Source: Octopus vulgaris
Lineage: Eukaryota
Direction of reading: 5' to 3'
DNA: 64,000 bases
Assembly (NCBI GenBank): GCA_951406725.2
Contig: OX597830.1
Location: forward strand, 24,862,001 to 24,926,000
The notes below the pieces were generated by a model. That model had not been told where the DNA came from and made no database searches. It saw only the letters and a list, made by a program, of their open reading frames with translations. Both the position numbers and the translations under genes were made by a program. Each line of letters opens with the position of its first letter. Position 1 is the first letter of the stretch. Below, piece by piece: positions 1 to 64,000 of this stretch.

Positions 1-1629
1 CTGCTATATAAGCCAGTGTGGGGGTAGGGACAAAACAATGCCGTCTTCAGGCATGGCACACTGGGTAGTTACCCAGGATCCCACAAGTCTTGAGGCCTAA
101 TTCTGATCTAACTATGCTTTGCTTAGCTGTCAATAAATAAATAAATATTATAGAGCTCAGTATATTGATTTGCCTAGGGGCCTACAATACTGCTGAGATG
201 GATCTGGGACAAAACCAAGGGCTGCCTCTGGTTGTAGCACTGAGTTCACCCCGAATGAAAACACACAAAAATACTTCCCATGTAGGATAATGTTGCTAAT
301 AAGAAATTCATTATCATCTCAGAGGCTTGGGGTTCATTTCTACTGCATGGCACCTTGGACAAGTGCCTCTTATTATAGGCATATGGGCTTTATTATAGGC
401 CCAGGGTTCAGTGACACATGGTAGACAGGAACAATGTTGGAGACTGTTGGAAGACTCTTTATATTCTTGAAGAATAAATCTCATCCATTGTCTGGATTTA
501 GTACCCACCACATGGCCATTGGATGCCATGAACAGTCTGTTGTAAACCTTTAGGCCAGATCTTTTGTAAGAAAATAAGTTTCTCGCATCTGCGTGGAAAC
601 CTTAAGAAAAGGGGGCCCTAAGTACAGCCCTTTTTTCTCCATCTGACTGAGCCTTTGAAAAGAAAAAAACAAAAATAAAGTTGTCCTATCTTCAGTCAAA
701 AATTAATTGCATTCGTCCTGTTTTGTCAAATTCACATCATAATACACCAAATATGCTAGAAATAGCAGCCAAATTTCCCTCATATTACAAGCTACTGTCT
801 TACAAAAACAGGAAGTGTATATAGTCCTAATTATGACATTTTGACTGTAAAAAAATTGGATAGTCATGGTTAGAATGTTTTTGATTATAGTTCTGCTTGA
901 TTAGGGTTGAACAGAGCCTAAACAACAGCAACACTATGAAACATATGTCTTCATTTGCCAGACCATTATTGTAGAATTTCCTGCCTCCCTTCAACTGTGT
1001 TCCTGCCAAGCTATAATGTACAATACTTCTAGTTCTCTGCAATAATTCCTCACCAATTTTAATTATGCAGATCTGTGAGATTTCTCTTAAGTAACAGACA
1101 TTGTTTCCTCATCTCCATAGCATTAACATGAAGTACTAAAAGGGGATATTTCTTATCTTTTTACATGTCTCAAGTCATTGGATTGTGGCCATACTGGAGC
1201 ACTACTTTGTAGAATTCAGTCGGACAAATTGACCTCAATACTTTTATTTTTTAAAGTTTGTTACTTATTCTGTCAGTCCTATTTTGCTGAACCACCAAGT
1301 CACAAGGATGTAAACAAACCAACATCGGTTCTCAAGCAGTGACAGGGACAAACACAAAGCCATACACACATATATACGTGATGGGTTTCTATACAGTTTC
1401 TGTCTGTCAAATTCACTCACAAAGAATTGGTCAACTTCAGGCTATAATAGAAGACACTAGCTCAGGAGCTGTGCAGTAAGACTGAACCCAAATCTGTGAT
1501 TGTAAAACAAGCTTCTGAACCACACAGCCATGCCTGTGTATACAGAAATTCAAACCATAATATAATCACCAAAAGTAAGGAGACATCCTAAAGCTGTTTT
1601 TTTCAAGAAATTTTTTGGGTGGCTGCTCT

Positions 1630-2045
1630 ACCCTTTCCACCTCAAATTTTCTTTACGAGTAAATGTTGTTGAGCAGGTCCAGGGGAACGTCTCCCTTCCA
1701 CACGTGGTGGGATATTTGGTGCTCAAACGTGAACTTGGGCAAACTAGGGCAATGCACAAAAGTCAGGCAGTAACACATAACGATGATGGTGTAAGCATTG
1801 ACTGGTCCTTACTACACAAACTCTGCATATGGCCACAATGCTCTGTCCCATTGACGTAGGTGACTGGAACCTGGGGGAATTTCCATGAGTTTGAGTATGG
1901 ATCCGATCGTCTCTTAGTTGCCAGACGTGGCTGGCCAGCAATGTTACGTATCTCTTTTCTGGAACTCTGAAAGACGACCTCTGGTTGGCGAGGTGCTGCG
2001 TGAATGAGCTCGTATTGAAACAAACAGTAAATGCCTTGTTCTGAT
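1630..2045 (-). pseudogene. Degenerate Naiad-like PLE GIY-YIG endonuclease and 3' fragment
   Basis: Reverse translation SSFTQHLANQRSSFRVPEKRYVTLLASHVWQLRD, homologous to the fragment at 63682-63845. Confidence 0.65.
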
Positions 2046-2112
2046 AAATTATTTTGATTTTTACATCCTCTCACTCTCAATAAAATCGTTCTGTTTTATT
2101 TAATACTTTCAG

Positions 2113-2234
2113 AAAGCCATGGTGTGACTCAGAGAAATTTCCTGTCACTATCATTACGAGAGCAATTGAAGAGAATCATTGTGGATACAGCTAAAGAATG
2201 GCCAACTTATTTCTGCAGGCTCTACCCTGCAGCG
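2113..2234 (+). CDS. MYO15: MYO15 exon (window exon 1): SHGVTQRNFLSLSLREQLKRIIVDTAKEWPTYFCRLYPAA
   Basis: tttcag acceptor, gcg|gtatgt donor; W.xYF.RL.P motif of Myo15. Confidence 0.85.
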
Positions 2235-5200
2235 GTATGTACAACCAACTAAATGCTGTTATACTGAAGATGTTTTCACAAAGAATAGAGATATATTTTA
2301 AAAATTCTAATAAGTTAACAATGTTATTGTAAATCAGTGGTTTTCAACCAGTGTCTATATGGCCCTTGGTTGTCTATATGGCATTGGAGGCCCATAAGAT
2401 ATTTTGTTCTTAAACTTTATCTCCAATAAATTGGTTATATTTCTATAATACATAAAATGATAAAAAAAAACACTTTTTTATACAGTTCCTAGTAATATTT
2501 AATCATAAAAATATAATAGAATTTTTAGACACCAAATATTTATGAGGGTAAAAAAAAATAAAGGTAAAGCAACCATCTCAAATTACACTGATTCATAAGG
2601 GCTGGTTTTCTGGTTTCATGGCATAAATATTCCCCACCTGGATAGGATGGCAGTGTATCCCAGGGTTGCTCAATTTTGCCAGCTGAGTGGACTGGAGCAA
2701 CGTGAAATGAAGTGTTTTGCTCAAGAACACAACACATTGCCCGGTCAAGATTGTGGTTTCGATTCCTTGAATCCTGTGCATTTCAAAAGAAATATAAATA
2801 ATAAAAACATTATGAGGAACATCAAACTCACTGCAGATTGAGACAATAGCAAAAATTAAATTTAAAAAATATATTTAAAAAACATTAAACTAATAACTAT
2901 ACTTCCTTCATTTTTTTAGTGCCCTAGTAGCTATGCAAGTGTGAAGTACATTGGAGTGAGTCACAGTGGAGTTTACATGGTGTCTCGAGAACAGTCATTC
3001 CTAGATGACCAGCTGAGTGTTGTTGAAGCCTTTAAGTAAGTAATTTTTTAAAAACTCATTATATTTATATAAAAAGATAATTTATTGATTGGAAACTGAA
3101 GATAACATTTATGGATCACAACGTCTTGCTTTCATATTTAATTTTTATACAGGATATATGAGATTAGCCAATATATATTTCTTTACTACCCACAAGGGGC
3201 TAAACACAGAGGGGACAAACAAGGACAGACAAACAGATTAAGTCGATTATATCGACCCCAGTGCATAACTGGTACTTAATTTATTGACCCTGAAAGGATG
3301 AAAGGCAAAGTCGACCTCAGTGGAATTTGAACTCAGAATGTAACGGCAGACGAAATACGGCTACGCATTTCACCTGGTGTGCTAATGCTTCTGCCAGCTC
3401 GCCGCCTTAGCCAATATAGTAAATCTCACACATCCAGCTGGGTACAAACCTGAATCACAGTGGGGCAGGGGACTAAAGACATTCACCATATTAAGAAACT
3501 GTAAAGGGGGTCAAACTAGTTGTGGGGGCTCCATCAAAAGCCTTAATCAATTCTATGAGATGGATTTAATGTTGTGTCTTGATTATTTGTAGGTTTGAAG
3601 ATATTGTGGAAGTTGTGCTTCGTTCCAATAACATTGTTCAGTTGACATTGCGTCAGAAAGGCATTCTCCTTTATACCAAATGGGTAGGTGTTGTTTTTTC
3701 AATTTCCCCTCCTGCTTATTGTGCAGTGCTTCTATGATATATGTCCCTTTTTGATAACAACTCATCTAAGATTACATTTGTTTCTATGATACAAAACTTC
3801 TTAACTAAATTTGTCTTTATTTGAATAATAAATCTATGTAACCCACTTCTTTTGCAATGTTCCAAAATGTAGATAAATAATGGCAAAGTTATTTTACTAA
3901 TTTGTTAAAAAATTCTTGATTATCTTCCAAATGAATTCAAAATAAAAAAAAAAAGGAAAACAGGCAATGTATTTCAAAAGAAATATGGTAATGAAAGAGT
4001 TAATTAAAATCAATGTGTTAATTAAGTTGCAATGATGTAATGATAGTCAATTATTAATTTTCTAACAATAATTAGTTTTATTGATAACCTTATTTCTCAT
4101 AACCACCAAGTATTGCTTCTGTTAGGTCATGTTGCTAATGCTTTGTTTAATTCTGAATCTGTGCAGTCTCGTTGCTAACACTACAGTGTTACTATTGCCA
4201 AAATAAACTCAGTTGACATGACATCATGTTTCTGGCATCTACATCAATATTCGCTTGACTTGGTGGTGAACATGGTTATCCTCCACCCTACTCTTCATCA
4301 AGCTCTGATCAAGACAGGCCTGTGTTTAAAAACAACCTCACCATAATCAACCCGCCTCTTCATATACTATTTCGGCTATTATGTCATCTCATCTCTTTTT
4401 AAGATCTGAGAGAAACTCAGCTGCTATTTCTAGCAGATCTATCAACTAGGTAGATGCTTTGTTGATGTATTTCCAACCCATACACTTAACATAAATAAAT
4501 TACCCACACCATTTTATTGTTAAACTTACTGGTATTGAATGTCACACTGGTCTTTTGAAATGATACTAATATTACACACTGTTAATTCCGCTGTCATACA
4601 CTTTTTATTGTTAATTGGTATTTAACCATGGAATAGTGGCCATGCTGGAGCACGATCATCAATGGCTTAGTCAGTCATATCAATCCCAGTATTTACATCA
4701 GTCTGGTATTTAGTTTATTAATCTGTGCTTGTTGGATAACTAAATTAGCTTTTCGACACAAAACCAGTAAACTCCGTCGTAAACACACACACACACACAT
4801 AAACTTATTTATGTAAGAATCTATTCAGCAAAGTTCCAAACAGCAGCTTTAGAATCACAAAGTCAGTTATTTTACTAATTTGTTGCAAATTCTTGATAAT
4901 CTTCCAAATGAATTAAAACACACACACACACACACACGTGGGTGTGAGTGTATTCGTTTACTTGTTTCAGTCATTTGACTGTGGCCATGCTGGAGTACCA
5001 CCTTTAGACAAGCAAATTGACTGCAAAACTTATTCTTTGTAAGCCTAGTACTTATTCTATCAGTCTCTTTTGCTGAACCGCTAAGTTACAGGGACATAAA
5101 CACACCAGCATCGGTTGTCAAGCAGACACACAAACATACATATATATATATATCACGTGAACACGTGACCGACCAGTCCATCAGATGTAGTTACACATCG

Positions 5201-5270
5201 CTGGTCACAATGCGTTCGCATTGTTTTTTTAGCCTTCGAATGACGCCACCCCGCTGGCTAAGCGAGCAGG

Positions 5271-5308
<38 letters not shown>

Positions 5309-8300
5309 ATAGGATTAGCTCGTATACGAGTAGGTATATATTTGTAAAAATTGAAGTTCGAAAATGCTGCTGTATTATACAATTTTTAATTTTTATATAT
5401 ACATTATAACATGTTTCAGTTCCTGAAATGAACCTTATCAAAAAAAGTTATATATAAAAAAAAAGACAGCTCATGCCGTCAAACACAAGAAATTCATTTA
5501 TAATACACAACGGAGTCAGACATCTTAGAGTTCATGTATAGTTGATATATAGTTCATGTATAGTTGATATATAGTTTGAAGTATATGTTCAAAGTGTTCG
5601 ATGCAGTGGCCCACGGTGGCGATACGTATTCAATACAAAAAACAGATCAAAGTGGTGGAAAGCGGTCAATACAGAAGATTGATGTTTCCGATTGGTATGT
5701 GTTGATTAATGTCCTAAGGACACATACCAACACATACCAAGAAGGACTCACGAACAAGGAGTATGAATACATCACTAACTTCAAATGCAAATCGAGTTTG
5801 TTCTATGGTATCCCTAAGGTACACAAAAGCCAAACCATTAGAGAAACGTGCAAAACATCCACCGACACACTCATCAAAATCCCTTCACCAAATGATCTTA
5901 AACTAAGACCGATAATAGCAGGGCCAGCATGTGAAACTCACCGCCTCAGCAATTTCTTAGACACACTTCTTAAACCTTTCCTAAAACACATCAAAAGCTA
6001 CGTAAGAGACGATATAGATATGCTCAACCACCTCCCTAAAACAGTCAATGAGAAAACCCTTCTAGTATCATTCGACGTAGTTAATCTTTATTCTAACATC
6101 CCTCACAACCTAGGAATAGAAGCGATCACCTTCTGGCTGAATAACTACCCCTTTGAACTCCCAACTCGCATAAACAAAGACCTTATAATAGAAGGACTTA
6201 GATTCATTTTAGAGAACAATTATTTTATTTTTGACAATGATTTCTACAGGCAAAGATCGGGAACAGCGATGGGCACGCATACTGCACCATCTTTTGCCAA
6301 CCTAGTGATGGGATACCTCGAGAAAATACTATACCGGATGACACTCGACAAATATGGAAACACCTTCGCCACCTATATCCATAACAACTGGAAAAGATAC
6401 CTCGATGACTGTTTCATCATCTGGGACAAAGGTATAGAGAAACTTGAGGAATTTAAAATACTATTAAATGGAATAAATGACAATATACAATTCACGATGG
6501 ACCACAACGAAAAAGAATTACCATTTTTAGACATCCTCATTAAGAAAACCGGCAACAAAATAGAGACAGATATCTACTATAAACCGACAGACTCTAAACA
6601 GTACCTACCCTTTGATTCATGCCACCCACGACACACTAGAATGAATGTCCCTTTTTGTTTAGCTAGAAGGATTTGCACCATAATATCAGACACAAACACC
6701 CGACACACACGTCTCCAGGAACTTAGAACCACACTCACAAATAGAAACTATCCACAGCCCCTAATAGACAGTGCAATCCAACGGGTACTTAAATTAAGTA
6801 TAGAAGACCTGAGACAAACAAAACCAAAAAAGAAAGAACAATTAAAAACCCTTCCCTACATCTCTACACACAACCCACTCAACAATGAGGCCTTCAACAC
6901 CATACTACAAAGCACAGCCCTACTAAAGGGAGACCCAAAGATGAACCGGATCCTCGAAACACACACCATCATTAAAAGTAAACGGCAACCAAAATCCTTG
7001 AAAAGGATTTTAACCCAAGCTACACTGCACTCAACATCAACCACAAAACCAGCAGTTAGAAAATGTGGAAGGCCCAACTGCGGAATCTGTGTCATCTTGA
7101 AAGAAGGATCAGAATTTATACTGGAACAAGGCCACCAGTTCACCATTAGAACAAACTTCACCTGCGCATCAGAAAACTTAATTTACGTCATAACATGTGC
7201 AGGCTGCAATAGGCAGTATATAGGCCATACAAAAAATAGCTTACATAACAGGATGGCGGTGCATAAATCACAAATTAGAAACCCTGATTACCGCAAAATA
7301 CCGGTCAGCAGACACATAGATAGATGTGCTGGAAATGTAAATCCGAAATTTACAACTAACCTGCTCTATAAATTCAGTGACAACGCAACCTTCACACAAC
7401 GCCAAAATAAAGAACTATATTTCATAAAAAAATTTAGACCAAGTTTAAACACCCTGGGCCAAGAATACTAAAACAAAAGATAAGTCCTCCGAAAAGGAGA
7501 AACAAAATTCCACCACAGCCGCTACTTTAAACAGACACTCGCTCTGATGGAAATATGCCTTAGTAAAAAAGGAAAAAAATTCTTTTGTGCAAATCTGACC
7601 CTGATACATACGATACAGCTAAGGGTCAGACCCGATTCTGATTGGTCAACAAGTTGATGACGTCTAGCTCTGTTAGAATGGACAGGATACAAACAGGGGA
7701 CAGTCATTAGTCAGAATATTGATGACGTCCTTTTCTGCTTGACTAGTCACCTAACAAGTACAGACAGGGGGCAGATCTAATGTAGCTATAAGTCATGATT
7801 GGGCAGAATCTGGATGACGTCCCATTCTGCTTGACTGATCAAAACAGGAAACAAACAAGAGGAAGTTATAATGCAGCGATTGGTCAAAATAATGATGACG
7901 TCCCGTTCTGCTTGACTAAAGCCACCTAATGAAAGGATTGGTCAAAACGTTGATGACATCATGCTACACTGGATTGTCCACCTAACAAGCATTATAAAAC
8001 CGAGCACTTCACAAAACCCACTAGAACCACCCAGCGAACATCCACCATGGGTCATCACAATTGCTTAAGGTAAAAATGAATTCCTCGCTCTTTCGGAAAC
8101 ATCAATCTTCTGTATTGACCGCTTTCCACCACTTTGATCTGTTTTTTGTATTGAATACGTATCGCCACCATAGGCCACTGCATCGAACACTTTGAACATA
8201 TACTTCAAACTATATATCAACTATACAATGAACTCTAAGATGTCTGACTCCGTTGTGTATTATAAATGAATTTCTTGTGTTTGACGGCATGAGCTGTCTT

Positions 8301-8605
8301 TTTTTTTATATATAACTTTTTTTGATAAGGTTCATTTCAGGAACTGAAACATGTTATAATGTATATATAAAAATTAAAAATTGTATAATACAGCAGCATT
8401 TTAGAACTTCATTTTTTACAAATATATATATATATATATATATATACGATGGGTTTCTTTCAGTTTCCATCTACCAAATCCTATCACAAGGCTTTGGTCA
8501 GCCCAAGGCTATAGTAGAAAACACTTGCCCAAGCTGCCACACGGTGAGACTGAACCCAGAAACATGTGGTTAGTAAGCAAGCTACTTACCACACAGCCAC
8601 TCCAG

Positions 8606-8654
<49 letters not shown>

Positions 8655-11600
8655 ATTATCTTTTACTTGCTTCAGTCATTGGACAGCAGCCATGCTGGAG
8701 CACTGCCTTGAAGAATTTTAATCAAATGAATCAACCCCAGTACATTTTTTAAAACCTGATTCTTATTCTATCAGTCTCTTTTGCTGAACCACTAAGTTAC
8801 AGGGCTGTAAATGCACCAACATTGATTGTCAAGTGATGGTAGGGACAAACACAGATACATACATACAAACATATATATATGACAGACATCTTTCAGTTTC
8901 CGTCTACCAAATCCACTCACAAGGCTTTGGTCAGCCCAAGGCTATAGTAGAAGACACTAGCTGAAGCTGCCATGCAATGGGAATGAACCCAGAACGATAT
9001 GGTTGGGAAGCAAGCATCTTACCACACTGCCTCATCATTATCTTAATGCCCCCTTTTCCATGCTTGCATGGGTCAGATGGAATTTACTGAAGCAGATTCT
9101 TTGTTTGTTTCCAAAGATGGTAATATTTCTCCATGGCCTGACATGTTTCCAGAGAAGCTTAGGTTTAATAACGAATCCATTTATGAAACTACCAAACATA
9201 TATCCAATAACAGTGCTAACCTCAAGTGATGTCTCGCATCCTCTCTTTGTTGTCTTTAATAAACAAACACCTTTCATTTCATGTTTCGATATTTCAGGAT
9301 AAAGAATTAAAAACAATGATTGATGACTACAGCCATGAAAATGAAGGGGTAAGTGTAAGCTCCTGGAACATTCTTTCTTTGAGTGGACATGCTTAAATGA
9401 AGGTGACAGTCATGTGTGTCTCCCATGCTGTATGTGTTTTAGTTTCAACTCATGGTCTGGCAAGAACGCCTCCGATATTCATGTAACTTTTCCCAGAATA
9501 GAGGACTGTCACAGCCTCTTTACATGGCCTGTTTCTCACTTTTAACCCTTTCATTACTAACCCGGCTGAACCCACCTCTGGCTCTGTAGTACAAATATCT
9601 GGTTTTCAAAAGTTCTGAATTAAAATCTTCCACCAAACCTCAGTCACAATTTATGTTCCTAAAACTAGCTTAATGATAACTAAGTTATTTTACTAAATTC
9701 TTTCATCATCATCATTTAATGTCTGTTGTCCATGCTGGTATGGGTTGGACAGTTTGACTGGGCTGGCATGCTGGAAGGCTGCACCAGACTCCAGTCTGAT
9801 TTGGCATGGTTTTCTACAGCTGGATGCCCTTCCTAACACCAACCACTCTGAGAGTGTAATGGGTGCTTTTACATGCCACCGGCACAGATACCATTTTGCG
9901 TGACACTGGAGTGCTTTTATGTACCACCAGCACAGGTGCAAAATTTCTATGACACTTTGTTATATTGAAAATTGATTGAAAGAAACACGGAGCATCTCAA
10001 CAGAAATATAGTAACAAAAGGGTTAAGAAATGGTTTTTATTGTGAAGGTTTTTATTGTAATAAATGTTATATGGAAACTTCAACTCCAGCGTGTATTTTT
10101 GATTATTTCAAAGATAATCATGAAGGCGTGTAGATTAGTTGTTAGGGGTGTTCAGCTCATGATCGTAAGATTGTGAGTTCAATTTTCAGTGGTACATTGT
10201 GTCATTGTGCAAGGCACTTTATTTTGCATTGCTCCAGTCCACTCAGCTGGCAAAAGTGAGTTGAACCTGTATTTCAAAAAAGTCGGCCTTGTCACACTGA
10301 ATCTACCTGAGAACTACGTTAAGGCTTCACATGTCTGTGGAGCGCTCAGCCACTTGCACTTTAATTTCACAGGCTGGCTGTTCCATTGATCAGTTCAAAT
10401 TGAACACTTGTCGTTGTAGCTGACAGAATGATAGTACCAAAAATAACTGAATATGTGACCCATTTTACAATCCATAGTATATGTATACATTAGTCCTGTA
10501 TCTATAAATATATATATTTGTGCTAGTATGTGTGTATGATTTGTACATACATGTCTTTGATCGTGTGCATAATGTTTCTTCATGTTAAACACAGGATGAT
10601 AACACTTAAAGACTTGTCCCCACTGTTTTTATTTTCTTTTCAGGGCAGCAAGTTTGCCTTTGCTTTAAAAGACTACATTGTTGATCAACCGACCCTGCTG
10701 TCCTTTAAAAGTAAAGATGTCATCAAATTGATGGATGCTGGTGAGCCACTTGATGAAGGTTAGTTTTCAATGTTAACATCAATCAAGGGGATGGGTTATC
10801 ATAATCAGTAAATATTTCATGAATCTCTCTCCAATAAATCATTCTGCCCAAAACACCAGGCTTGTCTTTTTCCTCATAGCAAGATAATTTATTTCACTTT
10901 ACAAACGTTTTACACCTACTATTTTATCAATACAAATCATCACTAGATTCAGTGCATTACACACACACACATATATATCATCATCATCATCATCATCGTT
11001 TAACATCCGCTTTCCATGCTAGCATGGTTTGGATTATTTGACTGAGGACTGGCGAATCAGATGGCTGCACCAGACTCCAATCTGATCTGGCAGAGTTTCT
11101 ACAGCTGGATGCCTTTCCTAACGCCAATCACTCCGAGAGTGTAGTGGATGCTTTTATGTGCCTCCGGCACGAGGGCCAGTTAGGCGGTACTGGCAATGGC
11201 CACGCTCAAATGGTATTTTTTACATGCCATCTGCACAGTAGCCTGTCCAACGGCACTGGCAACGACTTCGCTCAAATATACACACACACATATAGATTCA
11301 AAATAACAAAAGAACATTCTGTTCCCCATTCAACTCCAGATTTTTTTCAACTACCTCATATATATATATAAAAGGTATGAATTTTCTGTAAAGATATCAT
11401 TCCTGATAATTTATCTGAAATGAGATGAAAGCGCTAAATAAATAGTTACCCAAAATTCTGACTAACTCATTTTTCTTAATATATAAAATCTGTACACCAC
11501 TTCAAACAATGTACATACACATGCGTATATGTGTGGTATATGTATATGATATCTATATATAACGTACTGATCCATGACAGAAAATTCAACAAAAAAAAGT

Positions 11601-11673
11601 ACTCCATCTGGTGAGAGATAAATGTTATTTATTTAAAGGTCACAATACATTTTCACATTTATGTGCTTACTCT

Positions 11674-11729
<56 letters not shown>

Positions 11730-14700
11730 GTCCACTCTGCTGGGTAGGTGGTTGGTGTTAGGAAGGGTATCTAGCTGTAAAAACTGTGCCAAAACAGAAA
11801 CAGAAGTCTGGTGCAGTCTTCTGCTTGGCCAACTCCTATCAAACCACCCAACACATGCCAGCACAGAAGGTGGACATTAAATGATGATGATGATATGTAA
11901 ATGATGAAATGATTATGAATCATGTAGTTACTTAGTCCTTAATTAATTTAGTGTAATTTTGATACTTGTGAATTTAGTAAAATTACAGATTTATTATTTC
12001 TATCAGACAGTTTCCCTGACCCTTCCATACATTCTTTGTATAACGGTACTGCTATGCAAAAGGTTCCCTCACACCTGGTCTGGTCTATGTAGACAACAAA
12101 CTCTCATATAACTGAGTTTGAGTGATTATGTTTCCACATTGCACCTAGCTCCAAAATTATATCTGTTATACACTGATTTATTCACTGCACCTGAAAATTG
12201 CTATCTAATTTTTGACATAAGGAATAATGACAGGACCCCTAGCACTGAGTGAGCAAGGAATAATGATGCGACCCCTAACACTGAGTCTAGACAAATCATG
12301 CTCTATCTGGGGACTAACTCACCTTTGTTATTAAATTTCAAACCTATTTCTTTTAATATTCTGTAAAATTCTTCCCCCATTTAAACCTGACAATCATTCT
12401 TAAATCTACCTTCCACTCTTAAAGATACCCACCACACTTGTCCCTCTAATTCTTAATCATAAGATTCTGTACTGTAGATGGTCCTGCTCCAGCATGACCT
12501 CTGTCCACTTACTGAAACCAACAGAAAAATTAAAACTACTTTTAAAGTACCTCATCTCCAGTGACCAAGTTGTCTCCAAACATTACCTATCGTCCTCTCA
12601 ATGAATTATAACTTACTTCAATCGAAGACATTCACAATCAGTCAAGTGTGTTCAATCTTTAGCCTCCATTTTATTCTTTTATTCCTTTAACACTACACCT
12701 CTTGCCATTGCTGAAGATTATGCTAATGTTTACAGTAATAGACAACTATGACATATCTTCTTTCCTCGGTAGAGATGTCAGAGTTTCAAGATCACTCTTA
12801 ACCCTTTAGCATTCAGATTATTCTCTCAAACGTAATAATACTTATTCATTCCCATTGTTTTGAATTAATCATGCATTATCTTGTGGCTTTCAGATTTCAA
12901 TGATATGATTGTTCATTTTTAGAATGACATTGTTGGATAGGTGTAAGAGAATGGATATGGCTAGTTTGAACATAAAGATGGGTCGGATATTTTGGCCAGA
13001 TATGGCTGGATTAAATGCTAAAGGGTTAAGCTATGCGGCATTTATTGATTAAACATTATTCTACTGTGTATTGCAGTGACTTATATAACCTATATTCTAC
13101 TGACCTATGACACCTATATTCTATTGTGTTGCAGTGACCTATATTCTACTGTGTGTTGCAGTGACCTCTTCATGGTACCTATTGACTGTTGAACTAACTG
13201 GACCATAAGACAGATCCATGCTTTTGTGTTAAATACTTTATACACAACTATTTCCCTTTTGTTTTTGTATTTCCTAACATTTCAATCTCCTAACCCTCAT
13301 CAAATATCACTCACCCTCAGATTCATACAATTAATTGTTCAAGATTTAATTAGATTTCAGAATTCACATTTCTGATTCAGACTTTGTTTCTAACATATGT
13401 TTTCTCTGTGTTTTTCAGGATGGCTCTATGGTTCATTAAATGGCAATGTTGGATTCTTTCCTGAAGAATATGTCCGTCTCATGCCTCGACACGAAGTTCT
13501 TACAGCTTCAAGAGAAGTGGTAAAGATGCGTTCCTTTGTTTTAATTTATTTTTGCATGCACATTCTCTCTCTCTCACACACACACACAAGCTAATGAAAA
13601 AAAGCATGGCCACAGCTTTGAGCTGAAACTGATAAAACAATTTCTTTTACCTTCTATGACCTCAGGTAGTCATGGGTTGGACACTGCAGCAAAAAATTGT
13701 GTATCTTTCTATAACATATATAATCTAAAAATTGAAAATAATTGCACTAAAATATCTATAGCACTTATCACACCGAAATTACACAGACTCTTTCATCATT
13801 CTCACCATTGTAAATGCAGTAGACCAGTAAATGACCTGTTAAAAAGCTCTAATGAATGAGTTAATTTTTAATTACTTCCTCCAACATTTATTTTGTGTTT
13901 CTCTGATCACAACTTTGGCAAATACAGTGAAGTCTGTGTTTCTCTGAGGAAATCTAATGCGACTGAAACACGTGCTATTGAAACCAGGGAAACCAAAATA
14001 AGATTTCACTTTGGGGTTATTTTTAAAGCTAAAACCATGTTTACATCATCAAAATCTAGTAAATCTTATTGGTCAAATTTAATCCACTTTGCATTTAAGT
14101 TCTATTTCTTCATCGGATATGATGGTTTTTTTCAGTTAGACATTCTTGACTGATAAGCAAATTATGACCTTTTTTTTCGCTCTCAGTCTCTGTCTATTTT
14201 TGCATTCCTGGCTGTATGGCCATGAGGTTTGCTTCCCAACCATATGGTTCCAAGTTCTGTCCCACTGCATGGTACTTTGGGAAAGTATTCTTCTGTGATA
14301 GCCTTGCACCAACTAAAACTTCATAAGTGAACTTGGGAGACCGAAGCTGAAAGAAGCCTGTAGTGTGTGTGTATGTGCTTGCATGTGTCTCCTTGTGGCA
14401 TCATACGTTAGTTATAAATGAGCATCATCATCACAGAAATGGTGTTATTTGTTTCCAACCTTCCATAAAACATGTCCAGCCACGGGGAAAATATTACTTT
14501 GGAAACAAAAGATTGGTAATATGAAGGGCATCCAGCCATAACATATGTGCCTCGATGAATTCCATCTGACCCAGTGGTTCACAACCAGGGTCCATATGGC
14601 CTTCAGGGGTCCATATGAGATTTTGTTGTTAAAAATTCATGCCTGATAAATTGCAATACTTTAAAATACACAAAAGATTTTCACAATTTTTTATACAATT

Positions 14701-14979
14701 CCCAATAATAATTAATCATAAGAATGTAATAGGATTCTTTAAATATTGAATGGTTATGAATAGGAATAAAAGGGGTCCATAGTCAAAGAATGGTTGAGAA
14801 ACACTGATCTAACCCATACAAGCATGAAGAAGTAAGCATAAACATGGTTCTGGGTTCAGTCCCCCAGCATCTTGGGCAAGTGTCTTCTACTATAGCCTCG
14901 GGCTATAGTAGAAGTCTTGTGAGTGGATTTGGTATACAAAAACTGTAAGAAGCCCATTGTGTGTGTATATATATATGAG

Positions 14980-15014
<35 letters not shown>

Positions 15015-16457
15015 ATTTGTATATGTTTGTCTCCCCCCAACATCACTTGACAACTAATGCTGGTCCCTGTAACTTAGCAGTTCAGCATTAGCGACCGATA
15101 GAATAAGTACTAGGCTTACAAAGAATATGTCCTGGGGGTGATTTCGACTAAAGGCAGTGCTCCAGCATGGCTGCAGTCAGATGACTGAAACAAATAAAAG
15201 AATAAAAGCAATGATGATGATGTCTTGCTTTTTTTTAATTCCTTTCCTCTTCATTATTTCTTTAGTTTGTATTTTAATGATTCTTTCATTAAATATGCTA
15301 ATACTTACCACTAAATTTCACTTTAAAACATTTTATTATTTATTGTAAGGCTGAGTTCACACAAACATACACTCTATCCTCTCTCTCTCTGTACTGGGAG
15401 TACCATGGTACAATGTACAGCAAAGCTCTCTTATTCAGATAACTTTTATTTGTCAATTCCTCTGTTATGTACACACTTTTTCAGATCTATTCAGAATCCA
15501 TCAAGTATACAAATGCACCCAACAGGGCTTTTTCTGTGGTAAATTCTAGGAGTCCAACCTCTACAGTGGTATATTACAATTACTCTTCATTGTTGCACAT
15601 CTTAGCATCTCCTTAATTCTTCTGTATTTCAGCACAATTACTAAGATTATTTTTGCTTTGAAAGCTCAACATGTTGAAAGTTTTTAACTAACACTGCCAA
15701 ACTTCAAAAATATCAATCACTAATGCTTTTATTGCTCAAGATGTCTTTTTTTATTTGAAACCAGAGAAATCAAAATAAGGTTTCGCTTTGGGGTTATTTT
15801 TTAAAGCTAAAACCATATTTACATCATCAAAATCTCATGGATCTTATTGGTCAAATTTAATCTGCTCTGCAATTAAGTTGTAATTCTTTAAATTTTCATC
15901 AGATATGATGGTTCTTTCAGTCACAGATGGTCTTGACTGATAAGCAAATCACAATTTTTTCTCTCTCAATCTCTGTTTTTGCATTTTTGGTGTTTTCTTT
16001 CTGCTCATCAAACAACAAATGCAACATTTTGCCAATTTATGCCTTCTTTTTTGCAATTCTTCATTCTTGGTCTTCCTTTTTATCTACCAATCAAATACCC
16101 CCCACCTCTGCACAACTCATTGACCAGGTGATATAAAAGCAGCACATTATATAAACCAGTTTTGGTTTGTAACAGCAACTAACAGCAGTTTTATGTTTTT
16201 TTCATGCAGCTTTATATTTATTACCAAATGGGTTAAACAACACAGGAGCTATTTCTATTCTTTTATGTGTGGCTTTTAAAATATTTTTTGTTTCTTCATA
16301 CATATATATCTGTATATATACATACATATATATATATGTATGTATAGATGTGTATGTATATATCTGTATATATGTGAGTGTATATAAATATGTATATATA
16401 TGAATATGTGTGTGTGATGTGTGTGTATCTATCTATGTGTGTGTATCTATCTATCTA

Positions 16458-16511
<54 letters not shown>

Positions 16512-19500
16512 CATACACACACATTATTGGTTTGGTCTCCATGGCCATTCACTGACCTTCCAAGATTAAGGCAACTCTTAAACAGCTACAAGTTGATGGT
16601 TATTGGAAAAACATGGTAATAGAGAAGTTGGGTGATGTTCTGGGGTAGAAGGACTGGGAATAATGGTTGATATGGGACTCAGAGTTGGGTGAACTTTGTA
16701 GGGGTAATGAGAGAAAGAAAAGCAAATATATTGGGTGTAACTATACTCCAAGTCATTGTCTTACAATTTGACTACCCTACTAAATATTTTTATTACACCA
16801 CCAAACAATGAGGTATGTTCTATGTGGTCACCCAAACTGCTAAAAATAACACACAAATCTTCCTCTAGTAACATGTCATTTAAGAAAATGAAAGACATTT
16901 GTCCAGCTGCCACATAGAATGGAAATATGAGAGAAAGGGTTTAGTGAATTCAGTTGAGTCTAGTATTTTATTAAACCATGGAGTTTTTACACTTTAAAAG
17001 TTGGCAGGTTTGCATCATAGAAAAGAGGAGATGGCTTTAGTGAGATTAGTAGCAAAAGAATTAAGTAAAATGTGTTATATTTGTAAAACAGGCGGAATAT
17101 TGCAAAATCTGAAGCTGAAAGTGAAATCACATTGTTGATTAAATTATATGAAGTCATTTTTCATTTAGCAATGATCAATCTACTTAAAGTGCTTGTCTGA
17201 TGAAAAGAGGAGCAAGAACCAACTGACTTTTCTCTCACTTAACCACAGAGACACAAAAATAATAAAAAAGAGAGCTAAATTTTATCAGCCTCTACATTTT
17301 GCTATAATTGTTTTCAAAGAAAAATTGATTGCTTGAAAATATCATCATGAACAGTACACCAGTTTCAATAGAAAGATATGTTAAAAGGAAAGCAAAGCAG
17401 GTTTGATTGATTCACAATGTTCAGGTCTACTTCAGTAAATACTCACTGATGACAAAAAAAAAAAAAAATCGTTTTCTGAAATAGTCATGTTTCCATTAAC
17501 CTTTTTCTTGTCCCATGATATACAGAATATATTTCCTTGACATCTATTCATCATATAGGATACAAATTCCCAATCTATTTCAATCACCACTTTGCGAAAG
17601 GAAAGTTTTATATTTGTGTCTGAAAATTTACTTTAAGAAATTTTGCCAGATAGGAAGATCATTGTAAGATAAATTTGCTGTGTGGACAAATTATATTGGC
17701 CTTTTTTAAAATAGGAAAAATAAAGAGGTTTTATAAAAGCATTAAATAGGCAAGTCTTTATTCAACATCAAACATTTAAAAAAAATGTCATGTGATCACA
17801 AAATTTCTGATTGCAAAAGTTTCTGTAACACTTTGTATTACACAGAACATATGAAACAAGAAAACGTACATCTGAACACAAGCATGGATGTTTAGGACAA
17901 ACTTATGAAAATGTTTTGAAGAGGAAAAGGGTTAATTATAAACATTGGCTACAACTAATACCAGTTTGTTGTGGTCAATGTTTCCTCTCCGTTTTGGCTA
18001 TGGGTGTCTACAGAAATTTACTTGTATGCAAATTTTGTCTTTCTTTGAAAGTATGAATGCATCCATGTGAGTAACTGTAGGGTTGATAGGAGGGATGAAA
18101 GAATAGGGTCAGTGACATCATGCAAACAGCTGAGGGACCTTGCTGAAAAGAAAGGAGCAAGAAAGGTCATGTGAGCAGGGAGATGACTAGCTTGAACCTC
18201 TTTTACTTTGGGACTATTGCTCAGGAAAGGGCATGGTGGCTGCATGGGTTCAAGGAATTTGCCATTAGGTTCTGGTCAGAGGTTATGTGGGTAGGGGTCC
18301 CACAGATATATTCTGGCTGGAAAGGATTGACATTATGAGAGGAGTCATAAGGTAAGTGAACTATTCTTCCCCACCCCTTACACACACCACAAGTTACATC
18401 AGCCTTAGGGCATTTTTTCTTTTCCCTTCCTTCTCGACAATGTCAACAAAAATAAGGATCAGTAGCGATGCCATCAGACCCTTCTGTAGTGAAGGAGATG
18501 TTATCACTTCGATTCAGAAGATCAAGGTTTATAGTGGCCAGGCTGCAAGGCATTGAGGATGTGGAATGTCTCACAGTTCTGTATTTAGAGGGAAACACGT
18601 TAGCACTGTAACTGGCCAGATATTTGGCAGGTAGGGCTCCCACAGATATGTTATGAGAGGACCCACTCCCCAACTACCACAGTAACCATCACTCAAAGTT
18701 CTCCAATTAAAAAAATTCGATTTCATCTACTAATCTTTGTGTGTGCATATTTTTCACCCTTGTCCAGTTGTAAGACATGTGCACACCACACAAGTTCACT
18801 GCTAAGAAGAAACAGCATTAATACTCAAATTAGTTTTATGAGGTGTTTCTTATCATCTATTTCATTTGAAATTAAATTGTTGGAGAACTTTTCCTCATTG
18901 TTATTTTTGTGAAGAAAAAAAGAAAAGAAAAAAGAAAGAGAAAGATTCCCTATTAGTTTCTGAAACTGAACCTAAATCTATGATTTTGCAGCCACTATTT
19001 GTGAATGGCCATGCAGACACCAGAAGTGACAGCAGTTCAGTGAGTGCTGTAGCCGATGGGAATTCCCCAATGCTGGAATATGCAACTCATCATTTCCGAG
19101 AGAGTATAACCCGGTGAGTGTTGTTTCTTCTGCCGTTTGGTCAGCTTTCAGAAAGGATTTTTACAATCTTTTCTGTGTTTTGTTACATGGTATTACAGGG
19201 CATGTTAACTGTTGTCTTAAATTTTTAACTAAAATTATCTGTTAGACATATTTTTAACAGATAATTTTAGTTAAAAAGAATAAACTGTCAGATAGGAAAA
19301 AAAAAGATTAAATGTTATTTTTAGATATTCCCAAAGTACTTATGTTAAGTGAAACCTCAGGAAAAACACAACATGAAGTTAAAGAGAGAATTTCCAGCAA
19401 AAATTGCAGCTAAAAAATCATGTAATAGTTTTTGTCATTAGATATTGTATGTTTCAACATCATTGCCTTTAAATTAACCATAAATATGCCTTAGTTTATG

Positions 19501-22500
19501 TATTTAATTTGCATGTAGAATTTACTCAAACACCACATTTGGAGAAATTATACATACATGTATACACACATGCACACACATACAAGCTCATATTCTCACA
19601 CACACACACACACACACACTCTCATACACGCAGACTGTGTCAGATAGTTGGGAACAAACTGAACACAAAGAAAGAAAGACTAAACACTCCCTGAAAAACT
19701 GCCCATACATTTCTACTAGACCCATCCGAGAACAGTTGATTTCACAAAATCACTTTCAGGGTCACATCATGCAACCCTAAAAGTGATTGCATATCGAAAT
19801 CAAGTGATCTTCGTCACTGCTATCCACTACATCCATGACAACAGCCTTCAGTAAGTCTTTGGCACTTTTGAGCAGTTGGCTAATTCCCAACTCAGGAATT
19901 CAAAGGATTCAAGTCATGTGAGAATTACATGATGGCTTAGGGGAAATAACATGGCCACATAGTTTTCTTGAGTTTTGCCTAACACAAACTTCCCCTTTAC
20001 TCATTGGATAGGGCTTATACCTGATAGCCTTTTGCACCATGTCTGATTCTGAACTCTGCTACCTTGAGCAACATGGTGCTGGCCCTTGTCAACCCATAGA
20101 TGTTGCCATTTATGATGTTAGTGAACCTGCTGGACAAACTTGATCACCTTATTCAAATCTGATTGGCCAGATGCTTCCAGTTCTTTCCCACAACTATGAG
20201 GGGTTGCCAAAAAGTTCCTGGCTTTGAATAAAAGAAAATCCAGGAGAATCAGTGAATTATGATTTTATCCAACATATTCCCCTCTCAGACAGACACACTT
20301 ACTGCAGTGGTCCTTCAGTTTCTCTAAGCCCTGTAAAAGAACTCAGAAGGCAGAGCCTCCAACCAGGCCTTTTGCAATACTCTTGAAGCCAGGAACTTTT
20401 CAGCACTCCCTTGTATATATGCCACATTCAAGAAACTGATGATCTTCTAGTCACTGTGGTTGGGAGTTGGAAAAATAAGAACATCATGCCATTACACTGG
20501 CATCTTCTACCTGTTTCAGTCACTAGACTGTGGCCATGCTGGGGCACTGCCTTGAATTTTTAGTCGGATGAATCAACCCCAGTACTTATTTTCTTAAGAT
20601 CGGTACTTATTCTATCAGCCTCTTTTCGACAAACTGCCAAAGTAGAGGGATGTAAACACACCAACACCGGTTGTCAAATCGTGATGGGGTGGGGACAAAC
20701 ACAGACACACACACACACTGATATATATACACACATACATACACACACAATGGGCTTCTTTCAGTTTTGGTTTGCCAAATCAACTCACAAGGCTTTAGTT
20801 GGCCTGCCAATATAGTAGAAGACACTTGTCCAAGGTGTCATGCAGTGGGACTGAACCCAGGACCATGTGGGCTGTTGTTCTTGACACGTCTGAAAAAGAA
20901 ACAAGCAAGTTAAAATTTGAAGCACCAACCGATCGTGGCCATTGCCAGCCCCGCCTGGCACTGTGCCGCAGGCATGTAAAAAGCACCCACTACACTCACG
21001 GAGTGGTTGGCGTTTGGAAGGGCATCCAACTGTCGAAACACTGCCAGATCAGACCGGGCCTGGTGCAGCCTCCTGGCTTCCCAGACCCCAGTCGAACCGT
21101 CCAACCCATGCTAGCATGGAAAGCGGACGTTAAACGATGATGATGATGAACACAGCATGACATTAGGTTATCTTTCCTTTACAACAACCAAAAGGTTGCT
21201 CACAAACACCCTTGCAGTGTACCACACACACACAGACACACATAATGGTTGATAAAAAATAGATGAAGATGTAGATATATATATATATATATATGGCCCA
21301 GTGGTTAGGGTGCTGCACTCACAATCACAAGATGGTGGTTTCAATTCCTAGACTGTGTTGTGTTCTTGAGCAAAAACACTTCATTTCACATTGCTCTGTG
21401 ATCACCTTGACACCTCCTGATGTGCCATTCATGAAACCCCTGTTCAGGCAACATCGATTTGATTAGGAGTGAGATAATATACAGCACATACATTTGATCA
21501 CTATGAACAAATCATTTGTGCAGGTCATTCGGGGAAAAGCTGAAATACTGATACGTTATCTTCTATGAGAGAGGCATGGCTGTGTGGTAAGAAGCTAGCT
21601 TCCCAGCCACATGGGTCAGTCCCACTGCATGGAACCTTGGGCAAATGTCTTCTACTAAAGCCTTGGGTTGACTAAAATCTTGTGCGTGGATTTGGTAGTC
21701 GGAAACTGAAACAAGTCCGTCATATATATATACACACACATATATACACACATACATATACACACACACATATATATACACACATATATACACACACATA
21801 TATATATACACACATATATATATACACACACACGCACATATATACATATACACACACGCACATATATACATATACACACACACACATATATATATATATA
21901 CACACACACATATATGCACAGTAATTATTGTTTATTCTTAATTGTATTTTTGTCTAGCATGGAAATGCTGAAAACAGGAATGAGTAAGTTGGGTTTTTCC
22001 TTTCTCCCCACTCCACACACACTCTCTCTCTCTCTCTCTATTATTTCCTCCCAATGAGTTTTCAAATATTGAAGTTATTTTTAAGCTTAAATGTTTAGCT
22101 TTTACTTGCCAGCAGTTTACATGTGAAAGAGAAACTTTGTTTTGGATTATGGCTCCCAGGGTGGTTGCTAGATCTAAAGATATCCACCAGAATATTTATA
22201 CACTTGTTGCTGCTGCTGCTACTACTGCTACTATTACTGCTGCTACTACTGCAGCAATGTCTCCCTCCTCTCTCTTCCTCTCCTTGCAACTCATCCCCTG
22301 ATATTTTAATTCAGGCGGGCGGGCGAGCTGGCAGAATCGTTAGCACACCGGGCGAAATGCTTTGCGGTATTTCGTCTGCCGCTACGTTCTGAGTTCAAAT
22401 TCCGCCGAGGTCGACTTTGCCTTTCATCCTTCCGGGGTCGATTAAATAAGTACCAGTTACGCACAGGGGTTGATGTAATCGACTTAATCCCTTTGTCTGT

Positions 22501-25466
22501 CCTCTCTGTGTTTAGCCCCTTGTGGGTAGTAAAAAAATAGATATTTTAATTCAAAACTTTAAAAACGAAGAAATACTAATCAGATTGAAGTCATTGATAT
22601 ACATATATATATGTGAGTGTGTACGTGTGTGAAGCCATGTGGCCTGGTAGGTAGGGTGTTGCACTCATGATCACAAGATCATTGTTTCAATTCCCAGACT
22701 GGCAGTGCATTATGTTCTTGAGCAAAACATTCCATTTCCTGTTGCTTCAATCCACTCTGTTGTGAATGTGTGTGTGTGTGTGTAAGAAAATTTAATTATT
22801 TTGTTTTATATATTTTAACATTAAACACTTTGATAAGTCTTTTAAAAGACCAAATGTTTTGCATTGTTTTGTTGTTTTTTTTGTGTGTGTTTGTGTATTG
22901 GTGATTTAAACATTATAGAGTTAAAATGTGGAATCTTTGTTGACAGGTCGATCCGAATGGACAGAGAAAGATCAAGCTGAGATGGTGAAATGGACAAAGG
23001 TAACTTATTTCTATTTTGTAAAACAAAACACACACACACACAGATTCAGTTGTTAATGACCTGTAGGGACACCATATTTCATTATACAACCATAATATAC
23101 AAAGTATATTAAACACTTTATAATACTGTGTGCTACTGTGTTAGCAGTGCTACTAAATCACTTGTGAAGTTTTATTTGGCTATAATTTCTATAGAATATC
23201 TGTAGAGATAACCTTAACATTCAGTTATATCACATACTATAATAAAGCAGTAATATGAGACATTGTGATCACATGACCAACCAGACTATCAGATGTTGTT
23301 ACACATCCCTGATCACAATGCACTTTCCGTTGTTCTAGCTTTCAGATGATGCCACCCTGCTGGCCAGGTGAGCAGGCCAATATGATACATTGTTCTATGT
23401 ATAATGTCATCGACAAATACACCCCCAAATCACACAAAACCATCTTAACACATCTGGTAGCATAATCCTGGATGCATCCATCCTGTTTTGGAAAAAGATG
23501 AGGTAGTCATAGCTGGAACACCACCAGTTATAGGATGTTATTCAATGGATGCTGACCTAGTATTAAAAAATGCAACAACATACTAATACACACACACACA
23601 CACACACATCATCATCATTTAACATCCATTTTCCATGCTGGCATGAGTTAGATGGTTTGATAGGAATTGGCAAGCTAGAGGGTTGTACCATGTCCCAGTC
23701 ATTTATTTTGGCATGGTTTCTGTGGCTGGATACCCTTCCTATGCCAACCATTTTACATAGTGTACAGGGTGCTTTAACCCTTTCGATACCAACCTGGCTG
23801 AAACTGCCTCTGGCTCTATAGTACAAATGCCTTGTTTTCATAAGTTTTGAATTAAAATTTTCCACCAAACTTTAGTCACAATTTATGTTCTTAACACCAG
23901 CTTAATGATAACTAAGTTATTTTACTAAATTCTATGTTATATTCAAAATTAATTGAAAGAAACACAGAGCATCTCAAAATAAATACGGTAACAAAAGGGT
24001 TAACAGAATGCCAGCGTTGCTGTTCTTTGTCATGCCAGCACAGGTGCTTCACAATGCAACACCACATAGGTGCTTCCTAATATGGTAACAGCATGGGTGT
24101 TTTCTTTTATATGTGGCCTGGCACAGGCACTCTTTATGTGGCACTAGCATAAGTGCTATTTATGTGGCACCAACACAGGATTCTCTTTACATGATGCTGG
24201 CACCAGAGCTTTGTATGTGGTGCCTGCATAGGCACTTTTTATGTGGCACCAGTACCTGTGTGGTTACCAAGTGTCACATACATACATAGAAATTTACATA
24301 CATACACATATACACACAAATTAATTTATTAAAAACATACAAGGTTTATTAAAACCTTTGTGCAATTTTAAATTTATATATATTTAATTCCATACATGGC
24401 AGAATTAATCCATGAAGAGAAAAGATGAAAGAATTTATTACATTTTAATCTAGACTTACTCTTGAGAGCATTAATTTTCAATATGTTTACCATCATTTCG
24501 CATACAAACTGTGACGCAATTCTGAGATTCCATATATTTCTATTTTACAGCTCATGTTTATTTCTTGAATCATATTAGTTATGCTAGCCTACAAGTAATG
24601 TGTAGAATGAGTTTTAGTTGTTACAAACAGTAGTCTTTTTAATCCCCCATTAGTCTCCAGGGGTGCTGTTGCCAGTGCCGTGTGAAAAGCACTTGTGCCA
24701 GCATCACGTAAGAGCATTCATACTGGTGCCACATTAAGAGCATCCAGCACACACACCGTATAGGAAGGGCATCCAGTTGTAGAAGCCATATCAGAACAGA
24801 CAATTGGAACCTGGTACAGCTTTCTGGCTTGCCAGTTCTAGTCAAACTGTTCAACCCATGCCAGTGTGGAAAATGGACGCTAAAGGATGATGATGATGAT
24901 AAAAAGAAATCAAATGGATTTCAACTTGGTGGATATAGAAGCCACCTCTTCCAATTCATTTGCTCACTTTTGATTGAAAAATTCCCTAACAAAGTGACAA
25001 AGTGCACAATGTCATTGAAACTTTGTATGTCCCACCCTCTTCTAAATGATAAAGTTTAAAAAATTTGAAATTGCACAAAGGTTTCCTAATAATCTAATGG
25101 CTTTTTTCTTTTCTTTTCAGTCCCCAATCCATTCATCTCTTTTGATGTTAAGTAATGAGGACCTAAACCAACTGGCTTTAGAATCATTCAGTGGTGAGTA
25201 TATTTACATAACCTATTTGTTAACATATTATTGTGTCTGATATTGTCAAACATCTTGTTTCACAGCATATCACAGAGATGAAGATCATTACTGTTATTTA
25301 TAGACACAGGCGTGGCTGTGCGGTAAGAAGAAGCTTGCTTCCCAACCACATGATTCCAGGTTCAATCCCACTGCATGGCACCTTGAGCAAGTGTCTTCAA
25401 TCATAACCTCGGGTCAACCAAAGCTTTGTGGGTCAATTTGGTTGATGGTAACTGAGAAAAGCCAGT

Positions 25467-25517
<51 letters not shown>

Positions 25518-27588
25518 ACGTGTGTGTCCCAGTACTGCTTGACAACTGTTGTTGGTGTGTTTATGTCCCCTGTAACTTATCAGTTTGGCAAAAGAGACCA
25601 ATAGAATAAGTAGCAGACTTGATGAAAAAAGTGGTGGGATCAATTCATTCGACTAAACTTTCTTCGAAGCATGGCCACAGTCTAATGACTGAAACAGATA
25701 AAAGATAAAGGGTACCTATATCAAATGTTTACCTTAATTTCAATTCATCCACAGAGCAAGAAATTTATGTATGAGATTTATTATTTTGACAGAATAGGAA
25801 AATATTTGTGGGCGGGGAGACTGAAAACAGAATTAACACAATTCAAAGAAAATTCCTGATGTAGAAATTGCAGCAAGAACACTTGTACTACGACCCCCAC
25901 AGAGTTAACGATAGCAGGAATTTAATCTATAAAGAAGTTGTTATTAGTTTGTTTGGTTTTTTTTTAAATTTCAGTTGCAAAATGTTCTTGGAAAGTGTTA
26001 AATGAGCAGTTCTACTGGGAAAATGGTTTTAAAAATATCTAAATTTGCTGATCAAGTTTCATGTATTATTTTATCTTAACTGAAATATATTATTTCATGA
26101 ATTTCTGCAACTTCAGTACTCTGTATGATAATGTTGTGTCTTTTAATATAGTAACTGCTTCTGTTCAAAGAAGAGACATTGTTGAGGGCATTCTTCCAAT
26201 TACATGTAGCAATAACATATCACAATGCACCTTCACAAGTCATATTGCCTCATAGGTCGGGTTTCCTCATTTCTGTGGTGTATTTATTCCCCACAGGATG
26301 TGACACTGGTCCATTGCAGGATTATTTCATTTCCACTAGCTGAGTGGGCTGGAGCAACATGAAATGAAGTGTTTTGCTCAAGAACAGAATGCATCACCAG
26401 GTCCAGGAATTGAAAGCACAATTTTACAGTCTTGGGTCCAACACTCTAACCACCAAGCCACGTGCCTCCACGATGTATCATAATGGGTAAGGTGTGAAGG
26501 TATGTGGCTTAGTGGTTAGGGCATTCAGTTCACAATTGTAAGGTTGTGAGTTTGATTCCCTGTGATACATTGTGTCCTTGAGCAAGACACTTTGTTTCAC
26601 ACTGCTCCAGTCTACTCAGCTGTCAAAAATTAAATCGTACTTGTAATTCAAAAGGGCCAGCCTTGTCACACTCTGTGTCATGCTGAATCTCCCTGAGAAC
26701 TACACTAAGGGTGTGTGTATCTGTGGAGTGCTCAGCCACTTGCATGTTAATTTCATGAGGGGGCTGTTCAGTTAATTCTTGTTGTCATAACCACAGAGAT
26801 CCAGGCCAATTGGTAAGGGCAGTGGATTGGTGATTCATAGAATCAGTAGGGTATCAGGCATAAAGGCTTTGCAGTATGATTCTTTATGTTCTGAGTTCAA
26901 ATCCCACTGAAGCCAACTTTGCTTCTCATTCCTTTGGAAATCAATAAAATAAAGTACTGGAGAAATACTGGCATCTATTCGATCGATTACACTCTTCTCC
27001 AATATTTGTGACCTTGTAGCAACATTAAAAATCAATATTCCAATGGTAGTGTAGAATACATTATTACAACATATTTATAAATCTCCTAATATCCTCCTTC
27101 TATTAACACACCAAGTATCCTCTATCATCAACCTGGATTGTAAATATAATTTAGTAAATGGAAAGTGTGGCACCACATTAAAATCACTGGAGTTGGTGTC
27201 ATGTAAAAAGCACCCAGTACACTCTGTAATGAGGTTGGTATTAAGAAGTGCATCCGGCTATGGAAACCATGCCAAAACAGACAAGGGGACCTGGTGTGGC
27301 TCCTGTCAAACCATCCAACTCATACCAGCATGGAAAACAGACATTAAGTGATGATGATAAAAATGTATGGAAACCTATTGGAGAGACCTCTTCCCATATT
27401 TCGATGGCAAACTTAATCTGTTGCCTAGTTTAATTCTACCATCTGGCCCTTTGATCTCTTTAGCTGAGTAAAGCGACTAAGTCTCAAATCGAAGGATTAA
27501 TTCTTCCCTTCTTCCCATCAGCGTCAAGGGTCATGGGTACTGCTGTTCTTCCTCCCACTAAGCTATAAAAAACAATTAAGATTTATAA

Positions 27589-27621
<33 letters not shown>

Positions 27622-30600
27622 ATTCTATTTTCACATCTCAGCACTATGAGGGAGGCCTTTGTATGGTAGAAATAGCAGCCAAATTTCTCTTGAATCACAT
27701 CATACAGTCTTCAAAATGGGGAGACTTCACTAGATTTATAGATTATGGTATTATAATGTATCCTTGTGATCCAGGGACAGGGTTAGTTTTAGATGTGAAA
27801 GTAACCCCTTTTGATGTAATACACCTCACCATGGTAATATTGCTTTTTACACTGGCATGAAGTCACGGATATTGGTTTTAAGTTTTGGCACAAGGTCAGC
27901 ACCTTCAAGAGAGGAGTTAAGTCACTTACATCAACCCCAGTACTCAACCTCAAAAGGATGAAAGGCAGAATTTGAACTCAGATTATAAAGAGGGATGAAA
28001 TGCCACCATGCATTTTGCCCAAACATGCTAACGATTCTGCCACCTTCACTGCCTTATGAGGTCACAGATATTAAGGTGTGCATAATCAATTAAATTAAAG
28101 CCAGTGCTTGATTGGTATTTTATTTCATTAACCTGAAGGACTTCTAAAAATGACAAGATGGTCAAGGACGGAACACCTTTCATCATAAATCTGTCTGTTA
28201 TAACAAGGTTGACCGAGGCTAAACAAGCACCACCACAACTGCCACTACCACCAATGCTGTAAGATACATTAATCACAAATGCAATTGTTCTTAAAATAAT
28301 ACTGACCCTGTTTTTTTCCATCTAATATTATTTCAGAATTGATGACATTCATGGGAGATCTCCCTCAAAGCAAGCAGGACACACAGTGTGCTCTGAGAAT
28401 ACTGAAGGTAAGTCGAAAGCTTCTAAAGACTACAGCCTCCTGAAAGGCCAACGTAAGTTCTATCAAATGGATAGAATTTAGTTATAGATATATTCATCAT
28501 CATTGGCACTTTTGTGTCCACTTTTTCCATGTTTCAAGTTTCGAGAGGTTGAACGCCAATGTTAGCTTTGATAAGGTTTCTACAGCTGGTTGCCCTTCTT
28601 GATGCCAACCATCTTAAAGAGGGTACTGAGTGCTTTTTTTTTTTCATGCCACCAGCACTAGTGAGGTTACTATGTAACTTGCAAGATAGAGGGAAGAGGT
28701 GAAAGCTCTCACTACTCAGAGAGGAGTATTTGAGAGGGAAGATCGAGGTGGGTGACTTTATGGATTGGCCAGAAAACTTTGAGGTGAAGAGCACTAAGGG
28801 ATGGGGCAGTTGGATCGTAAGTTCTAGAGGAGTGTGTAGAATGGTTTCTGCAGTAAGTTAAACTCTAGAATCAGTAGAGCATCTGAAAAAATGCCTTGAA
28901 GTATTTATTCCAGTTTCTTGTATTTGAAGGTCAGTGTTACATAAAAAGCACTCATGCTGGTGCCACTTATATAAGCACCCATACTGGTGCCATGTATGAA
29001 GCACCTACTACACTGTGTAAAGTGGTTGGCATTAGAAAGGGCATCAAGCTGTAGAGACTATGCCAAAACAGACAATTGGAGCTTGGTGCAGCTCTCCAGA
29101 TGGCCAACTCCTGTCAAACCCATGCCAGCATGGAAAATGGACGTTAAAGGATGATGATGATGATAAAGTTTTAACTTTAGGCAGTAGATGCTTTGCTTTA
29201 TTTGTTTCCCTTTATTTGTGCTCCGAGTTCAAATCCCACTATAGCCTGCCTTAGTCTAAGACCATCACTTGGTCTTTGGATACCATAAGTGGAGACACAC
29301 ATTTTTTTTTTTTTGCTGCTGCTCTCCAAGTTTCTTCTGTAAATGTAGACTTGGAGTTGCTCAGGTTGGCTACATTGGCTGCACCACTTTCTGTAGTGTG
29401 ACCTGCCATGTTCATGATAAACTAATCCCTTTTCCATGACAAAATCTACTGATATAATGAGCAGTGCTTCCTTCTCCTCCTCCTTTCTCTGACATACCAA
29501 TGAAAGGTAGTTAGCTGCTATGATATTTTCACTCTCTATTTTGTTAAAACACTGATAGATAATTTAGTTAGCTAATGACTGTATAAAATTTAACTATCTG
29601 TGTATATTGTAAGATCACGAGGGTGTTCATAAATTATCGTTACAATTTGAAAAATTCAGGGAAAAAAATGGAAAATAAGGATAACTCGGGAGAGTTTATT
29701 GGAAAACAAAGGCATACAAATAAAGTTTTATTAGAAATATTGGAACGCTTCATGCTACACTTGTCAAGAAAATTGTGTGAACATTGCAAAGATAATTTAT
29801 GGACACTCTTGTGTATAATTGTATATTTTATTCTTTATTAAATGTTAGAGAGGAATATATTTTATTCAATTAATCCCACTAAATATACTCTGGTATAAAT
29901 TAACTATTAAACTGAACATTTATCACCTGTGAATTTTTCTTCTGCTCGTACCAGTCAGTTACAAAAGCAAATAAAAAGTTGACCTCTGTAAGCTATATTT
30001 GTCATTTAAACTATTAACCTGGATTGAATCCACTCCACAAACAACACTGAACATGAAACTCATAACATTGGGTGTGAGGAGAGATTCTTTATGAAGTTAA
30101 CGATTTTAAATTTCAACTGTAGCATACATTCACCAGCAAATGTGGTCACTCAAATTCCTAGAAATAGCAGTTGTTCACTTTATTTTGCATGGTAAACTTA
30201 ATATGTCACCCACTTTAACACCTCTACATAATTCTTGGGATGCCTTTAGTGAACTTCACTTTGTTACAAGCATTTCAAGCAAATCTTGAAACAGGATATT
30301 TTCCTTCTTTCATTTTGCTGTCTTGGAGGCCCTGACAAGTGTCATGGATGCTATCTTTCCCTCTTATAGTTAATCCATTAAAAACAATCACATTCTACTG
30401 TCTTAGTCTGATATACACTATACTTGAAGAAAAAAACACAGTGGCCACAGCTGGAATACTCTTGATCATAAGTCTACTGCATCAGGGTAAACTTGCCTTG
30501 GGTTAAACAACAACTGAATGTGTCAAACTGTAGAAGAGCAAACAAATTACCAGAACACCACCAATTACAACTGTCTGAGATCCAAATTCATACAAGATCT

Positions 30601-33600
30601 AATCAACAAAAACCACTTGAACTTCAACATCCATTGAATTTTTTTGCCTCCCCTCTTATATAAAATATCAATCTTTAGGGAACAGCACTTAATTTTCCAA
30701 CAGGTCTAATCTGTGGGGCCCTGCAGTGCCAACTAAAAACAAGAATATCAATTAAAGAACTATTAAAACAAAATCTGGTTTTTCTGTTGAAGTAGTTACT
30801 AATCTCCAACCAGACATACACAATCAGAAACACATACACAAGCACTTAAATATTGTATAAAAAAAGAAAACACTTCAGTTTTCCACTGCTCAGCTGAGTT
30901 TTATTGTGTAGTTTATGTAAAAGTTAATACATTTAAAACATTTTTTCATTATTATAAAATAAAAGATCTAAAATATCAAACATAACAACCCTTAAGATTT
31001 TCTGATTAGAAACTACGTCTATAAGCATATGCATTATATAACTGTGTAAGTGTTCATGCATGTATGTATAATTGTGTATGAATGTTCATGTATGGGACGT
31101 GAATAAAAGCAAAGCAGACACAGCGAAACAGTTAAGTTGATTTCATCATCATCTTTTAATGTCTATTTTTCATACTGGCAAAGTTTATACATATAAAAAT
31201 CTTGTGCTGAATATTGCTAGATAACATTTTAGGTGAGCATCTTTTGCAGTAGCTTTGAGTCGTTGAGAGCTATGTCAACCTTTAACAGACAAACTATAGT
31301 CATATTTCAAAAGGCCCGACCATGTCACACAGACTGTCATGCTAAGTATGCTTAAGGACTACATCAAGGGTAGAAGTATCTATGGGATACTCAACTAGTC
31401 AACACTTAATATAAGGACTGAACCTTGTAATTTAACCCTTTAGCATTCAAGTTGCCCATATGCAACCCAAATATTCTACCTGTTTGATGTTCAAACTGGC
31501 CAAAAGCAGACTCTCATGGACACCCTACAATGTCATTCTAAATATTGGGTCATCTCATAAATAATGCAAATTTTTTATACTTCTTTTATTTTTCATAATT
31601 AAGATAAACTAAGTTCTTTTTTAACCTAAAGTATACTCTCCTTCATTTTCTACAATGATCTTCCGTCTATTTGGTAGACTTGCAAGACCCCTCTTCCAAA
31701 ATTCACTTGTCTGTGACAAAAAATACTCTTTCAATACTGTTCTGACCTTGTCTGCAGAATTCACATCTTTTCCATCCAAATGATTTTGAAGACTGCAGAA
31801 TAAATGATAATCAGGTGGGACAATGTCCAGCGAGTATGGTGGGTGGAGTATCATTTCCCATTCAAACTGCTCCAGCATTTGGAATGTCATCCTCACTGTA
31901 TGTGGCTGAGCATTATCCTGATGGAGGAACACTTTTTGTCTCAAAGCCAAAGATGGTTGTCTTTCTTCTAGTGCTGACTTGAATGACTGGCAGAATGACC
32001 AAATCCAAGCTTTTCTGCAAATTCCCCAACAGTTACAATGGGATTTTGTGCCACCAGGGTTTGCAGGATGTCCTCATTGAGCTCTACTGATCTTCCAGGA
32101 TGAGGCTCGTCTTCTAGGCTGTAGTTTCCATCTCAGAATTTCTGGAACACCATTGACATTGGCTTATTGTCTGATTCCCATATATTGCATTAATATTCCT
32201 CACACTTTCCATTGCATTGTTGCCTTTATTGAACTCATAAAGCAAAATATGCCAAATATTCTCCTTTGTCACTTCCATTATAGCTTTGAAAAAATAACTG
32301 TTAAATTTGAACTGCACTCTTCAAAACTTGCACTAAGAATAAGCACAAGTTAAAATTACTACCTGCTTTTATAGCAAATTGATACTGGCAGTTTATTCCA
32401 TCCCTACTCCAACTTTTAGTTCATGCAATTGAAAAAAACTGCTTTATTTATGGGATGACCCAATATAAACAATTACATCATTGAAATTTCAAAGCTATAA
32501 GACAATGCATGGTTAATTCAAAACAATGTGAATAAATAAGCATTGCATTTGACAGTAATCTGAATGTATAAGGGATAAAGAACCCAGTCATGGTGATGAC
32601 GCCAACCAAGAATTACATTAAGGGTACAACAGTCTGAGGAATAATTGCCTACTTACAATACAATTTAAATAGCTCCACTAATCAAACAGGAATAGTTATC
32701 ATCAACAATGATAATCCATTTCATCTTCATCATTATCCATTTTACATTCATCTTTTCCATGCTAGCATGGGTTGAATGAGACATGCTGAAGCAGTATTCT
32801 ATGGATGGATACTCTTCCTGATATCACCCTGTTGTTTTATCAAATAAAATACTTTATTCCTATCAAACTACAGCCATAGGTTTTGTTTGTGGGAGACATA
32901 AATGTCACCACTGAAGCAGCGTCAAGTAAAAATGTGTGAAAACAAATTGACACACACAGGTGCATATATACATATAGACATGTGTACATAAATACACGGA
33001 TATATACACTTTGTTGAGTGGGCATTTTTGTTTTGTGAATTACTTGGCAATGTCACTATTAGTGCTAGTGCCAAGAAAAAGACAGCCAGTATATTTTGTA
33101 AAATAGCTGGCATTAGGAAGGGCATCCAGCTTTAGAAACAGTACCAAAGTAAGCATTGGCACTTGACAGGATCTGATGAGCAAAAGGATCCTGTCAAACG
33201 CTCATCAGATCCTGTCAAACTGTCCACCTTATACCAGCATGGAAGACACATTAAATAACAATGTTGATACATGAATACACACACACACAACAGGCTTCCA
33301 TGCAGTTTCCATCTATCACTCATAAAGCACTAATCAGCCTGTAGTAGAAGACAGTGACATATTGTGGGATCAAACCCACATGGCTGTGAAGCCAATTTCT
33401 TAACTTCACAGACACAACTGCACCATTTGTTTACATATTCTGATATGAAGAGTAGAAGTTTTGAAAAAAAAAAAGAAGGCTAACAATGTCACTTGCAGTG
33501 ACATTGTTAGCCTTCTTTTGCTGTTTACATTGCACTGCTATCTAGAGACATGCATAGGAAGTAGTGCAGAAAAATTTAGCAAAAATAATAAAAGACAAAA

Positions 33601-33977
33601 AAGATCACCAATATTCTCCATATGTGAAGAAATTAGAACTGTGTATTGTTAACAGCAAGATAGATATAAATATTCGGCAGTCAGAAGTAAATATTTCTAC
33701 CCAATCCATATCAAATTTAACAAATGAAAAACTATCTATTGTTGGCCAGTTTCCACCACACACACAGACACACACACACACAGTAGTTCTATTGTTGGTA
33801 ATCATATTTATACAACAAATGCCTTTTGTTTAAACATAATGTCTCAGAGCATGTGTCTATTATGCATTTTTGCAACACAGAGGTGTTTGCTTTCAAATTA
33901 TTATTATGACTATTATTATTTTCTTTTTAAAAAACCATTATTTTTATTATTGTTGCTATATTTCTGTTATAGCTGTT

Positions 33978-34027
<50 letters not shown>

Positions 34028-36987
34028 TCCTAATATCTAAAGTCAACAAACACTGACTGAGAAAGGGACTCAGTACACGATGTAGTCAAATATTTATTTA
34101 TTTGCAAATGGAAAAGAGGGAATGAGGGAGGAGAGCTTGATCATGACCTTCAAGTTTCACTAAAGATTCTTATCAACCAAACCACTTGATACGCTTCTTC
34201 AACATATACATATACACACATGTGCATGTACATACTTTAAATAAAGTAATCCAGTAGCCTATTATTCGGGAGCTTTCCTGACAAGGTACCAGTTCCTCAA
34301 ACAATAAAGCCTATTCCAGTCAAGAAACCAGCAAATGTTGGGAAATCTCCAGAGTAACTTGGTCCAAGGCTCAACCTGAAACCTGAATAAACTTTTACAC
34401 TCTATGTTATGCTATTGAGTACTTCTTTTGTCATTCATTATAAGCTCCAGATATATATAAATACATAGGTGGGAGCTGGATATGCTCAGTATAGAAAACA
34501 TGTAGTAGTGCTCAAACTATTCCCAAATTCTTCATGCAGGACTGGGTCCATGGCAAGAAGAATGCCTATAAGAGAAATCCAAGTTAAGCTGATGTGGAGG
34601 TAGAAACACAAAATTTCTTAACTTGACAGCTGTTTCAGGAAGCATGGATTTCCTGAAACATTTGTCAAGTTGATAAATTTTATATTCTGCATATTTTATG
34701 TTCTATGTAAATATATTCATATGTATGTGTGCATGTGTGAAGATATATGCATCAATGTGCATGTATGTATATATATATATATATATATATATTTTAAGCA
34801 TAATTCTGTTTATCTTCATTACTACCTCTGTAGATATGTACAAGCACACACACACAAATATATAAGGTTACAGTGTTTTAACTTATTTCTCTGTTTTGTC
34901 TCAATTATGCAGATCTGCCACAAGTACCCTGAGTTAAGAGATGAAGTGTACTGTCAACTGTGTAAGCAGACAACAAATAACAAAAGTCCTAAAGCGTGAG
35001 TAAACATTGTAATAATTGGTTTGTTTTGTGTTTGCCTATGGTATGTGTGTTTATGAAACTTAAGCTGGGTGTGGGTAATGCAAATACCATGTTAGAGAAA
35101 GGGTTAAATATCCTGTGTATACCTGTTGCCCTATGTTTGTCTAAGCTATAACATTCCAGAAATTACAGATACTGTCAATTATAAGTGGCAGTTATGGAAA
35201 CAGAATCTCAGAATACTACTCTTAAAGCTATTCCCTTCACAGTTGGGCAGATATCACATGTCTTTTTATTTCTTTTATCTTTTACTTGTTTCAGTCATTA
35301 GACTATGCCCATGCTGGGGCCACAGTTGAATTTCTTTTTGTTGAATGAAGGCGCAGATGTGGCTGTGTGGTAAGAAGCTTGCTTCCCTACCACATGATTT
35401 CCAGTTCAGTCCCACTGCATGGCACTATGGGCAAGTGTCTTTTACTCGAGCCTTAGACCGACTAAAGACTTGTGAGTGGATGGAACCTCTTTAATCAAAG
35501 GTTTATTCAGTCTGAGTTGAAATGAAGATAGATACACACACGAAACATGACTGCCACTTACAATCAAAGTTGACTCCATATCAGAATGTACCATTATTTC
35601 CATTCAATGGGTATTTGTCCTCATCTTGTTTGTTGTTAATACAGCATTTCAGCTGATATACCCTCCAGCCATTATCAGGTAACTTGGGGAAATTTCAAAC
35701 CTGGGTTCTCATTCCTAAGGTATTTTTCGATATTACTATTGTTATTATTATTATTACTATTACTATTATTATTATTATTATTATGAGCATATGGCATAGT
35801 GGTTAAGAATGCGGGCTACTGACCCTAAGATTCTGAGTTCGATTCCGAGCAGTGACCTTAATAATAATAATAATAACAACATCGAAAAGTACCTTAGGAA
35901 TGAGAACCCAGGTTCAAAATTTCCCCAAGACACCTTGGTCAACTAAATAGAAATAGCAACCAATTATCTCTTGGTTCACAGCCTACCATCTTATAAAAAG
36001 GGAAAGCAACACTGTAAAGGGAAGAATACAGTTTTCTGTCTGTCTCGTTATATTCGCATTAAACTAAATTGTATAATTTCAAAAAGTTTAATTTCAGGAG
36101 AGAAAAAGAGAGAAAAGCAAATCACTTTCATTACTATTTTTCAGGAAAAGCTTGATCCGTGCCTGGAGATTTTTCGCATTATTTGCAGCCTACAATGACT
36201 GCTCTGGTACACTGAAACCCTACCTTCTGAAGTATTTGACAATTGCTGCCACAGATACATCAGATCCAAATAACATTTGCAGTGAGTATAGAAAGTGATA
36301 TTAAACGTTCTTGTTAACTTCATTTTTGTATCTGGTTTGCAAAATTCTTTTTGTGAATTGGTGTGTTGAAACAAATTTCAGTGTATCTAAGGAAAATCAT
36401 AAAGCAAATATTAACTCACACTGGTGCCACGTAAAAATCATCCAGTCCATACTGTAAAGTGATTGGGGTTTGGAAGGGCATCCAGCTATAAAAACCATAC
36501 CAGAACAGACACAAAAGTCTGGTGCTGTCTTCTGCCAGGCTAGCTCCTGTCAAACCATCCAACCCATGCCCGCATGGAAGGTGGACATTAAACAATGATG
36601 AGGACATGCACTGGTTTTATGATTAGCCAATTGGTTAAATATCCAAGTAACTAATCAATTCTTTGTTTAACTTGATTAAAAAATAAACCAAATAGTTAGT
36701 TGGATATTTAACCAGTTTATTAATTATAAAGGAGTGGAATTGAACCAGTGCATGTGTTAATGTTTGCATATTGTCTCTCCATAGACACACTAAATGCTTT
36801 TGATAACTTATTGAAAGATCATTTTTAACCTAAGGTGGAAATACAGCACCCATAGTCTTTTTCCAGAGTCTCAGTTGACTGGTGGGAAGAAAAGATGAAG
36901 TTATCTTTTGTCTGAAATCTCCACCAGAGGCATCCAGAAATGAGATAGTAACCACTTCCATCACCAACATATATGTGTATATATCCA

Positions 36988-37038
<51 letters not shown>

Positions 37039-37508
37039 TTATGTATATTAATCTTTATTTAACATGTTTTACATGTTGGCATGGATTAGATGGTTTGAGC
37101 ATCAGGCCCATGTTGAGCTCCAGTGTCAGCTTTGGCATAATTTCTACGGCTGGATGCCTTCCTAATGCCATAAGCGTGTGTCCTTCAAAAACTCCATGCT
37201 CCTTAAATTTGCCAACAGTACACCTAATGCCCTGCCTCCCCATTTGGGGACAAGCACATGCACACACAGATATATATATATATATATATATATATAACAT
37301 ATATATGATGGGCTTCTTTCAGTTTCTGTCTACCAAATCTTTTCACACGGCTTTGGTCAGCTCGAGGCTACAGTAGCAGACACTTGCCCAAGGTGTCACA
37401 CAGTGGGACTGAACCTGGAATTATGTGATTGGGAAGCAAGCTTCTTACCACACAGCCACTCCTGCACCTATATAAATATGTATATGTATATATATATGCA
37501 TGTACATA

Positions 37509-37561
<53 letters not shown>

Positions 37562-40271
37562 ACAATGGGCCTTTGCAATTTCCAGCTATCAAATGTCATT
37601 CACAAGTTATTAGTCCTTCTGAAGCTACAGTAGAGGATATTAGCCTAACATATAGTTCAGTGGAATTGAACCTGGAACTGTGTGGTTTTGAAATGAACTT
37701 ATAGACACCAAGTATAGCCATGTGGTTAACGACTAGAAATTCTTAGGGAAAAAATATAATAATCCCCTCTGTCTCTGCTTGTATCTACTTATCTGTGTTG
37801 CTGCCTTTCCTGCTTATCTACTCCTGATATATTCCCCCCCTCAATCTGAATAAATATCTTTACCCTCTCCGTTCACAGCTGTTGCTGATATATGCTTGAA
37901 GAACCTAAGAAAGACTCTACGATATGGAGGTCGGAAGAACGTTCCTTTAGAAGAGGAAATTATAAATATTACTGTAAGTTATCTCTATTTCTCTAATTGA
38001 TGTAAATATTTTTTTTGTTAAAGGAATGACTGGGGGTGGCAATTACTGAAGGAGACCTTCAGTAAGAAAAATGCAGGTATGTGGATGTAGGTAACATACT
38101 TAATACTGTGAGCCTCAAAATTTTAATTAAAATTACACTTGTAGTGAGAAAACCACTCATTAGCTTATTAATTAATGATGACCAAGTGTTTAAATTTTTA
38201 AGTTGACATTCACCAGGAGCACGCTTCATGAGAACCACATACCCACTCACCAAAGATGATAAATTTTTGCTACAGGATTTTATTTCTTGTTTGCAGTCTA
38301 CCTCTGAGTCTCCTACTGGTTGGTTTTGCCCATAAAACCTGTCCATTGATTCTTTCCTAGAACATTCTTACCCCCATGGCCATAGTGTCAGATCTATGAT
38401 CTCTCAATTCGGAAAAGGTGACTCTACTTGGTGTGCCTCTCTGATCTCTAAGTAGATGTCTATTAAGTAACAGTACTCCAAAGACTCTTCGGAGGAAACC
38501 CTGCTGGTATTTGAGATCATACTCCTTCAATTGTTACACAAGTTTCATGACTCTTGGAAAGGGTAGACACGAGCACCTAATTAAAGCTAGTGAGTTTGGC
38601 TTTTACACCTACCTCCCTTCTGACAGGACCCAATGGAAGGTGTGCTTGAGGACTCTGAACCCATGACTATCCCAGAAATAAGTGAGCAAAGAAGATGAGA
38701 TGAAGAATTTGGCTGTTGCAGTATTGTGATAAAATTCAATCATAATTTACTTTCATACAAAATATTACATACTCAAAAACAATATTTAAGTCAGACAGAT
38801 GTTGCATTGCAAATAGGAATCACCTCTTTACACACACTAACTCAACCCCGTTTGGATGGTGCTTTTTACATGCCACTGGCACAGGAGCCAGTCTCGGAGT
38901 ACTGGCATCGGACATGTTCGGTTGGTGCTTTTTACATGCCACACACGTACATACACCAACATACATATCTACATATACATATATACAATATTATATTACG
39001 TTGTATAATATTCTTTTTCTCTATTTTTAGGAAGGAAGAATGACAAAATCTCAGTTTTTCTCTTTCTCTGGAATGGACAAACCTAAACACACAGTTGAAG
39101 TTAGATCATCAACTGTAAGTAATATTTTAATGAGGGGTGGAGGATTTTATATAATCTGTAGATTATCGAACAAAATTTCTAGGGTTTTGTCACATCCCAA
39201 GTTTAAGTCACAACTTTGTCTTTCATCTTTCTGGTGATAAAGAAATAAGTGGCAGTTGAAAATTGGTTCCCAATTAGTCAACATTACCAGTCATTCAAAA
39301 TTTGAGACTTTCTGGTTATATTAGAAATGAATGCCAGAGCTTTCCCCTAAGAGAATTTCCATTTAACTACAAATCTCTAGAACTGTTGAACAATATGCCT
39401 GGTTCTCTATATTCTGACTTCAAATCTGCTGGGACCAACTTTGCTTTTCATCCTTCCAAAGTCAATTAATAAAGTACCAATCTCAGGCAGTTGACTGACA
39501 GAATTATCAAAGCATCTGAATCAATTGAGTGTCATGCTGTATTTGTACCAGTTCTTTATGTTCAGAGTTCAAATCTCAATCTGGCCTACTTGGGTGTCAG
39601 AGAATCTGATCCATCACCACATGGTTCTTGAGTGCCTTTAGTAGAACCTTCTCTGTTGCAAGCTTTTAGACTAAATTTCCAGTCTGAGGAAATCTTCCTG
39701 CCACTGGTCTGACACCCCTTAAAAAGGGTTATAGGCACTACCTTTCTTTTTGACTAAACAATGAAATGGACATCAAGAAGCAGTGAATTATTTTATTCAA
39801 TATTCAAAGATTCTTTCTTAAATGTCTGTTCTATCTGAATGTCACTTTATATATATACATATATATATAAATTTTTCTATATGTATATATAATTTATCTT
39901 TTTGTCTGCCAAAAACTTTTTCCATCATAGAAGGGTAAAATAATCTTTCTGCTGTTTTCATAGCTATACTGCGTTCAAAATATTATTTTCTTGTCTGTAT
40001 GATACGATACACATTCAATGCTTCCAAAAACAAAAACGTATGTTTATATATGCTGTTGTATTTCAAAAGAAGCTATTTATTTAGCATTTAGTTAATGGAA
40101 ATTGTTGTCAGCTGGTAGTTTAGCTTAATTAGTAGAGTGCTCAGCCGATATCTGAGAGATGACAACTTTTTCTGACATGTAAGGGTAAAATATACAATCT
40201 TTCTGTTTTCACAGCTATACTGCATTTATAGAAAGATAAGTTACACACAATGTATATATAATTTATCCTGA

Positions 40272-40303
<32 letters not shown>

Positions 40304-40673
40304 ATTTGTGTGTGTGTATATACATATATATATATATATATCAAAATAAGCAACAAGGATATCCAGAAGTAATGCAATATGATCGTTTCATGCAACTCCA
40401 TTTAATTGAATAATGCAAGCATTACATCAATTTAAAATGTAGAGCAATCTTCAGCTGCATAAAAATATATTTTTATGCAGCTGACGATTACATTTTAAAT
40501 TGATGTAATGAAATGATCGCATTGTTCAATTAAATGGAGTCGCATGAAACAATTGTACTGCATTACCTCTGGATATCCTTCTTGCTTATTTTGGTTATAA
40601 TCACCCCGTTTTGAATTATATGGATAATGCCAAACTAAATTCTGGTGCCTTTAACTTAAGTACCATAGTCATC

Positions 40674-40707
<34 letters not shown>

Positions 40708-41427
40708 ATTTGTGTGTGTGTGTGTATATATATATATATACCATTTAAGCATAATGATACTAAGTAATAATCTGCTGTCAGAATTCAATATACATATGCT
40801 TCAGAATAAATGATAAAGCATTACCTGAGTACAGAGTAATAATATTAAAACAAATAACTGACAAAAGAACAAGAAATTATGCACCGAGCTTCATTAGCTT
40901 ACAGCTGTTTCCACTATAAGATGTAGTGCCCTAAGAGCTGAGTGCTTGTGCATCACCTTATAGCTTCCTCAGAGAAACAGCTGGAAGCAAATGAATTTCT
41001 TGTTTTTTTTTGTTATTTATTTAATTTCATGCATACACACAAAATTCTTGACACCTGTTATGTTGAATACATGACAAATTGATATTTTGTTTTAGCTTGT
41101 CAAAGACATTATTGAAGAAATTGGTCAACGTCTGGGAGTCTTAGATTCAATTGAGCTTGAAGAATACTCACTTTTCCTTGTAATCAGTAAGTAACATTTC
41201 TATATAAATTTATGTTGAATTTTTGTAAACAGAGTGATCCTACAGACTTAAACTATTCTGAGTGCAGCCAATAGGATACTGGTAAAGCCACCCTCTAAAA
41301 TAACCAGTGGGACAAATAGCAAAACTAATCCCTGTGAAGCTGATGATATAAAGAATTAGACTTATCCCCTCACCCCCACCACAGTGGAGTCAACAAGATA
41401 AAGGGTTAGACTACTCCTTGGGAAACA

Positions 41428-41469
<42 letters not shown>

Positions 41470-43449
41470 CAGAAGTTTGAAAATGCCACTATATAAGATA
41501 AATTTTAATTTTCTTAGAAATTTTACATGTTTCGGTTCTTCTTGAAAAAACGAACCTTATCAAAAATATTTTAAAAAGTTAAGAGTAATATATATTATAT
41601 TATATATATATATATATACATACATATACACATGAAGGATTCTCTCGTCATGAATGACAAATGTGGGTTCAATAAAATAAGTAATCATGTTATATAGGCA
41701 CGCATGTGTCTCTTGAGGCCTGCTGGTGTCTTGTAAACCTTTTGGCAAATGGAACAAGTTGAAAACTCAGTTTGCTCGAGTGATTGTGAATAATTTAATA
41801 TGTTGTTTTCTTGAGTGGACAGCAAGGTCTGCTTTGCTCTGTGCCACTAAACCACAATGACAGGTAAGGTTTTCATTTAGAAGAGCAGTGTTTTACTGGC
41901 ATGCTTTCATGCTTGTACACAAAGTTGGTCCTGATATTGAAGTTGACTTTGCTCAAATCTTTGAACCGAGGAGAAGCAGGACTGGTGCCAAGTCCTGTGT
42001 TTGGATGCTTCGTTTTCCAAAGATGAAAAGGAAATGTTGCATCACTTCAGATTGTCTTTTAATTTGTCTTCTGTTATCACTCAAACATGAGAGATGACCT
42101 GACTGTCTGAGCTGTATTTTGATGAGGATGGCTTCAATACTGTTATGAATATGGTCACTCGATTTTATGTTGGAGATAGTACACAAGCATTGCATATGAA
42201 AACTGTCAAGCTGGTTGATGTGTTTTCAGTACAGGGTCCAAGATTCAGTACCATAAAATAGACAGACAGTGTAATTAACTTCAGTGGAGTATATTTTAAA
42301 TATGGTCATTTTTCCTGCCTAATGTAATCTAAATTAGTGATTATCTCAAACTGAGGTTTTGCTTTACTGAAGAAGTTTTAAACACAGAAACAATTTGAAG
42401 TTGTCTCCCATACTTACTAATAATTAAAATGATATTTAGCTTTTGCTATCTTCTCCCCACCACATAAATATTTCTAATTAGACTTTTAATACTGATTACA
42501 TTAAATATGTTAACACCAACTTAATTATTACACTAATGTAATTAGTACAGATTTTGAGTTTAGTACAGCGAGACCAGTATGTCTTATTGTTCAAGAAATT
42601 TATTCTTTCTACTACTCAGAAAGCTCACTAAAAGTAACTGAAAGCTTCTCAGTGACCTAATTAATAGAGGAGATAGTTGTCATGAAGACACTGTCAGGTG
42701 AGTAAGGTTGGGATGGGATAAATTCAAGGATCTTTTACCTTTGTTAGAAACAAAGCATTTCTATGTGTGATACATATGTATGAAATGAGAGAAGGATACT
42801 GAATGTGGAAAAATTCATTGGGGCACACATAATGTTAGCATGCACAAATGAGAAAAACTTGGTATATATATATATATATATATATATATGCTTCACTGCT
42901 GTGTAGTATAGCTGTTCACACACAGGTATCATACAGTCAGCCTTTCACTCTGATGGAGAGGCCCTTTGTTGCCAATAAACTGAAGGGCTCCAATTTCCAG
43001 TTACTCATTTCTGAGCATCAGCTGGTAAGCTAAGCCTGATTTCCTTCAGAAATATCCACTGTCAGAATATTTTTTTAAATATGAAATGAAGGTTTGAAGA
43101 AACTGTTTATCCTTATGTTCTGGTTTCCAAAACTTTTGGAAACTCAAGAATATAAGGATAAGCATTTTTCATCCAATTTTCATTTCATATTTCAAAAAAT
43201 ATTCTGACTGTCAAAAATTGTGAAGCATGACTGTCACCACTACTACATGAACCTGAAGATTGCAGAATTTAATGCATGAAAGTACTAATTCAATCAGAAT
43301 GAACATTTAACATTCTATTATTTTATTTTATTTTATTATATTATATTATATTATATTATATCATTATAAGATTGTAAATAAAATGTGAAAATCAGACAAG
43401 GTTGGAATTCCTTTTATTAATATATTCTTCTATACACAATCACACACAC

Positions 43450-43483
<34 letters not shown>

Positions 43484-46400
43484 TTAAGAATTACACTTCA
43501 CAACCATGTGGTTTTGGGTTCAACCCCTTAGTCCCAGTGTGCAGCACCACTGGCAAATGTCATCTGTTACATTATAACCATCGGTCAACCAAAGCCTTGG
43601 GAGTAGATTTGATATGTGTGTGTGTGCATGGACATATGCTCCTTTGCCTTGACATCACACACTAACTGTAAACAAATATGCCCATCATACAAATGGTGTC
43701 ATTCATTAGCAATCTACCATGAAAACATGTCCCCTTCTTGTGCTGTTCACATCCAAACAACTGAGGGGAAATGTTACTTTGCTTGGAAACAGGTGAGGCT
43801 GGACAACAGGAAAAGCATTCAGTTGTAGAAAATCTGCCTCAATGAATTTCATCCGACCCAATCAAGCATGGAAAAACTGGACATGAAAAAAATAATGATG
43901 ATGTCACATATTTCTCTATTCTCTTTCTTTCAAAGTTACATTCAATATTTCATAAACCTGTGTTTCAGATTCTGCTAGATCAAATCCTCGCTACCATAGG
44001 ATTTCACGCCATGAATATTTCTTTGACCTTACTGCTGATCTACAAAAGAAGCCAACACCCTATGATGTCATCTTCAAAAGAGATGTCTGGATGTTCCCAA
44101 TTCAACCACGAACCAATGAGGTCTACATAGATCTCATGTTTGCTCAAGTAAGATGTCCACATCTTTGATTTCATGATGAATTTGTTGATGTTTGCATTTG
44201 TTTGCTTCATTAATTTTATCTTTTGCTTGTTTGAATCATTAGACTGCAGCCATGCTGGGACACCAGCTTGAAGAATTTTTTGTCAAACTAATCAATGGCA
44301 ATACTTTTTTTTTTCAAAGCCTGGTTTTTATTCTACCAGTTTAATACCAGGTAGAATAAATACCAGTCTCTTTTGCTGAACTGCTAAGTTATGGGTACAT
44401 AAAACAAACAGACACACACACACACATATATATATATTGGGTTGGCAACTAAGTTCCTGCCGCTTTTTTTAATTAAAATTTTTGTAAAGGCTTAATAAAA
44501 AATAACAACTAATTAATCAATGTATTCACCCTTGTTGTTTACAACTTCTTTCCAACAGTCAACAAGCTTTTCAATACCTTGTTGGTAGAAATCACCCAAT
44601 TTTGACTCAAAAAATTGATCCCCAACCAAGCTCTCAATTCTGCATCAGTATTGAACGAAACTCTGCGCAAAGCATTTGAAAGAGATCGAAAAAGGTAGAA
44701 ATCCATTGGTGCCAAATCAGAATAGTACAGCAGGTGTGGCGGCACTTCCCAGCCATGCATTTGAATGGCTTCCTTGGTCATATTGGCGATATAAGGGTGG
44801 GCGTTGTTGTGCAGCAGCAGAACTCCATGCTGACGATTAGGTCTTTTTTCTTGAATAGCAGTGTTGAGTCATTCCATCTATTGAACATAGAGTTCCACGT
44901 TGACCGTTTGGTTCTGTTCAAACAATTCATAATGGATAATACCTTCCCAGTCCTACCATACACACAACATCGTTTTACATGGATGAAGATCTTGTTTCAC
45001 ACACAGTGTCACTTGTCTACCAGGGCTAAGCCATTCCTTAAGCTGCTTCATGTTGATGTACAGGCACCATTTTTCGTCACCAGTAATGTTTCGGTAAAGA
45101 AATTGTTGCTTGTGTCCAATGAGTTGAACGGTGACGAGCAAGCAAATCAGCAGAGATTGTGGCTCGTTGATTTTTGTTGTTGTCACTTAAAGCATACGAA
45201 ACCCATGCTCCATACTTCTGAACCTTTCCCATCGAGTGAAGATGCTTCTCTATAGCAGTGTGGGAGCATTCCATTTTCTCTGCCAGTTCCCTTGTCGTTT
45301 AACAAGAATTTGCATGCAAAAGTTGGTTCAATTGCTCTTCATTGAACTCAACTGGACAGCCAGAATGAGGTGCATCTTTGAGGTCAAAATTTCCATTTTT
45401 GAACTTGGCATACCAATCATGAATGGTTCTTTCAGCAATGGCACCTTCTCCATACACAGCACAAATGTCGTGAGCAGCTTTTGCAGCCTTAGAACCTTGG
45501 TTAAAAGCAAAAAAGAAGGAGGTGTCAAAAATGCTCATTTTTCTTAACTTGACATTCCATTTTAATGATCTGAAAATAAACTAAAATTAACTAGCAAAAA
45601 ACAAAATAGATTCCAAAATGATTAAAAAATAGAATTCTCGAAAAAAATAGATTCCAAAATTTAAAAATGCAATAAATTCCAAAATTAAAAAAACGGCAGG
45701 AACTCAGTTGCCAACCCAATATATATATACAACAGGCTTCTTTTAGTTTCCATCTAATATATCGATCTAATCGACTGCCCCCCTCCCCTAAAATTTTAGG
45801 CCTTGTGCCTAGAGTAGAAAAGAATATTTAAGGTGCTGAGCTGGCAGAAATGTTAGCATGCCAGACAAAATGCTTAGAGGTATTTCGTTTGTCTTTACAT
45901 TCTGAATTCAAATTCAGCAAGAATTGTGAGAATCTTGTTCTGTATCAGAATCACAAGAGTGAGCTTTTGACAGAGAAGATTTTCACCAAGATGTTGTGAC
46001 TGGTACATTTAATGTAGCAGTCATGTGCTAGGGTTGAAATGTATTTCTATGAAATATCCTAGATGTGAAAATGAGTTTCAACACTATTGACTGATTTGTT
46101 ACGAAAAGCAGTCAAATCTTCTTCAGATCACAACTTAGTATCTTAAGAAAAAAAAAATGAAAAATGATATAATGCAGCCTTGGATGCCCCCCTGAAAGAT
46201 GGGATCAGCATGGCTGGAAATGCCTTTGATCATAGGTCTGCTTGATCTGAGTCAACCTGGGGCTATACAACAAGAAGGTTGCACGAGGTAAATCCTGATG
46301 CAATAGTATTCCATGCTCTTGTATTGTGACACAACAAACATGTACACATGGAAGTGCTCCAGTTTGGTCACAAACAGATGGCTGAAACCAATAAGTTGAT

Positions 46401-46644
46401 TTTGAAAAATTATGGAATTTAGAATGGTTTGTATAATCAAAATAATTCAATAATGTAATTAGTGATTACTCTAATTCAACTAAGACATTGATATTTTCTA
46501 TATATTGCAGATTATACAAAACTTTCTTGATGGCCGCCTATTAGTCTTCCCAAATGGAACACTGCCCAAGGATCCTTCATATATAGTAAGTAATTCAATC
46601 AATATTTTATACATTCTAAGTCAGTGTCACATGTGCACGCGCAT

Positions 46645-46695
<51 letters not shown>

Positions 46696-49600
46696 TGGTT
46701 CTCAATCATGTCACCAGACACACCACATAAATTGGGGGCTTTTGTGATCTGTGACCATAGAAATGTTGTAGATATAGCCATAGAAGCATCATACATATTC
46801 AGGGATTTCACAACCTGTAACCTTAGAAACATAACACATATTGAAGAATTTTGTGACTCGGGTCATCGAAGCCTCATACACATTGAAGACTTTCATGACA
46901 TGTAACCATAAAAACGATGATATGAATGTTGTTGATGTTTGTGGTTGCATGCATAAATGTTTATATATATAAAAAAAGAACATTATACACTTGTGAACAC
47001 TTTCATTGATAAACACAAACACTATATCTGTTGACAGATAACTTTGGACTAGATGTTGAGGGGTGAGGTTTACATTCCAGGTGTGACCATTAAATTCTGT
47101 GCGATATGGTAATTTATTAACATAAGTCAATGGTAGGCTAACCTTTGCCCTTGGTAACTACCGACACATCTTATATGCCCTGTCATCTATGCTGTATACA
47201 TTATGCAACAAGAGAGACATGAAAATGATAGGTTGTAATTGCGGAGGGACACAGAAGAATCCATGAAAAGCAGCAATGGTTTGCATCACCAAATAGTAAT
47301 ATAAAGATGTGTGTATACATGGTAATATGAAGATGTGTGTATGTATATGTGTGTGTATACATGGTAATATAAAGATGTGTGTACGTATACAAGATGCGTG
47401 TGTGTATACAAGCTGTGTATACAAGCTGTGTGTATACATGGTAATATAAAGATGTGTGTATGTATATGTATACATGGTTATATAAAGATGTGTGTACGTA
47501 TACAAGATGTGTGTATGTATATGTGTGTGTATACATGGTAATATAAAGATGTGTGTGTGTATACAAGATGTGTGTATACATGGTAATATAATGATGTGTG
47601 TCTTGTTCCACAAGACTAATTTAGTCAAATTTAGAATATCAAAGTTGTAGTATTGCTTTAGACTTGTCTGATTCTTTATTATTCTCACTTCCAGCTGTAA
47701 AACTGTTCTCTCATTTTTTTTTTGCAGACTGAACTTGCTGTGTTGGCTTCCCTCCTTCACCGCTCACAAGATCAGTCAACAATGCTTGAGATGTAAGTAT
47801 TTTATTTCTCATTTTGATGTTTCATCTAGACCTATTGCCAGACTTTGGTGCCTGGGGGTGCTTCAGAATATTCTGGGTGGATAATAATTTGTAGTAATGC
47901 TAAAGTGAAGTCACTAAAATGGGGTAAATATGAGAGTGCACCATTGAATAGTGAGGAGGCTGTACTGTTCGGTACACCTCCTTAGTGACAGGCATGGTTT
48001 CATCCTCTACTCACATTTATGTATTTTTATCGGTGGTTTCCAGCTGGACTGATACAACGCCCAAGAGCATGTTTATGTTGCAGTGCCTTAAAATATTGTA
48101 AACAGTGGTTAAAGAGATAGTGATACCCAAGGGAAATATCAATTAGGGACACCCAATAGTTCAAAATTTAATTAATGCAATTGACAAAAAAATCTCAAAA
48201 GTCTGTATTCCAAAAATAAGGGTGTGGAGGGATAGAGAAAACACACTTAAGGCATAAAAGATTTTCCTCTGGAGTTTTATATTTTCTCCATTTGAGTAAA
48301 ATAAGTAGATTGTAAACCTTAAGCTGGGTTGACCATATGGTTCAGATACCTGGTAGCCAGCTCTCAAGGATGGTCCTTTTCAGTGAGATCAAGACTGGTG
48401 GTATGCCTCATGGACATCCAAAACTTTGATTCCGTGATCATCTCAAGTGGTCCCTTATATTATGTGGTGTCCTTCCCAATCAGTTGGAGCCCTTTGCTGT
48501 TAATCAGAAAACATGGAGGTTCTTGAGCACTTTGATACCAAATGTAGGAGACTGTATGAAGAGAGGAGGAGATGTCTTCATCATCAGTGCTCCCAGTGCT
48601 CCCAGTGCCACAGGATTTTTCTCATATTGGCCTTGTCAGCCATGTCCATTCCCATGATAAACAATGTGCTGGGGGCAGAGGTGGATGAGTGTCTTGGATC
48701 AATGCTGTCATCACTTCAGATGAGCTGTTGTAAGCAAGTAAATATACGTTAAGCATAGGGAGATAGAATGATAAAGTCAGAGAAACATTGTTCAGAATCA
48801 GTTTTTCTCAGTTGATGCTGAAACTAGCAATTAAGCAATGTTAGAAGTGGTTACTGGATGAATGACTCTGGTTCTCCTCCACTGAAATCATACAAATTTC
48901 TTATAAACGACTAGAAGGAAAAAGTCTCATAAAAAAATTACTCTATTTTCTAAGAGAATGGACATCACACGTATGCTCACACACACATTTAAGGGTTCAG
49001 TCCTACTGTGTGGCACTTTGGGAAAGTGTCTTCTACTACAGCTCTAAACCAACCAAGGCTTTGTGAGTGGAATTTGTTAGCAGAAACCAAAAGAATCTTG
49101 TCACACACACACATACACACAGACACACAGTATGTTTGATTGTGTCTTCTTGACATCACAATAGTTGTAAGAGAGTATCACCATAATATGATTAACACTA
49201 AATGTGTGTAGGGTAGTATTTAGGTTTCAAAGCTGTAATTATTGATAATATTTGTCAAGAATATTAGATTTTGATAACATTTTTTCTTATTAATTTTTTT
49301 CAGAAAAGGCCTGAAAAATGTTCTCCCACGACAAGTCTTGGAGTCTAAAGCAGTGAAACCACAGCAGTGGCTTAATAAAATACATGAGGAAATAAACAGA
49401 ATTGGTAGACTGAACCCAACTCAATGCAAAGCTCGTTTCTTAGGTAAGTCTTCACATATCTTTATATGTAAAAGTGAAGTTGTGTGTCTGACTCCTACGA
49501 TTTAGATTCCTAACTACTCCCACATTTTGCGGTGCAGTTTAACCAAAACCGGGTATCTTATAGTCGTGATTCATATCAAGCCCTTTTGGGTATTAGCGCA

Positions 49601-52356
49601 CATCTACGATGAATCTACGATTTAAAAAAAAATTTACCGTCATTTTTTCCCATTTTTAATGTATTGTTTTGCTATTATATAAGGGAAGTAACTCTCTAAA
49701 AATGCTTATATAGTTATTTCCCTTACAAACCCGAGCAACGCCGGGCGATACTGCTAGTATATTATAAATAGAAATATACACATACTCATATTTTTGAACT
49801 GAACACACGTTATATTTGCTGCTGTAGAATTAATCCACAGCTCAGTTTAACAATACAATCTGGTTCTCGGGTACTTTTGGCAGAATCTACACTTTGTTGC
49901 AAGCATCTACACCCAGTCTCCAATTGGAGGCTAATTTCCTTCATTCCCCTTAATAGCATTAGATGTCATGAAAAGAGTCATAGGCCCTAAGTTGTTTTTC
50001 TATATATTGCAAGCTGAGGTAAACTACTGCTGTGTCTAACAGTTCAATATCCATCACTGAAGATGACCAAAATGAGGGCAAAGTCATGTGATCTGGTGGT
50101 CTCCAAGTTAGAATAGTAGGGTGTTCTCTCCCTGCTTGCAATATATATCGAGTGCAAACTGCACTGGATGACCAGCTGGAGGAGGCATCCTCCTGGGGTT
50201 AAAGTAGCAGTATCATCTGTTCTTATAGAACACCCAAGTTTAGATGGCAATAAACATTTACTTCTGAGAATCTTTAAGTTTCATAATTTACTGTATAGTG
50301 ATAATTTCTTCATATTCCAAAGAAATCCTTAATCATTTCTCTTCTTTCAGATATTCTTTCAAAATGGAAATTATTTGGCTCAAGTTTCTTCAAACTAAAG
50401 GTAAATAATTTTGTGGTAAATTCTATATCTAGAGTTGTTGATTGTTAGAACATATAAATGGGGCACAGGCATGGCTGTGTGGTAAGAAATTTGCTTCCCA
50501 ACCATATGGTTCTGGGTTCAGTCCCAGTACATGGCAAGTGTCTTTTACTATAGCCTCAGACCAACTAAAGCCTTGTGAGTGGATTTGGTAGATGGAAACT
50601 GAAAGAAGTCCGATGTATATATATATATTTATTTATATGTATGTATGTTTGTCTTTGTGACTATCCACCACCACTTGACAACTGATGTTGGTTTGTTTAC
50701 ATCTCCATAACTTAGCAATTCAGTAAAAGAGACAAATAGAATACGTACCAAGCTTAAAGCAAAAGAGTACTAGGGTCAATTCATTCAGCTAAAAAAAAAA
50801 TCTCTTCAATATGATGCCCCAGCTTGGCCACAGTCTAATGACTGAAACAAGTGAAAGACAAAAGATACATGCATACACCCATATACAAACATATTTATAT
50901 ACAAATACGCACACATATATTCTTTTCTACTCTAGGCATAAGGCCCGATATTTGGGGGGGGGGAGAAGGCCAGTCAATTAGATCAATCCCAGTACGCAAC
51001 TGGTACTTAATTTATCGACCCTGAAAGGATGAAAGACAAAGTTGACCTCGGCGGAATTTGAACTCAGAACATAAAGACAGACGAAATACCGCTAAGTATT
51101 TCGCCCGGCATGCTAACATTTCTGCCATACGCACACATATATTAATTGAAATATATCCTCATCATCGTCATTTAACATCCATTCTGGCTGTCTGCTGAGG
51201 CATGGTTTTTACCACTGGAAGCCCTTCCTTATGCCAACCACTTAACAGAGTGTGCTGAGTACTTTTATGTGCCACTGGTAAGGCTGCATTTATGCAGCAT
51301 CAGCAAGGGGGGGGGGTTAATGCAGCACAGGCACAGGTGCTTTTTAAGTGGCACCAGCACCTGAAAGGACAAGCTTGTATGTGTGGAAGACAGCAATTTC
51401 ACTTAGCTTGACACATCTCATCAAGTACAGCAAATCGCCACATCTCCCAGTCCCTTGTCATTTCCTCAGTGAGGCCCAGCGTCCAAAGATCCCTTCTCAC
51501 CACTTCATCCCTCATCTTCCTGAGTTTACCCTTTCCACAGGTACCCTCCAAAATTAGAGCTCGGCACTTCTTTATGCAGTTGCTCATCCATACACAAGAT
51601 GTATAAGAAATATAGTCATCTCCATGTAAACGCCTGACTAAATCCAAACTTTACAAACATTAGAAGATGTGGCTGACAAATTTTGTCTTTGATTAAGCTG
51701 TCATTTTAATCAGTTGTACCAATACATGGGATGATGAACTACATTGGAAGAATGTATCCAAAAATATATTTTTATCAATTAGAAGTATTTGATTGTCTCT
51801 AATGAATCTTAACTAATTAAGCTATCAAATTTTTTAAAAAATTCTAATTCTGCTTTTCTTTTGGTTTTAGTCAATTCCACCCAACATAGGGGAATGCTTC
51901 CTTGCTGTCAACAAGAATGGAATACAAGTTATTGGCAAAGATGATCATGTGAGTATTTTTGTTAATTTTCTAAATTATGTTAAATTATTATTATTATTAT
52001 TATCATTATCAGCAGCAGTATTGTTGAGGTGCCAAAGATTAGGTGTTAAGATACACTTATTTCCACATTCCTGGCAGCAACATCTGTTAACTCCCACCCA
52101 CAATGCTTCTTTTAATTATAATTATGCCTCAGAGAACATGGAAAGAAAGTTTGTTATTTGATTTTGATGCTAGAATACAAAAAAGACATTGCAACTGAAA
52201 AGCGTAAGCGTACAAATTTTTGCTTAAAATATACAGCGTAGATCAATTATTTGATTTCTAGTTTCGAATTATGCTTCCCTATATTTCAACATATATAATG
52301 TATATGTATTTATATGTTTGTTTGTACGTATGTATACATAATGTGTCTGCATGTAA

Positions 52357-52389
<33 letters not shown>

Positions 52390-53197
52390 CATACTAGCTT
52401 TGAAGCCACCCCCTATGGAGGGCACCTTTGTGGTCTTTGACCCCACTATTGGGCCAGGACTTGGAAACATTCATTGTATATGTATCTCCTGGTATTAATT
52501 ATCCGGTACCCCATTCCAAACTCCCTACCAGACATAAACCACACACCCATTACCCATACACTCAATACCTATACTTCACTCTCACCCATACCTAAACCCC
52601 ATGTCCCATTAACTTGTTGTTCATTCAACATGTAACATGAATTTCATCTCTATAACAGTGTGTCAGTGTATCAACCCTTGGACCGCTTTCTCCATACAGC
52701 TAGTTCCTAGTTTGACTTACAGCTAAGTTTCTAGCTTTGAAAATGCCTCAGACACATGCAACATAATAATCCAACTGCTGATAACACTAAATTGTTCCAA
52801 TCCTGTACAACATGCTCAATCAAATAAACCTAACAACAGATACAGGAATCAGAATGCTCTCTGGTTCAACCCAATTTTTGGTTCGCATGTTTTAACCAAG
52901 ATTGCTGGAAAATTTTTTGCTACTTTGGATAAATGTTTTCCTAAATCTAATTGATATAATGCTATTTTTAATCAGCACACCATGTAGGTGTCCTATGCTA
53001 ACTCTGCTAATTTAGAGCAGCTTATGCACTATATAAACAATAGTAAAATGTGAGAACAGTTCAATAACCCACCAACTGGATCTAGCAAACATACGTATCT
53101 AAATACCAACAAAAGAGATGAACAGCACCAATTATGGTCAAATTGTAATAGTAAAAATGCTTATGATATAGCTAACATGGTTACAATGTCAGAACTG

Positions 53198-53256
<59 letters not shown>

Positions 53257-55059
53257 TATCAATAAATATAATAAATGCTAATGCAGAGAAAAATCAAAAT
53301 GCCCAGTGATGACCCTCTGTTACAAATCTTGTATATAAATATACCGTGCGTGCAAAGGAATGGCTGTATGTTTACATTGGGTAGACTGCTGATTCATTTA
53401 AGAATCACTATTGCAACCATGTCACCAGTTTTAAGAGAATCAATAAGAGACATTCAACATCTTTGGTCAATTTTGTATGGTGACTGAAGGAAAATAAAAT
53501 TAAATACAACATAACTACCTCACATTCTGTAAGGGTGGGCAAGAGTACCTAGGAAGAAGATAAAGATGGTAGTGATGGGGGTGCCAAACAAACTCATTCC
53601 TTCTGGTATATATTTTCTTTTTTTTTTTTTGCAGGTAACAATTGTATCCTATGAATTCAGTGAAATACTCTCAACCCGGCGTTATAATTCAGATAATAAC
53701 AGAAGCTTCCTGGACATGAAGTTGGGTAATTTGATGGCTCAGAAAATATCCAGAGTTGAAACAGACGAAGTAAGTAATTTCATTTGTTTTATTTCATACA
53801 CAAATCTTATTTCAGTTTTAAAATTTTTATGATTATTTTTTTTCTTCCCATTTTTAATTTCTGACAATAAATTGAAAGTTGTATTTACTTTACAAGCCTA
53901 CAGGTTCACTAAGCTGGAACTTATTTTGGTATCTGAATACATGACACACTCAGAATGGGATACTAGTCTTGCTGGTGGTAGTATCTATTTTCATCTGCGT
54001 AGACTAAGGCAAAATAAAATTAAGTGCTTTCCTTGCAAATACAGCATGCTACCTGGTCTAGTAATAAAACTTACAACCTTACGATTGAGTACCTAATGCC
54101 TTCAGATCACACACAATATGTGTTGAGAGTTGAAGACAAGGAAGAGTGACTGTGTAGTAAGAAGCTTTTTTCCCAGCTACATGGTTCTGGGTTCAGTTGT
54201 ACTGCGTGGCGCCTTACTATAGCCTCAAGCCAACCAAAGCCTTGCGAGTCGATTTGGTTAAAGGAAACTGAAAGAAGCCCATCGTATATATACATATCAG
54301 TATATATCTATGTGTGTATGTCTGTGTACCCTCCCTCATTACCACTTGAAAATCGGTGTTGGTGTGTTTACATCCCCATAACTTAGCAGTTCAGAAAAAG
54401 ACTGATAAAGTCCCAAGCTTAGAAAATAAGTATTGGGGTCGATTCATTTGACTAAAACTTCAAGGTAGTGCTCCATCATAGCCACAGTCTAATGACTGAA
54501 AACAAGTAAAAAAAAAACAAAGAAAAAACATTCAACTAGATAAATCAAAGAAACGAGCCACTCTCAGCCCTAATGACAGTTGCAATGCATTGCAACTGCA
54601 GTCTTTGAAGTAATTGTGAAGTCTGATCAGAAATACCAGCCATTTCTCACACCCTAAATACTGTAGGACTGCTGGTCAGTTTCCCCACCCAACAACAACA
54701 ACAATGATGCAGCAGTCTAAGGGGTTCAAGTTGGGAGCCAAAAACCCCACCTGTATCTTGTGTCATTATCTATCCTCTCCTGAATAACTTCATTTAAAAG
54801 AATGCCCACACACAGCGGTGCTGGGGAGGAGAGGGTTATTCTATCTTTTTTTTCTATTTTGATCATTGTTTTTTTTTTAGACTGTCCTAGTTCTAGAAAT
54901 TATTCACAAAATATAGTAACAATAAAAATCATGTTTTATCATATTTTTTTCTTTCTGTTGCAGTGCACAGCCATCTCAAACTTAATTGGCCAATATATGT
55001 ATGTAATAAACCTAAACAAGAAGCGACAGGGTTCATTACAACCATCAGTTCCTTCCTGA
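2113..55059 (+). CDS. MYO15: Unconventional myosin XV (MYO15/Myo10A-sisyphus-like), 3' part: 24 coding exons encoding a FERM-like segment, SH3, MyTH4 and C-terminal FERM; 5' exons and motor are outside the window
   Basis: 24 exons joined by eye with GT-AG introns and matching phases give about 748 aa without an internal stop. Motifs: WPTYFCRLYP, YIGVSHSGV, SH3 (ALKDY..LLSFKSKDVIKL..GWLYGSLNGNVGFFPEEYV), MyTH4 (FMGDLP, LRDEVYCQLCKQTTNN, YGGRKNVP), FERM (WKLFGSSFF, LAVNKNGI, LDMKLGNLM, RVETD). The SH3-MyTH4-FERM order and these motifs match class XV myosin tails. Confidence 0.9.
2920..3035 (+). CDS. MYO15: MYO15 exon 2: CPSSYASVKYIGVSHSGVYMVSREQSFLDDQLSVVEAFK
   Basis: tttttag acceptor, aa|gtaagt donor; phase 0 to 2. 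Confidence 0.9.
3593..3683 (+). CDS. MYO15: MYO15 exon 3: FEDIVEVVLRSNNIVQLTLRQKGILLYTKW
   Basis: ttgtag acceptor, tgg|gtaggt donor; phase 2 to 0. Confidence 0.85.
5728..7471 (+). CDS. PLE polyprotein: reverse transcriptase + Cys-rich linker + GIY-YIG endonuclease (N-terminally truncated, frame open)
   Basis: FYGIPKVHK, LRPIIAG, SFDVVNLYSNIP, GTAMG, RYLDD, LPFLD, YYKPTD, SCHPRH; linker CGRPNCGIC (Cx4CxxC, Neptune-like); IYVITC..C..QYIG.T..R..H. The ORF-track start at 5564 is read-through from the inverted pLTR. Confidence 0.93.
7641..8075 (+). promoter_or_regulatory. Putative PLE internal Pol II promoter: 5 x (ATTGG-N12-TGACGTC) modules, TATA box, Kozak ATG and splice donor
   Basis: Modules start at 7641, 7706 (ATTAG), 7798, 7879 and 7937 (TGACATC); TATAAAA at 7993-7999; ccaccATGg at 8042-8050; ag|gtaaaa donor at 8070. 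Confidence 0.55.
8322..8355 (+). ncRNA. Minimal type-I hammerhead motif (U3-A8 variant) in the 3' pLTR
   Basis: TTGATAA-GGTTC atttcag GAACT-GAA-ACATGT-T; palindromic stem III; identical inverted copy on - strand at 5408-5441; stem I weak. Confidence 0.65.
9298..9348 (+). CDS. MYO15: MYO15 exon 4: DKELKTMIDDYSHENEG
   Basis: tttcag acceptor, ggg|gtaagt donor; phase 0 to 0. Confidence 0.8.
9546..10022. mobile_element. piggyBac-type MITE, family 2, interrupted by an RTE-tail repeat (about 9703-9950)
   Basis: TTAA|ccctttc...aaaaggg|TTAA; body matches 23778-23999. Confidence 0.8.
10644..10758 (+). CDS. MYO15: MYO15 exon 5, SH3 N-half: GSKFAFALKDYIVDQPTLLSFKSKDVIKLMDAGEPLDE
   Basis: Polypyrimidine-cag acceptor, g|gttagt donor; ALxDY SH3 motif. 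Confidence 0.92.
12802..13025. mobile_element. piggyBac-type MITE, family 1
   Basis: TTAA|ccctttagcatt...aatgctaaaggg|TTAA; same family as the host of the mariner at 31436-32574. Confidence 0.8.
13419..13519 (+). CDS. MYO15: MYO15 exon 6, SH3 C-half: GWLYGSLNGNVGFFPEEYVRLMPRHEVLTASREV
   Basis: ttttcag acceptor, gtg|gtaaag donor; GW..G...G.FP..YV motif. Confidence 0.92.
13975..14210. repeat. About 230-bp segment duplicated (direct, diverged) at about 15755-15990
   Basis: Shared aaaataag..tttggggttattttt..aaagctaaaacca..catcatcaaaatct..cttgactgataagcaaat. Confidence 0.75.
14572..14806. mobile_element. hAT-type MITE with 8-bp TSD
   Basis: TIRs cagtggttcacaacca / tggttgagaaacactg; TSD atctgacc / atctaacc; related degenerate copy at about 2335-2590. 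Confidence 0.8.
17500..17931. mobile_element. Possible older TTAA-flanked MITE
   Basis: TTAA|cctttttctt...gaggaaaaggg|TTAA imperfect TIRs. Confidence 0.4.
17990..18680 (-). pseudogene. Highly decayed LINE-like fragment
   Basis: GC-richer coding-like tract; KNALRLM and similar weak pre-RT motifs only. Confidence 0.3.
18992..19113 (+). CDS. MYO15: MYO15 exon 7: PLFVNGHADTRSDSSSVSAVADGNSPMLEYATHHFRESITR
   Basis: ttgcag acceptor, cg|gtgagt donor; MLEYA.HHFR motif preceding MyTH4. Confidence 0.88.
20197..20413. mobile_element. mariner-derived MITE
   Basis: TA|tgaggggttgccaaaaagttcctggctt ... aagccaggaacttttcagcactcccttg|TA. Confidence 0.75.
21958..21983 (+). CDS. MYO15: MYO15 exon 8, 26-nt microexon: MEMLKTGM
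   Basis: tgtctag acceptor, a|gtaagt donor; required to convert phase 2 to phase 1 between exons 7 and 9. Confidence 0.75.
22316..22540 (+). mobile_element. tRNA-derived SINE, family B (representative copy)
   Basis: Head ggcgagctggcagaatcgttag, B box gagttcaaattcc, core gactttgcctttcatccttccggggtcga; other copies at about 3178-3410(-), 26830-27040, 27870-28045(-), 45830-45920 and 50920-51128(-). Confidence 0.85.
22947..22999 (+). CDS. MYO15: MYO15 exon 9: SRSEWTEKDQAEMVKWTK
   Basis: tgacag acceptor, aag|gtaact donor; WT.K.Q.EMVK motif. Confidence 0.88.
23778..23999. mobile_element. piggyBac-type MITE, family 2, inserted in an RTE-tail repeat
   Basis: TTAA|ccctttcgatacc...ggtaacaaaaggg|TTAA. 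Confidence 0.85.
25121..25193 (+). CDS. MYO15: MYO15 exon 10 (MyTH4): SPIHSSLLMLSNEDLNQLALESFS
   Basis: Long polypyrimidine-cag acceptor, g|gtgagt donor; PI.SSL motif. Confidence 0.9.
25305..25710 (+). mobile_element. tRNA-derived SINE, family A, with internal (TA)n/(TG)n (representative copy)
   Basis: Head ggcgtggctgtgcggtaagaag..ggttcaatccca, tail gactgaaacagataaaagataa; further copies at about 1160-1540, 4955-8603 (split), 8660-9030, 14843-15205, 20510-20870, 21570, 35280, 37305, 44225, 50463 and 54145. Confidence 0.85.
26497..26800 (+). mobile_element. tRNA-derived SINE, family C (representative copy)
   Basis: A box gtggcttagtgg, B box gagtttgattcc, core ttgagcaagacactttgtttcacactgctccag; related copies at about 2590-2780(-), 10125-10440, 21295, 22632 and 26250-26470(-). 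Confidence 0.8.
28337..28407 (+). CDS. MYO15: MYO15 exon 11 (MyTH4): ELMTFMGDLPQSKQDTQCALRILK
   Basis: tttcag acceptor, aag|gtaagt donor; FMGD.P motif. Confidence 0.92.
29616..29813. mobile_element. Tc1/mariner-type MITE
   Basis: cacgagggtgttcataaattatc ... gataatttatggacactcttgtg|TA inverted termini. Confidence 0.65.
31545..32463 (-). mobile_element. Internally deleted mariner (919 bp) nested in a TTAA MITE
   Basis: TIRs ttgggtcatctcataaataa / ttatttatgggatgacccaa, TA TSD; MEVTKENIWHILLYEF, HQDNAQPH, HPPYSLDIVPPDYHLF; host MITE spans 31436-32574. Confidence 0.9.
34913..34995 (+). CDS. MYO15: MYO15 exon 12 (MyTH4): ICHKYPELRDEVYCQLCKQTTNNKSPKA
   Basis: atgcag acceptor, gc|gtgagt donor; LRDEVYCQL.KQTT.N signature. 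Confidence 0.95.
35609..35935 (+). mobile_element. tRNA-headed element flanked by inverted (AAT)n + pLTR-like arms with a degenerate hammerhead
   Basis: A box tggcatagtgg at 35792-35802, B box gagttcgattcc at 35835-35846; arms about 35677-35784 and 35859-35935 are reverse complements; - strand CTGATAA-tGGCTG..CAGCT-GAAA at 35641-35680. Confidence 0.65.
36145..36281 (+). CDS. MYO15: MYO15 exon 13 (MyTH4): KSLIRAWRFFALFAAYNDCSGTLKPYLLKYLTIAATDTSDPNNIC
   Basis: ttttcag acceptor, a|gtgagt donor; RAW..F and LKPYLLKYL motifs. Confidence 0.92.
36604..36755. repeat. Small fold-back element
   Basis: acatgcactggtt..tggttaaatatccaa / ttggatatttaacca..aaccagtgcatgt inverted arms. Confidence 0.6.
37879..37973 (+). 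CDS. MYO15: MYO15 exon 14 (end of MyTH4): TVADICLKNLRKTLRYGGRKNVPLEEEIINIT
   Basis: ttcacag acceptor, act|gtaagt donor; NLRKT..YGGRKNVP motif. Confidence 0.93.
39031..39114 (+). CDS. MYO15: MYO15 exon 15 (FERM F1): EGRMTKSQFFSFSGMDKPKHTVEVRSST
   Basis: ttttag acceptor, act|gtaagt donor; phase 0 to 0. Confidence 0.87.
40342..40675. mobile_element. Fold-back non-autonomous PLE terminus (spacerless inverted repeat 40342-40467 / 40468-40593 plus tail) in (TA)n
   Basis: Perfect central palindrome cagctgcataaaaata|tatttttatgcagctg; a hammerhead in each arm; (TA)n on both sides. Confidence 0.75.
40475..40563 (+). ncRNA. Type-I hammerhead motif with long stem II
   Basis: Stem I ATGCAG/CTGCAT, CTGACGA core, GAA-ACAATTGT-A (palindromic stem III, GUA site); diverged mirror copy on - strand at 40372-40460. 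Confidence 0.7.
40898..40974 (-). ncRNA. Type-I hammerhead motif with extended stem II
   Basis: Reverse complement: ct-CTGAGGA-a-GCTATAAG...CTTATAGT-g-GAA-ACAGCTGT-A-ag; lies in a fold-back at about 40843-41025. Confidence 0.65.
41096..41186 (+). CDS. MYO15: MYO15 exon 16 (FERM F1): LVKDIIEEIGQRLGVLDSIELEEYSLFLVI
   Basis: ttttag acceptor, a|gtaagt donor; EEYSLF motif. Confidence 0.9.
41521..41566 (-). ncRNA. Minimal hammerhead (U3-A8 variant) in a solo PLE terminus between (TA)n tracts
   Basis: Reverse complement: ttt-TTGATAA-GGTTC-loop-GAACC-GAA-ACATGT-A-aaa; flanks 41470-41590 resemble the pLTR at 5340-5450. Confidence 0.7.
41640..42330 (-). pseudogene. RTE-clade LINE 3' coding fragment
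   Basis: LFYGTESWTLY*KHINQLDSFHMQCLCTISNIK..IEAILIKIQLRQSGHL matches the post-RT region of RTE LINEs. Confidence 0.75.
43061..43208. repeat. About 150-bp near-palindrome
   Basis: gtcagaatattttt..ttatccttat..gtttccaaaa c ttttggaaac..ataaggataa..aaaaatattctgac. Confidence 0.75.
43246..43293 (+). ncRNA. Minimal type-I hammerhead motif
   Basis: tgaac-CTGAAGA-tTGCA gaatttaa TGCAt-GAA-AGTACT-A-attca; palindromic stem III, CUA site. Confidence 0.65.
43969..44147 (+). CDS. MYO15: MYO15 exon 17 (FERM): NSARSNPRYHRISRHEYFFDLTADLQKKPTPYDVIFKRDVWMFPIQPRTNEVYIDLMFAQ
   Basis: tttcag acceptor, caa|gtaaga donor; F.R.VW..P and YI.LMF.Q motifs. Confidence 0.92.
44437..45719 (-). mobile_element. Full-length (1283 bp) mariner transposon with a pseudogenised transposase (about 44513-45560)
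   Basis: TIRs ttgggttggcaactaagttcctgccg / cggcaggaactcagttgccaacccaa, TA on both sides; MECQVKKNEHF, ICAVYGEGAI, ITGDEKW, YSDLAPMDFYLF motifs broken by frameshifts. Confidence 0.93.
46511..46585 (+). CDS. MYO15: MYO15 exon 18 (FERM F2): IIQNFLDGRLLVFPNGTLPKDPSYI
   Basis: ttgcag acceptor, ata|gtaagt donor. Confidence 0.88.
47295..47600. repeat. Compound minisatellite built from tacatggtaatataaagatgtgtg and tatacaagatgtgtg modules
   Basis: Direct tandem modules visible in the sequence. Confidence 0.85.
47728..47792 (+). CDS. MYO15: MYO15 exon 19 (FERM F2): TELAVLASLLHRSQDQSTMLE
   Basis: PolyT-gcag acceptor, at|gtaagt donor; LA.LLHR motif. Confidence 0.9.
48300..48700 (+). pseudogene. RTE-clade LINE C-terminal fragment
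   Basis: GHPKL*FRDHLKWSLILCGV..LEPFAVNQKTWR followed by a CSQCHRIF..IGLVSH zinc-finger remnant. Confidence 0.6.
49304..49443 (+). CDS. MYO15: MYO15 exon 20 (FERM F2): IKGLKNVLPRQVLESKAVKPQQWLNKIHEEINRIGRLNPTQCKARFL
   Basis: PolyT-cag acceptor, g|gtaagt donor; KPQQW and K.RFL motifs. Confidence 0.92.
49459..49757 (+). mobile_element. Non-autonomous Helitron (299 bp)
   Basis: A|TC 5' end, subterminal GC hairpin cccgagc-aac-gccggg at 49730-49745, CTAG|T 3' end, no TSD. Confidence 0.8.
50351..50400 (+). CDS. MYO15: MYO15 exon 21: DILSKWKLFGSSFFKLK
   Basis: ctttcag acceptor, aag|gtaaat donor; W.LFGSSFF FERM signature. Confidence 0.93.
51158..51600 (-). mobile_element. RTE LINE 3' end (ORF C-terminus, 3' UTR and (GAT)n tail); probable parent of the many (GAT)n-tailed repeats in the window
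   Basis: CIKKCRALILEGTCGKGKLRKMRDEVVRRDLWTLGLTEEMTRDWEMWRFAVLDEMCQAK*. The same UTR/tail occurs at about 9703, 10979, 11735, 20930, 23608, 24660, 27190, 28935, 33080, 36415 and 61045. Confidence 0.75.
51871..51948 (+). CDS. MYO15: MYO15 exon 22 (FERM F3): SIPPNIGECFLAVNKNGIQVIGKDDH
   Basis: ttttag acceptor, cat|gtgagt donor; LAVNK.GI motif. Confidence 0.92.
52830..53050 (+). pseudogene. Degenerate Naiad-like PLE RT thumb/linker fragment
   Basis: RYRNQNALWFNPIFGSHVLTKIAGKFFATLDKCFPKSN*YNAIFNQHTM*VSYANSANL resembles the WFNPP..IGKKF...FN..T.KVSYS region. Confidence 0.7.
53635..53769 (+). CDS. MYO15: MYO15 exon 23 (FERM F3): VTIVSYEFSEILSTRRYNSDNNRSFLDMKLGNLMAQKISRVETDE
   Basis: PolyT-gcag acceptor, gaa|gtaagt donor; STR and LDMK.GNLM motifs typical of Myo15. 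Confidence 0.93.
54964..55059 (+). CDS. MYO15: MYO15 terminal coding exon: CTAISNLIGQYMYVINLNKKRQGSLQPSVPS*
   Basis: ttgcag acceptor; IS.LI.QY final FERM helix; TGA at 55057-55059. Confidence 0.9.
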   Translation, partial: CTAISNLIGQYMYVINLNKKRQGSLQPSVPS

Positions 55060-55084
55060 AAGACAGCCGACATTTGCTACTGGA

Positions 55085-55830
55085 CGTGTGTGTGTGTGTG
55101 TTTAAATATTTGCATATATGCATTCATCTGTATACATGTGTCGATATGTATGTGTGTATGTCTATTTACATATAAGTATATATACGTGTACATATATATA
55201 AACGTATAAGTATATATATGTACACATGCTAGGCAGACGTCAAACGTAGATGATATATGTATAAGTAAATATATGTATGAATATATATACATGTACGTAT
55301 ATATACATATAAGTGTGTGTGTGTGTATAGATACGTATATACATACATATATATACTTTGTGTGTGTGTATATATATATATATATACACACTTATACATA
55401 TATACGTACTTATACATATACACGAACTTATATATACATATACATACTTATGTGTATATATCTATACTTATAAGTAGACATATATACACGTATATATACT
55501 AATGTGTGTATATACTTAGTGTATGTATGCATATAAACACATGTAAATATACATATACTTATATAGACATATATGGATATACAGATAAGAACATACAAAA
55601 ATATATATATACATACATCTACGTACATACATGTACATACATACATATACATACGTACATACATACATACATGTACATACATACGTACATACATACATAC
55701 ATGTACATACATACATACATACACATACGTACATATGTACCTACATACACACGAACATACAGATCCATGTACATATGCACATACACACATACATACACAC
55801 ACACATACATATATATATATACATAAATGC
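55085..55830. repeat. Long complex (TA/CA/TACA)n microsatellite in the proximal 3' UTR
   Basis: Alternating purine-pyrimidine low-complexity tract immediately after the stop codon. Confidence 0.9.
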
Positions 55831-57196
55831 GTATTAATATTTTATAAGCGATTATCATGCAAGGACTGAAGAAATTAGTCTAATGGATCATATAAGCCCT
55901 TGAACAGAAGTAGTATTTTCCCACTTCACACTTGCCGGGAAAACAAAGTGATGTGGGTTCGCGTCCCCATCATGCAGGAACAGCTACTTTTTTTCCCATT
56001 GTGGGCTTATATGCCCCATTATTAGACTGTTTTCTTTAGTCATTGCATGGTAATTGCTTATAAGCTATAAGCTTATAAAATACTATTGTTATTTACTGAA
56101 CTGTAAAAATCGATGCCACTTAACAAAATAAAAAAGAAAACTTACATACATATATATATAGACGCATATTTTATATAGACACACATATGATGATTGTGTG
56201 TGTACATACACATATATGTATCCGAGAAAAGTTTAAATTAATCATCACTGCTTAAGAGAAGAGTTTCCTATCTTTGATATATTGTTGTGAAAAGAGCCAT
56301 CCCACCCTCAAACACATTCCAAAGAAAAGAATGACAGAACAAAATTTTTTCCTTTTTTTCACTCAATATTTTCATATATAAAATCTATTTATTAATAACA
56401 ACATATCTATTTGCAGATGTTGAATGTAAGATGGTGTAGGGGAAAAGAAAATTTATAGTAAACATATTTAATGATTAGCATTATAAACATACTAAAAGAA
56501 CATGTAATATTTTCCTATTTGACAAAAAAAAAATAAATGCTGTGATTTCATGTTGCATAGTGAAACTAATATTATACAATGAAACAATGTTTATTGATTA
56601 TATTTAACAACAATATCATTGCTAACACAAAGTCCTTATGGTTACAATTAATTAAAAGATATTTCTAGAAGTAATATTAATATGTAGTAGACACTTAAAC
56701 AGACAAGTATGACCAATTATTCCAAGGGGCTAATATGGGTGGGAGAAATAATTATTTAATCATATCATACTTTATATATAAAAGTACACTTGGTGCAAAG
56801 AATATTCCATGACTGCTCTGTGTAACGGACTGCTTTAGTAAAACAAAAAAAACAACAACAAAAATCATCACAGAAAGGTTAATTGTGGAATTTACAGGTA
56901 ATGCAATGGATAAATCATTTTAATTTCCTCAACTGTTTTTTTTTTATAGATCTTTCTACATCTTTTAACAGAAAATGTCCATCTCATGAAAGAGTAAATT
57001 ATATCACACATACTTGCATACACCATACAATGATGAATGAGCTTAATATAAGAAAAAACTAATTTTATAAGTAAAGTGCCTTCTTTTTCCTCGTTCAAAA
57101 ATAGGTATTTGAATTTTACATATAAGTAGGTTTGTTTTTATGTTGAGTAGTACTCTTTGTAGAGTACATATTAATCCTTTTACAAAAAGAAAAGTG

Positions 57197-57240
57197 ACAG
57201 TGACTTCAAAGTTTCAGCCAGCTAACTTTCAGCAGTCTGT
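57197..57240 (-). ncRNA. Hammerhead-like motif (A6C variant) in a small fold-back at 57177-57267
   Basis: Reverse complement: acaga-CTGCTGA-aagttagctggct-GAA-ACTT tg AAGT-C-actgt. Confidence 0.45.
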
Positions 57241-57293
57241 CCAAAGTCACTGCTCTTTTTGTAAAAGTATAATTAGTGTGTGTGTGTATGTGT

Positions 57294-57950
57294 AAGCATA
57301 ATCGATCACATATATTTAATATATATGCTTTGTGTATTTGGTGGTAGTTTGCGATTTGTTGTTGTAAATACACAAAGTATATACGTTAAGTATATGTGGT
57401 CGATAATGTTTATTATCCTAGTACAGCTTCTATTTCATATTTGCGGTGGGCACATTTCTTTGACAAGAAAGAGCAACAAAATAACACAAATAGGTATGGA
57501 CTTAAATCTACGAAAAATCCACCCCCAATCATGGAATTAGAACCTTTCGAAAAGGACCTCTTCACACTCGTTAGATTAAATTTCGTAAAATCAGTAACAC
57601 ACTCCAGAAAATTATGAATGACAAAATTAAAAATACTAGGAATTCAACAGACTACTTTCAAATAGTATTACAGATACATATAAAAAAACAAAAAACAAAT
57701 GGTAACTTATACAAAGTGGTGAATATCGAAGCTAGAAGTCAGCCCTTTAAGGGTAATAAAGACAATTAGTAACGCCAATGGTGCTGAAATAAATAACAAA
57801 ACTAAATGCAACTGTAAAGACCAGAGTTGCTGTCCTTTAGAAGGAAATTGTCTGGTGAAAGGAATTGTATATAGGGCCAAAGTCCAAATGGATAACACAC
57901 ATGCATGTAAGATATACATAGGTGCCATGAAAAGTTCCTTCAAACATTAT
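57294..57950 (+). pseudogene. Internally deleted Naiad-like PLE (N-terminal region close to a GIY-YIG start) with a 5' hairpin at 57294-57411
   Basis: LRWAHFF..YGLKSTKNPPPIMELEPFEKDLFTLV, then KCNCKDQSCCPLEGNCLVKGIVYRAKV..KIYIGAMKSSFK; ends in (TA)n. Confidence 0.75.
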
Positions 57951-57971
57951 ATATATATATATATATATATA

Positions 57972-58600
57972 TATGATTGTTAAACAGGACATCAAATATT
58001 AAGGCAAGGTAAACATCTCAAGTCATATACAATATTACTACAGGAAGAAATTCAAAATCTTACAGCTGTTTCTGTGATATCCCCAAGTATGGGATATTCT
58101 GTCAGCAAAGATAAATTGGGAAAAATATAGAAAATGAGAATGGTGTATATGAATATGGTGACAATATAGAGGAAAGGAGTAAAAGAATAAAGTGATGTAG
58201 AGAACAAGAAAAGAAGCATAAAAGTTCATAGTTCAACTTTCTGCAGTTATAGAAACCAAAGTATGAGTCCTTAGGTGCAATCCTGCATAGATCCATGTAG
58301 ATTAAAGTCCTGATATAGTAGACATCCCAAGAAAAGTTGAACTATGAACTTTTATGCTTTTTACTTCCTTCTTTCCATCTCATTCTTTTACTCCCTTCCT
58401 CTATGTTGTCATCTTATTGATATATACCATTCTCATTTTCCATATTTTTCCCCCAATTTGTCTCTGATGACGGAATATCTTATACTCAGGGATATCCCAG
58501 AAACAGCTGTAAGATTTTGAATTTCTTCATGTAATAATATTGTATATGACTTGAGATGTTTGCCTTGCCTTAATGTTTGACATCCTGTTTAACAATTATA
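57972..58600. mobile_element. Fold-back non-autonomous PLE terminus (arms about 57972-58241 and 58331-58600, about 90-nt spacer)
   Basis: Arms are diverged reverse complements; starts at a (TA)n tract; each arm carries a hammerhead motif. Confidence 0.8.
58461..58514 (+). ncRNA. Canonical minimal type-I hammerhead in the putative myosin 3' UTR/flank
   Basis: TCT-CTGATGA-cGGAATATC..GATATCCCa-GAA-ACAGCTGT-A-AGA; degenerate mirror copy (TTGCTGA core) on - strand at 58058-58111. Confidence 0.75.
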
Positions 58601-59674
58601 TATCCACTGCATTGGAAATCTACAATGGCTCCATAACTATCATCTCGGCTATAACCTTGGAGCCCCAGTAATCCGTTACAGCACTTATATAGCGTATCTA
58701 ATCATTTAGATCATTATACTTTGATATATCCTTCATGTCACATACTATTTAACTGTGGTCCTTTAGTAAGATTTGCTGGAGATATTTTTACAATAACAAT
58801 TAATTAAAAGATAAACACAATATGTGTTATTTTGTGTCTTCAAAGCTAGTATTCTTTGAATTAAATAAAAGTATGTTATACTGCAGAACCATTCTCACTA
58901 TGGTATGAATGCAGGATGAAAATAGTAACCAAAAGTCAATCTTAGGAAAGAGTAACATTTTTGGGGTTTTTTTGTTGTTTTGTTTTTTTCGCTATTAAAG
59001 TTACATTTATGGTCTAAAATAAGGGACAGAAAATGTTCAACACAAAACTGGTCTGGTACCACATTCTTTTCCCCACAAAGACTATAATGTAAATTTTCTA
59101 CAGTTTGAAAACCTCAAAGCTGTATTCCTAACATTCTGTAGTATTAATGAGTAAAAGAGTATTATGGTTAGGTTAATTCACAGGAAAAGAAAGAAAAAAC
59201 CCAAGATGTTTATGAAAAAAAAGAAAGCGTAGAAGATATACGGGTTGTTGTCATTGTGTGTTTGATTTGAAGGTCCATGCTCAACTCATTTTTTGGGACC
59301 CATTGCTTTTACTGTTATTTTATATATTTATTTGTTCTCAACACAAGTTTTTTTTTAAATTTTCAATTGTGGAAACCACTTTTTGCTAAACAAAATCATA
59401 AAAGAAATAATGTGATCTGACTTCTAATTATCAGCCATTTGATACATTGAACCTATTGATAATTTGTTAGTGAAACATATGTACCAAAAATATTCCTGTC
59501 TATTCTATCAAAAAAAAAAAAAAAGTGTCCTTTCTATTGAACAAAAATAAAATTAATATATATTTTATATTCACTGAAATATTATTTTTACCATGTCCAA
59601 ATACTAAGCATATTTTTGCACAATATATGTCTACATTAATGTATATTTTCAGTGTACTTCAACTCAACTATATT

Positions 59675-59740
59675 TGTACAGTTAACAATTTACATCAATA
59701 AATAATATAAAACTACTGTGTTTATTTTTAGTTTTTTTAA
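59675..59740 (+). terminator. Candidate polyadenylation signal of the myosin gene
   Basis: TGTA at 59675-59678, AATAAA at 59697-59702, downstream GT/T-rich tract (tgtgtttatttttagttttttt). Other AATAAA hexamers occur earlier in the AT-rich UTR, so the site is tentative. Confidence 0.4.
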
Positions 59741-60361
59741 TTAAGAATCTCATTCGATCATTGGTACTTCTGAGTTCAATCTCATTGCAAGGCACTTTAA
59801 GCAAATGCCTTCTGTTATATCCAAAATATCTTATGAGCAGAATTTAGTTGATGAAAACTATAGAAGTACATCATGAGTATGTATAGAAACATACATATAA
59901 ATAGTTCGGGATATATATTCACTGTTGTAAACTGGTGCTATGTTCCTTTATGTTAACGAGCAGGACAACCCGAAAGTGTAGCCTGTGTTATGTCAGTATG
60001 GAAAGACAGTTGCTCATCTGCTTCTCATTGATTGGAATATAATGATTACTTAATGCACTTTATATAATTTATATACTTTATGCCCAACGTTATAGACTCA
60101 ATACACAACACTGTCCCTCTTTCTCTTTACTCATTACCTTACCCTCTTTTTCTCCCCTTTTTTCTTTCGCTCTTCACCTTTCCCTTCAACTAATCATGTG
60201 AAAGTGTTACAGATGGATTAAGTAAGGGGAAAAAAAAATTTGGTCAAAAAAAGTTTACACATTTCACTCACTACCACCTATCTTCCCTCTCCTTCAACTA
60301 ATCACATGGGAGTACTACTGGCAGGCTAAGTAATGGAGTGACAAACAAAATTATTATAAGA

Positions 60362-60787
60362 CTAGCTGACCCTGTGCTGTCAAAAATGATGCCTGATTGT
60401 AGTATTTTATATATAAATATGGATGGTAAATCAAATTAATACACTTGTCAATGTTGTCTAGTGGTTGTCTTTTGAGATGTGACATCAATCATCGTTTGTT
60501 ACTGAAAGAACACTGGTTCACACATACATTCAAATACTTCCCTTGTACACAAACACACACATATACTCACACAGAGTTGAAATGCTGTTTGATTTTTTTT
60601 TCAGCATTGAATGTTCACCGTCCCACTTCCAGTGCACACACACACACAAACATTCACATACTCCCCTTTTACATACACACACACATATACTCACAGAGTT
60701 GAAACACACTACCAGTTTACCATCACCCCTTCCTTTCTCATTGATATGTTGTGATGGAGAAAAACACAAGCGTATTATTATAGTAGA
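60362..60787 (-). mobile_element. Non-autonomous Helitron (about 426 bp)
   Basis: Reverse complement begins A|TCTACTATAATAATACG and ends GCTAG|T, with a decayed subterminal hairpin. Confidence 0.6.
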
Positions 60788-61242
60788 TGATTGAATAAAA
60801 TAAGTAAACTGATATAAGTACTGGATAATTATGTTCAACAAAAACCTTTGAAATTGTTGCCCCTTTTATGGTCACAATCCAATGACAAAACCTAATAAAA
60901 AAAAATGCAAATATTCAAATCTATAAATCATTCCACAGGTCTTAACATGAAAACAAATGTCACATACAAAGTTAAAATAACTATATAAAGGATTTAGTGA
61001 AAATATAAAACCTGTTACTTTGGAATTTGAACACAATTTAGCATTATAATCATTTAATGTCCACACTCCTTGCTGGCTTGGGTTGGACAGTTTGATCAGG
61101 GCTGGTAAGTTAAAGGGCTGCAACAAACTCTACTCTGATTTGGCATGGTTTCTACAGCTGGATGCTCTTCTTAACACCAACCACTCCAAGAGTGTAATGG
61201 GTGCTTTTATGTGCTTTTTACAGGACACCGGCAATAACTACA

Positions 61243-61923
61243 ATTCACGGTTGCCATTTACATGGTAACAACCATGACTATGACGCATGGGTGCTATTTA
61301 TATGACACCGGCAGCAACCCCAACTATGATTCACGGATGCCATTTACATGACACAGGCTATGACCACAACGATTCATGGGTGCCCTTTACATGGTACCAG
61401 CAATAATCACAACTACGATTCACAGGTGCCATGTAAATGGCACCTTCAATGATCTTGACTAAGATTCATGAGTGTCATTTACATGGTACCAGCAATGAGC
61501 ACAACAACAATTCATGGGTGCCATTTATATGGCACCATCAACAACCATGACTACGATTCATGGGTACCATTTACATGGTACCAGCAATGACCACAACTAC
61601 AATTCACGGGTGCCATTTATATGGCACCATCAACAACCATGACTACGATTCATGGGTGCCATTTACATGGTACCAGCAATGACCACAACTATAATTCACG
61701 GGTGCCATTTATATGGCACCATCAACACCCATGACTACGATTCATGGGTGCCATTTACATGGTACCAGCAATGACCACAACTACAATTCATGGGTGCCAT
61801 TTATATGGCACCATCAACACCCATGACTACGATTCATGGGTGCCATTTATGTGGCTCTGACAATGGCCATGATTACTATTTCATGGGTGCTATTTACATG
61901 GCACTTTCAATAACCACAGCTAC
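61243..61923. repeat. Minisatellite of about 15 x 46 bp with an A/B dimer (92-bp) higher-order structure, inside an RTE 3' UTR
   Basis: Unit A attcatgggtgccatttatatggcaccatcaacaaccatgactacg alternates with unit B attcatgggtgccatttacatggtaccagcaatgaccacaactaca. Confidence 0.9.
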
Positions 61924-63332
61924 AATTTCACTTGGCTTGACAAGTCTTCTCACACAAATGTTAAAGTGTATCCAAATTCCAACGCAGATATAAAATGAAA
62001 AACCAATTATAAGCTTGTCTTTTACAACTTAATTTTGCAACTCAGTTCAGTATAAATAAACCCATTAACTAACAACTTTAATTTCTATTCAAAGCTGAAA
62101 ATATGGAAGTTTCTAACTTTGCACAAATTCTTCTCGCTACACACACTAAATGAAATAAAGGCTCCACAATTTTTCATTGGATCAAACCTCTCATCCCTCA
62201 ATGACAGATAAAATGGGCAACAGTATTACTGAACTGGGATTAGTTGAAGACAAATCTTCGCTAAACTACTGAATAGTAAATATACATATAAAGCTCTTGT
62301 GACACAACCTAAAAAACGGGAGCTTAAGTGAGACACTTCACCCTAGTTTTGTCATTTGATACTCAGTAGTTCTTCATTCTACAGAAAACTGTCTGAGCAA
62401 GGTTAAAGATAGGATATCTTTTAGGGTGTAACCCAGTGAGAAAATGTCAAAGAAAGAATATGAGGGGATGCTGAAAAGCTCCTGGCTTTAAGGGTATTCT
62501 GAAAGGCCTGGATGGAGGCCCAACCTTCCAAATCCTTCTAAAGCTAAGAAAAACTGAAGGACCACTGCAATAAGTTTGTGAATCTGAAAGGGGAATATGT
62601 TGAATAAAATCATAATTAACTGTATTTGTATTTTCTTTTACAAATATATACAAATACAGATATATATACAGTAATTTATAATGCCTAGAAGTTAAGAGTT
62701 TACAACAAACAACCAAAGGTCAAGAGTTCAAATCCAAACTTCAAATGGAAACAAAATAAAAAAATAATTTTTGTAGTCAGTCTGGTCACTAAAGACTTCA
62801 GCCTTATGTAGGATACATTAAAATTATATGATCGTAGTGATCATAGCATGTCAGAGATAAAATCATTGACACACTCAGCTTACTTCAGTTCCATTAACTT
62901 AATTGGAACACCATGAATGTTCAACAACTTTGTGTTTTGCTGCCTCTAAAAATTCTATATAAATGCTTTTATATCTGCTTCATTCTATGCCTGGGGCATG
63001 ATGTGGACAAGACTTCTTGAGGCAGTATTGAACAGCTGAATTTTGTTTCTAATACCAACCTTTATTTGTTTTTCAAGTAAGGTACTTTATTCCACATTTT
63101 ATGTTAAACTATTAAGCTACTTGACGTTTTGTTTCCTTCAGACATGAACAAACACCAGTGCTATCTATCTATCTATACATCCATCCAACATAAACAGATT
63201 GAGTCAATGTACAGTTTCTATCTGACAAACTTTACTAACAAGACATTGATCAACCTAAGGCTGTAGTAGACAGAGCAAGAGACACTTGCCCAAGGTACAA
63301 TGTAGAAGGATCAAACCTGAAACCGCAAGACT

Positions 63333-64000
63333 GCACTTAGCTTTACAGCATGTCGTCAGATGCCGAACCTGTTGGCTTATGGTCTCTCTAGCAAGTGGCC
63401 TCTCTAGAAAATGGAGGAGGAAAAATCTTCGTTACTTGGTCATCAACAGGGGATTGTCTTCCTTTGGCTGTCATTTGTGAGTGACCCTGTTATTGTGTGG
63501 GTCCCAGTAGATCAGCAGGAATATCCTGAATTACAAGCATGCATGGTCTGAATACTTCCATTCTGGAATGAAGGATGTTCCCCAGGTTGAGTGAGTCCTT
63601 TAGTATCCTCACCCATTCAACTATGCACACTTTACAATGCTTGGTCCCATTTATGTAGGGGCCTGCACTTTTTAGGATTCTCTATGATATTACATGTGGA
63701 ATTCCATTGTCCTTCAGCTGCCATACATGGCTGGCTAATGACAAAACATATCTCCTTTCCAGTATCCTGAAGGAGGACCCATGGTTGGAGAGATGTTGCT
63801 TGAATATGTTACTAGAGCATCCGATGTATATCCATGCTTGGGTGTTGGCAATGTTGTATCTACTGGTGTTGAAGCTGCTGCTACCACTGGTGTTGGCATT
63901 GTTGAAGGTGGTGATGGTGTTGGAGTAACAAAGTATTTTCCTCCTCCATTTTCTAGAGACGCCACATGCTAGAGAGGCCATAAACCAACAGGTTTGGGAT
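63333..64000 (-). mobile_element. 5'-truncated Naiad-like PLE with inverted terminal repeat, running off the window end
   Basis: YIGCSSNIFKQHLSNHGSSFRILERRYVLSLASHVWQLKD; 63361-63436 is the reverse complement of 63925-63999; partial CTGACGA core on - strand at 63353-63359. Confidence 0.75.

What the first reader, a model, noticed from the sequence alone, without database searches (positions are those of the whole stretch)
7641..8075. Five rigidly spaced CCAAT-box/CRE modules, TATA box, Kozak ATG and splice donor in the PLE terminus
Seen: ATTGG-N12-TGACGTC recurs five times (7641, 7706, 7798, 7879, 7937) with exactly 12 nt spacing, although the spacer and inter-module sequences diverge. They are followed by TATAAAA (7993), ccaccATGg (8047) and AG|GTAAAA (8070). 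Established: ATTGG is the reverse NF-Y box, TGACGTC is a CRE/ATF-CREB site, and PLEs are transcribed from the pLTR of an upstream tandem copy and can retain an intron. Inference: this is a composite NF-Y/bZIP, possibly cAMP- or stress-responsive, promoter with a first mini-exon (MGHHNCLR). Motifs conserved over diverged spacers suggest selection.
Basis: partly seen in the sequence, partly recalled or inferred. Interest (0 to 1): 0.7.

Follow-up and report, generated by a model that had tools for sequence, protein, structure and literature searches.

The report
Swapped upstream promoter of Penelope retrotransposon
This stretch is the likely promoter of a young Penelope-type jumping gene: five duplicated transcription-factor modules and a TATA box lie just upstream of where many of the family's copies begin, and the module was likely picked up back-to-front from a distantly related Penelope family.

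Summary
The motifs are real, but only 3 of 5 modules are exact; the five are tandem duplicates whose spacers are no more diverged than their flanks. They lie in the terminal repeat (pLTR) of a young two-ORF Penelope-like element (at least 531 end copies). Best evidence for a promoter is genomic: 12 of 67 mapped 5' ends fall 27-46 nt after the TATA box (1.1 expected), none at 0-26, placing a likely start near 8020. The ATTGG-12-TGACGT unit persists across diverged relatives (80 of 85 gaps are 12 nt), numbers 5-6 in this family and 11 in a sister copy, is absent from two sister families, and occurs inverted, 74-82% identical, in a different ORF2 clade: likely promoter capture. Unlike Drosophila Penelope's internal TATA-less promoter, this one lies upstream of the start, like an LTR U3. 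The ATG mini-exon is a short uORF lost in close relatives; splicing, factor binding and cAMP response are unshown. The window's copy is truncated and points into a myosin intron. A sequence look-up found no earlier scan note on this DNA; other Penelope families of this genome were noted with tRNA-type promoters.

The parts
5274..5691 (-). Inverted 5' arm: reverse copy of the pLTR 3' part (8093-8428) plus the terminal tail
   Evidence: (I1, I6: 99% arms)
5713..7471 (+). 5'-truncated ORF2 (reverse transcriptase, Cys linker, GIY-YIG endonuclease)
   Evidence: family homology starts at 5713; intact copies give 765 aa from the first Met
7641..7664 (+). Module 1, exact ATTGG-N12-TGACGTC
7706..7729 (+). 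Module 2, ATTAG-N12-TGACGTC (NF-Y box degenerate family-wide)
7798..7821 (+). Module 3, exact
7879..7902 (+). Module 4, exact
7937..7961 (+). Module 5, ATTGG-N12-TGACATCA (full palindromic CRE in most copies)
7993..7999 (+). TATA box
   Evidence: invariant in 46 copies; kept in sister subfamilies
8018..8039 (+). Likely transcription start region (Inr-like CACT at 8019-8022); 5' ends of copies pile up at +27 to +46 from the TATA T
8047..8073 (+). 8-codon uORF MGHHNCLR-stop, fixed in this subfamily only
8068..8075 (+). Predicted splice donor AG|GTAAAA of a 5'-leader intron
   Evidence: AG|GTAA kept in sister subfamilies; use unshown
8322..8355 (+). Predicted minimal hammerhead ribozyme core, U3-A8 variant, palindromic helix III
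   Evidence: variant described in PMC4209133
8328..8396 (+). Candidate splice acceptors (AG ending 8329, 8340, 8393, 8396)
   Evidence: none proven
8397..8446 (+). Element 3' end at about 8428 followed by (TA)n
9298..9348 (+). Next exon of the host unconventional myosin gene (context; element is in sense in its intron)
   Evidence: MyTH4 exon; weak SH3 match to KIAA1783 and class VII myosin

Best explanation
This is the likely RNA polymerase II promoter of a young Penelope-like retrotransposon family: tandem-duplicated CCAAT/CRE modules predicted to bind NF-Y and a bZIP factor sit upstream of a TATA box, and transcription likely starts about 28 nt after the TATA box. Shown: the segment is the element's pLTR; it stands upstream of ORF1 only in partial-tandem copies; copy 5' ends pile up at +27 to +46; module number varies; homologous modules occur inverted in another ORF2 clade. 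Inferred: because the modules lie upstream of the start they are not in the RNA's 5' end, so a new copy gets a promoter only when a second, truncated 3' end is laid down in front of it (U3-like). The leader would carry an intron from 8070 that holds seven upstream ATGs and most or all of the hammerhead; spliced RNA would be translated, unspliced RNA is what gets copied. The cassette was likely captured in inverted orientation from an older Penelope lineage and then amplified. The window's copy is 5'-truncated, so its promoter could only make short pLTR RNA or run into the myosin intron.
For: 5' ends: first 90 listed of 531 copies, 2 mis-mapped and 1 twin arm dropped, 20 ran past 1.5 kb, 67 mapped; 12 at +25..+46 vs 1.14 expected (P=3.6e-9), 0 at 0..+26; 0 of 20,000 simulations reached 12 in any 22-nt window. 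TATA acts about 30 bp upstream of the start (PMC2715254, passage). 19 pLTR-ORF1 junction copies genome-wide; 12 of the 17 of this subfamily keep TATA or more. Anchored on TGACGT alone, 80 of 85 upstream ATTGG lie at gap 12; 21 spacer classes have mid-spacer identity 0.35, flanks 0.33-0.34. Copies picked by ORF2-end homology show the same gap (12 of 16 and 9 of 10 pairs). In human data bZIP and bHLH sites lie 10-12 bp 5' of CCAAT, the same side as here (PMC7793273, PMC3730095). Capture: sister family D's array is 74-82% identical over 56-144 nt, on the opposite strand, to the 3' UTR of family E, whose ORF2 is about 50% identical and lies in another clade (100/99); each clade has a module-less sister.
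Against: No capped-RNA, chromatin or binding data. Contigs of 4 possibly-RNA runs showed no joint or loose end at the donor and covered upstream modules as well (contigs show presence only and intronic copies dominate). Among 46 copies of this family the modules are not clearly better conserved than neighbours (p=0.09 non-CpG, 0.55 all sites; p=0.007 only when TATA, Kozak and donor are pooled in), and two subfamilies carry a mutated CRE. All gap-12 modules examined may share one ancestor, so they are not independent origins; the families were found through a pattern that fixed both motifs; the 21 classes were chosen to differ in the spacer. None of 17 ORF1-bearing copies begins at the inferred start, and 5 begin inside module 5 (-59 to -42), which the model does not explain directly. 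Human distance conventions differ between papers, so the match to 10-12 bp is approximate.
Confidence: 0.75

Rival explanations
1. The 5'-end cluster marks a reverse-transcriptase drop-off or microhomology site, not a start; the element is transcribed by read-through or from an internal promoter as in Drosophila Penelope, and the modules are a neutral minisatellite.
For: No RNA start data; several ends abut (TA)n so they are uncertain by a few nt; module conservation within the family is weak; ORF1-bearing copies do not start there.
Against: The cluster's upstream edge sits at the canonical TATA distance with an empty zone at 0..+26 and ends spread over non-TA positions; predicted structure is weak (-11.7 kcal/mol over 110 nt); motif and gap outlast spacer and flanks across families.
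Confidence: 0.1
2. It is a promoter, but the partner of NF-Y is not a cAMP-responsive CREB: another bZIP (ATF-type), a bHLH or TALE factor reads the site, giving constitutive or germ-line expression.
For: Only module 5 has the full TGACGTCA palindrome; several factor classes use a 10-12 bp gap to CCAAT; no data on induction.
Against: TGACGTC is kept (C at +6 in 95% of classes, A at +7 in 57%), which fits CRE better than an E-box or DECA site (motif knowledge partly recalled).
Confidence: 0.5
3. The cassette is ancestral to all these families, was inverted once in place and lost twice, rather than captured from another lineage.
For: The tree alone allows this; PLEs make inverted repeats routinely (PMC3846280).
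Against: Non-coding cassette identity D-E is 74-82%, near the 81-86% among E copies, whereas the last 600 nt of their ORF2 gave no blastn match at the same settings.
Confidence: 0.2
4. The ATG-donor segment is a coding first exon spliced to ORF1 or, in this copy, to the myosin gene.
For: Strong Kozak context, kept in 57 of 58 covering copies of this subfamily; the copy is in sense in a myosin intron.
Against: That ATG is absent at the matching place in L182, L156, L181 and L135 although TATA and donor persist; none of 8 possible AG acceptors gives an open fusion to ORF1; joining to the next host exon would stop after three more codons (frame).
Confidence: 0.05

Closest known systems
Penelope of Drosophila virilis (PMC2377424; parts 1-3 of 4 read)
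   Same: Promoter in the pLTR, needs a partial tandem, leader intron near the hammerhead (PMC4209133), 3' pLTR able to drive downstream host exons.
   Different: That promoter is internal and TATA-less; here TATA and activator modules lie upstream of the inferred start, in a variable tandem array; element has an extra ORF1.
Pen2a_Av of Adineta vaga (PMC3846280; passages)
   Same: Putative TATA about 20 bp before an Inr-like TCACT in the pLTR; inverted pLTR and tail.
   Different: Prediction from one copy, no upstream factor modules described in the passages read; Penelope/Poseidon clade, single ORF.
Chlamys-3_cRei (PMC8557442; passages)
   Same: Start site in the pLTR and an intron in the 5' leader.
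   Different: Internal promoter by H3K4me3; N-terminal endonuclease; green alga.
Mouse LINE-1 5' UTR replacement and monomer arrays (PMC3600994; abstract and passages)
   Same: Families with related ORFs carry non-homologous promoters; exchange between families; tandem monomers (cited there by title only).
   Different: L1 promoters are internal and at the 5' end; here the promoter is carried at the 3' end, upstream of the start, and was swapped in inverted orientation.
NF-Y stereo-positioned modules and NF-Y-bound LTRs (PMC3730095 section 15 and passages; PMC7793273, PMC4889920 passages)
   Same: Partner site 10-12 bp 5' of CCAAT; repeated CCAAT units in retroelement promoters (LTR12).
   Different: Human ChIP data for AP-1, E-box and ATF2/3; no binding data here; not an LTR element.
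HeT-A composite promoter (as described in PMC2377424)
   Same: [quoted passage not shown]
   Different: Telomeric non-LTR element; no pLTR, hammerhead or GIY-YIG (recalled).

Membership tests
EN+ Penelope-like element | RT plus C-terminal GIY-YIG endonuclease | tested here: met
EN+ Penelope-like element | CCHH motif in the endonuclease; DKG and GxKF motifs | tested here: met
   Read in the ORF2 translation against the definitions in PMC8557442
EN+ Penelope-like element | Partial-tandem pLTRs, inverted 5' copy, optional tail, (TA)n targets | tested here: met
EN+ Penelope-like element | Hammerhead motif in the pLTR | tested here: met
   U3-A8 core with covarying helices II and III in families A, B, C, D; cleavage not testable
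EN+ Penelope-like element | Single ORF (canonical description) | tested here: not met
   466-aa ORF1 overlaps ORF2 in the -1 frame. The Fig. 1 legend of PMC8557442 allows an ORF1 with frameshift in some PLE types; the figure itself was not visible
Neptune/Nematis clades | CX2-5CxxC linker before the endonuclease | tested here: met
   C-x4-C-x2-C in ORF2 (definition)
Neptune/Nematis clades | RT phylogenetic placement with named references | not tested
   The tree held no named reference elements
Penelope-type internal TATA-less promoter | Required elements lie downstream of the start; no TATA | tested here: not met
   TATA and modules lie upstream of the 5'-end cluster; internal elements are not excluded
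TATA-driven Pol II promoter | Start about 30 nt after TATA | tested here: met
   Indirect, from copy 5' ends
TATA-driven Pol II promoter | Capped RNA ends or open chromatin | tested here: inconclusive
   Only contigs were available; one SMART-oligo end lies at the ATG site and is likely a strand-invasion artefact
NF-Y/bZIP composite element | CCAAT box with a CRE-type site at a fixed 10-12 bp on its 5' side | tested here: met
   4 of 5 modules have CCAAT; gap 12 in 80 of 85 pairs
NF-Y/bZIP composite element | Factor binding, cooperativity, cAMP response | not testable with these tools
   Needs EMSA, ChIP or reporters
Retained spliceosomal leader intron of PLEs | Spliced RNA exists while genomic copies keep the intron | tested here: inconclusive
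   No spliced genomic copy: the 2 pattern hits were point mutants. No spliced contig in 4 runs. Acceptor not fixed

The most novel reading that the evidence does not exclude
Penelope-like elements can carry a true U3-like upstream promoter at their 3' end, trade it between distant lineages through their own inverted-repeat chemistry, and rebuild it at each cycle by a strand transfer from the RNA's 5' end onto the homologous 3' pLTR. That would explain why short solo copies stop at the start site (12 of 67 ends) while none of the 12 ORF1-bearing copies that reach it stop there, and would supply the pLTR-regeneration mechanism that PMC2377424 calls unknown.
Probability: 0.3. Interest if true: 0.72.

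Novelty: new variant of a known kind. Interest (0 to 1): 0.5.

Why it matters
Promoters have been mapped for very few Penelope-like elements, and both cases I read about are internal. An upstream NF-Y/CRE/TATA promoter makes the pseudo-LTR work like a real LTR's U3 and makes tandem formation obligatory, which gives a direct test of how pLTRs are rebuilt. Inverted capture between lineages extends promoter swapping, known from L1, to this class. Several hundred outward-facing Pol II promoters with a splice donor, such as this one in a myosin intron, could affect host genes; no such effect is shown here.

Tried and rejected
Rfam scan of 5200-8600: 11 weak matches, all below gathering score, no hammerhead hit; the hammerhead was found by hand and pattern. 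No listed run is on record as RNA: no RNA holder listed. Laying 4 possibly-RNA contig sets gave no splice joint, uninformative; no reads were laid on the window's myosin exons, so splicing from 8070 into the host gene is open. The SMART-oligo end in run X9 was rejected as a start site because it joins exactly on the genomic G run at the ATG, the signature of strand invasion (that an older oligo version ends in the same letters is recalled). The idea that the modules are degenerate hammerheads was dropped: no GAAA/helix III follows them, and a better hammerhead lies at 8322. The pattern was meant to exclude this family and did not; 85 of its 100 listed hits have gap 12 and 15 spread over other gaps (hand count; 1006 hits vs 328 control), but the hits examined were mostly PLE relatives, so a host-wide grammar is not shown. 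Motif-versus-spacer test among family copies was underpowered; private mutations fall equally on both (p=0.53). ORF1 matched no Pfam family above cut-off; the ORF1 comparison with sister families failed on a frame slip, so ORF1 homology rests on visible N-terminal likeness. Literature searches for an upstream CCAAT/CRE promoter in a PLE (octopus PLEs; CRE-CCAAT 12 bp) listed none; the library lacks most subscription papers, one search listed 12 of 272, and no supplements or figures were read.

Full report
Observation. The five sites are in the sequence. Three match ATTGG-N12-TGACGTC exactly, and none of 100 shuffles gave a match. Module 2 has ATTAG throughout the family and module 5 has a CpG change found in 3 of 46 copies. 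TATA, Kozak ATG and donor are at the stated places. The modules are tandem duplicates: spacers are 69% identical, the adjacent 3' flank 58%. Rigid spacing inside one copy therefore needs no selection.

The element. 5713-7471 encodes RT and a GIY-YIG endonuclease. 5274-5691 is an inverted copy of the 3' end with the tail. The 29 other top-scoring copies fetched are 91-95% identical over 7440-8430 and end at about 8428-8446 in (TA)n; a 25-mer near the end occurs 531 times. Longer copies have a 466-aa ORF1 overlapping a 765-aa ORF2, and 7 of the 16 stretches have a partial copy of the 3' end upstream of ORF1. So 7472-8428 is the pLTR. The RT-EN linker has the cysteine motif of Neptune/Nematis. 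The window's copy is 5'-truncated and lies in sense in an intron of an unconventional myosin gene (MyTH4 E=6.5e-12; weak SH3 match; exon frames). Earlier scan notes call the genome an octopus; I did not test that.

Is it a promoter? RNA evidence was not obtainable: no listed run is on record as RNA, four contig sets showed only unspliced cover and one likely artefactual adapter end. The genome itself is informative. I took the first 90 of 531 listed copies, chosen only by their 3' end, and mapped their 5' ends. Two were mis-mapped, one was the twin arm of another, 20 ran beyond 1.5 kb, 67 were mapped. Twelve end 27-46 nt after the first T of the TATA box against 1.14 expected from the background rate (P=3.6e-9); none ends at 0-26; 0 of 20,000 simulations reached 12 in any 22-nt window. 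The upstream edge, +27 to +31, is the usual TATA-to-start distance (PMC2715254 passage) and falls on an Inr-like sequence like the one noted for an Adineta pLTR (PMC3846280 passage). In the window this is about 8020-8024. I infer that these copies are complete reverse transcripts of RNA begun there. I took up this end-mapping after reading earlier scan notes that used the same logic on other families.

Selection on the modules. Among 46 family copies the test is weak: shared non-CpG variants hit 0 of 50 module-motif sites and 19 of 284 spacer and inter-module sites (p=0.09); with CpG sites 2 of 60 vs 20 of 304 (p=0.55); pooling TATA, Kozak and donor gives 0 of 74 vs 26 of 339 (p=0.007). Across families it is stronger. 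A genome pattern with free spacing gave gap 12 in 85 of 100 listed hits, many with unrelated spacers. Most of those examined lie in other PLE families; one old repeat had no ORF2 within 1.5 kb. In copies picked by ORF2-end homology the gap is again 12. Anchoring on TGACGT only, 80 of 85 upstream ATTGG lie at 12; 21 spacer classes show mid-spacer identity 0.35 and flank identity 0.33-0.34. Caveats: common descent, discovery through a motif pattern, and classes chosen to differ in the spacer. Distances between modules vary freely (58, 65, 92, 93 nt in this family). Module number is 5 in 21, 6 in 11 and 4 in 3 of 35 copies, and 11 in one sister copy. Human data place bZIP, bHLH and TALE sites 10-12 bp 5' of CCAAT, the side used here. 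Binding and cAMP response remain inference.

Promoter capture. Sister families with ORF2 68% (C) and 57% (B) identical have ORF1, pLTR and hammerhead but no modules. Family D (ORF2 about 90%) has a related array in the same orientation; older families E, F, G (40-51%) have it reversed, in E followed by a TATA of its own. The ORF2 tree gives (A,D)+C and B+(E,F,G), each at 100/99 or better (midpoint root, no named references, two rows under half filled). D's array is 74-82% identical to E's on the opposite strand, while their ORF2 ends gave no blastn match. The simplest reading is capture of an E-type cassette in inverted orientation, then duplication; in the A lineage many units changed from ATTCG to ATTGG. 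Direction is inferred from age only.

Mini-exon, intron, ribozyme. MGHHNCLR stops inside the donor. The ATG is kept in 57 of 58 copies of this subfamily but is missing in L182, L156, L181 and L135, which keep TATA and AG|GTAA; none of 8 AG acceptors fuses it to ORF1. It is best read as a uORF in a leader exon. The unspliced leader has 8 ATGs before ORF1; splicing to the AG pair at 8393/8396 would remove seven and the hammerhead. A U3-A8 hammerhead core lies at 8322-8355 with covarying helices in families A-D (variant in PMC4209133, parts 1-2 read). No spliced genomic copy exists by two patterns, as expected for PLE intron retention; splicing itself is unshown.

Tandem copies. Nineteen pLTR-ORF1 junctions exist. 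Of the 17 in this subfamily, 12 start at or upstream of TATA, 5 at +79 or later, none at the inferred start; 5 start within module 5 and 3 within 10 nt of the predicted ribozyme cut. This could mean strand transfer onto the 3' pLTR, or multi-unit transcripts as proposed for PAc (PMC11167929, parts 1-2 read). It is also the main result that my model does not explain directly.

Comparison and verdict. A pLTR promoter with a leader intron is known (PMC2377424, PMC8557442), but described as internal; PMC2377424 supposes upstream elements arose later. Promoter replacement is known for L1. My searches listed no upstream NF-Y/CRE promoter or inverted promoter capture in a PLE. Verdict: real, a new variant of a known kind, interest 0.5.

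Noticed in passing
L078:5834-5915; L119 and L128 equivalents: ORF1 overlaps ORF2 in the -1 frame with a T-run ending in TTA (slippery-heptamer type, rule recalled) at the same place in families A, B and C; family C's ORF2 has no Met there, suggesting ribosomal frameshifting.
   Followed up: partly
L182:3972-4906: A sister-subfamily copy carries 11 modules in a higher-order repeat and lacks the Kozak ATG.
   Followed up: partly
L161, L155, L182 upstream of the first module: Families D and A2 keep a TATA-like run at the position of family E's TATA, now facing antisense into ORF2; lost in the window's subfamily. Possible bidirectional promoter.
   Followed up: no
L227, L228, L230, L235, L236: 5 of 17 tandem copies begin inside module 5 (-59 to -42 from TATA); unexplained.
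   Followed up: partly
L225, L234, L240: 3 of 17 tandem copies begin within 10 nt of the predicted hammerhead cut; AT-rich boundaries make this uncertain.
   Followed up: partly
L085-L114, L127-L132: Family B has a pLTR of about 2.3 kb that includes roughly 1.5 kb of microsatellite-like sequence shared between copies, then TATA-like site, donor and hammerhead.
   Followed up: no
L213-L224: An old repeat (69-81% identity) with three similar modules and an opposite-strand TATA, no ORF2 within 1.5 kb; parent element unknown.
   Followed up: partly
window 2113-10760 and 34850-34996: Exons of an unconventional myosin gene (class XV-like by a weak SH3 match; the KIAA1783 = MYO15B name link is recalled) on the + strand around the insertion.
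   Followed up: partly
P0030, P0041, P0055, P0075 and others: ORF2 relatives are deposited as proteins of bacterial symbionts of molluscs, likely host contamination of those assemblies.
   Followed up: no
window 61236-61926: 46-nt tandem array, about 14 units.
   Followed up: no
window 31621-32073 and 44680-45255: Fragments that read like mariner-type transposase (first on the - strand, second antisense; recalled likeness).
   Followed up: no
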